Shown here: positions 1-64,000 of the stretch, piece after piece | How positions within the stretch are numbered: position 1 is the first letter of the stretch | How the letters are laid out: each line of letters starts with the position of its first letter | Origin: Asterias rubens | Lineage: Eukaryota | Direction of reading: 5' to 3' | Assembly: GCF_902459465.1 (NCBI RefSeq) | Contig: NC_047082.1 | Coordinates: forward strand, 2,542,001 to 2,606,000 | DNA: 64,000 bases | Made by a program: the position numbers and the translations under genes | The notes under the pieces: generated by a model | Database searches by the model: none | Told to the model about the DNA's origin: nothing | The model's input: only the letters and a program-made list of their open reading frames with translations

Positions 1-660
1 GGGGGTTCCCGATGGTGAGGTTGGGGTTGAGAGAAGGATGGGGTGGGTTGTAAGGGGTGGGGGTGGGGGTTTAGGGAGAGGTGAGATGGGTTTCTGAGGG
101 TCGGGATGGGGTTAAGAGAGAACTTAGGTTGAGGGAGAGGGTTGAGAGAGGGCTGAGGATGAGGATGGTGTTGAAAGAGGGATGAGTTGGGTTCCGGAGG
201 GTGAGGGTTGGGGTTGAGAGAGGGTTGAGATGGGTTCCTACGGATGAGGGTGGGGTTAAGAAAGGGATGAGGATGGGAAGGGGGTTGAGAGGGGGCTGAG
301 GATGAGTGATGGGCGTTGAGAGAGGTGTGGGATGGGTTCCTGTGGGTTATGGTAGGGGTTGAGAGGGATGAGATGGGGTTGTGTTGGTGAGGGTAAGGGG
401 TTGAGAGGGGGGTGACGTGGGTACCTGGAGGTGAGGGGTTGGGGTTGACACAGGGGTGGGATGTTTCGGGTTGGAGAAAGTTAAGGGGGTTGTGTGCTTT
501 TTGAGAACATTGGGTTTCCATTGTATGTGGACTTGTGGCGACGGGTGGCTGAGGTTCATGTTGGGTAGAGCTTCATGGTGTGAGGTGAGGGGTGTTTATG
601 TTGCGAGGGGGTGTCGGTGTAGTGGGGCAGAAACCCTTTTGCTGGGAGATGAGGTTGGTG
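1..660. repeat. G-rich low-complexity degenerate tandem repeat
   Basis: Recurrent GGGTTGAGAGAGGG / GGATGAGG / GGGTTCC units with strong G+T strand skew. The local ORFs are P/H/T/S low-complexity by-products. Confidence 0.85.
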
Positions 661-689
661 GTTTGATCCAGAATAATGAGTGTACTTGA

Positions 690-1060
690 CCATCAAACTG
701 GTTAAGACATACAACTTTGACCCATTAACTAAGTTAAGGAATGTTTGACCCTGAAACTGGTTTAGACGTAACAATTTTGTCCCATTAACTAAGTTATAAT
801 GAACGCCTTTGAACCTCAATCTTAGTTAGACGAAACAAGTTAAACCACAAACTTTGTTGTAATAAAGCGAATGTTTCCGATCCTCGAAATTGGGTCAGAC
901 GAAACCAGTTTGACCCAGAAACTTGGTTAGTGAATGCATTTGACCCACAAAATGGGTTCGACGAAACTGCAAGTTTGATTATAAAGAATATGTTTCAACT
1001 GATTTGGAAGGATCTAGGAAAGAACATTCTTGACCCACAGAACTTAACCCACAACGTAGG
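690..1060. repeat. Degenerate tandem repeat with TTTGACCCA..AACT..GTTAGACG core
   Basis: TTTGACCCA or TTTGTCCCA recurs about 7 times at roughly 30-60 bp spacing. Confidence 0.65.
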
Positions 1061-1734
1061 TTAATAGGTGAGTCTGTTGCACGCAATATACTTCCGGTTG
1101 ATATAGTCGACGTTTTTTTGATTGTCTTTTTCCATGGAAACCAGATATTGTTTGGTTTTTGTCTTGTCTTGGAGCATCAAGGAACTTGTCTCTTCAGAAA
1201 GGTTTACGTTGTTTCTAACAAGAGTGAAACAAAGTCTTATTATGATAGTGTTTGACGTAACAGGGTTTTAATTTGTATTAAAAAAACATTAGTTTCGTTT
1301 TGTTGGCCTTTGCTTTTGTGTGGTTTCCAGGGCACTAGGGTTTCGCATTGGTTTGTTTGATTGAAAACTGTTGGTGCAGGCATGTTAGGTCTTGTCGAGT
1401 GACGTTGGTTTAAAAACAAAACAAGCGATACTCTCTTGTCAATTATTGATTTGGAAATGTTAAAGGAGAGTCGGGAATTACGTTTAAATCAAACCCTTTT
1501 TGGTCGTAAATGACTTCAAACTAAATTTTTATTTTTGTGTAACAATTTTCTTAAATCATTTGTGGATAAAACTTGGAGGAATTCGGATGTTCACTGTTTG
1601 AGTCAAGTAAAGAGAACATCCCGATAATGAAAATGTAGGACTCAAACAGGAAATATACGTCTCCTTTCGTTAAGTGAGCATTTTAATTTGGATACCTTTG
1701 TGTCACGGTCAATTTCACTCAACGTCTTGTAGAA

Positions 1735-2015
1735 ACAATGTTTAGTTGCCCGGCTAGGCTTCGCCGGTTTGTGGATTGGTTGCCCGGCTCGGCATGGCCG
1801 GTTTGGGACTCGAAGTCCCAGTGGCTAGGCATGGCCAGTTACGACCAGTTTGGGAGAAGGAAGTGGGTGTATTGCCCGGCTGGGCTTTGCCGGTTTTGGG
1901 GAAGTTCCATGTTGCCTGACTAGGCGTTGTTGGTTCCAGTGGATTAGTTGCCCTGCCCGGCTTGGCGTGGCCGGTTTGGGAGAAGCCCCAGTTGATCCGT
2001 TGCCCAGCCGGTTAT
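1735..2015. repeat. Degenerate tandem repeat (TTGCCCGGCT..GCCGGTTT.GG)
   Basis: At least 5 diverged copies of TTGCCCGGC..GCCGGTTT. Confidence 0.65.
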
Positions 2016-2725
2016 GGACAATTTAGAAGTCTCAATGAATTGGCGACCATCAGGAGCAAGTTCGAGCAGTGACCATTTTGTCGACCACTAGTCAATTTTC
2101 CATGGTTACCTACGCATGATGCAATACATCCGTTAGTCCGTCACTCCATGGAGGTAGAAATAAATCGATTTTGACCCAAGACAAAATATTGGGTTGACCA
2201 TCCGCTGTTTGGGGCACTCAATACAGCCATCACCGCGGCCGCGATCGATAGAAATAATCATGTGTTTTCAGAATGAAATTCGTTTTGGTTTTCCATGAAG
2301 GCCTCTCTTCTCTACTGCTGCTTAAAAGTCCTTGTATATTTCTTGGCACATTAACAAACTGCTTCTTCCTGGTTTGGGTTGGAAGGGGTCAATGACCGGA
2401 GGTAGAAGATGCCAGGTCGACGAACGTTAACAAGAGATGCTCAGATATCCACTAGCTATCTTGTAGTTCCAGGAAAAGGTTTTTTGTATAATTTGCACGC
2501 AGATGTGTTTCTGTATTGGTATTGACTGGAGGGGCAGTGTAACGTCGTATTGACTGGCTATCAGCTGTAGGAAGTCATTAGTTGCTAACGGATGTCAACA
2601 CGTTATCCTTCAACCGGGCTGATGTGTTATTCAAAACCATGATTTGGCATGAAAGTAAATCTAGTTTGATATTGGACGTTGGACATTCACACAGCGAAAG
2701 TATAATTTTTATTATTGGACATTGA

Positions 2726-3066
2726 AAGAAACTGGACACTATTGGTAATTGTCAAATACCAGTCGTCTCACTTGGTGTATCTCAACAACTGCATAAAATA
2801 ACAAACCTGTGAAAATTTGAGCTCAATCGGTCATCGAACTTGCGAGATAAGAATGAAAGAATAAATACCCTTGTCACACGAAGTTGTGTGCGTTTAGATG
2901 GTTGATTTCCGGACCTCGAATTCTAAATCCAAGGTCTCGAAATCAAATTCAGAGGGAGCCGTTTCTCACAATGTTTTATACCATCAACCTCTCCCCATTA
3001 ATTGTCACCAAGTAAGGTTTTATGCTAATAATTATTTTGAGTAATTACCTATAGTGTCCACTGCCT
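2726..3066. mobile_element. MITE family A (Kolobok-like, TTAA target), slightly deleted copy
   Basis: Ends match the family TIR AGGCAGTGGACACTATTGGTAATT; body shared with copies at 18962, 21895 and 59116. Confidence 0.8.
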
Positions 3067-5344
3067 TTATACTATACACCGAATGTCTATTTTTTGTTAT
3101 GACAGTAAAGTTAGTTTGATATTGGACGTTGTACATTCACATAGGTTTATACAGTGAATGTCTTCTTTGTGCTATGTTAGTTTGATATTGGACGTTGTAC
3201 ATTAATAGGTTCATACAACGATTGTCTATTTTTTATTTCGATATTCGCTGTATCAACCGTACGTGAATGTCCAATAACGATATAGCAAAGTAGAATATTA
3301 TTCGGTGTACAAACATATTTGAATGTCCAATGTCCGATATCAAACTAAAACTTTACTTTCATATAACTGGTGGGAGCTTGCACATATCAAATTTGTTTTT
3401 GGGGAGGGTCGGAATGGTTAATTAATGCACCCCAATGGGCAGGATATTGTTTGACCCAAATTCAATTTAAGAGTCTACATCCAATTGGACGTTCAACCGC
3501 TCCCATAAATGAACCCCTTCTTATAAAAGAAAAGCAAATAAATATGTCTCCGTCCAAGCACCCCCCCCCCCCGCAGACCTGACACAATCTTGATTGTTTC
3601 TCTCGTGAGTACAATAATAAGCCGAGGTATAATTGAACTGGATAGCTTTCCCCAACCACACTTAAAGACAACCATCATTCTGACTTCACAAATCAAATTC
3701 ACATCCCGTCCAATAAGTAACTAAGGGGGCAATCCTATTTGCGAACTGGTAAACAAGCTGTTCAGTTCAATATATTACAGGTGGAATCAGAGTCGACAGG
3801 TTGGCTAGACACGTCAGTCAAACACAGTTTTATTGATCGATTACTGTGGTTTTAAATTTTCGAACTCTGGTATTCGATTCTTTGTTGCACAGCAAGTTTG
3901 TATTTAAATGTAAACTTTAACTTAAAGCTGTCAAAAGTACCCCCTTTAAACCTGATGAAAAAAACTATTGCAAACTGATAAACAACCAATATGTTAATAT
4001 TGGCTTTAATGCAGACCATGCAGTATATTCGTTTAAAATTCAGTCGGCACGCTCAAAACGTATTATGTTGAGTACCATTCATGTACATGTATGTGATGTT
4101 TGAAGCTGCATGATGTGAAGGATAAGAATAAACTATCAATTAGTAAACTTGCGGGTACAACCATTTTATAATTCTCTTTTGAGGGAGTTTTGGCCCTGAA
4201 AAGAGCCGGTTTGGTCTTGACGTTTCAAACAGTGCTCTCCAAAGAGCTAAATTGGTATCGACGTTTCGAACAGCACTGTTCGAAACGTCGATACCAAAAC
4301 CAGCTCTTTTCAGAGCCAACACTCCCCACAGAAAGAATTATTACATCATGGTTGTACCCCCAAGTACACGTTAACTATTATTACTCTGATCATCTTCAAG
4401 AGAAAACCTGTCATACATTGTATACTTATTATACACCTTGTGGTATTCATCAGGAGGACCTGAATTCGACTCTGACTCTCGTACCGTATTTGACGATGTA
4501 ATCGATACCGTCTCCAGCCACCACATTCCCTGTCTGTTGATCCCCGTCAGGTGCGGTATCTGACCTGTCACCGGATATTCGACCCTAATCACAGGTGAGT
4601 CTCATAATCGAGTCTTGGGTGTGTCACCAAACCTCGAGACAAGACAGGTAGTTAAGGGTGTCTAGTGACCGCCAAGCCACGGCCGGACCGGGCTGACCAA
4701 ATCCCGGTTATAGTCCTAAATACAGAATATAGTCCCGCTGAACCATGGATGCTGAACTTGAAGTTAGACAGATAACCCCCAACCCACTCCCCTCCCAGTC
4801 TAGACGGTCATTGACTGGCGATCCTAGACCCAATCTCCTGTTTGTAGACCGTTTAACATTCAAAACACAACATGTAACACCTTTAAATCTATAGACATGT
4901 AAACACTGCCATTAATTTGACATTGATTGACGGTTGTTCCTAAACTTGAATCCGTTATCATTATCTCATCGCTTTCCTGTCCACAATTAATTTATCCGAA
5001 GGATTCAGATTTGCAATCCTCAAAAAAGTTTGTTTAAGGTGTCCCTTTTTGAATCGATTTAGAAAAGAGAAGAAAAAACATTGAAATGCATAACGGCCCT
5101 GGCATTCTTAATGTTCAGAAAAAAAACAATGATTAGCTGTTATCTTCCCACTCCAATCCAAGTCTCCATGTAGTGTTGTTCCTCACATATCGAAAGATTT
5201 TCTGTTCTTAACCAATAAGATTTTCGTGCCAGCTCTTTTGAGTGATCTGAGGGAAAGTTCTGGGTCAAAAAGCATTTATGGACCAAGGCATCGCCCTCTT
5301 GTCATTGGGGAATCTGTATAGTGTAGGCCAATCTCTATTTTTAA

Positions 5345-5745
5345 GTAACTCGAGGTGTATCCGTGATAACGGTGCAACAAATCGTAATTATTGTTGTAAG
5401 TGTAGGCATATCCATATTAACGTTGCAACAAATCATTATGGATAAAAGTGAATCATCAAATCGTCACGGTTGAAAGTGTATCCGTAATAACAGTGCAACA
5501 AATCGACGGTGTAAGAGTCGTAACGTTTGAAAGTGATTCCGTTTGTAACGGTGCAACAATTCGCAATGGTTGAAAGCGCGCTATAACGGTGCAAAAGTCG
5601 TAATGGTTAAAAGTGTTTCCGTTTATAACGGTGCAACAATTCGTAATGGGTGAAAGTCCGTAAAAGCCGTGCACTAACGGTTGAAAGTGTATCCGTAAAT
5701 AACGGTTCAGCAAACTGTTAGTTATGGTTGAAAGTACGTAATAAT
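5345..5745. repeat. ~42-bp minisatellite, about 9 degenerate copies
   Basis: Consensus GTGTATCCGTAATAACGGTGCAACAAATCGTAATGGTTGAAA. Confidence 0.85.
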
Positions 5746-6855
5746 GGAAGGGGTTCCGTTAAGGAATATTCCCTATATTAATTTGAGTCAGCAACGCCGT
5801 GATTGAGTGAGTGAGTAATCTGAATGATTGCTGATCTTAAATTAAACGTGGATGCAAAATATTAAAACTAATTAGAATCCCTAATATTTGATTACAGACA
5901 CTGGACACAAGTATTTTCACTTGGTTATCCACACATAATAGGCCTACGTTTCCATTGCTCGCTACCAAGTAAGTTTTTAATGCTAACATTTTTTTGGAGT
6001 AATTACCAATAGTGTTCAGTGCATTTAAGTTCGTTGGTCCACGGTAATCAAACTAAACAGTTAAAACCATTTGTTTAAGTAATTGCTAAACACAATGTAT
6101 CATTAGACCGATGTCGCGGTATTGGCATGATCAGTCTAGCGATGCTTTCAGGGGGAAGTTCGAACTAAGGACACAATAAAGTGAAGCGAGCGAGGCCAAA
6201 ATTGTTTTGGCCGTTTTTCTTCGGGGGTTAGCCCTCGCCTGAGGCCGAGTACCTACGCCCTTCCCAGCCGAATTCGCACCCCTTAATTCATTGCAGAGAG
6301 ACCCGGTCTCCAGGCGGATATTCCTCGTTCAAACTGCTACCTGTAATTATCTCGACTGGTAATTACAATGACAAAGGAGGGGTGTGATGGGGTCATATTT
6401 AGGGGGTCAAGGGAGACTGTTTTTGGGGGGTCCCACCCTCTACCCCGGTCGGTACATAATTCATTAGAGTCTTCTTTTTTCCATCTTGTTTAAAATATTT
6501 TTTTGTGAGTTTATGAAACAGGATGTTTATCGTATATGGATAATTATTCCCCCATAGGACCTAAAGGTTGTTTTAAAGATTGAATCAATAAATAACTCAT
6601 CGGATTATGAGCATTTGTTTGCTATGGTCAAAATTGTTCACATATTTTCGGTTTTGGGAAAAAAGTTGTGAAAAACTTTTTAGGGAAGGTGCTTTTTGAA
6701 AGGCGGATGTAAACTCTGTAGGACATTGACAGTCTCTCTTTTGCTTTCTAAACTTCAGTTCAAAAAAAAATCTGCACTCTGGCAAAAAGAAAGAGGCACC
6801 ACTCAGTTTCTTGAACAACTGCTAGATTTGTACTTGAGGGTGAAGAAGATAGCTG

Positions 6856-7188
6856 CCGCCGATTTCACAAGACGCAAGTTAAATCCTATCTCTAGTAAGG
6901 ACGAGTATAGGATGAATTCAATGCGTCCTAACGTCTAAGGATACGGAACTTAACTCGTCCTGCCGTCGATTTCACAAAGAGTTAGGACTCGTCTTCTCTC
7001 GAGTTAGGACGAGTAACTCGTCCTAACTTAGGATTAATCTTAAGGTCTGCATGCTACAGTGCAGGGTTGGGACTCGTCCTAAGTCCTAAGATTAGTCTTA
7101 AGTTGGGAAGAGTTTTGTGAAATCGACGGCTGAAGTCCTAAATCCTAAGACTCATCTTAATTAAGGAAGAGTTTGGAGAAATCGACAG
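6856..7188. mobile_element. Family C element with a second family C element (6963-7129) nested inside
   Basis: Inner copy has CTG on both sides and TIR CCGTCGATTTCACAAA; outer copy is flanked by CTG/CAG. Confidence 0.8.
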
Positions 7189-8564
7189 CAGGCCTGATAT
7201 GCATGATTCGTTGTTGAAACGGCAAAGGGCACCAAGGCATTTTCTTCTCGGTAAAGGGCATGCCCAATCGCCTTCGTTGCCTCCGTGAAGTATCAGAGGT
7301 TAGGCTACTAGAAGTTCTTATCAGTTGGACACGCACAGTTTCAGTGAGGTATAGTCACAAAAAGTGACGAATTGCAATCAATCAATGCGAATTAATTATC
7401 GGGAAGTCATCCTCAATAGAATATTTCCTAAAAACCTTGTCCTTTTTCTTCTATCCCAGTGCAATAACCATGTGCTTTGCTTGTTAAAAGTTTATACCTA
7501 CATTGTCCTACATGAGTTCCACATTGGCTCATTCCAATCTGCTAAGCACACTCAAGTTTGCTTAGCGGGCACAGGGTACCAGCTCAGTGTGCGTTGTCCG
7601 GACGGATCTGTGGACGAAGGTACAGCATACATGAACCTATCTAAGAAAATTTACACCAGTGTACCATAAAACCATGGTCCCAAATTCATACAGCTGATTT
7701 AATACAAAAAGTTGATTAGCAAAACAAAATTTTCCTTAAATACTACGTCTCCTGCATGTACGTCTCCTGCATGTATACATGCAGGAGACGTAGTGTTTAA
7801 GGAAAATTTTGTCTTGCTAGAATGTGTGGCTGGTATCCTGCTCATTTCTGCTCAGCAAACACATTGTTAAGCAATGTATGCTCTATGAAAATCCTTAAAT
7901 ATTCTCTGCTAAGCAGAATGAGCAGGATACCAGTCACGTATTATACAAGTGACATGGTGGTTTGGCTGGTAACCTTATTCTGGTAAGGATAATTTTGTTA
8001 TGCTTAGCTCTATGAAATTAGGCCCTTTTATCTGAATGAGGTTCGTGCGGGCATGATGTACATATTATAAAATCCCTCATTAAACGAAGCGGCTGATTGC
8101 CTCAAAAAACCTTCATCTACATTACAGGATGGCCTTGCGTTTTATATACAGTACCCTGGTTGATAGAAAAGCATGTCACGACATGTCTCTGGATGCTTTC
8201 CATCATTAAAGGCACTGAACACTTTGGGTAATTACTCCAAACAACTAGTAGCATAAAAACCTACTTGGTAAACGATCGAGCAATGGAGAGCTGCTGATGT
8301 ATTGTGAGAACGGCTCCCTCTGAAGTAACGTAGTTTTTTTGAGAAAGAGGTAATTCCTCACTCGGAGTTTGAAAGAGACTTCAGGTCAGAACAACGTAAC
8401 GACAAGTTACATGGAGAAAGGGTGTGGGCAAAGAATGTGTATAATTGTGTTTTATGACGACTTCGTAGACACTCAAGTTAGATTGGTTTGTCAGGTATCA
8501 TTTTGGAATGTTAACTTCTGCATGGGAAATTGAAAATCAATCAATGAATCAGAGGGAATTTAAA

Positions 8565-8930
8565 TGTGGCGCCAAAATCAACCAAAGTTGTTCAAAGGCG
8601 CTCAAGACAGTTAGATGAAATTAATTTTGATACACTTGTTGGAATAGAAAACATTTTTGAGGAGTTTCTTGAAAATGTGAACAGTGTTAGCATCCTTGAT
8701 GTGGTTAGGGAAAGTGTTTCATTTTGGGGGTCCAAAACAGGAGAGTGAGCGATCTGCAAACGACACAGCATGGGGTTCTGGGCACGATAAACTGATGGGA
8801 AGACGTGGATGATCTAAGCTGTCTGCTTTGTGGAAAACGTTGACACTGAGCTTTTTCTAGCAACATGCCGTATGTTTTGTCGGGAGTCATTTTATTGCCT
8901 GATGCATTTAGTTCTGTTCACCTTGAAAAA
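8565..8930 (-). pseudogene. 3' end of an L2/CR1-group LINE, decayed
   Basis: Minus translation RQLRSSTSSHQFIVPRT...PK*NTFPNHIKDANTVHIFKKLLKNVF matches the L2 ORF2 C-terminus pattern (LRS...L.VP.T...LWN.LP..I.......FK..LK), followed by a GAGCGCCTTTGA..TGGCGC-type tail. Confidence 0.75.
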
Positions 8931-9245
8931 GTACTTTTGAAGAAGTACTTTTGAAACAAGCACTTTGGAAAAAAAAAAGTTTATGTTACTGAACTCTAAA
9001 AATTCAGGCTCAAAATTGATCCGGATCCAGGTTCCTTGAGGCCTAATGGGTCAGTATAACTAGCTAGGAATATGTACGAATGATCCCTAAATGGCTAAAT
9101 GTTTCTAAGATTCGGAGTTAACATCTGACTTCTGTCCATTTTCTGGGTCAGCTTGACTCAGATATGGGTCAGGTCCACTGGGATCTGGATCAATTCTGAC
9201 CGGGTACTTGCAGTTGTTGAAGAGGAGCGTAGGGCCTTCTTGCAG

Positions 9246-9515
9246 GCACACGATTATTTCCTGCTGACGTCTTCTTGCAAGCACACGGCTATTTCCTGCT
9301 GATGTCTTCTTGCAAGCACACGACTGTTTCATGCCCATGTGTTCTTGTTCTTGCGAGCATACGACTATTTTCTGCTGATGTCTTCTTGCAAGATTAAGAC
9401 TATCTCTGCTGCTGTCTTCTTGCAACCCACGGCTATTTCATGTCTACGTCTTCTTGCAAGCACACGGCGATTTTCTGCTGATGTCTTAATGCAAGCACAC
9501 GGCTATTTCATGACA
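9246..9515. repeat. 35-bp minisatellite, about 8 copies
   Basis: Consensus CACACGGCTATTTCCTGCTGATGTCTTCTTGCAAG, head to tail with no spacers. Confidence 0.9.
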
Positions 9516-12500
9516 ATGATCAATCGAATGGACTGTTGACAGTCACGTATTTAGCAGTACGGTAAATAAACCCACCCACAGTCCCTGATAGGTTGCATTC
9601 GGTGATAAATTATTGAGTGAATTAAGTTTAAAGGTCGCTAAAGGTTTCAGGATCTTGGCACCTGCTTTTATATATCTGTACGTGGCCTTACGCACGTAAG
9701 CCTAAAATATGGATCAAATATCAAGATTTCATATTTTCCTGCCAAAATATGAAAAAAATTGTCATGGTTGATCGAGTTGATATTTATAACTCATTGTACT
9801 ATGTTTTGACAACTGTCCAAGCAAATGAAATATGGTTTTCAAAGGTTCATTCTGTTTATTGTTTTGTTGTTTGATGATGTTTGGTCAAATTTAGGGAAAA
9901 CCCTGCCATCTTAGTACACATACTAATTTTTCAGGCCACAAATAACAAATAATAATATCACTGTGGCCACTGCTGTCCAACCTCAAGAAAGCATGAAATT
10001 GTTGTGTTTATTCATATTTTAAAATTAATTAACTATAAAAGCCTTCTATTTAGTGTGAGATTAATGGCTTACATTTTGTTATTAAAAATAATGACAAATT
10101 GAATAGAAGAAAACAAAAGCGTTTTGGAGCTCAGAGACGGCTCAGGTATAAACTATAATAAATTATTTGTCAAGCTTGATTGCCTTTTTATGGCGTCCCC
10201 AGCACGGAGCTCATTTTCTCCCAGGTACGTGTTTAATAAGCCTGTGCAAAAATCAAATCTAAGGCCATTTAGTTCATCGGTCGTAAATAACGATGAGCCA
10301 ATCTTTCTCGATTTGTTCTTATAAAAAAAAATTGCCGTGGACTTTTTCTTCTCCTTCTTCTGTGTGAGTCATGGCTCACTATTTCTCCCAGGGTAGTTGA
10401 GAAATCAACCTGCAAAATCCCCAGGGGCCTCCTTATATGAGAAACCAAACTGCGAAATCCCCAGGGACCTCCTTATTTGTACAATGGGATCAGCACGTGC
10501 GTGATCAACAGGTGAGGCTGGTACTCGTGTCAACTATTGTTAAGGCTGAACGCTTATTTCGGTATGGTTGGCTGGAAACCAGTTGTTTAGGTTAGAACAG
10601 GTGTTGGTGTTTCTGGAGTGACGCATTTTTTGTGTGAACTCAATACTTTTTTTCCTTCGGTTTGTATTGCCCTGCGATATAAACATTATCTAACCCATAC
10701 CACTCAGTAACAATTTACATCAAAGTGTAGATGGTTTTCTTCTCTTGTTTGAAGTTCGTGAGTCAGTTATCTTGTGGTAATGTGCTGGAGAATCTTGGGC
10801 AAGAGTTACATATTAGGTTGACTTGAGAACAAAAGAAGTTCACACTATATAGGGACTTGAAACATTATGCTTTGTATGGCCTCAGTGGTACACCCATTAG
10901 GTAACCAATAATTGTACATCTTCGGCTTATATGGATGCAATTGGAGTTCGATTTTGATTTCATGAGTCAGTTCTCTTGTGGTGGAAACTCGCCATGTATC
11001 GTTAAGTGAGTCTCTGTGATGCCAGGCATACCCGAAAACTGGTTTAGTAATAGTATGTGATTTTAGCTGGGATTCTGCGTCAGTTTTGACCGATTTACCC
11101 GGATGACAGATTCCGGGTCACAATGATCCAGAAATTGGTCAAGATCTGTAATTGGGTCAGTTGTGATCCGGGATCAGTTTGTGATTCCGGATCAGGGGTA
11201 GATTTCACAAAGAGTTAGGACTAGTCCTATGAGATATTAAAAACTTAAGACTGGTCCTAATTAAGGACGAATAAATTGTCTTAACTCGAGATAACACTAG
11301 TTCTAACTCTTTGTGAAATTCATCCCTGAATCACCAATTGCGTTCAATGACAACATAAATTGTTATAGGGTTGTCCTGTTTCCTTGTAATATGAACGGAT
11401 AGTTTAAGGTTGCTAACTTGATGGTATATGTGTGTCAGTGGGTCAAGGTGACTTTGCTTTATATAAATTGGCAAGCCGCCATGGAAACGTAGGTAAATAC
11501 AGTGCATTTTGTTAAAGTGAACGTTTTTCAAGAAAACGACAACACGTGGATATTACACAATGGGTTGTTGTTCTCCTTTGCTGATATTGAAATGTACACA
11601 AAGCTAAAGGGGAATTCTATAATAAAATAGATGGAAATTCGCATAAGGGATAACGAATTTTGTTTTTGTTTACCCATATACAGCGATGTGTGTTATCACT
11701 GTATACTCAGTACTTTCCTGAGCTCTGTAGTAGAAGTGAGCAGGATACCAATCGAACATATCACATGTGACATGGTAGTTTGACTGGTAACCGTATTATA
11801 GTAAGCAACATTTTGTTGTGCTCAGCCACTTTTTTCTGCTTAAGCAGCTCTATGAAATTGGGCACTGAGCTTGATATTACAACGCAATAAATTCAATCGG
11901 AAGACAAATTGACAGTATCACCATAGTGATATGTACTGTGACATTAAACTTAACCAAGCAGCTACGTTTCATATGCAACTAAGATCAATCTTAGCTCTTT
12001 GTGAAATCGGCCCCAGGTCTCATAAAAATCCAATACAGAGACAATCCATGCACCATTTCTGACAACCGACCAACACCAAACCCCCCTTTAAAAATAGCAA
12101 CGCTGGTCCAGAGAGTCAACATGACGTCATCGATTCGTAATAACAAGTAAACATATGTAGGTGAAACACCCATACGTGAACTTGAATCTGTCGTAAACAA
12201 GCTCATTTTAGCTTGATCTTTGGTCAGTATGAAACACTTGAACCCGGGGTGAATATCTACTATTAATTTTTGGCAGATGCCTCTAACAATACCCCCCCCC
12301 CCAGGCCTCATCGAAATGAAAAGAACGTGCGAACAATGTTGCGTTGTTAGTTGATATTGCAACACACCTAGTGATTTCAACAGGGAAGTTACCCTTTCGA
12401 TTTGTGCGAACGTGGCATTTTTTGTTAGAATTAAAACAGCAATAATTTTGTTTTATTTTTGCAAAGTTTTCGCATTTTCACAACTAGTACATAATCAACA

Positions 12501-13643
12501 CCTACTACACAATCCACACCTAGCAGAAACAATACCTAGTACACAATGCACACATATCCACGCATAGATCATCTCTTCGGTACATATAAAATATAAAGTA
12601 ATGGCCTGTAGTTAATGGTACCAAATGCTATGTCCGCTACATAAACAGTACAGCAAAGTTGATTGTCAAAAGACCCACACTAAAAGTTTTGAATTTTGAG
12701 GCCCAATTATGTAGCACGGTGCTACGGTGCATTTAGCAGCCGCAGCCAGGAACACCGGGGCGAACCCCTCCTCTTTTCGATAAGTGCACTATGGGGCCGA
12801 TTTCACAAAGAGTTAGGACTCGTCTATCTCGAGTTAGGACGAGTAACTCGAGTAACGAGTAACTGGTCCTAACTTAGGATTAACCTTAAGGTCTGCATGC
12901 TACAGTGCAGGGTTGGGACTCGTCCTAAGTCCTAAGATTAGTCTTAAGTTAGGAAGAGTTTTTTGAAATCGATGGCAGGATTCTTTTACATGCGTTACAC
13001 AACACATGGGACCAATGGCTTTACGTCCCATCCAAAGGACGAAGCAATGGTTAAGTGTCTTGCTTAAGGACAAGTATCACGGCTGATGGGGATTCGAACC
13101 CACACCAGAGTTTGAATTCGGTGCTCTTAATCAAATTACACGTTAACAATTGGTACCTGCTCTTAGTACTTAAAGGTAGTCATTTCGGATGTTAATCCAT
13201 GTGATTTAACTGCATTCAAAACAAGTGTTCACTTATTTTCAAACGACGAATTAAGTTTGGCACTCATTTAAAATTCTGATTCCTTTGGTTTGACTCAATG
13301 TATGCAATAAGCATTAACCACGTGAAAACAAAATCTCTAGAATGACAAACCGATTGCGCAATCATTGCGGGGAAATACTCTGTCTATTTTAATCAAAAAC
13401 ATCTTTCATAAAAAAAGAAACCCTTACCAAAGGTGCAGGTACTTGTCACAAAAGGTAAACTCTTGTACTTTGTACTTATTTATTTCGAAATGTTCCAAGC
13501 ATATCACACGCTCGCACACGCCGAAAAGTAAAAAAATAAAAAAAAAAATCCCTGTTTCTGTACCAGCACGAAACGCTTCGGTAAACTTGTTTTCGCGAGC
13601 TTTGTACCCGAGAGTCAACAAAACAGGGCCTGGTATCTAGAGC

Positions 13644-13657
13644 GTTGCCATGGTAAC
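13644..13657. promoter_or_regulatory. RFX X-box motif
   Basis: GTTGCCATGGTAAC, a 14-nt match to the RFX consensus, in CpG-rich non-repetitive DNA. Function untested. Confidence 0.45.
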
Positions 13658-13791
13658 TGTTCATTCGGTGACAGCTGTGGAGTTGGGAAATCGGTCAAAG
13701 CCCGGCTCAAAGTCGAAGTGGGGAAAACCTGGGTGCTGGTATTCCCTTGCACTCCTTTACGTTTGTTTTATCAAATTCAAAGTTGATTTAA

Positions 13792-14579
13792 AGGCACTGG
13801 ACAATATTGGTAATTACTTCAAACAATAATTGTAAGCGTGCAAACTTGGTAACGAGCAATGGAGAGTTTTTGGTGGTGTATCACAGTGTGAGAAACAGCT
13901 CCCTCTGAAGTAACGTAGTTTTTGAGAAACAGGTAATTTCTCACTCAAATATTAAAAGACTCCAGCTGCAACCTTTTATTTTGCATCTGAAAGCAAACAA
14001 AAGTAATGCAACACGTGTGTTTTTTCTTTCATTTTCCCCGTCGAATCCCACCCAGTAACGGTCCAATATGGATAATTATTGGACAATTCGAAGCGTCGTT
14101 CCCAAAACAATCGCTTCCTCAATTTGTCCATACGAGACAAGGTCGTGTCACAAACAACGGACAATTGTGGTGTTTAATCGTCCACGTTGTATAGAAAGGT
14201 TTTTGAAAACAGGGGTTGGGCGAGTTTCCATGTCTATTGTTTGTTTACTGTGTAAACAAAACTCAAGTAAACAAGGATTGTGTGAGTTGTACACAAAACA
14301 AAAATGATACATTTTGTTTGTGCTTTGTCAAAGAATAATAACCACTTGGTCAATGGATTTTCCATTGAACTCGGCCTCACCTCGTAACACATGGAATACT
14401 AGTCGATTTCGTGTTATGGTTCTATAGTTAAGTGCAAGGACTCTCTCGCAGTGGAGTGCCGTGTAGATGACCAATTGTGACCAATTGCGCCCAAACTTTC
14501 ACAGGTTTGTTATTTTATGCATGGGACAAACCAAGTGAGAATACTGGTCTTTGACATTTACCAAAGGTGTCCAGTGCCT
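13792..14579. mobile_element. MITE family A copy split by a ~440-bp insertion (about 14030-14470)
   Basis: TTAA|AGGCACTGGACAATATTGGTAATT ... GGTGTCCAGTGCCT|TTAA, with unrelated sequence in the middle. Confidence 0.75.
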
Positions 14580-15484
14580 TTAATCATACTATTTTGACAT
14601 CTATACTTTAAATACAAGGTTCAAGTGCTTGCTATCCGAATCATATTGGGGCAGATTTGGTGGTGACTTCTTGGGGAGTACCTGGGTTGTTTTTCTCCCT
14701 CAAATGTTCAAATTTTATACCTGGGGAATTATTATCTTTCACAACGTATGAGTTTTTGTTTGAGCTTCGATTTGTTGACAAGAAATGATCAAGGTGTTTA
14801 TTTGCATTGGGTTGCAAATTAAGTTTGCTTTGCAAATATTTGTTTGTATTTTATTTATTTTGTTCAGGACATTTTTGATAAAGCTGATTCGGTACCTTTA
14901 TGAACCCTTTGCTATCCTTATATCTTCACATTTCATAGGTTGATATATTTTTAACCGACGATACCTTTTTGAACCCATTGCTAATCTAATACTTCATATA
15001 ATGATAATTTTTTAACTGATGAAACCTTATTTCGTATGGGACAAAGAGCAGTACATATATAGAATTCTATTATTATTGATTTATTTTTAATCATGTTTTT
15101 TACGGGATTGATAAGGATAAAAACATCATTGATTAATTTTAGTCGGACTTCGCTTATTAATTATTAAGTTCATACATGAGAACCATTTTTTTCAGCAACG
15201 TTTTTCCCTCTAAAATTAATTAGCGCCTATTTCATAAAACTGCATCTGAAATCGTATATAAACGCAACAGATGAGTTCATTGGTTAGAACATATGCTGGA
15301 AAATTTTCATGGTTTTCTCTTGGCCCACAAAACGGATTTAGCCCAAAATTTCACAGGTTTGTTATTTCACAGAGCATGCCTTGTACAAAACAACAACACT
15401 GTGACTATTTTGATCAGTTCTACCAATCCTGTAAAAAAAGTTTGCAAAAGAAAAATGTTTGCAAACTTACAAATCTTGTTTTAA

Positions 15485-16095
15485 AGGCACTAGACACTAT
15501 TGGTAATTAATCAAAATTATTGTTAGCATAAAAACTTACTTGGTAACGAGCAATGGAGAGCTGTCGATAGTATAAAACCTTGTGATAAACGCCTCCCTCT
15601 GAAGTAACATAGTTTTTGAGAAAGAAGTAATTTCTCAGTAAAATATTTGAACTGATTTCGAGACCTCACGGGTGAGGTCTCAAAACCAAGCATGAAAGCA
15701 CACAACTTCTTGTGACAAGGGTGTTTTTTCCTCCATTATTATCACGCAACATCGACGACCAATTGAGTTCAAATTTTCACTAGTTTCATTGTTATTTTGT
15801 GCTATATGTTGAGATACACCAAGTGAGAAGACAGGGCCCAATTTCATAGAGCTGCTTAAGCAAAAAATGTTGCTTTAGCAAAAAATTCATTGCTTAGTAC
15901 AATCAGATTACCGGCCAAGACTCCACTCAATTGTAATGCTAAGTAAACAACAGCTTTAATACTAGTCATAAGCAATGTATATGGCAGGAAATTTTGGCCA
16001 GTAACATGTGTAAATTAAGCGAGATATTTATGTGCTTAAGCAGCTCTATGAAATTGGCCCCTGGTCTTTGACAATTACCAAATGTATCAGTGTCT
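15485..16095. mobile_element. MITE family A copy carrying a nested family B MITE (15835-16060)
   Basis: TTAA at both ends; family A body interrupted at GAGAAGA-CAG|B|CTG-GTCTTTGAC. Confidence 0.85.
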
Positions 16096-18177
16096 TTAAC
16101 CAATATGTATAAGTGCACAAAAAAGCTGAATGGCAGTCCAATGGAAATCAGTTTTCGAGAAAGACTAATGCTAGGGTCGAAACGTCAGGACATAAATCTG
16201 TTTCTTGTGTAATGTATATTTCGTAAGAATGAATCACACTGCCTTCTACAACACGTTATTTGTCATAGGATGGAGCGGGGAGCCAAAATCCAAATTGTTT
16301 GTTTCTTTAAAGCGACAGACTGGAAGAGTAGTTCCGCTTCTCTATGATTATAAAAACTACCCACGTTCAAACAACAGGAACTACCAAAAAACCACGGCCA
16401 ATCCTGGCCGACAAAATTAGTGCAGTACCCATTTAATTTCATTTACAAAACCAACATGAACTTGTGTTTTCTCTAAATGTGAATGTTTGTTTTCCATCTT
16501 TTTCAAGGGTTATTGAGAAATACAGAAGCATGTAGGTAGAAGAAAGTCACATTCTGATGACTTTTTGATGACTTAGCATAATTAAGGGAATAAAAGGGTA
16601 GCAACGAGCTCTTAAACGGCCGTTTAAAACCGGCAGGGTCGTTGCCGTGTGATAAAGGCCCGATTTCTCTCTTTCGCAATGCTCATGTTGTTTCTTGTTG
16701 TGTAGTGTGTGAGCTTCTTTTAATTACGGGGGTTGAATTCATCTTTTCCGTTTTTATAATAATTTATCTCATGAGTTTATTTGACTGATCATTTGGAGGT
16801 TATACGATAGCGCATCGTCTTTCTAGTTGTTATTACGAAAGTTTTATCCAAGTGCAAATAATTGGAAAAGCTCTTCACCGCACAACAAACAGGAAAGACA
16901 ACCGCCTATTTTTCCAACCTTATCATCATTGAGAGTAGCACAGCCATGATACGCCGTATGTGGTCCCCAGTTTTATTCATCAATTCATGATTCTTTTTTT
17001 AGCTTTAAAAACATCTACGTGGTTTCCTTTTATTTGTTGGCAAAAATCGCGTGTAAGAGAGCATGACACTCTTGAAATAAATATTCATAACCACATCATT
17101 GCAATTTTGTTAAACAACATTTTTATTCTGAAACGGAAATCGAGTCGTGGGAAATACGGGGGAAGGTAAATGCGTCAGGAATGTATTTGAAGAGTGAAGA
17201 TTATGAATCTTTTCCACGAAGATTCAATAGGATGAAACTAAAAGTTGATTTTAATAACTTGCACAATAGAGGAGAATTGTGGAAACATTGGGCAGTATTG
17301 TTTGAGGTTTGGGGTAGGGGTTTGGGTTAGGTATAGGACGTTGCTGCCCAAGTATTGGGATCATGTTGACTCAGTGGTTTATGTCCCTGCATGCCTGCCT
17401 TCCGCCTCTGCAAATCAGGTTCAAATCCCACCTCCGACCAGAGCCTTGTAAGTGGATTGGGTTTTCAGTCCCTACCTGATTGCGTGGGTTTTCCCCCATT
17501 TGGGTTTTCCTCTCACATCTAAAACTGAACGTTTCTGACCTTCTCATTACCCATCCATGCTAAATGAATAGATAAATAAGAAAATAATACCAATGTTCTT
17601 TGCATCACATACATGCCATCGCTGACGTCAAACAATGGAGCGTGTACGCCCCCCCCCCCCCCACAACTCTCAACCAATGGTGGGTCTTCGCTCGGCCCCA
17701 GCGGCCAGTCTATCCACGACCGCTGGGATGGGCTAATCGCTTGCACAGATTCTTGTTTAGGAAGTACGTCATGTATGCAGTGCATAGAAAATGGTGCAGT
17801 GTAAGTGTGATGCATGATGGGACTGCGCAATAATAAACCAATGACAGTGCATGATACGTTTGCCCATCCCAGCGCCTTTGGTAAAGCAAGGCACTGGGGA
17901 CGAGCGAATGGTGGGTCTTCCTTTCTGACCTCAGTGAGGGCGCTGTGGTGGGCTTGTGACGTCATACAAGGGGTCGACAAACAGATAAAATGTTACGTCT
18001 ATAAAACCTAAGCTGAATTTTAACATTTAGCTATATTCAGTTATTACCACAGAAAAGAATATCAATGCTTCACATACATGAGGTTATACAAAGTTCACAC
18101 CAAGTTGAAGCTTTCAATTATTAATTCCATTTTAACATGTTGATCCCGGGAACCTTACACTTTGAAGTTCATATTAA

Positions 18178-18536
18178 AGGGACTAGACACTATTGGTAAT
18201 TACTCAAAATATTTGTTAGCATAAACACTTACTTGGTAACGAGCAATGGAGAGCTGTTAATAAAACATTGTGAAAAACGGCTCCCTCTTAAGTACTTTTA
18301 TGAAAATATAGGGTAATTTCTCATTCAAATATTAAAATACTATTAAAAAGGCCATTAATTGCACATCTGAAAGCACACGTGCGACAAGGGTGTTTTTTTC
18401 CTATCACTATTCTCTTGCAACTTCTGACCAATAATTGAGTCCAAATTTTCACAGATTTTGTTATTTTGTGCATATAGTTGGGAGACACCAAGTGAGAATA
18501 CTGAGGTTTGACAATTATCTAAGGTGCCCAGTGCTT
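18178..18536. mobile_element. MITE family A copy
   Basis: TTAA flanks, degenerate TIRs, family A body. Confidence 0.8.
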
Positions 18537-18961
18537 TTAAAGGTATAGGGTACAGTAGGTGAGCCACATAGTTGGTGAACGAGGTTGCATGAGGGTCACC
18601 CAGGGTACACCTTCTACAACAATGAGATTTTGACAGGAAAAGAATAGCTCTTATCACTGTTATTACACTGGAACATGATTTAAAAACAATTAATTATGTC
18701 ATTGTGGAGTTTTCCCCTGTGAAATCGTGAAAGAGTGCACGTATAGCGAAGGTTTGTAACATTAAAAAACCGCAATATTTCAAAGGTCTTTCCGATATCG
18801 AAGTTTTCGATGTTCCAAATGACTCAGGTGTATATTATCGCTTTGGAATGATTTGCTAAACGGTGATGGTTACCAGCTAAAAATGATAGGTTGGTGGTTA
18901 CTGTGTAGCGGCTGGTTCGCGGTAAATTGCAATTAGTTAAGCTTTGGAAGGATAGGGTTAA

Positions 18962-19343
18962 AGGCAGTGGGAACTATTGGTAATTGTCAAAGACTAGCCT
19001 GCAAAATCGGTGTATCTCAACATATGCATAAAATAACAAACCTGTGAAAATTTGAGCTCAATCGGTCATCGAACTTGCGAGATATGAATGAAAGCAAAAA
19101 CACCCTTGTCACACGAATTAGTTGTGTGCGTTTAGATGGTTGATTTCGAGACCTCAAGTTCTAAATCTGAGGTCTCGGAAATAAAATTCGTGGAAAAATA
19201 CTTCTTTCTCAAAAACTTTGGCACTTCAGAGGGAGCCATTTCTCACAATGTTTTATACCACCAACCTCTCGCCATTACTCGTCACCAAGATATGTTTTAT
19301 GCTAATAATTTTTTTGAGTAATTACCAATAGTGTCCACTGCCT
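18962..19343. mobile_element. MITE family A, full-length (382 bp)
   Basis: TTAA|AGGCAGTGGGAACTATTGGTAATT ... AATTACCAATAGTGTCCACTGCCT|TTAA. A TTAA target with AGG..CCT termini is the Kolobok/T2-MITE signature. Confidence 0.9.
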
Positions 19344-19479
19344 TTAATGCTTTCAAATAAATAGTGATAGACTGTCAATGCATTAAGTTAAATCATCAAT
19401 GTTGCGTAACCCTTCGGTTTTAACAGTCACTTTCAGTTTCTTAAATCACTTTCACAACAATCTGTGTCTTGTTCCCTTT

Positions 19480-19930
19480 GCGTACAACAGTGAACACCAC
19501 AGTTTCCCATCCGATTAAGGGGGACAGACTATTCTGCTCAACTTGCCTCGTTTCGGTTACATTGCTTTGGATGAGATTGATTGAAAAATGAACAAAATGG
19601 CTACCTACGGATTTATACATACACCAAATTGACAATCGTCCAGCCTAACCTTTCTTTTCTTTAGCCATATCTAATCCTCCTTGTTCTTTCCATATCCCGC
19701 CCACTGCTACAGCTTAAACTCAAGGACAGAAAACCCCGGTTCTTAGAAATCGCACACACAAATAAAAAGACCTTGATACCAGTAGCCCCTCGTGATCTTG
19801 ATAAACTTTCAATTGCAATTATTCACCCGTATAACAAGTGCTGCCATAACAATTCAGCCATCTCCGGGGTCAACCAACTTGTTGTCATCTGGCAAGGACC
19901 TCGCTATGTTCCGATACCATAAGGTTATTG
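19480..19930 (-). pseudogene. Possible decayed LINE APE-endonuclease domain
   Basis: Minus translation with stops: WYRNIARSLPDDNKL..KITRGYW..DF*EPGFSVL..GYGKNKED*IWL, resembling N.RSL.NK / .TETW / PGF....R..GK.KGGGV. Heavily degraded. Confidence 0.4.
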
Positions 19931-20783
19931 ACGTGAGGGAAGTGAGTTTATTGTGGTATACTAGTCATTTTCTTATGTCACTACATCTTATGTCATAAAA
20001 ACAAGCACTATAGACCTTTTCGCGAATACCCATTTCGCAAGCGCTTACTGTTGACTGAGGTACATGCTGGTCTAACTAGCGATCAAACTTGATCGCTAGC
20101 TAGACCAGCATGCAATTCATTCCACGCCTAACACGCGCGTACCGAGTATACTAGTTGTACGGACTTTCATCATCCTGCCACCAACCCGGTCAAGTTCCCA
20201 GTGTTCTAATAACAGTAATGAATGCTTAAAATTCATCGTGCAAAGGAACCAGACTCTTTTTCTTATATCAGCCTCGGCTTGGTTTGAGAGAAAATAAAAA
20301 AGTATTTTTCTATTTGAGTGAGAAATTACTTCTTTCTCAAAGGTACGTTAATTCAGAGGGAGCTGTCTCACAATGTTTTATACTATCAACATCTCCCATT
20401 GTTCGTTACCAAGTAAGTTTTTATGCTAACAACTATTTTGAGTAATCACCAATAGTGTCACTGTCCAGGGGTCGATTTCACAAAGAGTTAGGACTAGTCC
20501 TAACTTAGGACCAGTCCTAGGAGATATCAAAAACGTATAGCTAGTCCTAAGTTAGAACGAGTACCTCTTCCTAACTCGAGATAAGACCATTCCTAACTCT
20601 TGTGAAATCCACACCAGTGCCTTTAACTTGCATTTTGGCAGGTAACAGCTGTTTGTTGCTTTCATATTATGGCGCTATCGGAAACTGAAAGTGGAAATGT
20701 GTACATAAAAATATGTCACTGTCGCCTACAAGGTCATGTTAGTGCGAGTAGAATGACGTCATCTTTATGCGTGGTTCAATACA

Positions 20784-20924
20784 GGGGACTTTTTGGACGC
20801 TTGGTGGCAGCAGACTTACCAGGTGAAATAATTTTTTCTCGGTAGTGTACGCATGCTCAGAACTACATAAACAATGGAAACTCACCTAGTAAAGTTGCTG
20901 CCACCTACCGTTCTAAAGTCTCCC
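20784..20924. mobile_element. Small TIR element (GGGAGACTTT..ACGCTAGGTGGCAGCAGACTTACC type)
   Basis: Imperfect ~40-bp TIRs; a solo end is at about 25113-25155. Confidence 0.65.
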
Positions 20925-21894
20925 ATTGGATGGGACTTATGAGTTGGAGGCATGGGCCCACTTACATGAAGCCTGTAAGGACAACAAATCTGCTTAGCAT
21001 GAAATTTCTTCTTTGATAAAATGAGGATTACCAACCAAATTTCCATTCGTTTCACAGTGCTTGTTACTGGTATTCAGCTGTTGCTTTCTTTTTCTGAAAA
21101 TCAAATGGAAACTTGGTTGGTAATTTTGCTTTATCAAGGAAGATATTTCATGCTAAGCAAATTTTTGTGCTGACAGGCTTTTGTGAAATTGGGCCATGAA
21201 CATGTTGAATCTGTCCCCAACGGGTGGGTTTTGTCGTGTTGAAGATCGGCCTGTGTACAAAATGGTATTTTGCTAAGCAGAGATTATTAAGCAACATTTT
21301 TTGCTTAAGCAGCTCTCTATGAAACTCGGCCCAGAAACCACGGAGGAAGGAGAACTGCCAAACTAGAAATCTAAGGATTGCTACGGTTGCACAGGTGCGC
21401 ATGGCCTGTGGGATATAGGCTGGCATCATGCCAAGCCAGCGGCAAGGCATTTTACCTTATTCAAAATTGCGTACAACCAAAAATGAAAATGTAATGTTTT
21501 CTTAACTCATGACCCTGAAAAAATAACCGTTAAGCATTTTCTGTTTTCAACGTGACCCATTCAAATAGTATGTCAGTATAATAAGGGTAAACTAAGTTTG
21601 ACATATTACTTTTGATTTCCTATCCTCATAGGTGATTCGCTTATATCATTGGGTCTTTGTGGTTGAAACGTTGACATACTACTCAAATGAGATTTACACA
21701 TGGTGCTACCGCAAACCTCACCTGATTATAGACCTATTCCCACCGTTCAAAGTTTCAATTAGCTAGTAGGTACGACACTGCGCAAAGGTCGTGGGTTCGA
21801 ATCCCACCAGAGTATTATGCGTGTGATTTTGTTTTCCAGAACTCGGAAAGAACCGAGTATGAAGTGCTAACACTCATCAGTGTATATTGGTTAA

Positions 21895-22272
21895 AGGCAG
21901 TGGACACTATTGGTAATTGTTAAAGACTAGCCTTCACAGTTGGTGCATCTCATAATATGCATAAAATAACAAACCTGTGAAAATTTGAGCTAAATCGGTC
22001 ATCGAAGTTGCGAGATAGTAATGAAAGGAAAAACACCCCTGTCACGCGAAGTTGTGTGCGTTTAGATGGTTGATTTCGAGACCTCAAGTTCTAAACCTGA
22101 GGTCTCGAAATCAAATTCGTGGAAAATTACTTCTTTCTCGAAAACTACTGCACTTCAGAGGGAGCCGTTTCTCACTATGTTTTATACCATCAACCTCTCC
22201 CCATTACTCGTCACCAAGGAAGGTTTTATGCCAAAAAGTTATTTGAGTAATTACCAATAGTGTCCACTGCCT
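21895..22272. mobile_element. MITE family A, full-length (378 bp), inserted into a SINE
   Basis: 24-bp TIRs and TTAA duplication; SINE F sequence resumes on both sides. Confidence 0.9.
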
Positions 22273-23221
22273 TTAAACCAAAAAGAATATTCTTTATCCC
22301 CGATGCAAATTTAACATTATTAAAGAATTAGCTGTTGCACACTGCTAACTAACCAATGAGGACCTGTGGTATTATAAAAAAAATTACAACTGAATGGATA
22401 AGTGCTCCGGAAACTAATAAATTAATATTTTCCAATGAAGGAATTTTATTATTGTTAAACCTTCCATATAGTTCGATTTTGTCATCACACGTGTTTGGCA
22501 GCGGGTCGCTCCGCAGAATTCGCCAGGGGCGTGTTTATTTGTAGAGGCCGCCTCTGTATGTCACTCAAAGCTCGTGCGAGACAGCACAAAAGATACATTT
22601 GGAGCAAGGAAATGGTGATTTATCAATAATGATATTCTAAATAATCCATTTGATCCCGTGGACCTCCCTATTGTCACTCTTTTGTTTATACTCTGCTCAA
22701 ATTGGTTTTGTACACGTTTTCAAACTGTGGACCTTTCCTGAACCGTGGATATCTACCCGCTCTCGCGCATTGAATATTAAGTAAATACAGTTTTTTTTGC
22801 TGAACAACTTCACCTGCTCATTACTGAAAACGCCCGGGCAGGGCCAGTCTTAAACACCATCCCACAACAACTCCTAGAACGAACAGGTAACCTTGAAGAG
22901 TTGGGTTCAATGGTTCAATGTAGTCCATTTATGTTGTTACGCTAGTGCGCATCCTGTACTTCTCCAGGCGTGGTGCCCATTGGTAATGCAGGTTGTCAGT
23001 AACTGTTAGTAAGAAAGAACCCTGACTATATTGCATCCCAGACTCGATTTGGTTAGGTTGAATTCAATGGTCGGAAATATGGTTTCCAAAACTGAAAGAG
23101 GATACGCTGACTTTCGGTTGGCAGACTGAGGGTGTAGCATTAATGCAGCATTTAGTAACACCATGGGAATATCTCTTTGTGAGAAGTGGTGGTTCCGAAA
23201 AGAACCAGTAGTTTTAACCAA

Positions 23222-23262
23222 TTCAACGTTTCGATCAGTATGCTGTGATTGTCTTCAGGAGA
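23222..23262 (-). ncRNA. Minimal hammerhead-ribozyme-like motif (Penelope-type)
   Basis: Minus strand TCTC-CTGAAGA-CAATCACAGCATACTGATC-GAAAC-GTT-GAAT has the intact CUGANGA / GAAA core. Stems I and II carry mismatches. Confidence 0.5.
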
Positions 23263-23879
23263 AAGGAGATATTCACATGTTTCCGCAAAACTCTCTTTAG
23301 TTATATACCATATAGAATGGAGCTAGAGCAAGGACTCGACTTCCACAATGCAAAGTTTCAAATCCTTTCATCCCTAAAGTGGTTATAATAGAATCTTAAC
23401 CAACTTAACATTCCAATGTGCAACCATAATTCATTTTCTGAGGATGGACAGTAATGTCTTGACTAGACCCTTATATGGGTGTATTCGAAGCAGGCTCCTT
23501 AAACCATAGCTCTTCCACCACGTGGTGCCTGTCCATATGGCTTGCCTACCTGATGTCAGTCAAGCGGACAGGTAGAAAGAGAAACCAACAGCGATGTACA
23601 CTTTGTCAACAGGTGTGAATGCAACACGTTAATCACAGTGAGTCACGAGTAGGGCCCAGGTAGTCACGAGACACTCCCTACTCAAGGTCCTTTGGGTTCT
23701 ACCCCCCCCCCCACCCCGCCTCCCCCAGAAACACAAATTGACGAAAGTGAAAGCTCTTGTTTGTATGAAGCGTTTTGGGGTTTGGTTTGACAGGGAGATG
23801 ATTCAGCCTTTGATATAAATGAGTTGGAAGTGTGAATTTGAAACGGTGTCAGAAATTATTATTTTTGATCGTTAACGAT

Positions 23880-24260
23880 CGGTTTATGGATTTCAGATGA
23901 TAGGGTGTGCGGGTTGAAATATTTTCATAAAGATGATGATATAATGGGGATTGGATTTTGAAAGTGGTGAACGCGGTGCAAGTGTGATGGTTTCGAATTG
24001 TTTGTTATAAAGGGTGGAAATGTTTTTGAAAATGGTGAATTTGTGGTGAAAATTATAGAACTATTTGTGAAAATGATGGACGTGGTGGTAGATTGTAATC
24101 GTTTATGAAAATGGTGGAATAGTTTGTCATTTGTAAAAATGATTGAATTTTTTGTGAAATTGTGGATTTTTTGTGAACACGTTTGAAATGAAAATTATGA
24201 AAATTGTTTGTAAAAATGAGGGAATTGTTTGTGAAAATGGTGGACTTTTTGTGAAAATGC
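23880..24260. repeat. Degenerate TTGTGAAAATG(A/G)TGGA tandem repeat
   Basis: Many diverged copies of GTGAAAATG. Confidence 0.65.
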
Positions 24261-25767
24261 TGGGCGGGATGGAAGGTGAGATGGTTCTATGACGACGGTG
24301 ACTCCATCATACGACCATCGCCCTTTGTCATCGCCATTGTCCTAGTAGTCGTCGTTAGCACTTTAGTCACATCTTTATAGACATGAAGGATGGTGACGCC
24401 ATTTTGTTTCTTTTCCATTAAACTCATTGTAACCAAATCGAGGTTGGGGGTTAGTTTCGTCTTTAATTAACTGGAACTAAAATGAGATATAAAATCAATC
24501 AAGCCCATCCCACTTCATATTCCAGCACGCACAAAGGAATACAGAAGTTGTTATTTTTTTTCTTTCTTGGAAATATTTTTTATTGATGGCTGCTCCAGGG
24601 CTTATCCAAACAATAGAGCACAATTCATTGATTGCGTAAACCTACTGCCTGAATTGAGTTCAATCTATTAGCTTGTCGATGAATGGAGATTTATTCCATT
24701 TCATCGCACTCTTTGTTGCAACAATGTGGTACCTGGTTTTTCTTTTCTTTTCTATTGTAAGGCAAATTGTAAAATATTTGCGAGTAGAAATGTGACGCGG
24801 GTCTAAACTGCACGTATTGATAGCACTCGATCAAATGAACCAAATTACCATATTACCAAAATGTGGTGGTGTTTTGGCGGCAACGACGGATAGCACTTCA
24901 CATCGTTGGGCACAATTTCATAGAGCTGCTTAAGCAGAAAATAATCCTTTAAAATGTCTGCTTAGCAAAAAATATATGCAGGGGACCTGTCACAAACTGT
25001 GCACAAAACATGTTATATTGGCTGGTTACTCTTTTCCAGTACAATTGTTGAGTTTAGTAAAGTTGTTGTGCTTAAGCAGCTCTATGAAATTGGACTCTGC
25101 AATCCAATTGGATGGGAGACTTTTGAACGCTAGGTGGCAGCAGACTAACCAGATAATTTCACATTGATTTCAACCTTGTGAAAAAAATACATCTTTGTCG
25201 AAAACAACATTACTTCAGAGGGAGCCGTTTCTCACAATAATTTATACTATCAACCTCTTATCTCCCCATTACTCGTTACCAAGAAAGGTTTTATGCTCAT
25301 AAATATTTTGAGTAATTACCAATAGTTTCCACTGCCTTTAAACTGGAAAAAAATCAAGATGGCCACACCATAATAAAAGTGTATTGTTGTATTCTGATCA
25401 AATGATGTCGAAATAATTTCGGTCAGTAATACTAAACCGTGTCAATTGTTATCGAGTTCAGCGACTTTAAAATACTTGTACAAGAAACCAGTATTTTTTG
25501 TAAAATCCATAATATTCTCGAATGTTTTTTTTATAGCCACAGTTAAGTTTTTTTTTAAACATCCCCTTTTGATACATGAACCATGATGCTGGTAGGAGAC
25601 TTTAATACAGCATGGCTCGAATGTTGGTTTGGGCTGTAAAATTAAATGAGCCAGCCGCTAAGTGAAATGAGTTCCTGTTGACATTTGCGGGAAACCTAAA
25701 GTAACTAAATAGTTGCTGCAGATATCCTTATGGTGCAGTGTAGTTACTATTTAAAAAGTATAAGACA

Positions 25768-25850
25768 AGAACTGAGATCCCAAGAACTAGGATCCCAAGG
25801 ATTGGGATCCCAAGAACAGAACTGGGATCCCACGGAATGGGATCCTAAGG
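25768..25850. repeat. ~15-bp tandem repeat (AACTGGGATCCCAAG)
   Basis: Five units containing GATCC. Confidence 0.75.
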
Positions 25851-26278
25851 ACGAGGATTTACGTCAGAGGCCACTCTCTGGGGTTATTCACGAGCCTCGA
25901 AGTGTGACGTCAGATGTTCAGGCTGTTGCGATACAATCTTAATATTGATATGTTGCCGCGAGAGGGCGTGGGAACAGTGATACATTTGTTATTCTTTATT
26001 GACTCTGGTCCAAGAATTAAATGATTTGCTATCTTGAAATTTATCCAAAAGGTAGGCGTACGACTCCGCCCATTAGGAGGACCATGATGGTATCACAGTA
26101 CATGACCCTGTGTCTTCAATACCCGACGAGCATGAAACCCGCTAAACTACGTCACACGTCAAAACAATCCAGGACCAAGGATGACTCATCCAGGGTTTCT
26201 GCGAAGTGACGTAACCGGTAAGCCCTCAGCTATCTCTCCCTGCCTCCCTACAATCAGTAATCCCACTTCAAATGTATA

Positions 26279-26438
26279 GGCCCTTTTCGAAACGACGGCT
26301 TCGGCTCCGGATTCGGCTCAGGCTAGCTTGGCCCCGCTGGTTGTTTTGACAATATTGCGCGTGCTTTGCGTATACGCATTCAGGGCTTCAGACGAGAGAA
26401 CGGAGCCTCAAGCAGAAGCCGTGGTTTCGAAACGGGCC
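26279..26438. mobile_element. Small Harbinger-like MITE
   Basis: GGCCCTTTTCGAAACGACGGCTTCGGCT ... AGCAGAAGCCGTGGTTTCGAAACGGGCC, with ATA on both flanks. Confidence 0.65.
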
Positions 26439-27940
26439 ATAGAGTGAAAAGACCTTGAATATTATGATTACGTTAATAATACAGTCACTGACCGTCATTG
26501 GTTGTTGTTACGTAATATTAACGGGAATGGTCATAATGGCAAGTGCAACAACAGGAGCAGCTGCGGTGCCGTAATTGTCAAAACGGTCTCTTAGGATCTG
26601 GTCTTGAATTGGTTTATTTTGTTGTAATTATTGGGATATTTTGAAGTGGGGATTGGAAGCGGGGGGATTTCTGGGAATGGGTTCTGAAAAACTAATTATT
26701 GTTGGGGAAATGACTTATTAAGTGACAGCTCGTTAGTATTTGCACTTCGTATAATTCTTCCATGAAATACTCCCGTTTGAATTAAGTGTTACAACTGAGT
26801 GTGGTACATACTCCCCCCCCCCCCACCCCAAATAAATATGAGCCCCTAAGTGTTCACCATTTTGAAATCCGGGCCTTTTTTATTTCAATACATTTCATAA
26901 GCTTTAACGATGATAACTCCAATGTTTTAAATATATGTATTTGTTTTTTAAACTCATATCGGATTATTTTGTATAAAATAGTAAATGGCATGAGAATGGC
27001 GTTTAAAAGGGCTTGCTCTAAAGAAGTGAGAATGTTACCATAGTTTCGGCGCTGTTTGATCAAAGTTAATTGCATTTGAGGACCCCAAACGCTGCTTATT
27101 TCAACGACCATCCCGTGACACTGTCATATTCCCTAATTCACGAACTTCTTTGTGTTGTTTTGACGAAAACATGGATGAATTTGATGAAGTAGTCACATAC
27201 TGGCTACTTTTATGAAAACTGGATTGGAATTATAAACCAATCTTACACAGTGTCACAAGAGGGCGACTTTTGTGCATTTATGTTCTTATTCATTACGTCA
27301 TCAATAACTTTACAAAAAAAAATTGTTTAGTTACTTTTTATCAAACTTTAAAAACGATACAGCTTCCGAGTTCGAAATACTATGATTGCGAAGAATGGAA
27401 GAAAGGTCCTTGCAGCAAGCAGCAAGTTTGTCTGTGAATCGGTCAGAATAACATGTAGTAACAAACACATTCTAAGAATTTCACTTATCACCTTTTGGAG
27501 AAAGAGTAATTTTTTTTGCTCCTTTTCGAGCCGGAAACGTTCTTTGTTTGTATCTTCCAAAGAATCGGAACAAAGACTTGTCAATCGATACGTAGGGAGG
27601 GAGGGGGGGGGGGCGTTGGCTGCTGACAAACAAATCTTCTTGGGTCCACTTTTGCTGGTATATTGCTTGATTCAACCGTGAGCAAAACCCATCTAGTCAC
27701 AGTTCCCTGCACAATTATATTAACATTTATCAATTTTTCAAGGAGTGATATCCGACTCTGAAGTAGTTCATTATATTATTGAGGGATAGAAATGTTTTCA
27801 ACCTTTTGATAATAACCACTTATTGTGTTGATACCGCAGTTCGCTTATTGCGTAATACTAGAAACGAAGTGACCTTCGGGTTTTGCGGCAGGTTTCTGTG
27901 AAATGTTTTTTGGTAAAGTAAATAATAAAGTACGCGTTAA

Positions 27941-28319
27941 AGGCAGTGGACACTATTGGTAACTACTCAAAATAATTATTAGCACAAAACCTTACTTGGT
28001 AACTAATAATGGGGAGAGGTTGATCGTACAAAACATTGTGAGAAACAGCTCCCTCTGAAGTGACGTAGTTTTCGAGAAAGAAGTAATTTTCCACGAATTT
28101 GATTTCGAGACCTCAAGTTTAGAACTTGAGGTCTCGAAATCAAGCATCAGGAAGCACACAACTTCGTGTGACAAGGGTGTTTTTTCTTTCATTATTATCG
28201 CGCAACTTCTGCGACCGATTGAACTCAAATTTTCACAGGTTTTGTTATTTTATGCATATGTTGAGATGCACCAAGTGAGAATACTGGTCTTTGACAATTA
28301 CCAATAGTGTCCAATGTCT
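27941..28319. mobile_element. MITE family A, full-length, opposite orientation
   Basis: TTAA flanks, TIRs, body is the reverse complement of 21895-22272. Confidence 0.9.
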
Positions 28320-29291
28320 TTAATCTCGTTAAAAAAACTTGGCAGCTTACACTTTTAATTTTCATTTAATCCGTTGCCAAGGTTGTATTCTGGGAAACTG
28401 GGCACTTGTGGATTTTGGATTACGTAACCATTTACGGGTGAAATGTTGTGTTTTGCGCGCGAGAGAAAAGAAGATGCGCGCCCCTGCTGGGTGATTTCAA
28501 AAAGACCACGTGATCTTGTTTGCTTTGAAGGCCGATCCTTGAGTTTATTAGGGCCTCTCTTGGCAGCCAAGTTTGTGTTAAAGCCATTGGACACTTTCGG
28601 TAAACAGTATTGTATTGTAAAGGCCCATACTTCGTGTAGCACAACTTTTATATAAAATAACAAATCTGTGAAAATTTAGGCTTAATCGGTCATCGGAGTC
28701 GGGAGAAAATAACGGGAAAACCCATACCTTGTTTCCGCACGTTTCGCCGCGTGACATGTGTTTAAAATAAATCCGTAATTCTCGACAACGACAATTGATA
28801 ATTGTCTTAATGTTTTCTCGAAAAGTAAAGCATTTCATGGAATAATATTTCAAAAGAAGTCTTTCACCATTACCTTCTGTAAACCCTGTAAGTTATTTGT
28901 ATATCTGTGAATTTTTTTTTTCTGTGCCGAAAGTGTATAATCGCTTTAAAGGGGAAAGTTTTATCTTTAACTGCTTGTATTTTTTCCACATCGAATTAAT
29001 CATATTATTTGAAAGAATCCCGGCTGAGTGAGTTTTCTTGTGTGACTGACCATTTCCTTTGAGAGAGAAGTACTTTAGTTCCTTCCTCTGCAATATGCAA
29101 CAACAAAAAACATACAAAGAAATAAATCACATCAGAAGGGAAAGTTGATACAAGCTTTACTGATAACGTCATGAAATGCATATCTACATTTGTATCTTCA
29201 ATATAGACCTTTTGACATATGACATCACGTTTACAAAAGAGACACTGCGACTAAACTTCGTGCCATTATCACTTCGGCCTATGCACATTAA

Positions 29292-29657
29292 AGGAACACG
29301 TTGCCTCGGATCGGTCGAGTTGGTCCTTGAAAAGCGTTCTGTAACCGTTTGTTATAAAATCGATATGGTTAGAAAGATGTTGCAAAAGAAGAATACAATG
29401 ATCTACACAAATATGCCTCGAAATTGCGTGGTTTTCTTTTTACCTCGTCGATTAACACGGTCGGCCATTTATGGGAGTCAAATTTTTTACTTCCATAAAT
29501 GGCCGACCGTGTTAGTTCGCGACGTAAAATGACAACCGTGCAATTTTGAGTGATACTTGTGTGGACCATTATATTCTACCTTGAAACCATTTTTCTAACC
29601 AAGCATTTCATAACAAACGGTTGCAAACGTGTTTTTGAGACCAACTCGTCCGATTCC
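29292..29657. mobile_element. Palindromic Kolobok-like MITE, right end truncated
   Basis: TTAA|AGGAACACG start; arms complementary over most of the length; central hairpin AACACGGTCGGCCATTTATGG..CCATAAATGGCCGACCGTGTT. Confidence 0.75.
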
Positions 29658-30514
29658 AAACATCAACTCTGATATTTTATGGAGGTTTTTATCATATTTA
29701 TATATGACGAAAGGGGTACATCATTCTCCACACTTTGACATTTACCAAAGGTGTCCGGTGCTTTCTAATCGAGCATGAATTTGTCTTGAGGTTGACCCGT
29801 TCTTCCTGGTGGGTTATGCGGCACAGATAACGGTCAACTTGCTTGATATAGACCGGTGCACTATATGAGATTGTTTATGGAATGGGTATAGCGTATGGTA
29901 AATGGGTAGGCGTTGAAAATAGATAAAAACCCACGATGGTTTGGCGTTTCGGAATTTGAGTCTTTCGCATTAGACTTTTGTTGTGGTTGTCAGATTTCAT
30001 TCTCTCCTCCAATTTTAAGGTCCCTCTGCTAAGATTTATTGATCCTTTTTGCGTCGTACGGAACTATGTTTAGTTCATAAATCAATAGTTTAAGAATCCT
30101 TCACGGTAAGACATTTGTTGATGTGGATGACACCTTAGTTGTCAAGGGTGGGGCGGGGTGGGGGTGAGTAGGTGTTCACATTCAAATAACCCTCCAGGGT
30201 TCGGGAAAGTTCCACAGTTGGGAACCGTGTCCAAAACCAATGGGAGGTGTTGCAAATAAAAGTGTTACCAAAAGAGGAACAGGAGGTCCATGGTTGCAGG
30301 CGTACACAAGCTTGGTGGGTGAGTGGGGATAAATACCGACCACTTCAATCGAGGGTGGTTTGAACCTTGACCTAGTGACGTAATGTCAGCCTTGAGTTTA
30401 TGCCCGAAAACGGGCCTTGTGTGTTTTTGGGGTTTTGTCTGTTTTATCACTCCTTCATGGTTCGCTGGACCGGAACGTAAATATCTCACAAGCAGCTGTT
30501 TACTTATTGTCCAG

Positions 30515-30830
30515 CTTTATGAATGAGGTCACCAATGCACCAAACGCGTAATGGAACAACTTCAAAAAATATTATGAACACAGCTGTGATATCGCTTTGG
30601 GGAGATGAACCGGGACAGAATTCAGTATTTGGATTCGACCTGACCTGTTTAAAGACCATAACAACAGAAGTAGAATAGATTACTGCTTTGGGTTTAATAA
30701 CAATGCCAGTAACTCGCCTGCATTTCAATGTGTTGTTATAGTATCTCACTGAAAAGTCAACTTGTATGTTTTTAGAATAACCATGGAGGTAGAAGGGATT
30801 TGAGGCATTGCATGGTGAGGTATCAATATA
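30515..30830 (+). pseudogene. Possible decayed L1/Tx1-like endonuclease domain
   Basis: Plus translation with stops: SCDIALGR*TGTEFSIWIRP..RSRIDYCF..VIVSH*KVNL..GI*GIAW, resembling D.WR...P....TW.....SRIDY...SDH..V......GPG.W. Confidence 0.45.
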
Positions 30831-31722
30831 TATATTTGGTTTGCGCATTGAGCAAGGAAACACCACGGGTAGGCTGTATCTTATACTTGCAAGGAGAGTT
30901 TTTTTTTGGAGAGCTGTTATTCTATACATACGGTTATTCAAACGCTTTTTTGTAGACCAACTCGCCCTACATAAACTTGTGTTCAAACATCTCGTCTATA
31001 CCCAACACTGTACTCCATTGTGAAAGTCCTTGCCCTTAACGAATAGAACCATAAAACGACATTTAATGTCATTTTTATACAAATAAATATCGCATATGGA
31101 CTTGCTGTCCCATACATTTTAATAGAGTTTAATAGAAATGCACATAAAATTAATACATTAATTTCGTTGTAGAGTAATTTCTTTTTTAATAATGATGGGA
31201 ATAGATGACTATATAATATTGATTGTTCGCTGAAAATTAATTAAGTTTTCGCTTTGTATGGGCAATAACTCCTATCTGGAGTGAAACATTTCTACCAGGA
31301 TGCTTGAGGCGGATTATAGCTATAACTTTTATAGTTTCTAATTTAATTTTAAAACTTTATGTGACGAGTTTTGTACTGTAAATGCCCGTCCGCCACGTTA
31401 CTCACGATTGGCAATTACTTTATATTTTTAATCGAACAAAAGTCGTAGCACCTGGTTTCAAGAGACATTTGCATGAACATTGTATGTGACAATTATGTCA
31501 ATTCTACAACTATCAGGGCGTGTGAACACATACACTAGTGAAAATAGAGGCAAAAACGTAAATTTTTAATTTGTCACGTTATGCATATTTCCACTGCTTA
31601 CCCCTTTCTACTTTTTTGATATGTTGTTTTTGGAGGGTTTAAAGAGACTGTTGCCAAAAAATAATTTATGTTGCAATTTTGTCTAGGTCAAGCCATTCTT
31701 TCGCTTAGATTGACTAGACTAA

Positions 31723-31877
31723 TGGGTGCGTTTGTTTAGCTTCCCTGGGTCTACCCCGTCGTGTGGCGTTTTTTTCCCAGGACGAAAGTGTGCAGATAAT
31801 TACCCACTTTCGTCCTGAAAAAAAACCCACCACCCACACACCGGGGTCGACCCAGGGGAGCTAAACGAACGCACCCA
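31723..31877. mobile_element. Small hairpin MITE
   Basis: TGGGTGCGTTTGTTTAGCTTCCCTGGGTCTACCCC ... GGGGTCGACCCAGGGGAGCTAAACGAACGCACCCA, with central CAGGACGAAAGTG..CACTTTCGTCCTG. Confidence 0.75.
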
Positions 31878-31894
31878 TAGTTGGTATGACCATA

Positions 31895-32065
31895 CCTCCA
31901 TGGTATGACACTGCTCAAGAACAACAAAGGTCATCGGGTGGGTTCGAATCCCACCCGAGTAATATGCCTGTGATTTTTTTCACAGAACTCGGGTAAGTAC
32001 TGAGTATACAGTGCTGTAACACACATCGGTGCATATGGGTGAAAACCAAAATGAACTTCTTTATT
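31895..32065 (+). mobile_element. tRNA-derived SINE family F
   Basis: GGGTTCGAATCCCACCCGAGTAATATGCCTGTGATTTTTT..CAGTGCT..ACACACATCGGTG. Other copies at about 11665-11730 (-), 21760-22325 (+, split), 41240-41340 (-), 46070-46235 (-), 48885-48960 (-), 60025-60075 (-). Confidence 0.75.
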
Positions 32066-32759
32066 CTTCCCAAACTTGTCACCGTATCATGGCAGTCGTT
32101 GTGCAAGGCAGTTTCATGATTACAACACATAGATTGAGATTTATTTCTGACATGGAACAGCCGTTGGTTGCAAGAGCAGTGCCTGAGTTTCGCTGTTGTG
32201 ATACCCATGGCCTAAATACGCTACGTGGTTATTGGCGCACCATGGTGACGTCACACCATTATACGAGATAAGGTCGAGATTTTGAGAGAAAACATTTGGT
32301 CGGGCGCGTTTTTATTTTCTTACCAAGTACGCAAAACATATTTTACTAACACTCCTGCCATATCAGTTTATTGTTAAATTCAGCAAAGGCAAGCCACCCC
32401 CACTCAACTTTCAAAAGACAAAATTTCGACATAAGTTAAAAGTCACATTGACATGCCCTATAGCAGCGTGCAGGGATTGTGTTTTGCGAAATGTTTTCTT
32501 CGAATTTGAGCTGCGCTTTGTACTTTTATTGAATCCCCTATTGAATTGGAATATTGTGCAACGGGGACAATGAAGTTGGAGTGGGATTTGAGATAGATGG
32601 TGTACCGTTGAGGCGTGATTTTACACGGCCGGGGTTGTGGCCCTGACCCGCTTCGATTCAAAGCCACTGTCGTTGCATAATGAGACGTTCCTTTCCCTGA
32701 AATAAAAACCCGTTTTAATAAAGACGTATTACATTTGTATACATGGTACACCGGGGGCC

Positions 32760-33060
32760 GTGGTAAGGTTGAACACTGTTCACTCCTTGTGTGATTTACT
32801 CTTTGATCCAGAGAAGCAATTATGGTTGAAGAAGAACTAATTGCCTTTCCAGATAATCAGTGCAGATTCATATGTTTGTCCTGTTTTTTAGTGTTGTGCA
32901 TATCCTAATTTGTTGAAATGATACACTGACTTGTGGCTATGGTAAGGTTTACTCCTTGAAGCAGAGCAGCAATTATGGTTAAAGACAATCTTATTGTCCT
33001 TTTCAGTTAACAGTCATTGCGGGTTCATACGTATTACTTGTTTTTTGTTGTGTATATCCT
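32760..33060. repeat. Diverged ~180-bp tandem duplication
   Basis: Two copies of GGTAAGGTT..ACTCCTTG..GCAATTATGGTT.AAGA..TGTG.ATATCCT. Confidence 0.6.
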
Positions 33061-35830
33061 TTCACTAAGGTCTTCAAAACGCAGCTATGAAATAAAGGAA
33101 AATATTCTTGGAAACATGTCTCTGTCCGGAGGCTGTTGCACTCGTGCTACGATCCGACAGGAGAAGGGATGGTGATTTGAAAGGGTTTATGGTGATGTGG
33201 TTACCCATGCATGTAGACCTACCAGTCATTTCAAACACCACAATGCCCCTCGGCTATCCCTACCTTCATCAATAACCATCACTTTCAATTCAAGTCCGCG
33301 GAATTAGGAACACAACTTCAAGATTCGGTTTTATACACTTTTGTTCATTCCCTTTTTATTAATATATTAATTGACAATTTAAAGTTCATGAGATTTGTTA
33401 TACTCAACTCCCCCATCCCCATCCTCTACCGATCCCCGACCCCCGCCCCCCCCCCTCGTTTCCCTACCAGCATATAGTACTTTTTATGTGCGATAGTACT
33501 TTTTATGATACCTTTTTATGTTCTCTTTATCCGACAGTGGATCATTTTCCAATTATGGTTTACGATTGTTTGGAATATTATTGGTATAATTTTGGTTTGC
33601 GGTGGCACCATGTTTGCATCTACCGGCCAGGGCCCAATGTCACAAAGCCTGTACGCAGATAAAAAACAAGACTACCAACCAGATTTTAACTTGTTGCATA
33701 TTGCTTGTTACTGGCATTCAGCTATTGTTTGCTTATCCTGAATATCACGTGGAAATTTGGTTGGTAATCCTATTTTTATTAAGGAAGACATTTCATGCTA
33801 AGCTGGTTACCAGCTTTCTGAAATTGGGCCCTGGTAGATTGTGTTCTTTTGAGAGCTTGCCTTGCTTTATATTCTACTGTGTATTATTGGTCTTCTAAAA
33901 CCCCAGTGCTCAATCTTTGAAAGGGCGCTAGTGTTATTTCTGTTGGACAAAGGTAGAGATCATGTGACTAAAGGGGGGGATCAAGGTCACATGACATCTT
34001 CCAGTTAAATGCTGATTGCCCATAATTTTGGTTCGCACCTCAGTGACCCTTTTCATGTCATTTTTATCTATAGGCACGTGCGTATATTGAGCCTTCTTAT
34101 AACTTTCGCTTTTGGTGGTGTGGCCCGTATAGTAAACACCTATGTATACGGCTGTTGCCTGAACACTTGTTTCGCTTTCACCTGCGGCTGTGTTAATGCA
34201 TTCCAAGTTTGTTGACCTTTTCAAATTTCGTCATCAGAAGTTTCTCGATTTAAATTGATGATTTTTCTTTGAAGTTCAATGAAATGAGAAGATGAGAGGT
34301 TTTTGTTATATATAATAAATCTATCATATTTCACAACACTTATAAATGACTTAGTTATTTACCAAAGCTTGCCTATTTGATTTTGATAACCATTTAAACG
34401 GGAACCTTTATCTTGGTTTATATCTATCGTTAATTTCTCTTTTTCAGAACCAGGATGAAACTTCTCATATAAATGGTCCACCCCATTTTGATTGATTCAC
34501 GATTTGTAGCCCATCCCTAACCCAAGCCTGTATACCTCATTTTTAAAAGGGCAAGGGCACCAAGGCATTTTTATCCTTATAAAGGGCACCCTATGAGGAA
34601 TTTGTAATTTTCTGCTGGCGCATTTCAAGAGCACCAAGGCATTACCATGGGGCATGGGGGCAATCACCTCCATTGCCTCCGTGAAGTACCAGACCCTGCT
34701 AACCCTAATATTACTTTTAATAATATCCTTGTCATATATAGCGCACGTATCTACCAAACAAGGCCGGTACTCAAGGCGCCGAGATATACAAACTTTCAGT
34801 GATTCTGAGACCCGATTATTTAGCACCTTCTAAGGGTTTACAAGGTGCTATGGCGCCTATATAGCAGCCACAGCCAGGAACACCGGCGGGGCGAACTCTT
34901 TCTCTTTTCGAAAAGTGCACTGGGTTCTTTTACATGCGTTACCCAACACATGGGACCAACGGCTTTACGTCCCATCCGAAGGAAGGACGAAGCAATGGTT
35001 AAGTGTCTTGCTTATTAAGGACATAGTGTCACGAGACTGACGGTTGCAACAAGCCAACTTTATTTCTCTGTTTGTTTCTTCCGAAACTTCACCATCCTCG
35101 TGAAAAGTTGACCCCCCCCCCCCCGCTCCTAAAATAAGATATTCTTACTTGAATGTAAAAATACAATTTCGTAAAGCTGTTCAGCAGAAAATACTGCTTG
35201 ACAAATTCTTTTCTTCGAGCGGAGCACCAGTCACAACAATGCAAATTAAACCTAGTTTTGGCTGGTAACTCTGCTAAGTATTTCTTGTCTGTGCTTAGTA
35301 AGTTTGTATTGCTTACTTGCTTTATGAAATTGGGCCCAGCACGGAATAGCCGTACTCTACAGATATACAAATATTTGTGAATAATATGCGACCTCGTCAG
35401 CCCATACATGATTTATACAAGCGTGCAAAATGTATTATTTAAATAAACTCTCAATGTTATCCCAGTTGTGTGCCCATTCTTCTGACCCACGAGAGTTCGT
35501 GGACTCGAAAAGGGGAACAAAAAACAAAAAAGAAAGTATTTTTTTGCAATAATATTTAGGGAGTACGCCTGACACCTTCAGAGACATTGTTGGTCTTCTT
35601 CCCCTTGTCACTTCGAATGACTCGACGGCACGTTCCATATCCAAAGTCAAGGACCCCATGGGTATGTCTTGCAAGAACACACCCACGCGTCACGTGCCGA
35701 GAGTCACCTGACTGCCACTATACCTTTTGTGGCCCTTGATTGTACCTTGCTCAATGGTAGACTTGATTCAAGTCTTAGATCGCAATTATCAGCCACAAAA
35801 ATGCCCCCCACATTATAAGCTAACACGCGC

Positions 35831-36319
35831 GCCGGTGTCAGATGCAATTGTGTCCGCCATGCAATACTCTCCGCTCCGGACACTTTTGCATATGCAATCG
35901 TGTCCGGGGCTATGCAAAAACCGTCCGGTGGACCGTGTACATGACTAATCTGTACATGTGTGTGCGCGCGTAAGCGAGCGTGCATTACTGAACCTACGTA
36001 TCCCAACATGAATATTTTATGATTGCAGCGAATACCCAACGGCCAAACATTTCCCATGTCATTCATGACATGCACTTAGCTTGTAAAAAAATGGCGAACG
36101 TGTCCCGTCGGCAATGGGCGTTTAGTTTACTGCAAGGACGGTTTTGCACGGGGGCGGACACAACTGCATATGCAAATGTGTCCGGGCGGACACAATTGCA
36201 TTATGCAGCAGCGTCCGGGCGGAGACGAATGCATATGCAAAACCGTCCGGCGGACATTATTGCATATGCAGTCTTCCGGATAGTATTGCATAGAGGACAT
36301 AATTGCATGCGACACCGGC
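35831..36319. mobile_element. MITE family G (~490 bp, internal CGTCCGGGCGGACA..TGCA sub-repeats)
   Basis: TIR GCCGGTGTC(AG/GC)ATGCAATTRTGTCC at both ends; no clear target duplication. Second copy at 37811-38288; fragments at 52657-52791 and 62443-62491. Confidence 0.8.
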
Positions 36320-37267
36320 CCTAGATGAGCTAAATGACGAAGGTTGAACACAAGAGGGCGCTGTTTGTAGCGGCTATCAGGACGAAAGACTTGGAACCAA
36401 GTCTAGCTCTATGGTACCATTACCAACCTTGGAAGAGATACACTATTATCTTTGTTTTTCCAATCTTGTTGCTATATTCCTTCACCCACACACTTCATAA
36501 TATATCGCCCCAAACATGCCAAAGTTGAGCCAACTGTGGAGTTTGAATCACGTTATACAACGTAATCTTCGAGAAAGACTCTGTCGATCAGGGTCGAGAC
36601 GTCGGGCCATTAGCTATTTTTTGCATTGATATTACCGTATGTAATGTTGGTAAAAGCTAATTCTATTTTTCTCACCAAGTAACCTAAGTTCATGTTTAAA
36701 AAACATTACCTCAAGTCGTACAAATCGCGTTCATTCCACCTAAGTCTACTGCCGTTTTTGGCACCTTATGACCACAATATCACGTGTGGACGTTCCTTTC
36801 CTTGAGGAAAATCCTATTCCTCGACACTTTAAATAACACTGTGTGGACGTGTCTAAGTCTACACATAGTGATTCAAGTACATACACTATGTGGACCTCAT
36901 GTGGACCTCATCTGTCCACAGGTTCACTACAAGGCCCTAAATAGCGTTAAAACAGGAAATTTAGTAAAACAATCTTCCAACACCTCGCTTTACATCTTGA
37001 AAACAAGAGATAATCGAATGATTCAATCACCGTATCACTTAACATGAAGGTTTGTTTTGCTGGGGTTGTTGTACCGGTACCAAAAGGCGACCCTGGGCAA
37101 AATTTTATAAAGTAGCTCAACACAATTATGCTTACCAGAATACGTTTACCAGGCAAAATACCTGTGTCACATGTACTACTTGTGACTGGTATCCTGCTCA
37201 TTTTTGCTTAGCAGAAAATGTGTGAGCAATATTTCTTGTTTAAGAAGCTCTTTGACATTGGGTCCTG

Positions 37268-37426
37268 GGGTGGATTTCACAAAGGTAACCTAGGCAATGC
37301 TAAGAGATAGGACTGGTCCTAAGTTAGGACCAGTAACAGTAACTCATCCTAACTTAGGACTGGTCCTATCTCTTAGCATTGCCTAGGACTAGTCCTAAGT
37401 TAGGACTACCTTTGTGAAATCCACCC
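37268..37426. mobile_element. MITE family C (hairpin-rich TAGGACTAGTCCTA type, CWG target), exemplar copy
   Basis: CTG|GGGTGGATTTCACAAAG ... CTTTGTGAAATCCACCC|CTG with a largely self-complementary interior. Relatives at 6856-7188, 6963-7129, 11196-11325, 12794-12975, 20469-20614, 45616-45730, 50073-50214 and 58589-58759. Confidence 0.85.
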
Positions 37427-37810
37427 CTGGACATTGGGGGGGGGGTCGCTGCTGACAAATACAGGGTTTCAACTTCAAACACTAGAGTGATTCTAACAAC
37501 GGAATGTCAACACTCTCTTTATCGTTCGCCTTGATGTTTATTGTTGCAAAATGAAAAACACGCGTTTACGAACGTGACTATCGCCCCTAGGGTGAACATG
37601 TACATGTATAGCCAATGTAGTTATTAGTACTCGTAGAAGGGTTACATTTCTTAATGACACATTTCGAGTCCTAATCATTTTTATGAAGTGTTTATTTGAA
37701 ATGCATAAAGGATTATCTCCACCCCCGTTTACAAAATCTACAATCCCGGCCATATCTCGTTGGGCCCCCAGCCCCCCTTTCAATGTTAGTTCCCAATGTT
37801 GGTTCCGAAT

Positions 37811-38288
37811 GCCAGTGTCAGATGCAATTGTGTCCGCCATGCAATACTGTCCGCTCCGGACACTTTTGCATATGCAATCGTGTCCGGGGCTATGCAAAAA
37901 CCGTCCGGTGGACATGGATTGTGTATGACTGTACATGTATGTGCGAGCGTGCATGCACTGAACCTACGTATATGCAGCACGAATTATTCACGTATTATTT
38001 ATGATTTCCCATGTCATTCATGACATGCACTTAGCTTGTAAAAAATGGAGAACGTGTTCCGTCGACCAAGGGCGTTTAATTTACTGCAAGGGGGTTCTGC
38101 ACGGGGGCGGACCCAACTGCACAAGCAAATGTGTCCGTGCGGACACAATTGTGTTATGCAACAGCGTCCGGGCGGACACAATTACATTATGCAACAGCGT
38201 CCGGGCGGACATTATTGCATATGCAATAATGTCCTCCGGATAGTATTGCATAGAGTGCATAGAGGCCATAGTTGCATGCGACACCGGT
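37811..38288. mobile_element. MITE family G, second copy
   Basis: Direct near-duplicate of 35831-36319. Confidence 0.8.
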
Positions 38289-38759
38289 CTTTACAGTCAA
38301 CATTCAACATTGAGCGGGGGGACGGGGGGGCGGGGAGAAAATGTTTATTGTCAGTGGGAAGTGGATATGAAAGGTTTTATATAACGTTAGAAATGGGTGG
38401 CCCAAGCATTTTGGCCGGGATTGTAGATTCCAAAAAAAAAATTATTTGCGTTCGCCTAGCAACTATAGACCTACATATATTTTGAGGTATAAAGATTGAC
38501 AGCAAACACCATTACTTTAATCACAAGGTCATTGTTGACGACTCTATCGGCAAAAAGGCACTCAGTGTGTTTAACCTTTGAATTTAGAAAATAATTATGA
38601 GCTTTTTCCGCATAGTGTTTTTGTTCAAAACACTTAAGGATTAACCTAGAAAAGCTTGTTCCCACTTATTCTTATCATTGATACAAATAAATGTTCATAA
38701 ACATCAGATATTCTGGTTTGTGTTTCTTGTTTTCTTGATCGATATAACAAGGTCCTAAT

Positions 38760-38932
38760 GAACGTCATTGGATTCCCCCCCCCCCCCCCCCCCCCCCGCA
38801 ACAAAAATAAAATTAATCACCGGTAAAGTTGAATACCGCCCTCTATTGTCAACGAAGCGGACGAAGGCCGCCATTTTCAAAACCAACACTCCAAACAGTT
38901 TCAAGACAAGTCTAGTCTTGTTCTGTGTCATA
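38760..38932 (+). promoter_or_regulatory. Probable MCPH1 promoter / 5' UTR
   Basis: Non-repetitive DNA just upstream of the proposed ATG. It holds ATTGG (CCAAT on minus) near 38768, a C23 run at 38775-38797, a CTCF-like ACAATAGAGGGCGG on minus (~38836-38849) and a YY1-type GCCGCCATTTT at 38867-38877. Confidence 0.55.
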
Positions 38933-41900
38933 ATGGAGTTCATACGGAAGAGAAAGTCTTCGAATTGTTTGTCTCTTCAGGTAATGATGATTGGCTTATT
39001 AACACACATTTTTTAATCAGTATGTCGACCATATTTGTTCTAGCTAAAACAAAAGTTCAAAAAAAGAAGAAAAAAAATGACGAGAATTAAACGTACGATT
39101 TTTTGTGTGTTACTAACCAGTGACGATGTATGGCTTATTTATAATAACTTATCTGTTTTTGTTTCGGCTCTATTTTAAAATGGGTGCTTATCAGCAACTT
39201 AGGAAAAGTTTCCGTATGGTGCCACCACTTTTTCATTCGATATGAAATAATATAGTATCTTATTTACCTCAATTGAATTAGATAACCCTTTTTGTAAAAA
39301 TTAGTGATAAAGTGGTGGCGCCATACGGAAAGTTATCCGCAACTTAGTATAAGGACCTGTTGATAAGAGATGTTTAGAGCCATATATTAATATTTTTAAT
39401 TTAATAAATATCTTGATCTTGAAATGATGCCAAACTAAATTAAAAACTTAGCAGCAGCAGGGCTGAATAACTTGGGCTAAATCATTCTGAATTATATTTT
39501 GAATAGCACTCCGCAAATTCACATTTTCTCATTATTGGTCGTACTACTACTAGCTACTTACTAGCTAGTAGTAGTACAACCACTTGCTCTATCTATGTGG
39601 TACAACCGATAACGACAAATTCGAAAAAGAGTACAGTGCCCCAGTAACTGGGTCTTCATGCAATCATGGAGGTACGGTAGGAATGATCTACTGTACTATC
39701 TACTAACTAACAACAAGATTTTGTTCATGTCCAAGCTTTATGTTAACTCGCGCATGTAATAATAATAATAATTTGGGGGGCTAATCATCCTTAATACTCG
39801 CAGCTAAGAGCTGAATTGCGAAGGACGTGGCTACAACGTGTTCGGGAAGCAGGCATGCAAGGGCGCATTTGGCTGCCAGCCACATCAACCCATTATGACC
39901 ACAGAGCACAGCCAAGATCGAAAGTGTTTGATTTTTCCCGAGGGAGGAAAACCAGATGTTCTGGAAAACCCTCGTAGCACAGCAGATAACCAACGCACAA
40001 CTCAACTCACATATGGCCCCGTCCAGGAATCAAACCGGGTCACCTTGGTGAGAGGCGAGCGCTTTACGGAAACGCCAACCGTGTGCATGTACTAACTGTG
40101 TAGTTTTGCACCCAGATTTGGAAGTGTCGTGGCCGAGCGGTTAAGAGCACTGTATTCAAACTCTGGTGTTTCTGATCAGCAGAGTGTGGGTTCGAATCCC
40201 CAGCCGTGACCCTTGTGTCCTTAAGCAAGACACTTAACCATTGCTTCGTCCTTCGGATGGGACGTAAAGCCGTTGGTCCCATGTGTTGTGTAACGCATGT
40301 AAAAGAACCCAGTACACTTATCGAAAAGAGAAGGGGTTCGCCCTGGTGTTCCAGGCTGTTGCTTCTGTATGCACCGTAGCACCTTGTAAACCCTTATAAG
40401 GTGCTAAAAGTAGGGTCTCAGAATTCATCACTGCAATGACCTATTATTTATGTAATAACCTCAACACTAGATCAGGAAAACTGACAGGTAAATTTTAAAT
40501 AACTTTTGGTTGAACAAAGAAAATATGAAGAGGGCGCTCTCTCCAACTATATTTTTGTTACTGAGTTCAAAGTTTTGTTTTAATTGTTAAAAAATTGTTT
40601 GTTTGTTTGTTTGTTTTTTAGAAGCCGAAGCATCATGATTCTCTGACACTGGATGCTTCCATTACCAGCCCGGGGGTGAGCAGTTCTGCCGATGAGGCCA
40701 TGCTCATAGACAGCGATAATGAGAATGATATTCCTGACATGGAGCCATTGGATAACAGAGTACTAAAGGGTAATCACTGGAGACGCCCTCCTGATTCCGC
40801 GAAAATACAGGGCTCAAAATTAACACTGTCTGATTTTTATAGTTGGGTCTGTTTATCTGAATAAATTCAATCAATCAATTATTCAACCTTGTTTCTTCCT
40901 AGATGTTGTGGCTTATGTTGAAGTCCGAACAAAAACGGAGAATCGTTCAAACAGCGTCAGGAAACAGCTGGAGCGTCTTGGGGCAACGGTAAGTTTCTTT
41001 TGTCACTCAAGATATAAAAAAATGTGTGCACTCCCCATAGACTTTAACCTTAATAGTGAAAAAGTCAGACTAAATCTGGTATTTAACCCAACTAAATCAG
41101 AAGTTTGAAATGGGTGTCAAGAACTGCAGACAAAATTAAAGATTAGGCCTTCAGGTTGCAAATGTTTAACAACAACCATTTGCTCTTGCTAACAATTTCC
41201 ACTAAATCGTTATCTTTTTGGTTTTTACTCACTGTATATAGTGTTTTTCAAATCTTTCACAAACATAATCCAATGACTACTCGGTGGGATTTGAACCCAC
41301 GACCCCTCATCTTCTAGAGTAGACATTTTACCACTAAGCAAGGAGGGAGACTCGCAGGCCTCCAATTCCAACAACTTATTGAAACTTTTTGTTGTTCTGT
41401 TTTATTTGGTATCAGGTTGTGATGAGGTTCACTAATGATGAGCCGGTAACCCACGTCATTTGGAAAGACGGCAAGAAGAGTACTAAGGACAAGGCACTGA
41501 AGAGAGGGCTACATCTGGTCTCGGTGCTGTGGGTGGACAGGTATGTGTCTGATTAACAGTGACGGGGGAATTAGTAAAATATCTCCAAATATTGTCTACT
41601 CATTATCTTTGCCACTCTAGAGCAGATGTCTTAATGGCTGAAGAGCGGAGTTTGTGTCTGTATGCAGCAGGAATATAAAATAAGAGAAAAGGGAGATTAA
41701 GAGTATATTTTCCAGTACCTTCTGTCCCCTCTGTATACGGGTAAAACAAAGTGAGTGCGGTAGCCACATGCCTGTGCTGGCTAACCAATGGAATGTTCTT
41801 GTGGGTATTTACATCAGTCGTCTGACTTACTACAAAGAATCGAGGGCGCTCTGGCATAATCGGCGTTAAGTGGAGTGGTTGAATTCCCGGCCCTAAGCAA

Positions 41901-44900
41901 ATGAAAGCGTAAAAAAAGATAGATAGATCACTATTAATGGCAGTGGACACTATTGGTAATTACTCAAAACAGTTGTAAGCATAAAAACTTACTTAATAAC
42001 AAGCAATGGTGAGCTGTTGATAGTATAAAACATTGTGAGAAACGGCTCCCTCTGAAAAATAGTTTTTGAGAAGGAAGCATTTTTCCACGAATCTGATTTC
42101 GAGGCCCCAGAATTAGATTTTGAGGTCCTGAAATCAAGCATCTGTCAGCTGAAAGCACACAACTTCATTTGACAAGGGTGTTTTTTCTTCCATTATTATC
42201 TTGCAACTTCGACGACCAATTGAGTTCAAATAATCGTTATTTTATGCATATCGTTGGGATACTACAAGTGAGAAGATTGGTCTTTTACAATTACGAAGGG
42301 TGTCCAGTGTCTTGTCTTAAGATGTGTACCATTGTTAAATTCCATTTCATTCTCTCCACCCTTCCCAAAACAACAAATATTTTAAAGGATTTAGTTTATG
42401 CATTGAGGATAGAGACAAAAATATCCCCCCCCCCCAATAATATCAATAAATGAAATGGCTATTTTAGTTTGAATGTTTTAAATTATTTCAGTTGCAAGAG
42501 GAATCAACAACATGTGGCTGAGTCTATATTTCCTGTGACTGAAACAGACAATGGTAGTCCAGTTATCATTCCAAGGATAAAGGTACACCAAGTCAGCCTA
42601 AGGTTTTGGATAAAAATAATATTTTAGTTTCAATAAACATACCAATAGACTTAATAGACACAGTTTCAGAACTTGTTGCTAGCATTGACATTGAGTTTCC
42701 TGTCCTTGTTTATTATTCCTCAGCGTTTGAAGTCCATGCAGCCCAAATCATTTGAGGAAGATGTCCAGAGTAGCACAGAGAGAGCAGCTAGGAAGAGAAA
42801 GAGGAAGGCTCTCGTACAACCCTTAAATATCCGTCTGAACTCGCCCGGTAAAAACACTCTCTCTACCCCTTGGTGTTGTGGCAGAGCGGTTTAGGGCCGT
42901 GGGCCGAAGTCTTTATTGTACAGAATGTGGGTTCGAATCCTGGCCTGGTCGGTTGCGACATCTGTGTCCTTGAACAGGGCACTTTATCAATTGCTCGCAA
43001 CCAGTCGTAACAGTGTAAACTTTACTCAATGTTGGCCGGTGACCTGTTTTTGCTAAGCAAGATTTTCCTTTGCTTAGCCGGTTTTTGTGCCTTGACCCTG
43101 TTAACCACTTCAAGACATATTTTGCTGACTTATCAATCAATCAATCAATCAAGTCTGACTCCATGTAATCCCAGGCCTGGGCGTAGCAAAGTTGACAATC
43201 TTGTGTCTGTCCTTATTTTCACAGGTTTAGCGTCATCCAACAAGCCTCATGTCTACGTTGAAGAGACTCAAGATCCCTACACACCAGTAAGTCTGAAAAG
43301 TCAACCCTCCTACTACCTGACCATTTAATATCATCCACTGTGGTTTTGAATTAAGCCAACTTCCAAGTTATCATGTGATGAATGCAACTTAGCAATAGTA
43401 CACAATCAACCCTCCTACTGTCTGACCATTGGTTTTGAATGATAGATACACTATGCCAGCCTGCAATGATATAATGTGGTGACTGCTTAGCGCACAGTCA
43501 ACCCTCCTACTACCTGACCATTTAATATCATTCACTTTGGTTTTTAATTATAACAACTTCCAAGTTATTATGTGATGAATGCATCTTAGCAATAGTACAA
43601 AATCAACCCTCTTCTCTCTGACCATTAGCTTTGAATGATAGATGCACTATGCATCCTATATCAACATTAATCAACTTATTGGATTCAGGTGGCTTTCATT
43701 TCATTTAATTCAATTGATTTTTCATTTATTTATTTATTTTCCTGTACTAAATATTTTTGTAAGCGCTGTGATTTAGTTTTCTAAGTAGAGCGTATTTTAA
43801 ATGCCGTTTATTATTATGCCAGCCTGCAATGATATCATTTGGTGACTGCTTAGCGCACAGTCAACCCTCCTACTGCCTGACCATTTACTATTATCCACTG
43901 TGGTTTACCAACTTCCAAGTTATCACGTGATGAATGTATCCTAACAAATATACACGATCAACCCTCCTGCTGTGAGGCACTGGACACGTTTGGTAATTGT
44001 CAAAGACCAGTATTCGCACTTGGTGTATCCCATCTATGCATAAAATAACAAATTTGTGAAAATGTGGATTCAATTGGTCATCAAAGTTTTGGGTAATTAC
44101 CATTAGTGTCCAGTGCCTTTAAGCAGCACTATGAATTTCGGCCCTGGTGTATTTTAACAAGTCCTGTATCATATCACCATCAGGTTGGAACCCCTCAGCT
44201 ACCTGGGATAAAGTTGACTCCTTCGTTAATCCCTGACACACCGGCAAGTATGAGGGCGTGCTTAGACGCACTCAGTCGTGTCCGAAACAGTGGCAGTACG
44301 CGCATATCAGGTGTGTATAGTCCTTTTTTAAAGATAGAGGCCTCCATACTTTATTTATGTATTCTCTGCCTTGCTTTGTTTATTGGTTACTTCTTTTAAA
44401 ATTATTGTTATTGCTGTGTACTGTTTTTATGAAGTATGGAAATAATGTGAGTTTGAATAGAAAAGTAAAACTGAATTGGAGGCAAAATTGCCAAGACAAA
44501 TGCAATAAAAGTCACCAGTGAAAGTTTCAGTTGAATACTGTGTCTGCTGAGAAAACTCATGGTATTATTAAACAAATGTCAAATCCATGAGTCCTTGATG
44601 TAGGATGGAGTTAGTCCACTACGAGCCTTGTGGGGGAGAAGGAGGATCTTGTATTAGATGCATTGTTGTATGGGCAGCCAATGTAGAGCTCAAATGCTTG
44701 GGGTTATGTGTTCATGTTTCCTTGTGCGTGAGATGAGACGAGCTACGGTGGTCTGGATGCAGTCATCATAGAAACTGTGTCCTGGGCCCAATTTCATAGA
44801 GCTGCTAAGCACCAAAATTTGCTTAGCATGAAATTTCTTCCTCGTGATAAAAACAGGATTACCAACCAAATTTCCACTTGATTTTCATGATAAGCAAACA

Positions 44901-47900
44901 ACAGTTGAACACCGAAACCAGCAATATGCAACAAATGGAGATTTGGTTTGGTAATCCTGTTTTTATCAAAGAATAAGTTTCATGCTAAGCAAATTGTTGT
45001 GCTTAGCAGCTCTATGAAATCGGGCCCTGATGTAATCAATCAAGCAATCAAAAGAAATTCATAAAGTGCCAAAATCAAAAGGTTACTCTAAGGGGCTGAT
45101 GTATGGGCACAAACAGAAGAAACGTTAGTGATGATACACCTCCTGAAACAGGTGAGCTTTCAGGAGTGTCTTGAATGTTTGCAGTAAAGTGGTATCTCTG
45201 ATATATTGTTGAAGTTTGTTCCAGATTCTGGGTCCTTATAAATGTGAGGAGGTATTTAATGTTGCCAACCTTTATTGTCATCTCGTTGTTTTCTGATGTT
45301 TTGTGGAATTTCACAGAGAGACTGACCGTTGGTGACTCACCAACATCCGGCGCAAAGCCAGATATTCTGCAGAAGAAATTAAGTTTCAGTCCGTCGGTTG
45401 ACACAGAATCTACGTCCGCACCCAGCACTGAGGCTACAAATGCAAAATCTGCAGACAGGAATAAGAAGAAAGGTAGTAGCTAGTATTTAATGATTTATGA
45501 TTCTGCATTTGTTGTCTAAACTCAAACTTTTTAGGTAAAAAAGTAGCTGCTTTTTTTTCCTTCAGATACAAAAAGTCATGCTTTTATTTTTATTTTTTGA
45601 GTGCAGAGAATACAGGGGTGGATTTCAAAAAGAGTTAAGACTAGAGTTATGTTGAGTGAGGACTAGCCTTAAGTTTTTAATATTTCCTAGGGTTAGTCCT
45701 AAGTTAGAACTCTCGTTGTGAAATCCGCCCCTGTGGTCCCATAAGTTCCTTGGAATCTCTAACTTTAGGGGTTACCAAACAGTTGAACGTACTTCCTAAC
45801 ATTTGGATCCATCATTGGAAATGGTTCTGGACCTGACCTTTACTTCAACCTTTTTGGTTGAGTGAAAGTAGGTTAGATGGTACAGCTTTTTGTGGGTGCT
45901 ATCGGCATTTTTGTAGAAGCTGTTTCCAGCCACTAAGGCCTCTTAAAAGTTTAAACTCAAAACTACAGTCGCCCACAATTCATATATTTCAATTTTGTGA
46001 TTTTGTAAAATGGTTTTCTTTTATGAAATCCTTCAAAGACATTGCTTAAAAGATGATGATGATATTTATTTTGGTTTTACCCATTTACACCGATGTGTAT
46101 TAACACTGTATACTATTATATAAAAGTACTTTCCCGACTTCTGTGAAAAAAAATCACAGGCATATTACTCGGGTGGGATTCGAACCCACGACCTTTGCAA
46201 TTCTAGAGCAGTGTCATTCCAACTAGACCACCGAGATTGAAAATTATACCTGACATTCAACCATCCTTTATGTCTTTAAGGTCGAAGGTCAGAAGCAATC
46301 CAAGGGTCAGCCAAGAAGGTCTCCCCTAAGATGCGAAGATTATCGCTACGAATCGAGACCAATTTGAGCGAGCTCGAAGCAGATGAAGACAGCTGCCTTA
46401 AAGCAATGGACCATCCCGATCCAAAAACAACATTAGCTCAGAGAAATCTGATCCCTCTGTCCAAGAAATCTGGGAATCAATCAGATCCATCCAAAACCAG
46501 AACGACTAAGAACGTCTCTTTTATAAAAGAGCAGTCTGATTCACGTCCCGAGCCCGCGATGCCGAGCCAGAGAAAGCGTAAACTTCTGTCATCCAACGCG
46601 GACGCTGGGCTGAATCAGGTTCTAACTGAGCCAACTAAATCCAGCAAGAAGGAAAACCAACCAAAGGAGTTTAGACGTTCCTCTAAGTCGTCTAGAAAAC
46701 TCAGCGAGAAGTTCGACAGGGATTGCGGGAGCTCAGACCTCTCAGAGAAACAACAAGGAGACCAGACTGAGAACACTTCAGAGATCTCAAAAGGGCTGGA
46801 GAAACGGAAGAAAGAGCCCAGGCGCTCTTCTAAGTCATCTAAGAACCTTGGTGAGAAATTCAACAACTCGAGGGACAGTAAAATTATTCCTACAGGCCAA
46901 TCCAATAACCAAAGTGGTGACTTGACCGACAGATCTCCTAACCAAGATGAACTTGTGTTGACCTCGATCAAGACATCCGAGGGTAAGAAGTCTTCCAGGG
47001 GGGTGAAGGGAACAAGGAAGAGAAAGACGGATGATTTATCATCGGGTTCATCGGAGGAAGAAACTGGGAAAGCCGCAAAGAAGAGAAAAGGTGAGTTGGC
47101 AAATTTTCTCAGAACTATAAGGGATTGAGTAAGGAATGCTCGATCCCAACAGAGGCATTAACATTTCTAGTGTTCCCTTACAATGCATGGTGATTCTCAA
47201 AATCTATTATTCTGGTCCAAAATTGCCCTGAAACAATCGCTGCAAAGACTATACGAGCAAGGGTGTTTATGTTTTAAGTTTAGGTTTTCCGTCAAATACT
47301 TTTCTTATATTTTGTTCAAACAAGCTGATACAAAAGAAGTCTTGCCAGCATCGTCAACAGAGGGACCCCACGCACCAAGCAAAGGTGGTGTCACATCAAG
47401 CAGAAGAAGCCTTGATGACTTCTCCCAGCGAAAAAAACGTATCGGCCGTCTCAAGACCAAAGGACGATCCAAGCCCCGTGGCAACAGGACTGTCTCCTTA
47501 GCAACCCCGCGTCCGGATACCCGAGAGAGCAGCAGTGAAGACGACATCTCAGCGATCTTGAGAGGGAAAAAGGGAAGTCGATCATTGTCTCTGATCAGCA
47601 AGTTTTGGTTAGACTCTTCATCAGATGGTTCAGAGAGTAGTGTTTGTCGTGAGAAGGGCGCACGGCAAGGCAAGAGTAAAACCAGCAAGAAGGGAAAGGT
47701 TAGACTGCCTGTTTTGATTTTGACAATGGAAACTTAATGGTGTGATTTCCCAATTTCTTTACTTTATAAAATTGTCGCAAAACTTTGGGGAGCATTGCAA
47801 AAGTCCAAACAGTAGGAACGTTTTAAATGGATAGGTTAAGTATTCCAGTGGGGCGGTCCAATGGCCTGTTGGAACGTTCCATTGGATGACTTCTGTCTTT

Positions 47901-50469
47901 TCTGTCTGTAGATTTGCTCCTGTAGTTCGGCACAATGTTGTGGTCCAGCTAAACGTTCTGGCGGTCCACTGGGTTGCAGGAATTTTCCCACGTTTATGTG
48001 CACTTAGATTAGAATGTACCGTATTTGTGAGCTGCTTCACTAAAGATAGGGTAGAGCCTCAATGATCATAATTAATATTCTGTCTGTCTTTCTGTCTTTT
48101 CTACAGCAGAGTAAGCCCTCTCTTGTGATGACCAGTATTCATGGGGGGTAAGTAGTACTTTTACACATTTCATCAAATCTGAATATGGAGCAGAATTCAG
48201 AATTGAAAATTAGGTGTCTGAAGTTGCTTGTAAATTGACAAAATTGCATGGTTCACTTACCAAGCTAAACTTTGGCTATGGTGAACACCTGGAAATAGTT
48301 CAACTTCTTGCTTGATAGGCTCTAGGCCTGGAATTTTAACTTTGAAAGGACAATGCCATTTTCATTTTGCAAAGGGCACTTCCATTGGAAATTTTTAAAG
48401 ACAATGGGAAACTTTTGAAGGGGCACCAAGACTCGAACCTCGGTCAATGAAGGCCATGGCCTCTGTGACCTGCATGTAATCCAGTCTTTAGTGTTAGTTG
48501 TTATCCATGTGAGTAACTTTTCTGTTTGTCCTTTCCTTCCTTACAAAGTGATCAAGACCTGGTCCTGTCAGTCGTCAAGAAACTCAAAGGCTTCAGTGTA
48601 GAAGAGAGGGTTTCAACGACAACAACGCATATCGTCTGTGGTGAGAACCGACGGACGTTGAACGTCCTACGAGGTATCGCCAGAGGTTGCTGGTTCCTGT
48701 CCTTAGAATGGGTAGGTCCACTACAGCGCTTAGTTTCATAAAGCCTGTAAGCACAAACAAAAACTTGCTAAGCACAGAAAAGTAATGCTTAACAGAAGTA
48801 AGTTACCAGCCCAAATTGTATTCAGTTCACATTGGTGCGACTGGGTGCCCCACTCAAAGTCTTGTCAGTGGACCTGGAGTTTATCAAGTTATTTAACAGT
48901 ATAATAGATCTTAAATTTGCATCAGGGATAAAGAATTTTATTTGGTTCACCTTTTGGTGTGGTACCGCTGCTAAAATAGAGGATTCCAACTGCCTCTAGC
49001 TACCTGGCAAGCTTGGTTGTCAAGTAAAGACATCTAATCTGGAATGGTTGAAACTTACTTGTGTTCCAATAATTACTAATTGTGTAAATGGTCTTTAAGT
49101 TTGACCTATTTTTTGTCTTCTTTTTTGTTAAGGTACTGAAGTCATTAGAAGCAGAGAAATGGCTTCCTGAAGAAAATTATGAAATAAAGGATTTTTTCCC
49201 ATCAGCCAAGGTTTGAATCTGTCTCGTTATGTTTCTGTTTCCTTTTTAGTCTTTGAGGTTGTTTAGATACAGAACTAAAGTTGGTTTAAAGCAGTTTTAA
49301 CTCATTCAGCTTTAACTTTATGTGTCGGAACGCTCTTAAAACTTTGACGACTGGTTTAATGCTCAACCACTTCAGTTTTAGCCGGACAGAATAAATACAA
49401 CCAAATCCGGTTTTAACTCCTCACAGGTGACCGGTGACCCAAGACATGCTCCATAACACGCCATCAGTTGTGAAAGCAAGCATCTTTTCTACTTGCGTGT
49501 AGAGGATGTTGTTGTGTTGGGTCACGGTGCTGTGTGACCTCTTAAAACCCAAGATAAACTGTATCTGGTTTAACTTTGAGCTGTCTGAATGCAGGGTGGT
49601 TTTATTTGTATGACTGCCCCCCGCTACTCGTAAACTTTAAATCGTTTGGTTCTAACTTTAGTACGCTGTCTGATTAGTTACATGCCTGCTTTATATTGAT
49701 CTGGATCTCAGTTTTTATTTTCTTTCCCTTACCCCCTTCATCTTTCTTGACCCCATTCTAGATGGCAAGATTAGAACGTTCCAGCTCCACAGACTCCTTC
49801 AAGCAAGATCTCTTCTCCACCATGGGAGCGGTCTTCATTAGGGACACAACAAGCCCACCCAAGGCAGACCTGACGGAGTTACTAGAACTCTGCTGTGGGC
49901 AGACATGTAGCAATGTTAAACAAGCTAGTATATGCATCGGGGGAGTGAAGAATCAACAAAATGAAGTACCAGTTGTTTCAGAAAGGTGGTTGTTAGGTAA
50001 GTAGGGGTGGAATTAGGGAAGATGTTGATATACTCTTTGAAGTCCGCGGGAGGCTGGAGAGATTCTTTTTAGGGGTCAATTTCACAAAGATGGTCCTAAC
50101 TTAAGACTGGTCCTCTTTGCGAGTTATTAAGAGCTTAATGCTAATCCTAAGTTAGGACGAGTAACTCCTCCTAACTTGAGATAACACTAGTCTTAACCCT
50201 TTGTGAAATCCACCTTAGGTCAGATACCTAAAGGTTTGACTAAAAATTGTTACTTCTCTACATCCACACCATAGAAAGTTTTAGACACCCTATAAGATAA
50301 ATGTATGGAGTGCAGAATTTGCAAACGGAAATCAACTTGATACCAATGCCTCTGGATGATGTACGGTGTTGACTATAGCAATTGATAACAATGCCATTTC
50401 TTTCCCATGTATTTTCTAGACTGTGTAACTCAACATCGGCAACTTCCATTTGAAGACTACCTGCTATGA
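38933..50469 (+). CDS. MCPH1: Microcephalin (N-terminal BRCT, long low-complexity linker, C-terminal tandem BRCT), 16 coding exons, about 905 aa
   Basis: Hand-assembled GT-AG exons in consistent phase: 38933-38980, 40622-40769, 40903-40988, 41416-41540, 42492-42582, 42724-42847, 43225-43286, 44184-44310, 45317-45472, 46281-47090, 47325-47698, 48107-48147 (NAGNAG alternative 48110), 48549-48711, 49133-49210, 49762-49996, 50420-50469 (TGA); total 2718 nt. BRCT1 reads VLKD|[28 protein letters not shown]|[37 protein letters not shown], followed by MQPKSF. C-terminal BRCTs read [68 protein letters not shown]. These match my recollection of vertebrate MCPH1 ([43 protein letters not shown]). Exon 1 and the linker exons are less certain than the BRCT exons. 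Confidence 0.93.
39205..39334. mobile_element. Small TIR element in MCPH1 intron 1
   Basis: TTTCCGTATGGTGCCACCACTTT ... AAAGTGGTGGCGCCATACGGAAA. Confidence 0.7.
39760..40082 (-). mobile_element. tRNA-derived SINE with a V-domain-like core and (ATT)n tail
   Basis: Minus strand: tRNA-like head (CGCTCGCCTCTCACCAAGGTGACCCGGTTTGATTCC), then GAGGGTTTTCC..GGTTTTCCTCCC, then ATTATTATT tail. Related copy at about 17365-17585 (+). The V-domain resemblance is from memory. Confidence 0.65.
40120..40440 (+). mobile_element. tRNA-Leu-derived SINE (family D)
   Basis: A-box TGGCCGAGCGGTTAAG, B-box GGTTCGAATCCC, then central GTGTCCTTAAGCAAGACACTTAACC box. Copies at 60410-60795 (+), 12720-13135 (-, split by family C), 34840-35035 (-), 42878-42985 (+), 54915-55200 (-, split by family B), 55578-55905 (+, different tail), 59078-59745 (+, split by family A). 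Confidence 0.85.
41938..42312. mobile_element. MITE family A copy in an MCPH1 intron
   Basis: Left TIR after TTAA, family body, degenerate right TIR. Confidence 0.8.
43295..43975. repeat. ~197-bp tandem repeat with an internal ~95-bp subunit, in an MCPH1 intron
   Basis: TCAACCCTCCTACT.CCTGACCATT recurs at about 43302, 43408, 43498, 43605, 43861 and 43958. Related sequence at 58010-58190. Confidence 0.8.
44585..44760 (-). pseudogene. L2-group LINE ORF2 fragment in an MCPH1 intron
   Basis: Minus translation [54 protein letters not shown] shows the HITP.L..LHWLP...RI.YK motif with two stops. Confidence 0.85.
44785..45026. mobile_element. MITE family B (PIF/Harbinger-like, CWG target), exemplar copy
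   Basis: CTG|GGCCCAATTTCATAGAGCTGCTAAGC ... GCTTAGCAGCTCTATGAAATCGGGCC|CTG with an exact CTG duplication. Relatives at about 7680-8027, 11730-11866, 15835-16060, 20945-21198, 21250-21330, 24909-25096, 33631-33830, 35160-35337, 37090-37264, 48745-48860, 54945-55131, 58763-58830 and 63296-63498. Confidence 0.85.
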
Positions 50470-50573
50470 GTGTGACATAACTCTTTGCGTCACGTTCAAC
50501 AAGAAATATCCGATTCGGCTGTTATGAAAACCTGACTTCTTTCATCATCCACGGCTCACCACAATTCCAGAGA

Positions 50574-50587
50574 ACGCCCTCTACTGG
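50574..50587 (-). promoter_or_regulatory. CTCF-like motif downstream of the MCPH1 stop
   Basis: Minus strand reads CCAGTAGAGGGCGT, matching CCASYAGRKGGCR. Confidence 0.35.
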
Positions 50588-51100
50588 TGGAATGGTGACA
50601 TGTATGTAGTGTTGAGTCTGCATGGTTTACTAAAATGAACACCTTGGACCAAGACTAAAGAGCAATCAGTTATTGATACTCAATGGAATGGAATGAGTTT
50701 CTTTGAAGGGTTTAGGTGTCATTCCTGCAACGAGATAATCCAACCGTTAGAGATTAAATCTTTATAATTTTTTATAATTTAAAATTTTGTTCCTTTCTTG
50801 GGTACGATATTTGGTGATTGATGATCGCCCTTCCAGCAGGAGATCTTCCAGTGATACTTATGTTGTCAAAATTCAGTGCTCATGGGTTTTCAGTTAGGAC
50901 TTTGTGTAAAATCGATTTAAAAAATGTATGCACAAGAAAAGGAGCAAACTGCCTTGTAACCGTATTACTCATTCACTTTCAACCTATCTTTATATATACA
51001 GACAATATAATGAAAATTTAATTTAATTTCATGGAACTTTCAGAATGTTTTTTTCAAAGTTGACTACGGTACTCAGTTAGTTTATTTATAGGCATGTTAA

Positions 51101-51445
51101 AGATACTATGTCAGATTTTTTGCAGATTTGACCCAAGGTATTTTGATGGGGGTCGAAAAAGTTACAAGCTTTCATTTGAGCCATCGCTCGAAAAAGTCTG
51201 CCAATTATTAGTAGCAGTGAAATAAAGTGCTCAAAATAAGTTTTTGTCGGGATCTCGACAATATATCACGTGACCAATTCTTATGTGTTTTATAAGAAAC
51301 GTTTTAAATTGTTCTCATGGTTCCTGACCATTAAAAGTAAAAGTTAAACTTGTTTTCGTTAGAGCGGGTGATACTCTTTAAAATACCATTCACTCAAAAA
51401 GAACTATTTATTAATGTTTCGGGCCAAAAATCTGACATAGCATCT
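51101..51445. mobile_element. Second Kolobok-like MITE family (345 bp)
   Basis: TTAA|AGATACTATGTCAGATTTTT ... AAAAATCTGACATAGCATCT|TTAA, TIR match 19/20. Confidence 0.85.
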
Positions 51446-53046
51446 TTAATAATGTATCAACCAAATTGCATTAAACGTAGGGTCAAACTTATATAACGCC
51501 CTCGACCAAGTTTGTGTACAATTTATCCAAAAGCTTACTTGTTCTAAAGATGGTAATAGTAGTAAGCATCCTGCGAAAATGTTTGTACAAAAGTGCTTAT
51601 GTTGATTTAAAAACCCATTCACAGAATGTCAACGGAGTTGAATCTCCAAACATTCCTAATAAGGGGACTCTGTGAGATTCACATTTCTGTGATGTCAGTT
51701 TGTGAACGCTGTGGCCGATATGTGATATGCACCTGCCGTCATCTCGCTAAATGTTGATGTATTGTTCAACGTTCTTGATGAAAGTACTGTAATTTTTTTC
51801 GCTGTTTTCTAAGCAAGTAGACACTTGGCTCAGCAAAAACTTTCAGAGGTGCCTTTTATTGTGTCTTTATTGATAATTTTGCCCATAAATCAACAATAAG
51901 ATGACAAAAGCATCCTATATAACGTTACCCTACTATAAGTTTATGATTTTTTTTTAATGAGTTTACCTAACTACTTTTGTAATAAATAATTTTGCAATGA
52001 ATTTTGAATGACTGAAAAATAAAGAATTAAAATCCTTTTAAATAAATATTTTTGTTTTCATCAGTAAAAGTGTTTTCTAACTTATGTTGGTTCAACCCAT
52101 AGAATAAATCAATTGTCTTTGGGGTCAAATACTATGTCTGAACAAAACTTTAGCTGTGACAGAAAGTGGTGCTACTAAAATCTGCCACTTAAGAAGAGTT
52201 CCCATTGGTGGAAAGTTAAGTCATTGGTCAATCTCTTGTTAAATTAACCAATCAAAGACAAACACTGAAGTAGGCCTAATCTTGATTGGCTGCCTTCTGC
52301 AGGTGGATTCCTAGGATGTTGGAAAACTTTCTTTGTTGAAGGGAGGGTAATGTACTTTAGGGAGTGGGCCAACCCTTTTCAAAGCCTGTGTGGCCAACTT
52401 CTGATTATTGAACTGTGAATAATCTTGCAGGTACAGCTATTTGGAAAATACCCTTTGAAATCTCACAAAAGAAATTTACACATGGTTGTACTGCAAGATT
52501 ACTATTTATCTACATTTTCCCTATTTATCCCCACCCCCATGCAAAGCTTTCAAATGCGACTAGAACAAACCAAAATCGGCATTCGGCCGAGAGATTGTTA
52601 AACTAGCTAACCAGTCCTTATAACAGTGTTAACCGCGGTGGTGCAAACCACCACACACAATGCAGCAGGGTCCGGGCGGACATGATTGCGTATGCAAAAC
52701 CGTCCGGCGGACATTATTGCATATGTAATAATGTCCTCCGGATAGTATTGCATAGAGGACATAATTGCATGCGACACCGGCAAGTCCTGAAAGTCGGCCA
52801 CCGACTTTGGCAAGTCGAGTAAAAATAGTCTTGTACCCAAACTCTGGATGTACTATATCTGCATTATAATAACGCATTCTAAGTAATTGGTTTGTGTGGG
52901 GCACTTGCTATGTCACCTAACAACAAATTGGACATCGATTCCCCTTGAATATTGAGGAAGAAAGTAAAGTTAGTGTCAATAAAAGTTGCATTTTGGGGGG
53001 TTCTGAGGTATTATTGTAGCCCAAATGCGATATTAGTTGTGCCTTC

Positions 53047-60387
<7,341 letters not shown>

Positions 60388-60409
60388 GGCAATTTGGTAT
60401 CTATATTTT

Positions 60410-60795
60410 GGGAGTGTCGTGGCCGAGCGGTTAAGAGCACCGAATTCAAACTCTGGTGTTTCTGATCAGCAGAGTGTGGGTTCGAATCCCCAGCCATGAC
60501 ACTTGTGTCCTTAAGTAAGACACACAACCATTGCTTCGTCCTTCGGATGGGACGTAAAGCCGTTGGTCCCATGTGTTGTGTAAATGCATGTAAAAGAACC
60601 CAGTGCACTTATCGAAAAGAGAAGGGGTCCGCCCCGGTGTTCCTGGCTGGATTGGCAGCATATTGCGCCACAGCACCTTGTAAACCATTACATGGTGCTT
60701 AAGGATTAGGTCTTATATCTCAAAATTTGCCCCACTCCTTGCAGTAATAATACCTGGCGCTTTGTATCCTTTGGCAAAAGGCGCGTTATAAATAC
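60410..60795 (+). mobile_element. tRNA-Leu-derived SINE (family D), full-length, 22 nt after the CYP stop codon
   Basis: Near-identical to 40120-40440. Confidence 0.88.
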
Positions 60796-60944
60796 GGTTA
60801 TTATCTTTGCTCAAATTCATAGAGCTACTTCTAAGATATGCTGAACAAGCTAATGAAGAAAACAAATTGTTAGAGGAACCTTGCATCAGTATGTTAAATC
60901 ATCTGAAACAACAGTATTGTAGCACACGTACTTAATACTAATAT

Positions 60945-61120
60945 TGGAGTACTGCTCTAGTACCATTTTGATCTTACATGTTCTCATACTTGTTACTCAT
61001 ACTGGAGCACTACTCTAGTACCATTTTGATGGTACTTGTAGTTATACTTGGAACTTGTACTCGAGAACTACTATAGTACCATTTTGATGGTACATGTACT
61101 CATACTTGGTACTCATATTT
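60945..61120. repeat. ~60-bp tandem repeat, 3 copies
   Basis: CTAGTACCATTTTGAT(C/G)..TAC.TG recurs three times. Confidence 0.75.
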
Positions 61121-62182
61121 ATACCCAGATTGCAAAATACTTCTATTAAAAGTCCATATTCCGATACTTGACCGAAAAAGAATCTACTTAAATTATGTAA
61201 ATCAATACTCAACTGAAAATGTACTTGGATTCTTATTTGAAGAAAAACAACAGCATTCCTTTTTGTTTTCTGACAATGCATCAATTCAAGTAATATAGGA
61301 ATATAGCTCTGGAATAGATTTTTCACAAAGTTTTTGAAAAAAATATTTCAAACCTCGAATTTTTAATTGTTAAAGTGTCTATAATTGTATTATTTAACAT
61401 TTTTTAACAAAAGGGCATTTATGAATGGGAATAAAACAGCAGTGACTGGTTCTTAAACGTCCGTTTAAAACCTTGCAGGGTCGTTGCCGTGCGATCTTTA
61501 TCACACGGCCGCCGACCCTGAAAAGGTAACATTGTCGGACCTATTTATAGGTGTGATGCAAATTGTCATTTTTTAATTGAAGTAAGATGACAATTTTATG
61601 TACTTAAAATTTATTTTTTCAAGCTTTTTGGTGAATTTTCATAGTAAAGAAATGTGGGAAATTTTTATTAACTATATTTAATTTGAAAGCTTACTATTAG
61701 TCTTCTTATCTTATCTGTTTATCGACTGACTGAAATTTTATCTTTTGTCATTCCCTTCTTGTTTTATTTTAATGTTTTCAGTATTTTTCAAAATAATGAC
61801 CTCGGATAGAAGGAATTATGAGTTTATTAATAATAATGTGTGTTAGGAGTTTGAACAAATAGAACAGAATGAAGTGTTTTTTAATTAATTGTGCACCATA
61901 CTTTAGGTTTATTTTTATTATGTATGAATTTATTTGGCAACTTTATGAAAAAGGCATTCAAACTAACATCATTCGGGTATCAGTAATTGGTTTTCAATTG
62001 ATGGGACCAACAGGAAACATTTATATATTTATTATATTTTTAATCTTATTTAATCACATCTTTTTAATTATAAATAAACAAATTAATCTTTCGCTTATTG
62101 GATGTATATTAGTTTTCACTGCATACTGCGATTCGATATTGTTGCACACTTACTGCAGTTTTTGACAACTTATTGTCGGGAT

Positions 62183-62396
62183 CTCGACAATATATCACGT
62201 GACCAATTCCAAAATCGGCATTCGGCCAAGAGATTGTTAAACTAGCTAACCAGTCCTTATAACAGTGTTAACCGCGGTGGTGCAAACCACCACCGCGGTT
62301 AACACTGTTAACACTGTTATAAGGACTGGTTAGCTAGTTTAACAATCTCTTGGCCGAATGCCGATTTTGGAATTGGTCACGTGATATATTGTCGAG
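62183..62396. repeat. Long fold-back palindrome
   Basis: Arms 62183-62282 and 62288-62396 are exact reverse complements apart from a 9-bp duplication (AACACTGTT) in the right arm; loop is CAAAC. Confidence 0.95.
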
Positions 62397-62546
62397 CTCC
62401 GGATATCCACCATCCAGGGGCCGGGTGGTGCAAACCACCACACACAATGCAGCAGGGTCCGGGCGGACATGATTGCGTATGCAAAACCGTCTGAGATATT
62501 ATTTTAGCCCAAATGCGATATTAGTTGTGCCTTCTTGGAGTCAAAG

Positions 62547-62716
62547 ATGGAGAATGCAGAGTTAATGCCCACGTACGGCGTGTACATGGTGTATGTTTTA
62601 GGTGGTTTTCTGGCCAGTGTTGTTGGAGTAGTTCTGCTATTGATTACGTTTTGGACTCTGTACACACACAGAGTACACCAGAAATATCGGCACATACCTG
62701 GACCGAAGTTAGGACA
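62547..62716 (+). CDS. Exon 1 of a second CYP46A1-like copy (rest of gene outside the window or absent)
   Basis: 170 nt from ATG 62547 to donor CA|GTAAGT, with 3 differences from 53059-53228. Homology continues about 100 nt into intron 1 (to ~62815) and then stops. No exon 2 is seen before base 64000. Confidence 0.8.
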
Positions 62717-63559
62717 GTAAGTATAAATTATGATTTAATTCAGGTTTTCTTATGTAGTGGATTTGCCGGTACTATGAAGGCCTTTGTTGGCGTTTCTCGG
62801 TTTGTGTGTGGTCCTAAAAATAGTCTAGGTTCCTAGACCATTGGTGTTGCGTGGTCACACAAAACCAACGTTCCGATTATGCACGGCAAAAACTGTACAC
62901 AGGACATTTGCAACGACGGGTCATAACTTTTTTATTGTTTTTCGGCAAATCTCCCCCGACTTTCCGGTGGAGCCAATCAGAGGCTGCGTTGCGGTTGGCT
63001 CATGAATAATTCATCAGTGTTGTGCATGCAGTGTGTACAATGCATGCAGTAATTGCGTTGCATGGCTTTTGCTATACTCTGCATGTGTGTGTGTGGGTAT
63101 AATTATGTTTTTATCGGAGTATAATAATGTCCAGATCAGTACGATTTGAAACTTTGCCACATGGTGGAAATACGATAAAGGAAGGTTTGCGGTACCACCA
63201 CAAACCTTTCTATGTATAATATCCAGATCCAGACTACTGCATTGCCATGATGCAGCTTGAAATGCGATCGTGGCGTTATGCTCCCGACGTGCCAGGGCCC
63301 ACACTGATGAAGCCTGTATTGGCTAAACAATTTGCTTATAGTTAAATAGTATTGCTTAGCAGAAACTGGTTACCAGCCAATTTTTAATTAAATTTGAAAT
63401 GTTGTAGACTTATGCCTAGTGCCCACCTAAATTTTTGGATAGTAAAGCAATTTTGTACAGTATTTTCTGCTTTAATAACAGATATTAACTGGTGGGCCCT
63501 GTAGTGTTATTCACAGTGAAAGTTTTTTAATCTTGGGGGAAGGAAATCTTGAGGGATTC

Positions 63560-64000
63560 AAAAGCGTCTTTGTGAGAATGTATTTTGAAACGTAACCGTA
63601 GCTGCAGATCTTGGAACGTAAGCGTAGCTTGACTCGGGATTGAAAGCGTACTTTTTGATATTGTAGCGTAACCTAAACGTATCTTGGAGTGTATAAGCGT
63701 AGCTGAGTAGCTGCGTAGCTTGGAACGTAACAGTATCTTTTGGAGCGTAAGCATATCTTGGAACGTAATTCGTAGCTGCGTATCTTGGAACGTAAGCATA
63801 ACTTGACATGGGATTGAAAGCGTACCTTTTGATATTATAGCGTAACTTGAAGGAACATAAGCAGATCTGTAAGAGTAGCTGTGTAGCTTGGAACGTTGAC
63901 ATCTTTTGGAACGTAAGCATATCTTGGACTGAAGCGTAGCATCTTGGAACATAGAGCTGCGAACACGTAGCTGCGTATCTTTGAACGTAAGCATAGCTTG
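63560..64000. repeat. Satellite with a ~16-bp basic unit and a ~174-bp higher-order period
   Basis: TCTTGGAACGTAAGC(G/A)TA units; GGGATTGAAAGCGTAC recurs at 63636 and 63810. Confidence 0.85.

What the first reader, a model, noticed from the sequence alone, without database searches (positions are those of the whole stretch)
62173..62815. Second P450 copy is preceded by a stitched patchwork of the first copy's upstream DNA
62173-62209 equals 51244-51280, an internal piece of the Kolobok-like MITE. It joins through 1 nt of microhomology to a copy of 52570-52704, skipping about 1.29 kb. That joins through TC microhomology to a copy of 53002-53327, skipping about 300 bp of proximal promoter and the family G right TIR. 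Broken TE ends show that copy 2 is the derived one. Serial microhomology jumps plus a fold-back are the signature of replication template switching (FoSTeS/MMBIR) or polymerase-theta templated insertion. This looks like a gene duplication caught with its mechanism and promoter rewiring still legible.
Basis: partly seen in the sequence, partly recalled or inferred. Interest (0 to 1): 0.75.

Follow-up and report, generated by a model that had tools for sequence, protein, structure and literature searches.

The report
Layered promoter scars in starfish P450 array
The patchwork upstream of the second copy of a starfish (Asterias rubens) P450 gene is real, but it records at least two separate rearrangements in a three-copy gene array, not the original duplication caught in the act.

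Summary
62173-62209 matches 51244-51280 (37/37), 62209-62293 matches 52570-52654 (84/85), 62421-62491 matches 52633-52704, and 62490-62824 matches 53002-53336 (321/335). The copy of 52570-52704 is split by a fold-back that forms a 228-bp palindrome.

The window is A. rubens LR699112.1:2542001-2606000. The locus holds three complete tandem CYP46-like P450 genes, not two.

The flank|MITE-piece join and the TC join that removes 297 bp also sit upstream of copy 3. The 51280|52570 join, the fold-back and the 17-nt filler occur only at copy 2. The mosaic was therefore built in at least two steps.

A. amurensis has a tandem pair with a simpler junction at nearly the same point and keeps the 297 bp. 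The duplication is therefore probably older than the patchwork.

The 37-nt piece belongs to a very high-copy MITE family, so its source cannot be pinned to copy 1's upstream DNA. Homology ends at 62824 because a 2.5-kb repeat insertion sits in intron 1.

Independent runs carry the right arm, filler and TC join. Copy 2 is transcribed and spliced.

The fold-back fits a known mechanism: a hairpin-primed template switch. Another reader of this scan had already noted the palindrome on this same stretch (s1-178723).

The parts
51097..51449 (.). TTAA-flanked MITE upstream of copy 1. It is absent from the A. amurensis ortholog.
   Evidence: 27-nt inverted ends, 93% complementary. Empty site in A. amurensis. 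The family is very high-copy in reads.
51244..51280 (+). Interior of the MITE that matches piece A.
   Evidence: 37/37 identity to 62173-62209.
52570..52704 (+). Upstream DNA of copy 1 that matches pieces B and C. It holds the native hairpin GTGGTG-CAAAC-CACCAC at 52638-52654 and the start of repeat G at about 52655.
52705..53001 (+). 297 bp of proximal promoter plus the rest of repeat G. Present in copy 1 and both A. amurensis copies, missing from copies 2 and 3.
53002..53336 (+). 5' leader, exon 1 and start of intron 1 of copy 1 (source-like of D).
   Evidence: 95.8% identity to 62490-62824. Six of the first eight differences are changes unique to copy 1.
53059..60387 (+). P450 copy 1 (Ar1, XP_033645005.1, cholesterol 24-hydroxylase-like), 13 exons.
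   Evidence: tblastn of P0071. Locus L005.
60385..62172 (+). 3' flank of copy 1, the end of the repeat unit. The array junction J1 is at 62172|62173.
   Evidence: The same flank ends in the same join upstream of copy 3, and runs on into unique DNA after copy 3.
62173..62209 (+). Piece A, a MITE fragment. It begins with a second small hairpin, TTGTCG-GGATCT-CGACAA.
   Evidence: Word depth 3,600-30,500 in three runs, with loose ends that continue as the MITE family on both sides.
62209..62293 (+). Piece B. Together with A it forms the left arm of the palindrome. The pivot hairpin is at 62277-62293.
   Evidence: 84/85 identity to 52570-52654. Copy 3 shares the variant at 62228.
62288..62403 (-). 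Right arm: reverse-complement copy of B and A, including the A/B join. It carries a 9-nt tandem repeat at 62301-62318.
   Evidence: Fold energy -137 kcal/mol, z = -28. An independent contig covers 62307-62453 with no difference.
62404..62420 (+). Filler with no template found. The end of the right arm and the filler hold three overlapping self-complementary words.
62421..62491 (+). Piece C: a second copy of the hairpin plus the left part of repeat G, ending at the TC join.
62490..62824 (+). Piece D: 5' leader, exon 1 (62547-62716) and first 108 nt of intron 1 of copy 2 (Ar2, XP_033644712.1).
   Evidence: A contig joins exon 1 to copy 2's own exon 2.
62825..64000 (.). Start of a ~2.5-kb insertion in intron 1 of copy 2: a very high-copy repeat followed by a tandem repeat at 63540-64000.
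   Evidence: Word depth up to 170,000. Homology to copy 1's intron resumes at about 65310.

Best explanation
The stretch is the spacer and promoter between copies 1 and 2 of a three-copy tandem array of CYP46A1-like P450 genes in Asterias rubens. Its mosaic was built in layers.

Layer 1 (shared with copy 3): the 3' flank of the repeat unit is joined at 62172|62173 to a fragment of a high-copy MITE.

Layer 2 (shared with copy 3, absent from copy 1 and from A. amurensis): a 297-bp deletion directly upstream of the 5' leader, joined at a TC overlap.

Layer 3 (copy 2 only): starting from a copy-3-like spacer, about 627 bp were lost, which joined the MITE piece to the equivalent of 52570 at a 1-nt overlap. 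A 3' end that had just copied the native 6-bp hairpin then folded back and copied its own strand for about 115 nt. It added 17 untemplated nt and resumed on the original template 18-22 nt upstream of where it had left. This made a 228-bp palindrome 144 bp upstream of the start codon.

Shown: the pieces, the joins, which copies and which species have them, and that copy 2 is a whole, spliced gene. Inferred: the polymerase events (an intrastrand template switch or snap-back during replication or break repair), the order within layer 3, and any effect on expression.
For: Identity of the locus: the window is identical to LR699112.1, and there are three complete 13-exon copies at 53059-60384, 62547-73364 and 77827-86589 in window coordinates.

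Shared versus private joins:
- Copy 3's upstream is flank | MITE piece 51238-51305 | about 4 nt | 51972-52704 | 53002 onward.
- The flank|A join and the TC join read letter for letter the same at copies 2 and 3.
- The motif across the TC join occurs only at 62487 and 77767, and nowhere in 46 kb of A. amurensis.
- Copy 2's A is a subset of copy 3's longer piece.
- Copy 2 shares the B variant at 62228 with copy 3.
- In gene bodies, copies 2 and 3 are sisters: 18 sites against 5 and 4.

Fold-back:
- The pivot hairpin is native in copy 1, copy 3 and A. amurensis.
- The arms are perfect for 100 nt.
- The right arm contains the A/B join, so that join is not younger than the fold-back.

Reality of the structure: independent contigs cover 62307-62453 and 62424-800 without a difference (X2). 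A differently labelled organism (X5) covers 62323-62453 with a 3-nt indel.

Expression: a contig runs from exon 1 into an exon 2 that matches only copy 2.
Against: No single contig or read was seen to cross the left arm, the centre and the right arm. The centre rests on the assembly alone.

The fold-back stops within 0-6 nt of the older junction at 62172|62173. The layered model does not predict this. I can only attribute it to the small hairpin at the start of A, or to chance.

Layer 3 could be one event or two.

Gene conversion is active in this array, because gene bodies group by species. A spacer could in principle be a conversion mosaic, which weakens arguments from shared joins.
Confidence: 0.75

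Rival explanations
1. One reading: one replication-based event (FoSTeS/MMBIR or polymerase-theta templated insertion) created copy 2 and stitched all the joins together at the moment of duplication.
For: All pieces are collinear with copy 1's upstream DNA and have 0-2 nt overlaps. One piece is inverted. The filler and the clustered short palindromes look like error-prone synthesis.
Against: Copy 3 carries two of the joins without the other two. A. amurensis has a tandem pair with a simpler junction and keeps the 297 bp. Copy 3 holds 51281-51305 and 51972-52569, which copy 2 lacks, so copy 2's form cannot be the founder.
Confidence: 0.06
2. Independent duplications. A. rubens had one copy at the split from A. 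amurensis and then amplified the unit 51244-62172 three times. On this view 62172|51244 is the true founding junction, piece A really comes from copy 1's own MITE, and later deletions trimmed copies 2 and 3.
For: The array is an exact threefold repeat of a unit that starts at A and ends at 62172. In the first unit, A sits in its native MITE. Gene bodies group by species. Copy 3's upstream is 97% identical to copy 1's but only 81% to the second A. amurensis copy. The MITE is absent from A. amurensis.
Against: Copy 3's homology to copy 1's upstream resumes within 0-8 nt of the A. amurensis junction, about a 1% coincidence. The letters TTATTAC are shared there. About five intron-1 sites group copy 1 with the second A. 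amurensis copy, and copy 2 with the first. The second A. amurensis copy's upstream is 19-20% diverged from the others, more than the 6% between the species.
Confidence: 0.3
3. The palindrome is a foldback transposon or MITE that inserted upstream of copy 2.
For: Long, near-perfect inverted arms. One end is MITE-derived.
Against: Most of each arm (B) is local low-copy promoter DNA, with word depth about 50 against 30,000 for A in the same run. There is no target-site duplication. The left arm is collinear with copy 3's spacer, and the pivot is a hairpin native to all copies.
Confidence: 0.02
4. The structure is an assembly or polishing artefact.
For: Palindromes can arise from chimeric long reads. 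No contig was seen to cross the centre.
Against: The right arm, filler and C are carried without a difference by contigs of marine metagenome runs from other samples. A differently labelled organism carries them with a 3-nt indel. Words of 62160-62450 are held by at least ten runs.
Confidence: 0.03

Closest known systems
Template-switch mutations at short inverted repeats (quasi-palindrome mutagenesis; inverted-repeat expansion). PMC8794818, PMC7954356, PMC8604942; PMC13100816 for promoters.
   Same: A pre-existing short hairpin is the pivot. The new DNA is the exact reverse complement of the adjacent strand. Synthesis returns to the original template close to the exit point. The result is a longer, perfect inverted repeat in a promoter.
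   Different: The copied tract is about 115 nt. This is long compared with the short-range events those papers treat, as far as I recall; I read only their abstracts. The return is not clean: there are 17 untemplated nt and an 18-22-nt re-copy.
Synthesis-dependent MMEJ and polymerase-theta snap-back templated insertions (PMC2943611, PMC5728401, PMC4912351, PMC5068794).
   Same: Secondary-structure-primed synthesis in cis, filler nucleotides, minimal overlaps at the joins, and stuttering short self-complementary words at the end of the tract.
   Different: No break or enzyme can be shown from sequence. The snap-back tract is much longer than the insertions usually reported (my own recollection, not checked).
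FoSTeS/MMBIR complex rearrangements (Lee 2007; Hastings 2009; cited from memory).
   Same: Several joins with microhomology, one inverted templated segment, and an association with copy-number gain.
   Different: Here the joins are of different ages, and the gain in copy number is older than the copy-2-specific joins.
Tandem P450 arrays that evolve by unequal crossing-over and gene conversion (general knowledge).
   Same: Three head-to-tail copies share the same unit junction. Gene bodies are homogenised within each species, while spacers keep older differences.
   Different: Nothing fundamental. The spacer scars are unusually legible.

Membership tests
FoSTeS/MMBIR single-event complex rearrangement | All breakpoint joins arise in one event. 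| tested here: not met
   The flank|A and TC joins are shared with copy 3. The 51280|52570 join and the fold-back are private to copy 2.
FoSTeS/MMBIR single-event complex rearrangement | Microhomology at the joins, and templated segments from nearby DNA in either orientation. | tested here: met
   Overlaps of 0 nt (62172|62173), 1 nt (A/B) and 2 nt (C/D). There is an inverted 115-nt copy of the adjacent strand.
Inverted-repeat template switch (quasi-palindrome type) | A short inverted repeat pre-exists at the pivot in the unrearranged state. | tested here: met
   GTGGTG-CAAAC-CACCAC is present in copy 1, in copy 3 and in the first A. amurensis copy.
Inverted-repeat template switch (quasi-palindrome type) | The new tract is the reverse complement of the flanking strand, and relatives lack it. 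| tested here: met
   100/100 perfect arms. The tract is absent from copies 1 and 3 and from both A. amurensis copies. Organism D's contig reads straight from B into C.
Polymerase-theta end joining / SD-MMEJ | Origin at a double-strand break and dependence on the enzyme. | not testable with these tools
   Sequence alone cannot show a break or name the polymerase.
Polymerase-theta end joining / SD-MMEJ | Snap-back templated insertion with filler and short self-complementary stutter. | tested here: inconclusive
   The form fits: 17-nt filler and three overlapping mini-palindromes, which occur in 0.2-0.3% of 21-nt windows by a post hoc count. The 115-nt tract is longer than usual.
Foldback transposon / MITE | Many genomic copies of the arms and a target-site duplication. 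| tested here: not met
   B is low-copy in reads, and no duplication flanks the palindrome.
Tandem array made or maintained by unequal crossing-over | The same unit junction occurs between successive copies. | tested here: met
   An identical flank|A join lies upstream of copies 2 and 3. The flank runs on into unique DNA after copy 3.
Cytochrome P450, CYP46A1-like | P450 domain over the full length, with nearest named relatives being cholesterol 24-hydroxylases. | tested here: met
   Precomputed PF00067. RefSeq names the proteins cholesterol 24-hydroxylase-like. There are 13 exons in each copy.

The most novel reading that the evidence does not exclude
The copy-2-only part (a forward jump of about 627 bp, a 115-nt hairpin-primed snap-back that runs to the start of the MITE piece, a stuttering filler, and a return 18-22 nt upstream) is one germline repair or replication event. 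It appears widespread in the species, sits 144 bp upstream of an expressed gene, and has switch points set by two small hairpins. That would make it an unusually long and legible natural scar of snap-back synthesis in an animal germ line. It would also make such young tandem arrays a place to read germline repair mechanisms.
Probability: 0.3. Interest if true: 0.5.

Novelty: new member of a known kind. Interest (0 to 1): 0.33.

Why it matters
This is a clean, dated example of how the promoters of young tandem paralogs drift apart by structural mutation rather than point mutation. It includes a shared 297-bp promoter-proximal deletion and then a private 228-bp palindrome, each placed on a copy-and-species tree.

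It also shows that a mosaic which looks like a single event in one copy can be split into layers once the other copies and a sister species are read.

Nothing here changes what is known about the mechanisms. The value lies in a well-resolved natural case and in three paralogs with different promoters that can be compared for expression.

Tried and rejected
1. I first thought the upstream pieces A-C were younger than D: 1 mismatch in about 192 nt against 11 in 172 non-coding nt. My first count gave Fisher p = 0.03, using a mis-registered C. I rejected this. Most D differences are changes unique to copy 1, because copies 2 and 3 and both A. amurensis copies agree. Copy 3 shares the B variant.

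2. I took P0071 for copy 2 because its exon 1 is identical. Its locus did not match the window. It is copy 3.

3. I looked for a template for the 17-nt filler. There was no match with up to 3 mismatches in the window. No 11-mer matched in 96.6 kb of A. rubens or 46.4 kb of A. amurensis.

4. Joins made by splicing of an RNA copy: the skipped pieces do not begin with GT or end with AG.

5. Foldback transposon and assembly artefact: see the rival explanations.

6. The MITE has no second copy in the window. Its family status came only from read depth and loose ends. I did not test the 'Kolobok-like' label.

7. No laid contig crosses the centre of the palindrome. This is expected of word-graph contigs at an inverted repeat, so it says nothing either way.

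8. A five-way gene-body alignment gave no orthology signal between the species, only grouping by species. Two misaligned repeat blocks inflate the count of 417 species-split sites.

Full report
**Observation**

Printing each piece in register with copy 1 fixes the joins to the base.

- Piece A (62173-62209) is 37/37 identical to 51244-51280.
- A shares one C with piece B (62209-62293 = 52570-52654, one mismatch).
- Piece C (62421-62491 = 52633-52704) has no mismatch and one 1-nt gap.
- C shares TC with piece D (62490-62824 = 53002-53336, 14 mismatches).

A lies inside a TTAA-flanked element with 27-nt inverted ends at 51097-51123 and 51423-51449. In copy 1 it runs on to about 52781.

Between B and C the sequence folds back.

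- 62288-62403 is the reverse complement of the left arm. It is perfect for 100 nt (62183-62282) and has a 9-nt tandem repeat at 62301-62318.
- The pivot is GTGGTG-CAAAC-CACCAC, a hairpin native to copy 1.
- A 17-nt filler follows, and then 18-22 nt of the hairpin region are copied again.
- As single-stranded DNA the stretch folds at -137 kcal/mol, z = -28.

**What the locus is**

One exon of copy 1 led to a Patiria P450. That hit led to a 90% cluster with three A. rubens and two A. amurensis proteins, all named cholesterol 24-hydroxylase-like.

Their loci overlap the window exactly. This places the window at LR699112.1:2542001-2606000.

In window coordinates A. rubens has three complete 13-exon copies, lying between a BRCT gene and a FERM gene:
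- Ar1 at 53059-60384
- Ar2 at 62547-73364
- Ar3 at 77827-86589

A. amurensis has two copies, Aa1 and Aa2, between the same neighbours.

A contig of run X27 joins its exon 1 at the donor 62716|GT to an exon 2 that matches only Ar2. Ar2 is thus transcribed and spliced.

Homology to copy 1 stops at 62824 because about 2.5 kb of repeat was inserted into intron 1. Word depth there reaches 170,000, and homology resumes at about 65310.

**The joins have different ages**

Ar3's upstream region reads as follows: the same 3' flank, the same join to the MITE piece, a longer MITE piece (51238-51305), about 4 nt, then 51972-52704 without interruption, then 53002 onward.

- The flank|A join and the TC join are letter-identical in Ar2 and Ar3.
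- The motif across the TC join occurs only at those two places. It is absent from 46 kb of A. amurensis.
- Ar3 has no 51280|52570 join and no fold-back.
- Ar2's pieces are subsets of Ar3's, whereas Ar3 holds 51281-51305 and 51972-52569, which Ar2 lacks. Ar2's form therefore derives from an Ar3-like form and not the reverse.
- Ar2 and Ar3 share the B variant at 62228.
- Ar2 and Ar3 are sisters in the gene body: 18 informative sites against 5 and 4.
- The right arm of the palindrome contains the A/B join, so that join is as old as the fold-back or older.

At least two, and probably three, separate events are therefore recorded.

**Sister species**

- Both A. amurensis copies keep the 297 bp in front of D.
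- Aa1 lacks the MITE.
- The A. amurensis array junction joins the flank 73 nt earlier (equivalent to 62099) to the equivalent of about 51964.
- Ar3's homology to copy 1's upstream resumes at 51966-51972, and both species read TTATTAC there.
- I estimate a coincidence of position within 8 nt at about 1%, that is 17 of about 1,750 possible positions.
- In the first 60 nt of intron 1 beyond the donor region, about five sites group Ar1 with Aa2 and Ar2 with Aa1.
- Aa2's upstream is only 80-81% identical to Aa1, Ar1 or Ar3. Ar1 and Aa1 are 94% identical.

Together these points favour a duplication older than the species split, with later homogenisation of gene bodies within each species.

I give this about 0.6. 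The alternative is independent duplications, in which A. rubens amplified the unit 51244-62172. It explains the exact threefold periodicity and the grouping by species, and it remains open. Under either history the patchwork at Ar2 is layered.

**Source of piece A**

When contigs of four runs were laid on 61950-62950, A had word depths of 3,600 to 30,500, against 8-25 for the flank. Loose ends on both sides continue as the MITE sequence.

A is therefore an internal piece of a very abundant family. The copy upstream of Ar1 is one plausible source, but it cannot be shown to be the source.

**Reality of the structure**

Words of 62160-62450 are held by at least ten runs, including marine metagenomes from several samples.

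- X2 has contigs over 62307-62453 (right arm, filler, C) and over 62424-62800 (across the TC join), with no difference.
- X5, a differently labelled organism, covers 62323-62453 with CGC put in behind 62420.
- Organism D reads straight from B into C. It also carries the 11-nt flank deletion seen in the A. amurensis assembly, so it behaves as that species.
- No contig crosses the centre of the palindrome.

**Mechanism (inferred)**

The fold-back has the form of an intrastrand template switch. A 3' end that has just copied the native hairpin pairs with itself and copies its own strand backwards. It then returns near its exit point.

This is the known route by which short inverted repeats are made perfect and longer (PMC8794818, PMC7954356, PMC13100816). 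It is also the snap-back mode described for synthesis-dependent MMEJ and polymerase theta (PMC2943611, PMC5728401, PMC4912351).

Several features suggest low-fidelity synthesis:
- the filler
- the 9-nt repeat
- the errors at the outer end of the arm
- three overlapping self-complementary words at 62394-62408, found in 0.2-0.3% of 21-nt windows by a post hoc count

Which polymerase acted, and whether the trigger was a break or a stalled fork, cannot be read from sequence.

One feature stays unexplained. The copy ends within 0-6 nt of the older junction at 62172|62173, where A begins with a second 6-bp hairpin.

**Verdict**

The idea of a duplication caught in the act is not supported. What remains is a well-dated, natural example of known mutational processes reshaping the promoter of one paralog. 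Another first-stage note (s1-178723) had already described the palindrome on this same stretch.

Noticed in passing
window 53002-53229 (copy 1 leader and exon 1): Six of the first eight differences between copies 1 and 2 are changes unique to copy 1; copies 2 and 3 and both A. amurensis copies agree. They include two amino-acid changes (T34A, L38Q). One further leader change creates an in-frame ATG 12 nt upstream, which gives the 520-aa annotation.
   Followed up: partly
window 53265-53345 and 62753-62833; A. amurensis L003 10205-10287 and 29480-29561: At the start of intron 1, about five sites group copy 1 with the second A. amurensis copy and copy 2 with the first. The rest of the gene groups by species. 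This looks like a relic of old paralog types that escaped gene conversion.
   Followed up: partly
window 62821-62935: Extremely abundant repeat, with word depth up to about 170,000 in one run. It lies at the left edge of a 2.5-kb insertion in intron 1 of copy 2.
   Followed up: no
window 63540-64000: Tandem repeat with a period of about 175-190 nt, built from GGAACGTAAGCGTAGCT-like words, inside the same intron insertion.
   Followed up: no
L001 7167-8501 (window coordinates 74993-76327, beyond the window): The spacer between copies 2 and 3 holds about 2 kb that the spacer between copies 1 and 2 lacks. It includes four tandem units of about 330 nt that are 88-90% alike.
   Followed up: no
L003 10801-18667 (A. 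amurensis first copy): The intron after exon 2 is 7.9 kb long, against 0.1-1.3 kb in the other four copies.
   Followed up: no
window 36040-36320, 37800-37920, 37985-38290: Repeat G is a longer element with about 33-nt subterminal repeats of the GGACA..ATTGCAT type. It is present twice in direct orientation and once inverted within 2.3 kb. The second A. amurensis copy carries a fuller version of it upstream than any A. rubens copy.
   Followed up: partly
run X27: A run guessed to be DNA holds a contig that is spliced from exon 1 to exon 2 of copy 2. It therefore contains cDNA or RNA-derived sequence.
   Followed up: partly

What the first reader, a model, noticed from the sequence alone, without database searches (positions are those of the whole stretch)
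62183..62430. ~214-bp palindrome apparently self-primed from a 6-bp hairpin, 150 bp upstream of the start codon
In the template (around 52638-52654) GTGGTG-caaac-CACCAC is a small hairpin. In copy 2 that stem is extended to 100-bp arms with one 9-bp slippage duplication. About 25 nt of untemplated-looking sequence (containing GGATATCC) follows, then synthesis resumes at the same CCG(C)GGTGGTGCAAACC. The far end of the arm is another mini-hairpin (TTGTCG..CGACAA). A near-perfect palindrome this long should extrude a cruciform, be fragile, and give dsRNA if transcribed, which could silence copy 2 or mirror its factor-binding sites.
Basis: partly seen in the sequence, partly recalled or inferred. 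Interest (0 to 1): 0.7.

Follow-up and report, generated by a model that had tools for sequence, protein, structure and literature searches.

The report
Fold-back palindrome upstream of P450 gene
A 214-base near-perfect DNA palindrome in front of one of three tandem cytochrome P450 genes is real and is best read as a copying accident, in which a new DNA strand folded back on a tiny natural hairpin and copied itself; it is a clean natural example of a known mutation type with no sign of a function.

Summary
The left arm is 62183-62282, the loop is CAAAC (62283-62287), and the right arm is 62288-62396. The right arm is a perfect copy apart from one 9-bp slippage duplication. About 27 nt of unique filler follow, then a second copy of the CCG(C)GGTGGTGCAAACCACCAC hairpin. 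The ATG lies 151 bp further on.

Two paralogous promoters keep the unfolded order X-Y-A-hairpin-B: copy 1 in the window, and a closer copy 3 about 15 kb downstream. Copy 2 has also lost the 634-bp Y segment. The deletion joint sits in both arms, so the right arm was copied from a strand that already carried the joint.

Short-read contigs from two studies contain the inverted arm-filler-hairpin joint, cut exactly where the 31-mer map predicts. One metagenome holds 3 of 4 sampled centre words. Two other runs join A directly to the hairpin, so the allele is probably polymorphic. Cleaned contigs of X1 and X4 lack the centre, which leaves some doubt.

The best reading is a hairpin-primed snap-back template switch within one multi-switch replication or repair event. 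This is a known kind of event, unusually long here. Silencing, dsRNA and cruciform effects are untested. Interest is low to moderate.

The parts
62167..62209 (+). X: fragment of a very high-copy interspersed repeat, carrying the mini-hairpin and a CACGTG..CCAAT stretch. Its last 27 nt form the outer part of the left arm.
   Evidence: 764 candidate places genome-wide; the repeat runs on past X in other copies; 1694 candidates; many loose ends with the repeat's consensus on both sides of X.
62173..62190 (+). Mini-hairpin TTGTCG-GGATCT-CGACAA inside X. The perfect self-copy ends 2 nt into its loop (left 62183, right 62396).
   Evidence: DNA fold -6.7 kcal/mol, z = -7.
62209..62210 (.). Deletion joint X|A. 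It removes 634 bp that copy 3 keeps (C22:2619003-2619636), with 1 nt of microhomology (C). It is mirrored at 62369|62370 in the right arm.
62183..62282 (+). Left arm (100 nt): the end of X plus segment A, continuous with the upstream DNA.
62277..62293 (+). Pre-existing hairpin GTGGTG-CAAAC-CACCAC, the axis of the palindrome. It is present unextended in copy 1 (52638-52654) and in copy 3.
   Evidence: The fold is weak, -5.9 kcal/mol.
62288..62396 (-). Right arm (109 nt): reverse complement of the left arm plus a 9-bp tandem duplication (62299-62316) between GTTA repeats.
   Evidence: The X4 contig 62323-62453 covers its outer part.
62397..62423 (+). Filler of about 24-27 nt. It occurs nowhere else in the genome and is not templated by nearby sequence. 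Organism B carries a 3-nt CGC indel variant.
   Evidence: best local match 6-7, equal to the shuffle null; one place in 417 Mb at up to 3 mismatches; table 4.
62424..62441 (+). Second, direct copy of the hairpin, with CCG at 62421-62423 in place of CCGC. Collinearity with the ancestral promoter and exon 1 resumes here.
   Evidence: (D1).
62547..62716 (+). Exon 1 of P450 copy 2 (CYP46A1-like). Its protein sequence is identical to exon 1 of copy 3.
52570..52654 (+). Segment A plus hairpin in copy 1, the ancestral unfolded state. It is preceded by Y, not by X.

Best explanation
This is a real, derived structural allele of the promoter of the middle gene of three tandem CYP46A1-like P450 genes. 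It was made in one error-prone, multi-switch replication or repair synthesis. Inferred steps: the growing strand left the repeat fragment X and re-annealed 634 bp ahead at segment A, using 1 nt of microhomology. It copied A through the small hairpin GTGGTG-CAAAC-CACCAC. Its 3' end CACCAC then snapped back onto its own GTGGTG and used the nascent strand as template, copying A and then X backwards for 109 nt. It slipped once between two GTTA repeats, giving the 9-bp duplication. It was dislodged inside the X mini-hairpin and gained about 25 nt of non-templated filler. It then re-engaged the original template about 21 nt behind the point of departure, so the hairpin is present twice, and continued into the promoter and exon 1. 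What is shown: the anatomy, the ancestral state in two paralogs, and the presence of the right-hand joint in independent data. What is inferred: the order of the steps, their occurrence in one event, and the polymerase involved. No function is implied. The known effects on the gene are the loss of 634 bp of upstream DNA and an inverted second copy of 85 bp of promoter-proximal sequence plus an E-box/CCAAT-like stretch about 160 bp before the ATG.
For: Copies 1 and 3 both have the order X-Y-A-hairpin-B, with the same 6-bp hairpin unextended. Segment A occurs only at the three paralogs, so the arms are local sequence and not a mobile element. The X|A deletion joint is present in both arms, so the right arm was copied from a strand that already carried the joint, as self-templating predicts. 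The 9-bp duplication lies between pre-existing GTTA repeats 9 bp apart. The filler is unique in the genome and not locally templated. On reality, X1 has an 87-nt contig at 62367-62453 with no differences, which is exactly the unitig predicted from the 31-mer map of the palindrome allele. X4, from another study and organism label, has a 134-nt contig at 62323-62453 that joins inverted A, inverted X, filler and hairpin. X25, a marine metagenome, holds 3 of 4 sampled centre words, and 43 of the 47 words in that query are centre-specific. Known mechanisms of this kind are snap-back SD-MMEJ (PMC5728401, PMC2943611), fold-back insertions at breaks (PMC11724301) and intra-strand template switching (PMC5453318).
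Against: The cleaned contigs of X1 and X4 do not branch at 62293, and neither run holds the centre words. The centre therefore rests on the assembly plus 3 words in one metagenome. The X4 contig does not break at 62367, as a two-armed structure should make it do. Published snap-back and fold-back tracts are mostly 5-34 bp (PMC11724301), several-fold shorter than 109 nt. The return point lies behind the departure point, an order that the four-point survey of human-chimp events did not observe (PMC5453318). A single event cannot be told apart from a deletion followed later by a fold-back.
Confidence: 0.55

Rival explanations
1. Two separate events. First an ordinary 634-bp deletion joined X to A. 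Later a classical hairpin-mediated template switch at a replication fork extended the 6-bp hairpin into 100-nt arms, either intra-strand or onto the lagging-strand template (ODIRA-like).
For: Once the deletion exists, any template, nascent or parental, gives the mirrored joint. Short inverted repeats are known switch points between leading and lagging strands (PMC10766183, PMC5453318).
Against: It needs two rare events within 90 bp in a promoter where two paralogs show neither. No deletion-only allele was seen. The runs without the palindrome, X2 and X6, also keep Y.
Confidence: 0.25
2. The centre of the palindrome is an assembly or sequencing artefact. An inverted A-X segment really lies before the hairpin, but the left arm does not run directly into it as the assembly shows.
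For: The cleaned short-read contigs of X1 and X4 run through 62293 into the ancestral continuation without a branch, and neither holds the centre words. The X4 contig shows only one continuation of the arm at 62367.
Against: X25 holds 3 of 4 sampled centre words, and almost all words of that query are centre-specific. X1 breaks exactly at 62367, as two arms require. Read-level fold-back chimeras do not turn forward again after 109 nt with a filler that short reads confirm. Palindromes are reported to be under-represented in PCR-based libraries (PMC4057610). A low-depth centre path beside 3-4-fold deeper shared words could also be removed in graph cleaning, which is my inference.
Confidence: 0.1
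3. A fold-back transposon or MITE inserted upstream of copy 2.
For: This genome holds many fold-back elements and MITE-like palindromes (earlier notes). The outer arm is a piece of a high-copy repeat.
Against: 85 nt of each arm is locus-specific sequence found only at the three paralog promoters and collinear with the ancestral order. No other copy of the unit exists and there is no target duplication. The repeat fragment X is internal to its family, not a terminus.
Confidence: 0.03

Closest known systems
Snap-back synthesis in SD-MMEJ / polymerase-theta end joining (Drosophila, mammals; PMC5728401, PMC2943611, PMC4912351)
   Same: A 3' end anneals to a short inverted repeat in its own strand and copies itself. 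It then unwinds and rejoins the other side. The outcome combines a deletion, an inverted templated insertion, non-templated nucleotides and minimal microhomology.
   Different: Experimental tracts run to tens of nucleotides at most, whereas the self-copy here is 109 nt. No break site or polymerase is known here.
Fold-back inverted insertions at double-strand breaks in yeast (PMC11724301)
   Same: Templated inverted duplications are primed by microhomology next to the break and captured by end joining.
   Different: Most are about 5-34 bp and depend on Pol delta plus NHEJ. Here the tract is several-fold longer and is accompanied by a 634-bp deletion and a re-copied hairpin.
Intra-strand template-switch (quasi-palindrome) mutations and the four-point model (Ripley; PMC5453318, PMC8794818)
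   Same: A pre-existing short inverted repeat is converted into a longer perfect one by transient use of the nascent or complementary strand, creating new hairpin-forming DNA.
   Different: Those events are usually short and return ahead of the departure point. Here the return point lies behind it, duplicating the hairpin. Filler and a long forward skip are added.
Large palindrome formation from short inverted repeats near a break or fork (Tetrahymena rDNA and yeast models, from my own knowledge; ODIRA, PMC10766183)
   Same: A short inverted repeat serves as the fold-back primer.
   Different: Those give kilobase-to-chromosome-scale palindromes, dicentrics or hairpin-capped DNA. Here synthesis aborted after about 110 nt and rejoined the same chromosome in the forward direction.
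MMBIR / FoSTeS complex rearrangements (PMC8421209)
   Same: Several template switches occur in one synthesis, with 0-3 nt of microhomology, slippage and insertions.
   Different: The scale here is 250 bp rather than kilobases to megabases, and one switch is onto the nascent strand itself.

Membership tests
Hairpin-primed (snap-back / intra-strand) template-switch inverted duplication | The new sequence is the reverse complement of the immediately adjacent sequence. | tested here: met
   the arms are perfect apart from one 9-bp duplication.
Hairpin-primed (snap-back / intra-strand) template-switch inverted duplication | A short inverted repeat pre-exists at the axis in the ancestral state. | tested here: met
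   GTGGTG-CAAAC-CACCAC is unextended in copy 1 (52638-52654) and in copy 3.
Hairpin-primed (snap-back / intra-strand) template-switch inverted duplication | Synthesis returns to the original template, giving collinear sequence after the insertion, with little or no microhomology and sometimes extra nucleotides. | tested here: met
   Collinearity resumes at 62421/62424 after 24-27 nt of unique filler.
Hairpin-primed (snap-back / intra-strand) template-switch inverted duplication | The template was the nascent strand itself rather than the parental complementary strand. | tested here: inconclusive
   The mirrored deletion joint requires self-templating only if the deletion and the fold-back were one event.
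Hairpin-primed (snap-back / intra-strand) template-switch inverted duplication | Dependence on a particular polymerase or pathway (Pol theta, Pol delta, BIR). | not testable with these tools
   This needs genetics or biochemistry.
Fold-back transposon / MITE | Multiple dispersed copies of the unit. | tested here: not met
   Segment A is found only at the three paralog promoters.
Fold-back transposon / MITE | The inserted unit is foreign to the empty site and flanked by a target-site duplication. | tested here: not met
   The left arm is the ancestral sequence itself. Only the right arm, the filler and the second hairpin are extra.
Sequencing or assembly fold-back artefact | Seen in one library or one technology only. 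| tested here: not met
   The right-hand joint appears in contigs of X1 and X4, which come from two studies. Centre words appear in X25. Support for the centre is thin.
Giant palindrome from a hairpin-capped break | Arms extend for kilobases or to the chromosome end. | tested here: not met
   The arms are 100 nt and forward collinearity resumes.

The most novel reading that the evidence does not exclude
This is a naturally segregating germline allele showing that a nascent DNA strand can copy itself for more than 100 nt from a 6-bp hairpin within a single repair or replication event. That tract is several-fold longer than tracts seen in break-repair assays. The resulting perfect 100-bp-arm palindrome then persists in wild sea-star populations, next to an apparently intact gene, across at least two organism labels. 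If it is also transcribed, it would be a newborn long hairpin-RNA locus of the kind proposed for template-switch-born miRNAs.
Probability: 0.3. Interest if true: 0.5.

Novelty: new member of a known kind. Interest (0 to 1): 0.3.

Why it matters
The case is unusually readable. Two paralogs preserve the before state, every joint can be read to the base, and the mirrored deletion joint tells which strand served as template. It extends the known length range of hairpin-primed self-copying in an animal germline. It also shows how promoters of tandem detoxification-type genes diverge through a single complex mutation. As a probably polymorphic perfect palindrome, it could serve as a natural test of how long such structures survive and whether they affect the neighbouring gene. 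It does not reveal a new kind of element or mechanism.

Tried and rejected
- **Local templating of the filler:** the best ungapped match within about 500 bp on either strand, and in the ancestral copy 3, scored 6-7, the same as shuffled fillers. A by-eye 12/14 resemblance to 62452-62466 was not significant.
- **Distant templating of the filler:** it has one place in the whole genome at up to 3 mismatches.
- **Cloning-vector origin of the SacI/EcoRV/SacII-like sites:** dropped, because CCGCGGTGG is present in all three native copies (my recollection of polylinker sequences, not tested).
- **Transposon end at the X|A joint:** rejected, because the repeat family continues past X in other copies.
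- **Y as an excised transposon:** rejected, because Y is unique to the paralogs apart from its first ~25 nt.
- **Copy-2-specific error in segment A:** rejected. Copies 1 and 3 each carry one private change and copy 2 has the shared state.
- **JGI metagenome pattern scans:** the centre pattern and an allele-neutral pattern of A both gave 0 hits.
- **The look-up of encoding contigs with the 57-aa exon-1 ORF:** found two contigs, but no DNA was served.
- **Depth-based zygosity:** not used, because the tool warns against reading depth from contigs.

Full report
**What is there.**
- The window is G000:C22:2542001-2606000 of a 417.6-Mb animal genome. Earlier notes of this scan call it a sea star (I did not check this).
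- At 62183-62396 the sequence is a 214-bp palindrome.
- The left arm is 62183-62282, the loop is CAAAC at 62283-62287, and the right arm is 62288-62396.
- The right arm is the exact reverse complement of the left, except that the 9-bp unit TTAACACTG occurs twice (62299-62316).
- In the left arm the tetranucleotide GTTA already stands twice, 9 bp apart. The duplication is therefore what one primer slip between those repeats would give.
- As single-stranded DNA the region folds at -139 kcal/mol, against -32 for shuffles, z = -27.6.
- In 284 kb of this genome that I could sample, other palindromes are 32-87 nt per arm. The two with arms longer than 44 nt are only 92-93% matched. None approaches this one.
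- After the right arm come about 24-27 nt of filler (62397-62423), a second direct copy of GGTGGTGCAAACCACCAC (62424-41, D1), and then the promoter-proximal sequence. The ATG is at 62547.

**The genes.**
- Three tandem genes have start exons at 53059, 62547 and, beyond the window, C22:2619827. ExxR and heme-binding exons are present in all three.
- The ExxR exon hits Pfam p450. Two exons match human CYP46A1 best among solved structures.
- Exon 1 of copy 2 is identical in protein to that of copy 3, and nothing suggests copy 2 is broken.

**The ancestral state.**
- I fetched 30 kb beyond the window and compared the three promoters.
- Copies 1 and 3 share one order:
  - X, a ~65-bp fragment of a very high-copy repeat;
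  - Y, about 600 bp found only at these paralogs apart from its first ~25 nt, which continue the repeat;
  - A, 85 bp ending in the small hairpin GTGGTG-CAAAC-CACCAC;
  - B, continuing to exon 1.
- Copy 3 is the closest relative of copy 2: 99% over 62421-62755 and 97% over the 178 bp before the joint.
- Copy 2 differs from this order in five ways within 250 bp:
  1. Y (634 bp) is missing, with X joined to A at 62209|62210 through one shared C.
  2. The A-plus-X sequence is repeated in inverted orientation directly after the hairpin.
  3. There is the 9-bp slip.
  4. There is the filler.
  5. The hairpin is present a second time, preceded by CCG instead of CCGC.
- Segment A occurs nowhere else in the genome. 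The filler occurs once in 417 Mb even at 3 mismatches and has no local template.
- X is an internal piece of its repeat family, not an end.

**Is it real?** All runs available were Logan contigs, and only one read-laying run was allowed.
- A 31-mer map of the assembled allele predicts a unique unitig at 62367-62453, bounded on the left by words shared by the two arms and on the right by words shared with the paralogs.
- X1 (organism A, possibly the source sample) contains exactly that 87-nt contig with no differences.
- X4 (organism B, another study) has a 134-nt contig at 62323-62453. It runs from inverted A through inverted X and the filler into the hairpin, with a 3-nt CGC insertion after 62420.
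- An inverted A-X block in front of hairpin-B therefore exists in real DNA from two studies. It has had time, or lineage divergence, to acquire an indel.
- The centre is less secure. In both X1 and X4 a contig runs through 62293 into the ancestral continuation without a branch, and neither run holds the centre words.
- A query made almost entirely of centre-specific words (43 of 47) found one holder. This is the marine metagenome X25, with 3 of 4 sampled words.
- Palindromes are reported to be under-represented in PCR-based libraries (PMC4057610). A low-depth path between deeper shared words may also be removed in graph cleaning, which is my inference.
- X4 also lacks the break at 62367 that two arms should cause. 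The left-arm link consists of only three unique words next to a repeat present in thousands of copies, so cleaning is again possible. I leave this as unexplained.
- I put the palindrome as assembled at about 0.85-0.9.

**Polymorphism.**
- X2 (a marine metagenome; a 1388-nt contig, also found) and X6 (organism C; a 1062-nt contig) join A directly to hairpin-B ("skips 148").
- X6 carries the end of Y in front of A. X2 carries 948 nt in front of A, which I could not read.
- Downstream they match copy 2 without a difference. X2 extends through 62757-62796, where copy 3 is unrelated.
- X6 has no filler contig, although contigs of that run cover the flanks.
- Taken at face value, copy 2 exists with and without the palindrome. 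The caveat is that de Bruijn contigs can thread through paralogs that share more than 31 identical bases.

**Mechanism.**
- The mirrored deletion joint is the most informative feature. Whatever served as template for the right arm already carried X next to A.
- If all five anomalies arose together, which is the parsimonious reading because two paralogs show none of them, that template can only have been the newly made strand itself.
- The proposed sequence of steps is inferred:
  1. A forward skip from X to A.
  2. Copying through the hairpin.
  3. Snap-back of 3'-CACCAC onto GTGGTG.
  4. Self-copying for 109 nt with one slip.
  5. Loss of the primer end 2 nt into the loop of the X mini-hairpin. 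There the template's own TTGTCG can displace the nascent TTGTCG from CGACAA.
  6. Untemplated addition.
  7. Re-annealing about 21 nt behind the departure point.
- The priming hairpin is weak, at -5.9 kcal/mol and not different from shuffles. That is typical of the 4-9-nt primer repeats used in snap-back SD-MMEJ (PMC5728401).
- The alternative is a deletion first and a fold-back later, possibly onto the lagging-strand template as in ODIRA (PMC10766183). It cannot be excluded.

**Comparison with known systems.**
- The event belongs with snap-back and fold-back templated insertions (PMC2943611, PMC5728401, PMC4912351, PMC11724301) and intra-strand template-switch mutations (PMC5453318, PMC8794818).
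- It differs in scale: 109 nt against mostly 5-34 bp.
- It also differs in returning behind the departure point, an order not observed in the human-chimp survey (PMC5453318).
- It is not a fold-back transposon, not a giant palindrome of the hairpin-capped-end type, and not a read-level artefact.

**Consequences.**
- Nothing here shows a function.
- The allele removes 634 bp of upstream DNA. It also places a second, inverted copy of A and of the CACGTG..CCAAT stretch of X about 160 bp before the ATG.
- Cruciform extrusion, fragility and hairpin RNA are plausible from general knowledge but untested.
- No run recorded as RNA held the centre words, which is weak negative evidence.

**Verdict.** It is a well-resolved new example of a known mutational process. 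Interest is low to moderate.

Noticed in passing
window 62167-62209; also 51238-51305 and C22:2618960-2619027: A ~65-bp piece of a very high-copy interspersed repeat with a conserved mini-hairpin TTGTCGGGATC(T/C)CGACAA followed by CACGTGACCAATTC. The first-look searches gave 764 and 1694 candidate places, and the read-laying output lists many loose ends with the repeat's consensus on both sides of it.
   Followed up: partly
window 62447-62491; 52660-53001; 36203-36319; 38156-38255: A second high-copy repeat built of GGACAT(G/T)ATTGC-like sub-repeats. Copy 1 holds about 340 bp of it, while copies 2 and 3 keep only the first 45 bp. This accounts for the 297-bp difference between copy 1 and copy 2 just before exon 1.
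   Followed up: partly
window 58594-58754; C22:2613580-2613745; C22:2626818-2627002: An older palindrome with 76-87-nt arms at 92-93% match (measured in copies 1 and 3) sits at the same position near the 3' end of all three P450 copies. It predates the gene triplication and is probably a MITE-like fold-back.
   Followed up: no
C22:2616843-2618824 (copy 3 upstream): Copy 3 carries a ~2-kb insertion relative to copy 2 in the intergenic region. A fourth copy of the upstream region (C22:2628205-2630319) is not followed by a P450 start exon within the 30 kb fetched.
   Followed up: no
window 62420/62421: The contig of organism B (X4) has CGC inserted in the filler relative to the assembly. The palindrome-bearing allele therefore exists in at least two sequence variants.
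   Followed up: no
window 62802-62850: Another very high-copy repeat starts in intron 1 of copy 2, marked by a set of loose ends at 62817-62820.
   Followed up: no
C22:2619486-2619566 (inside Y of copy 3): An imperfect (76%) inverted self-match lies inside the 634-bp segment that copy 2 has lost. It might have contributed to breakage or stalling there.
   Followed up: no
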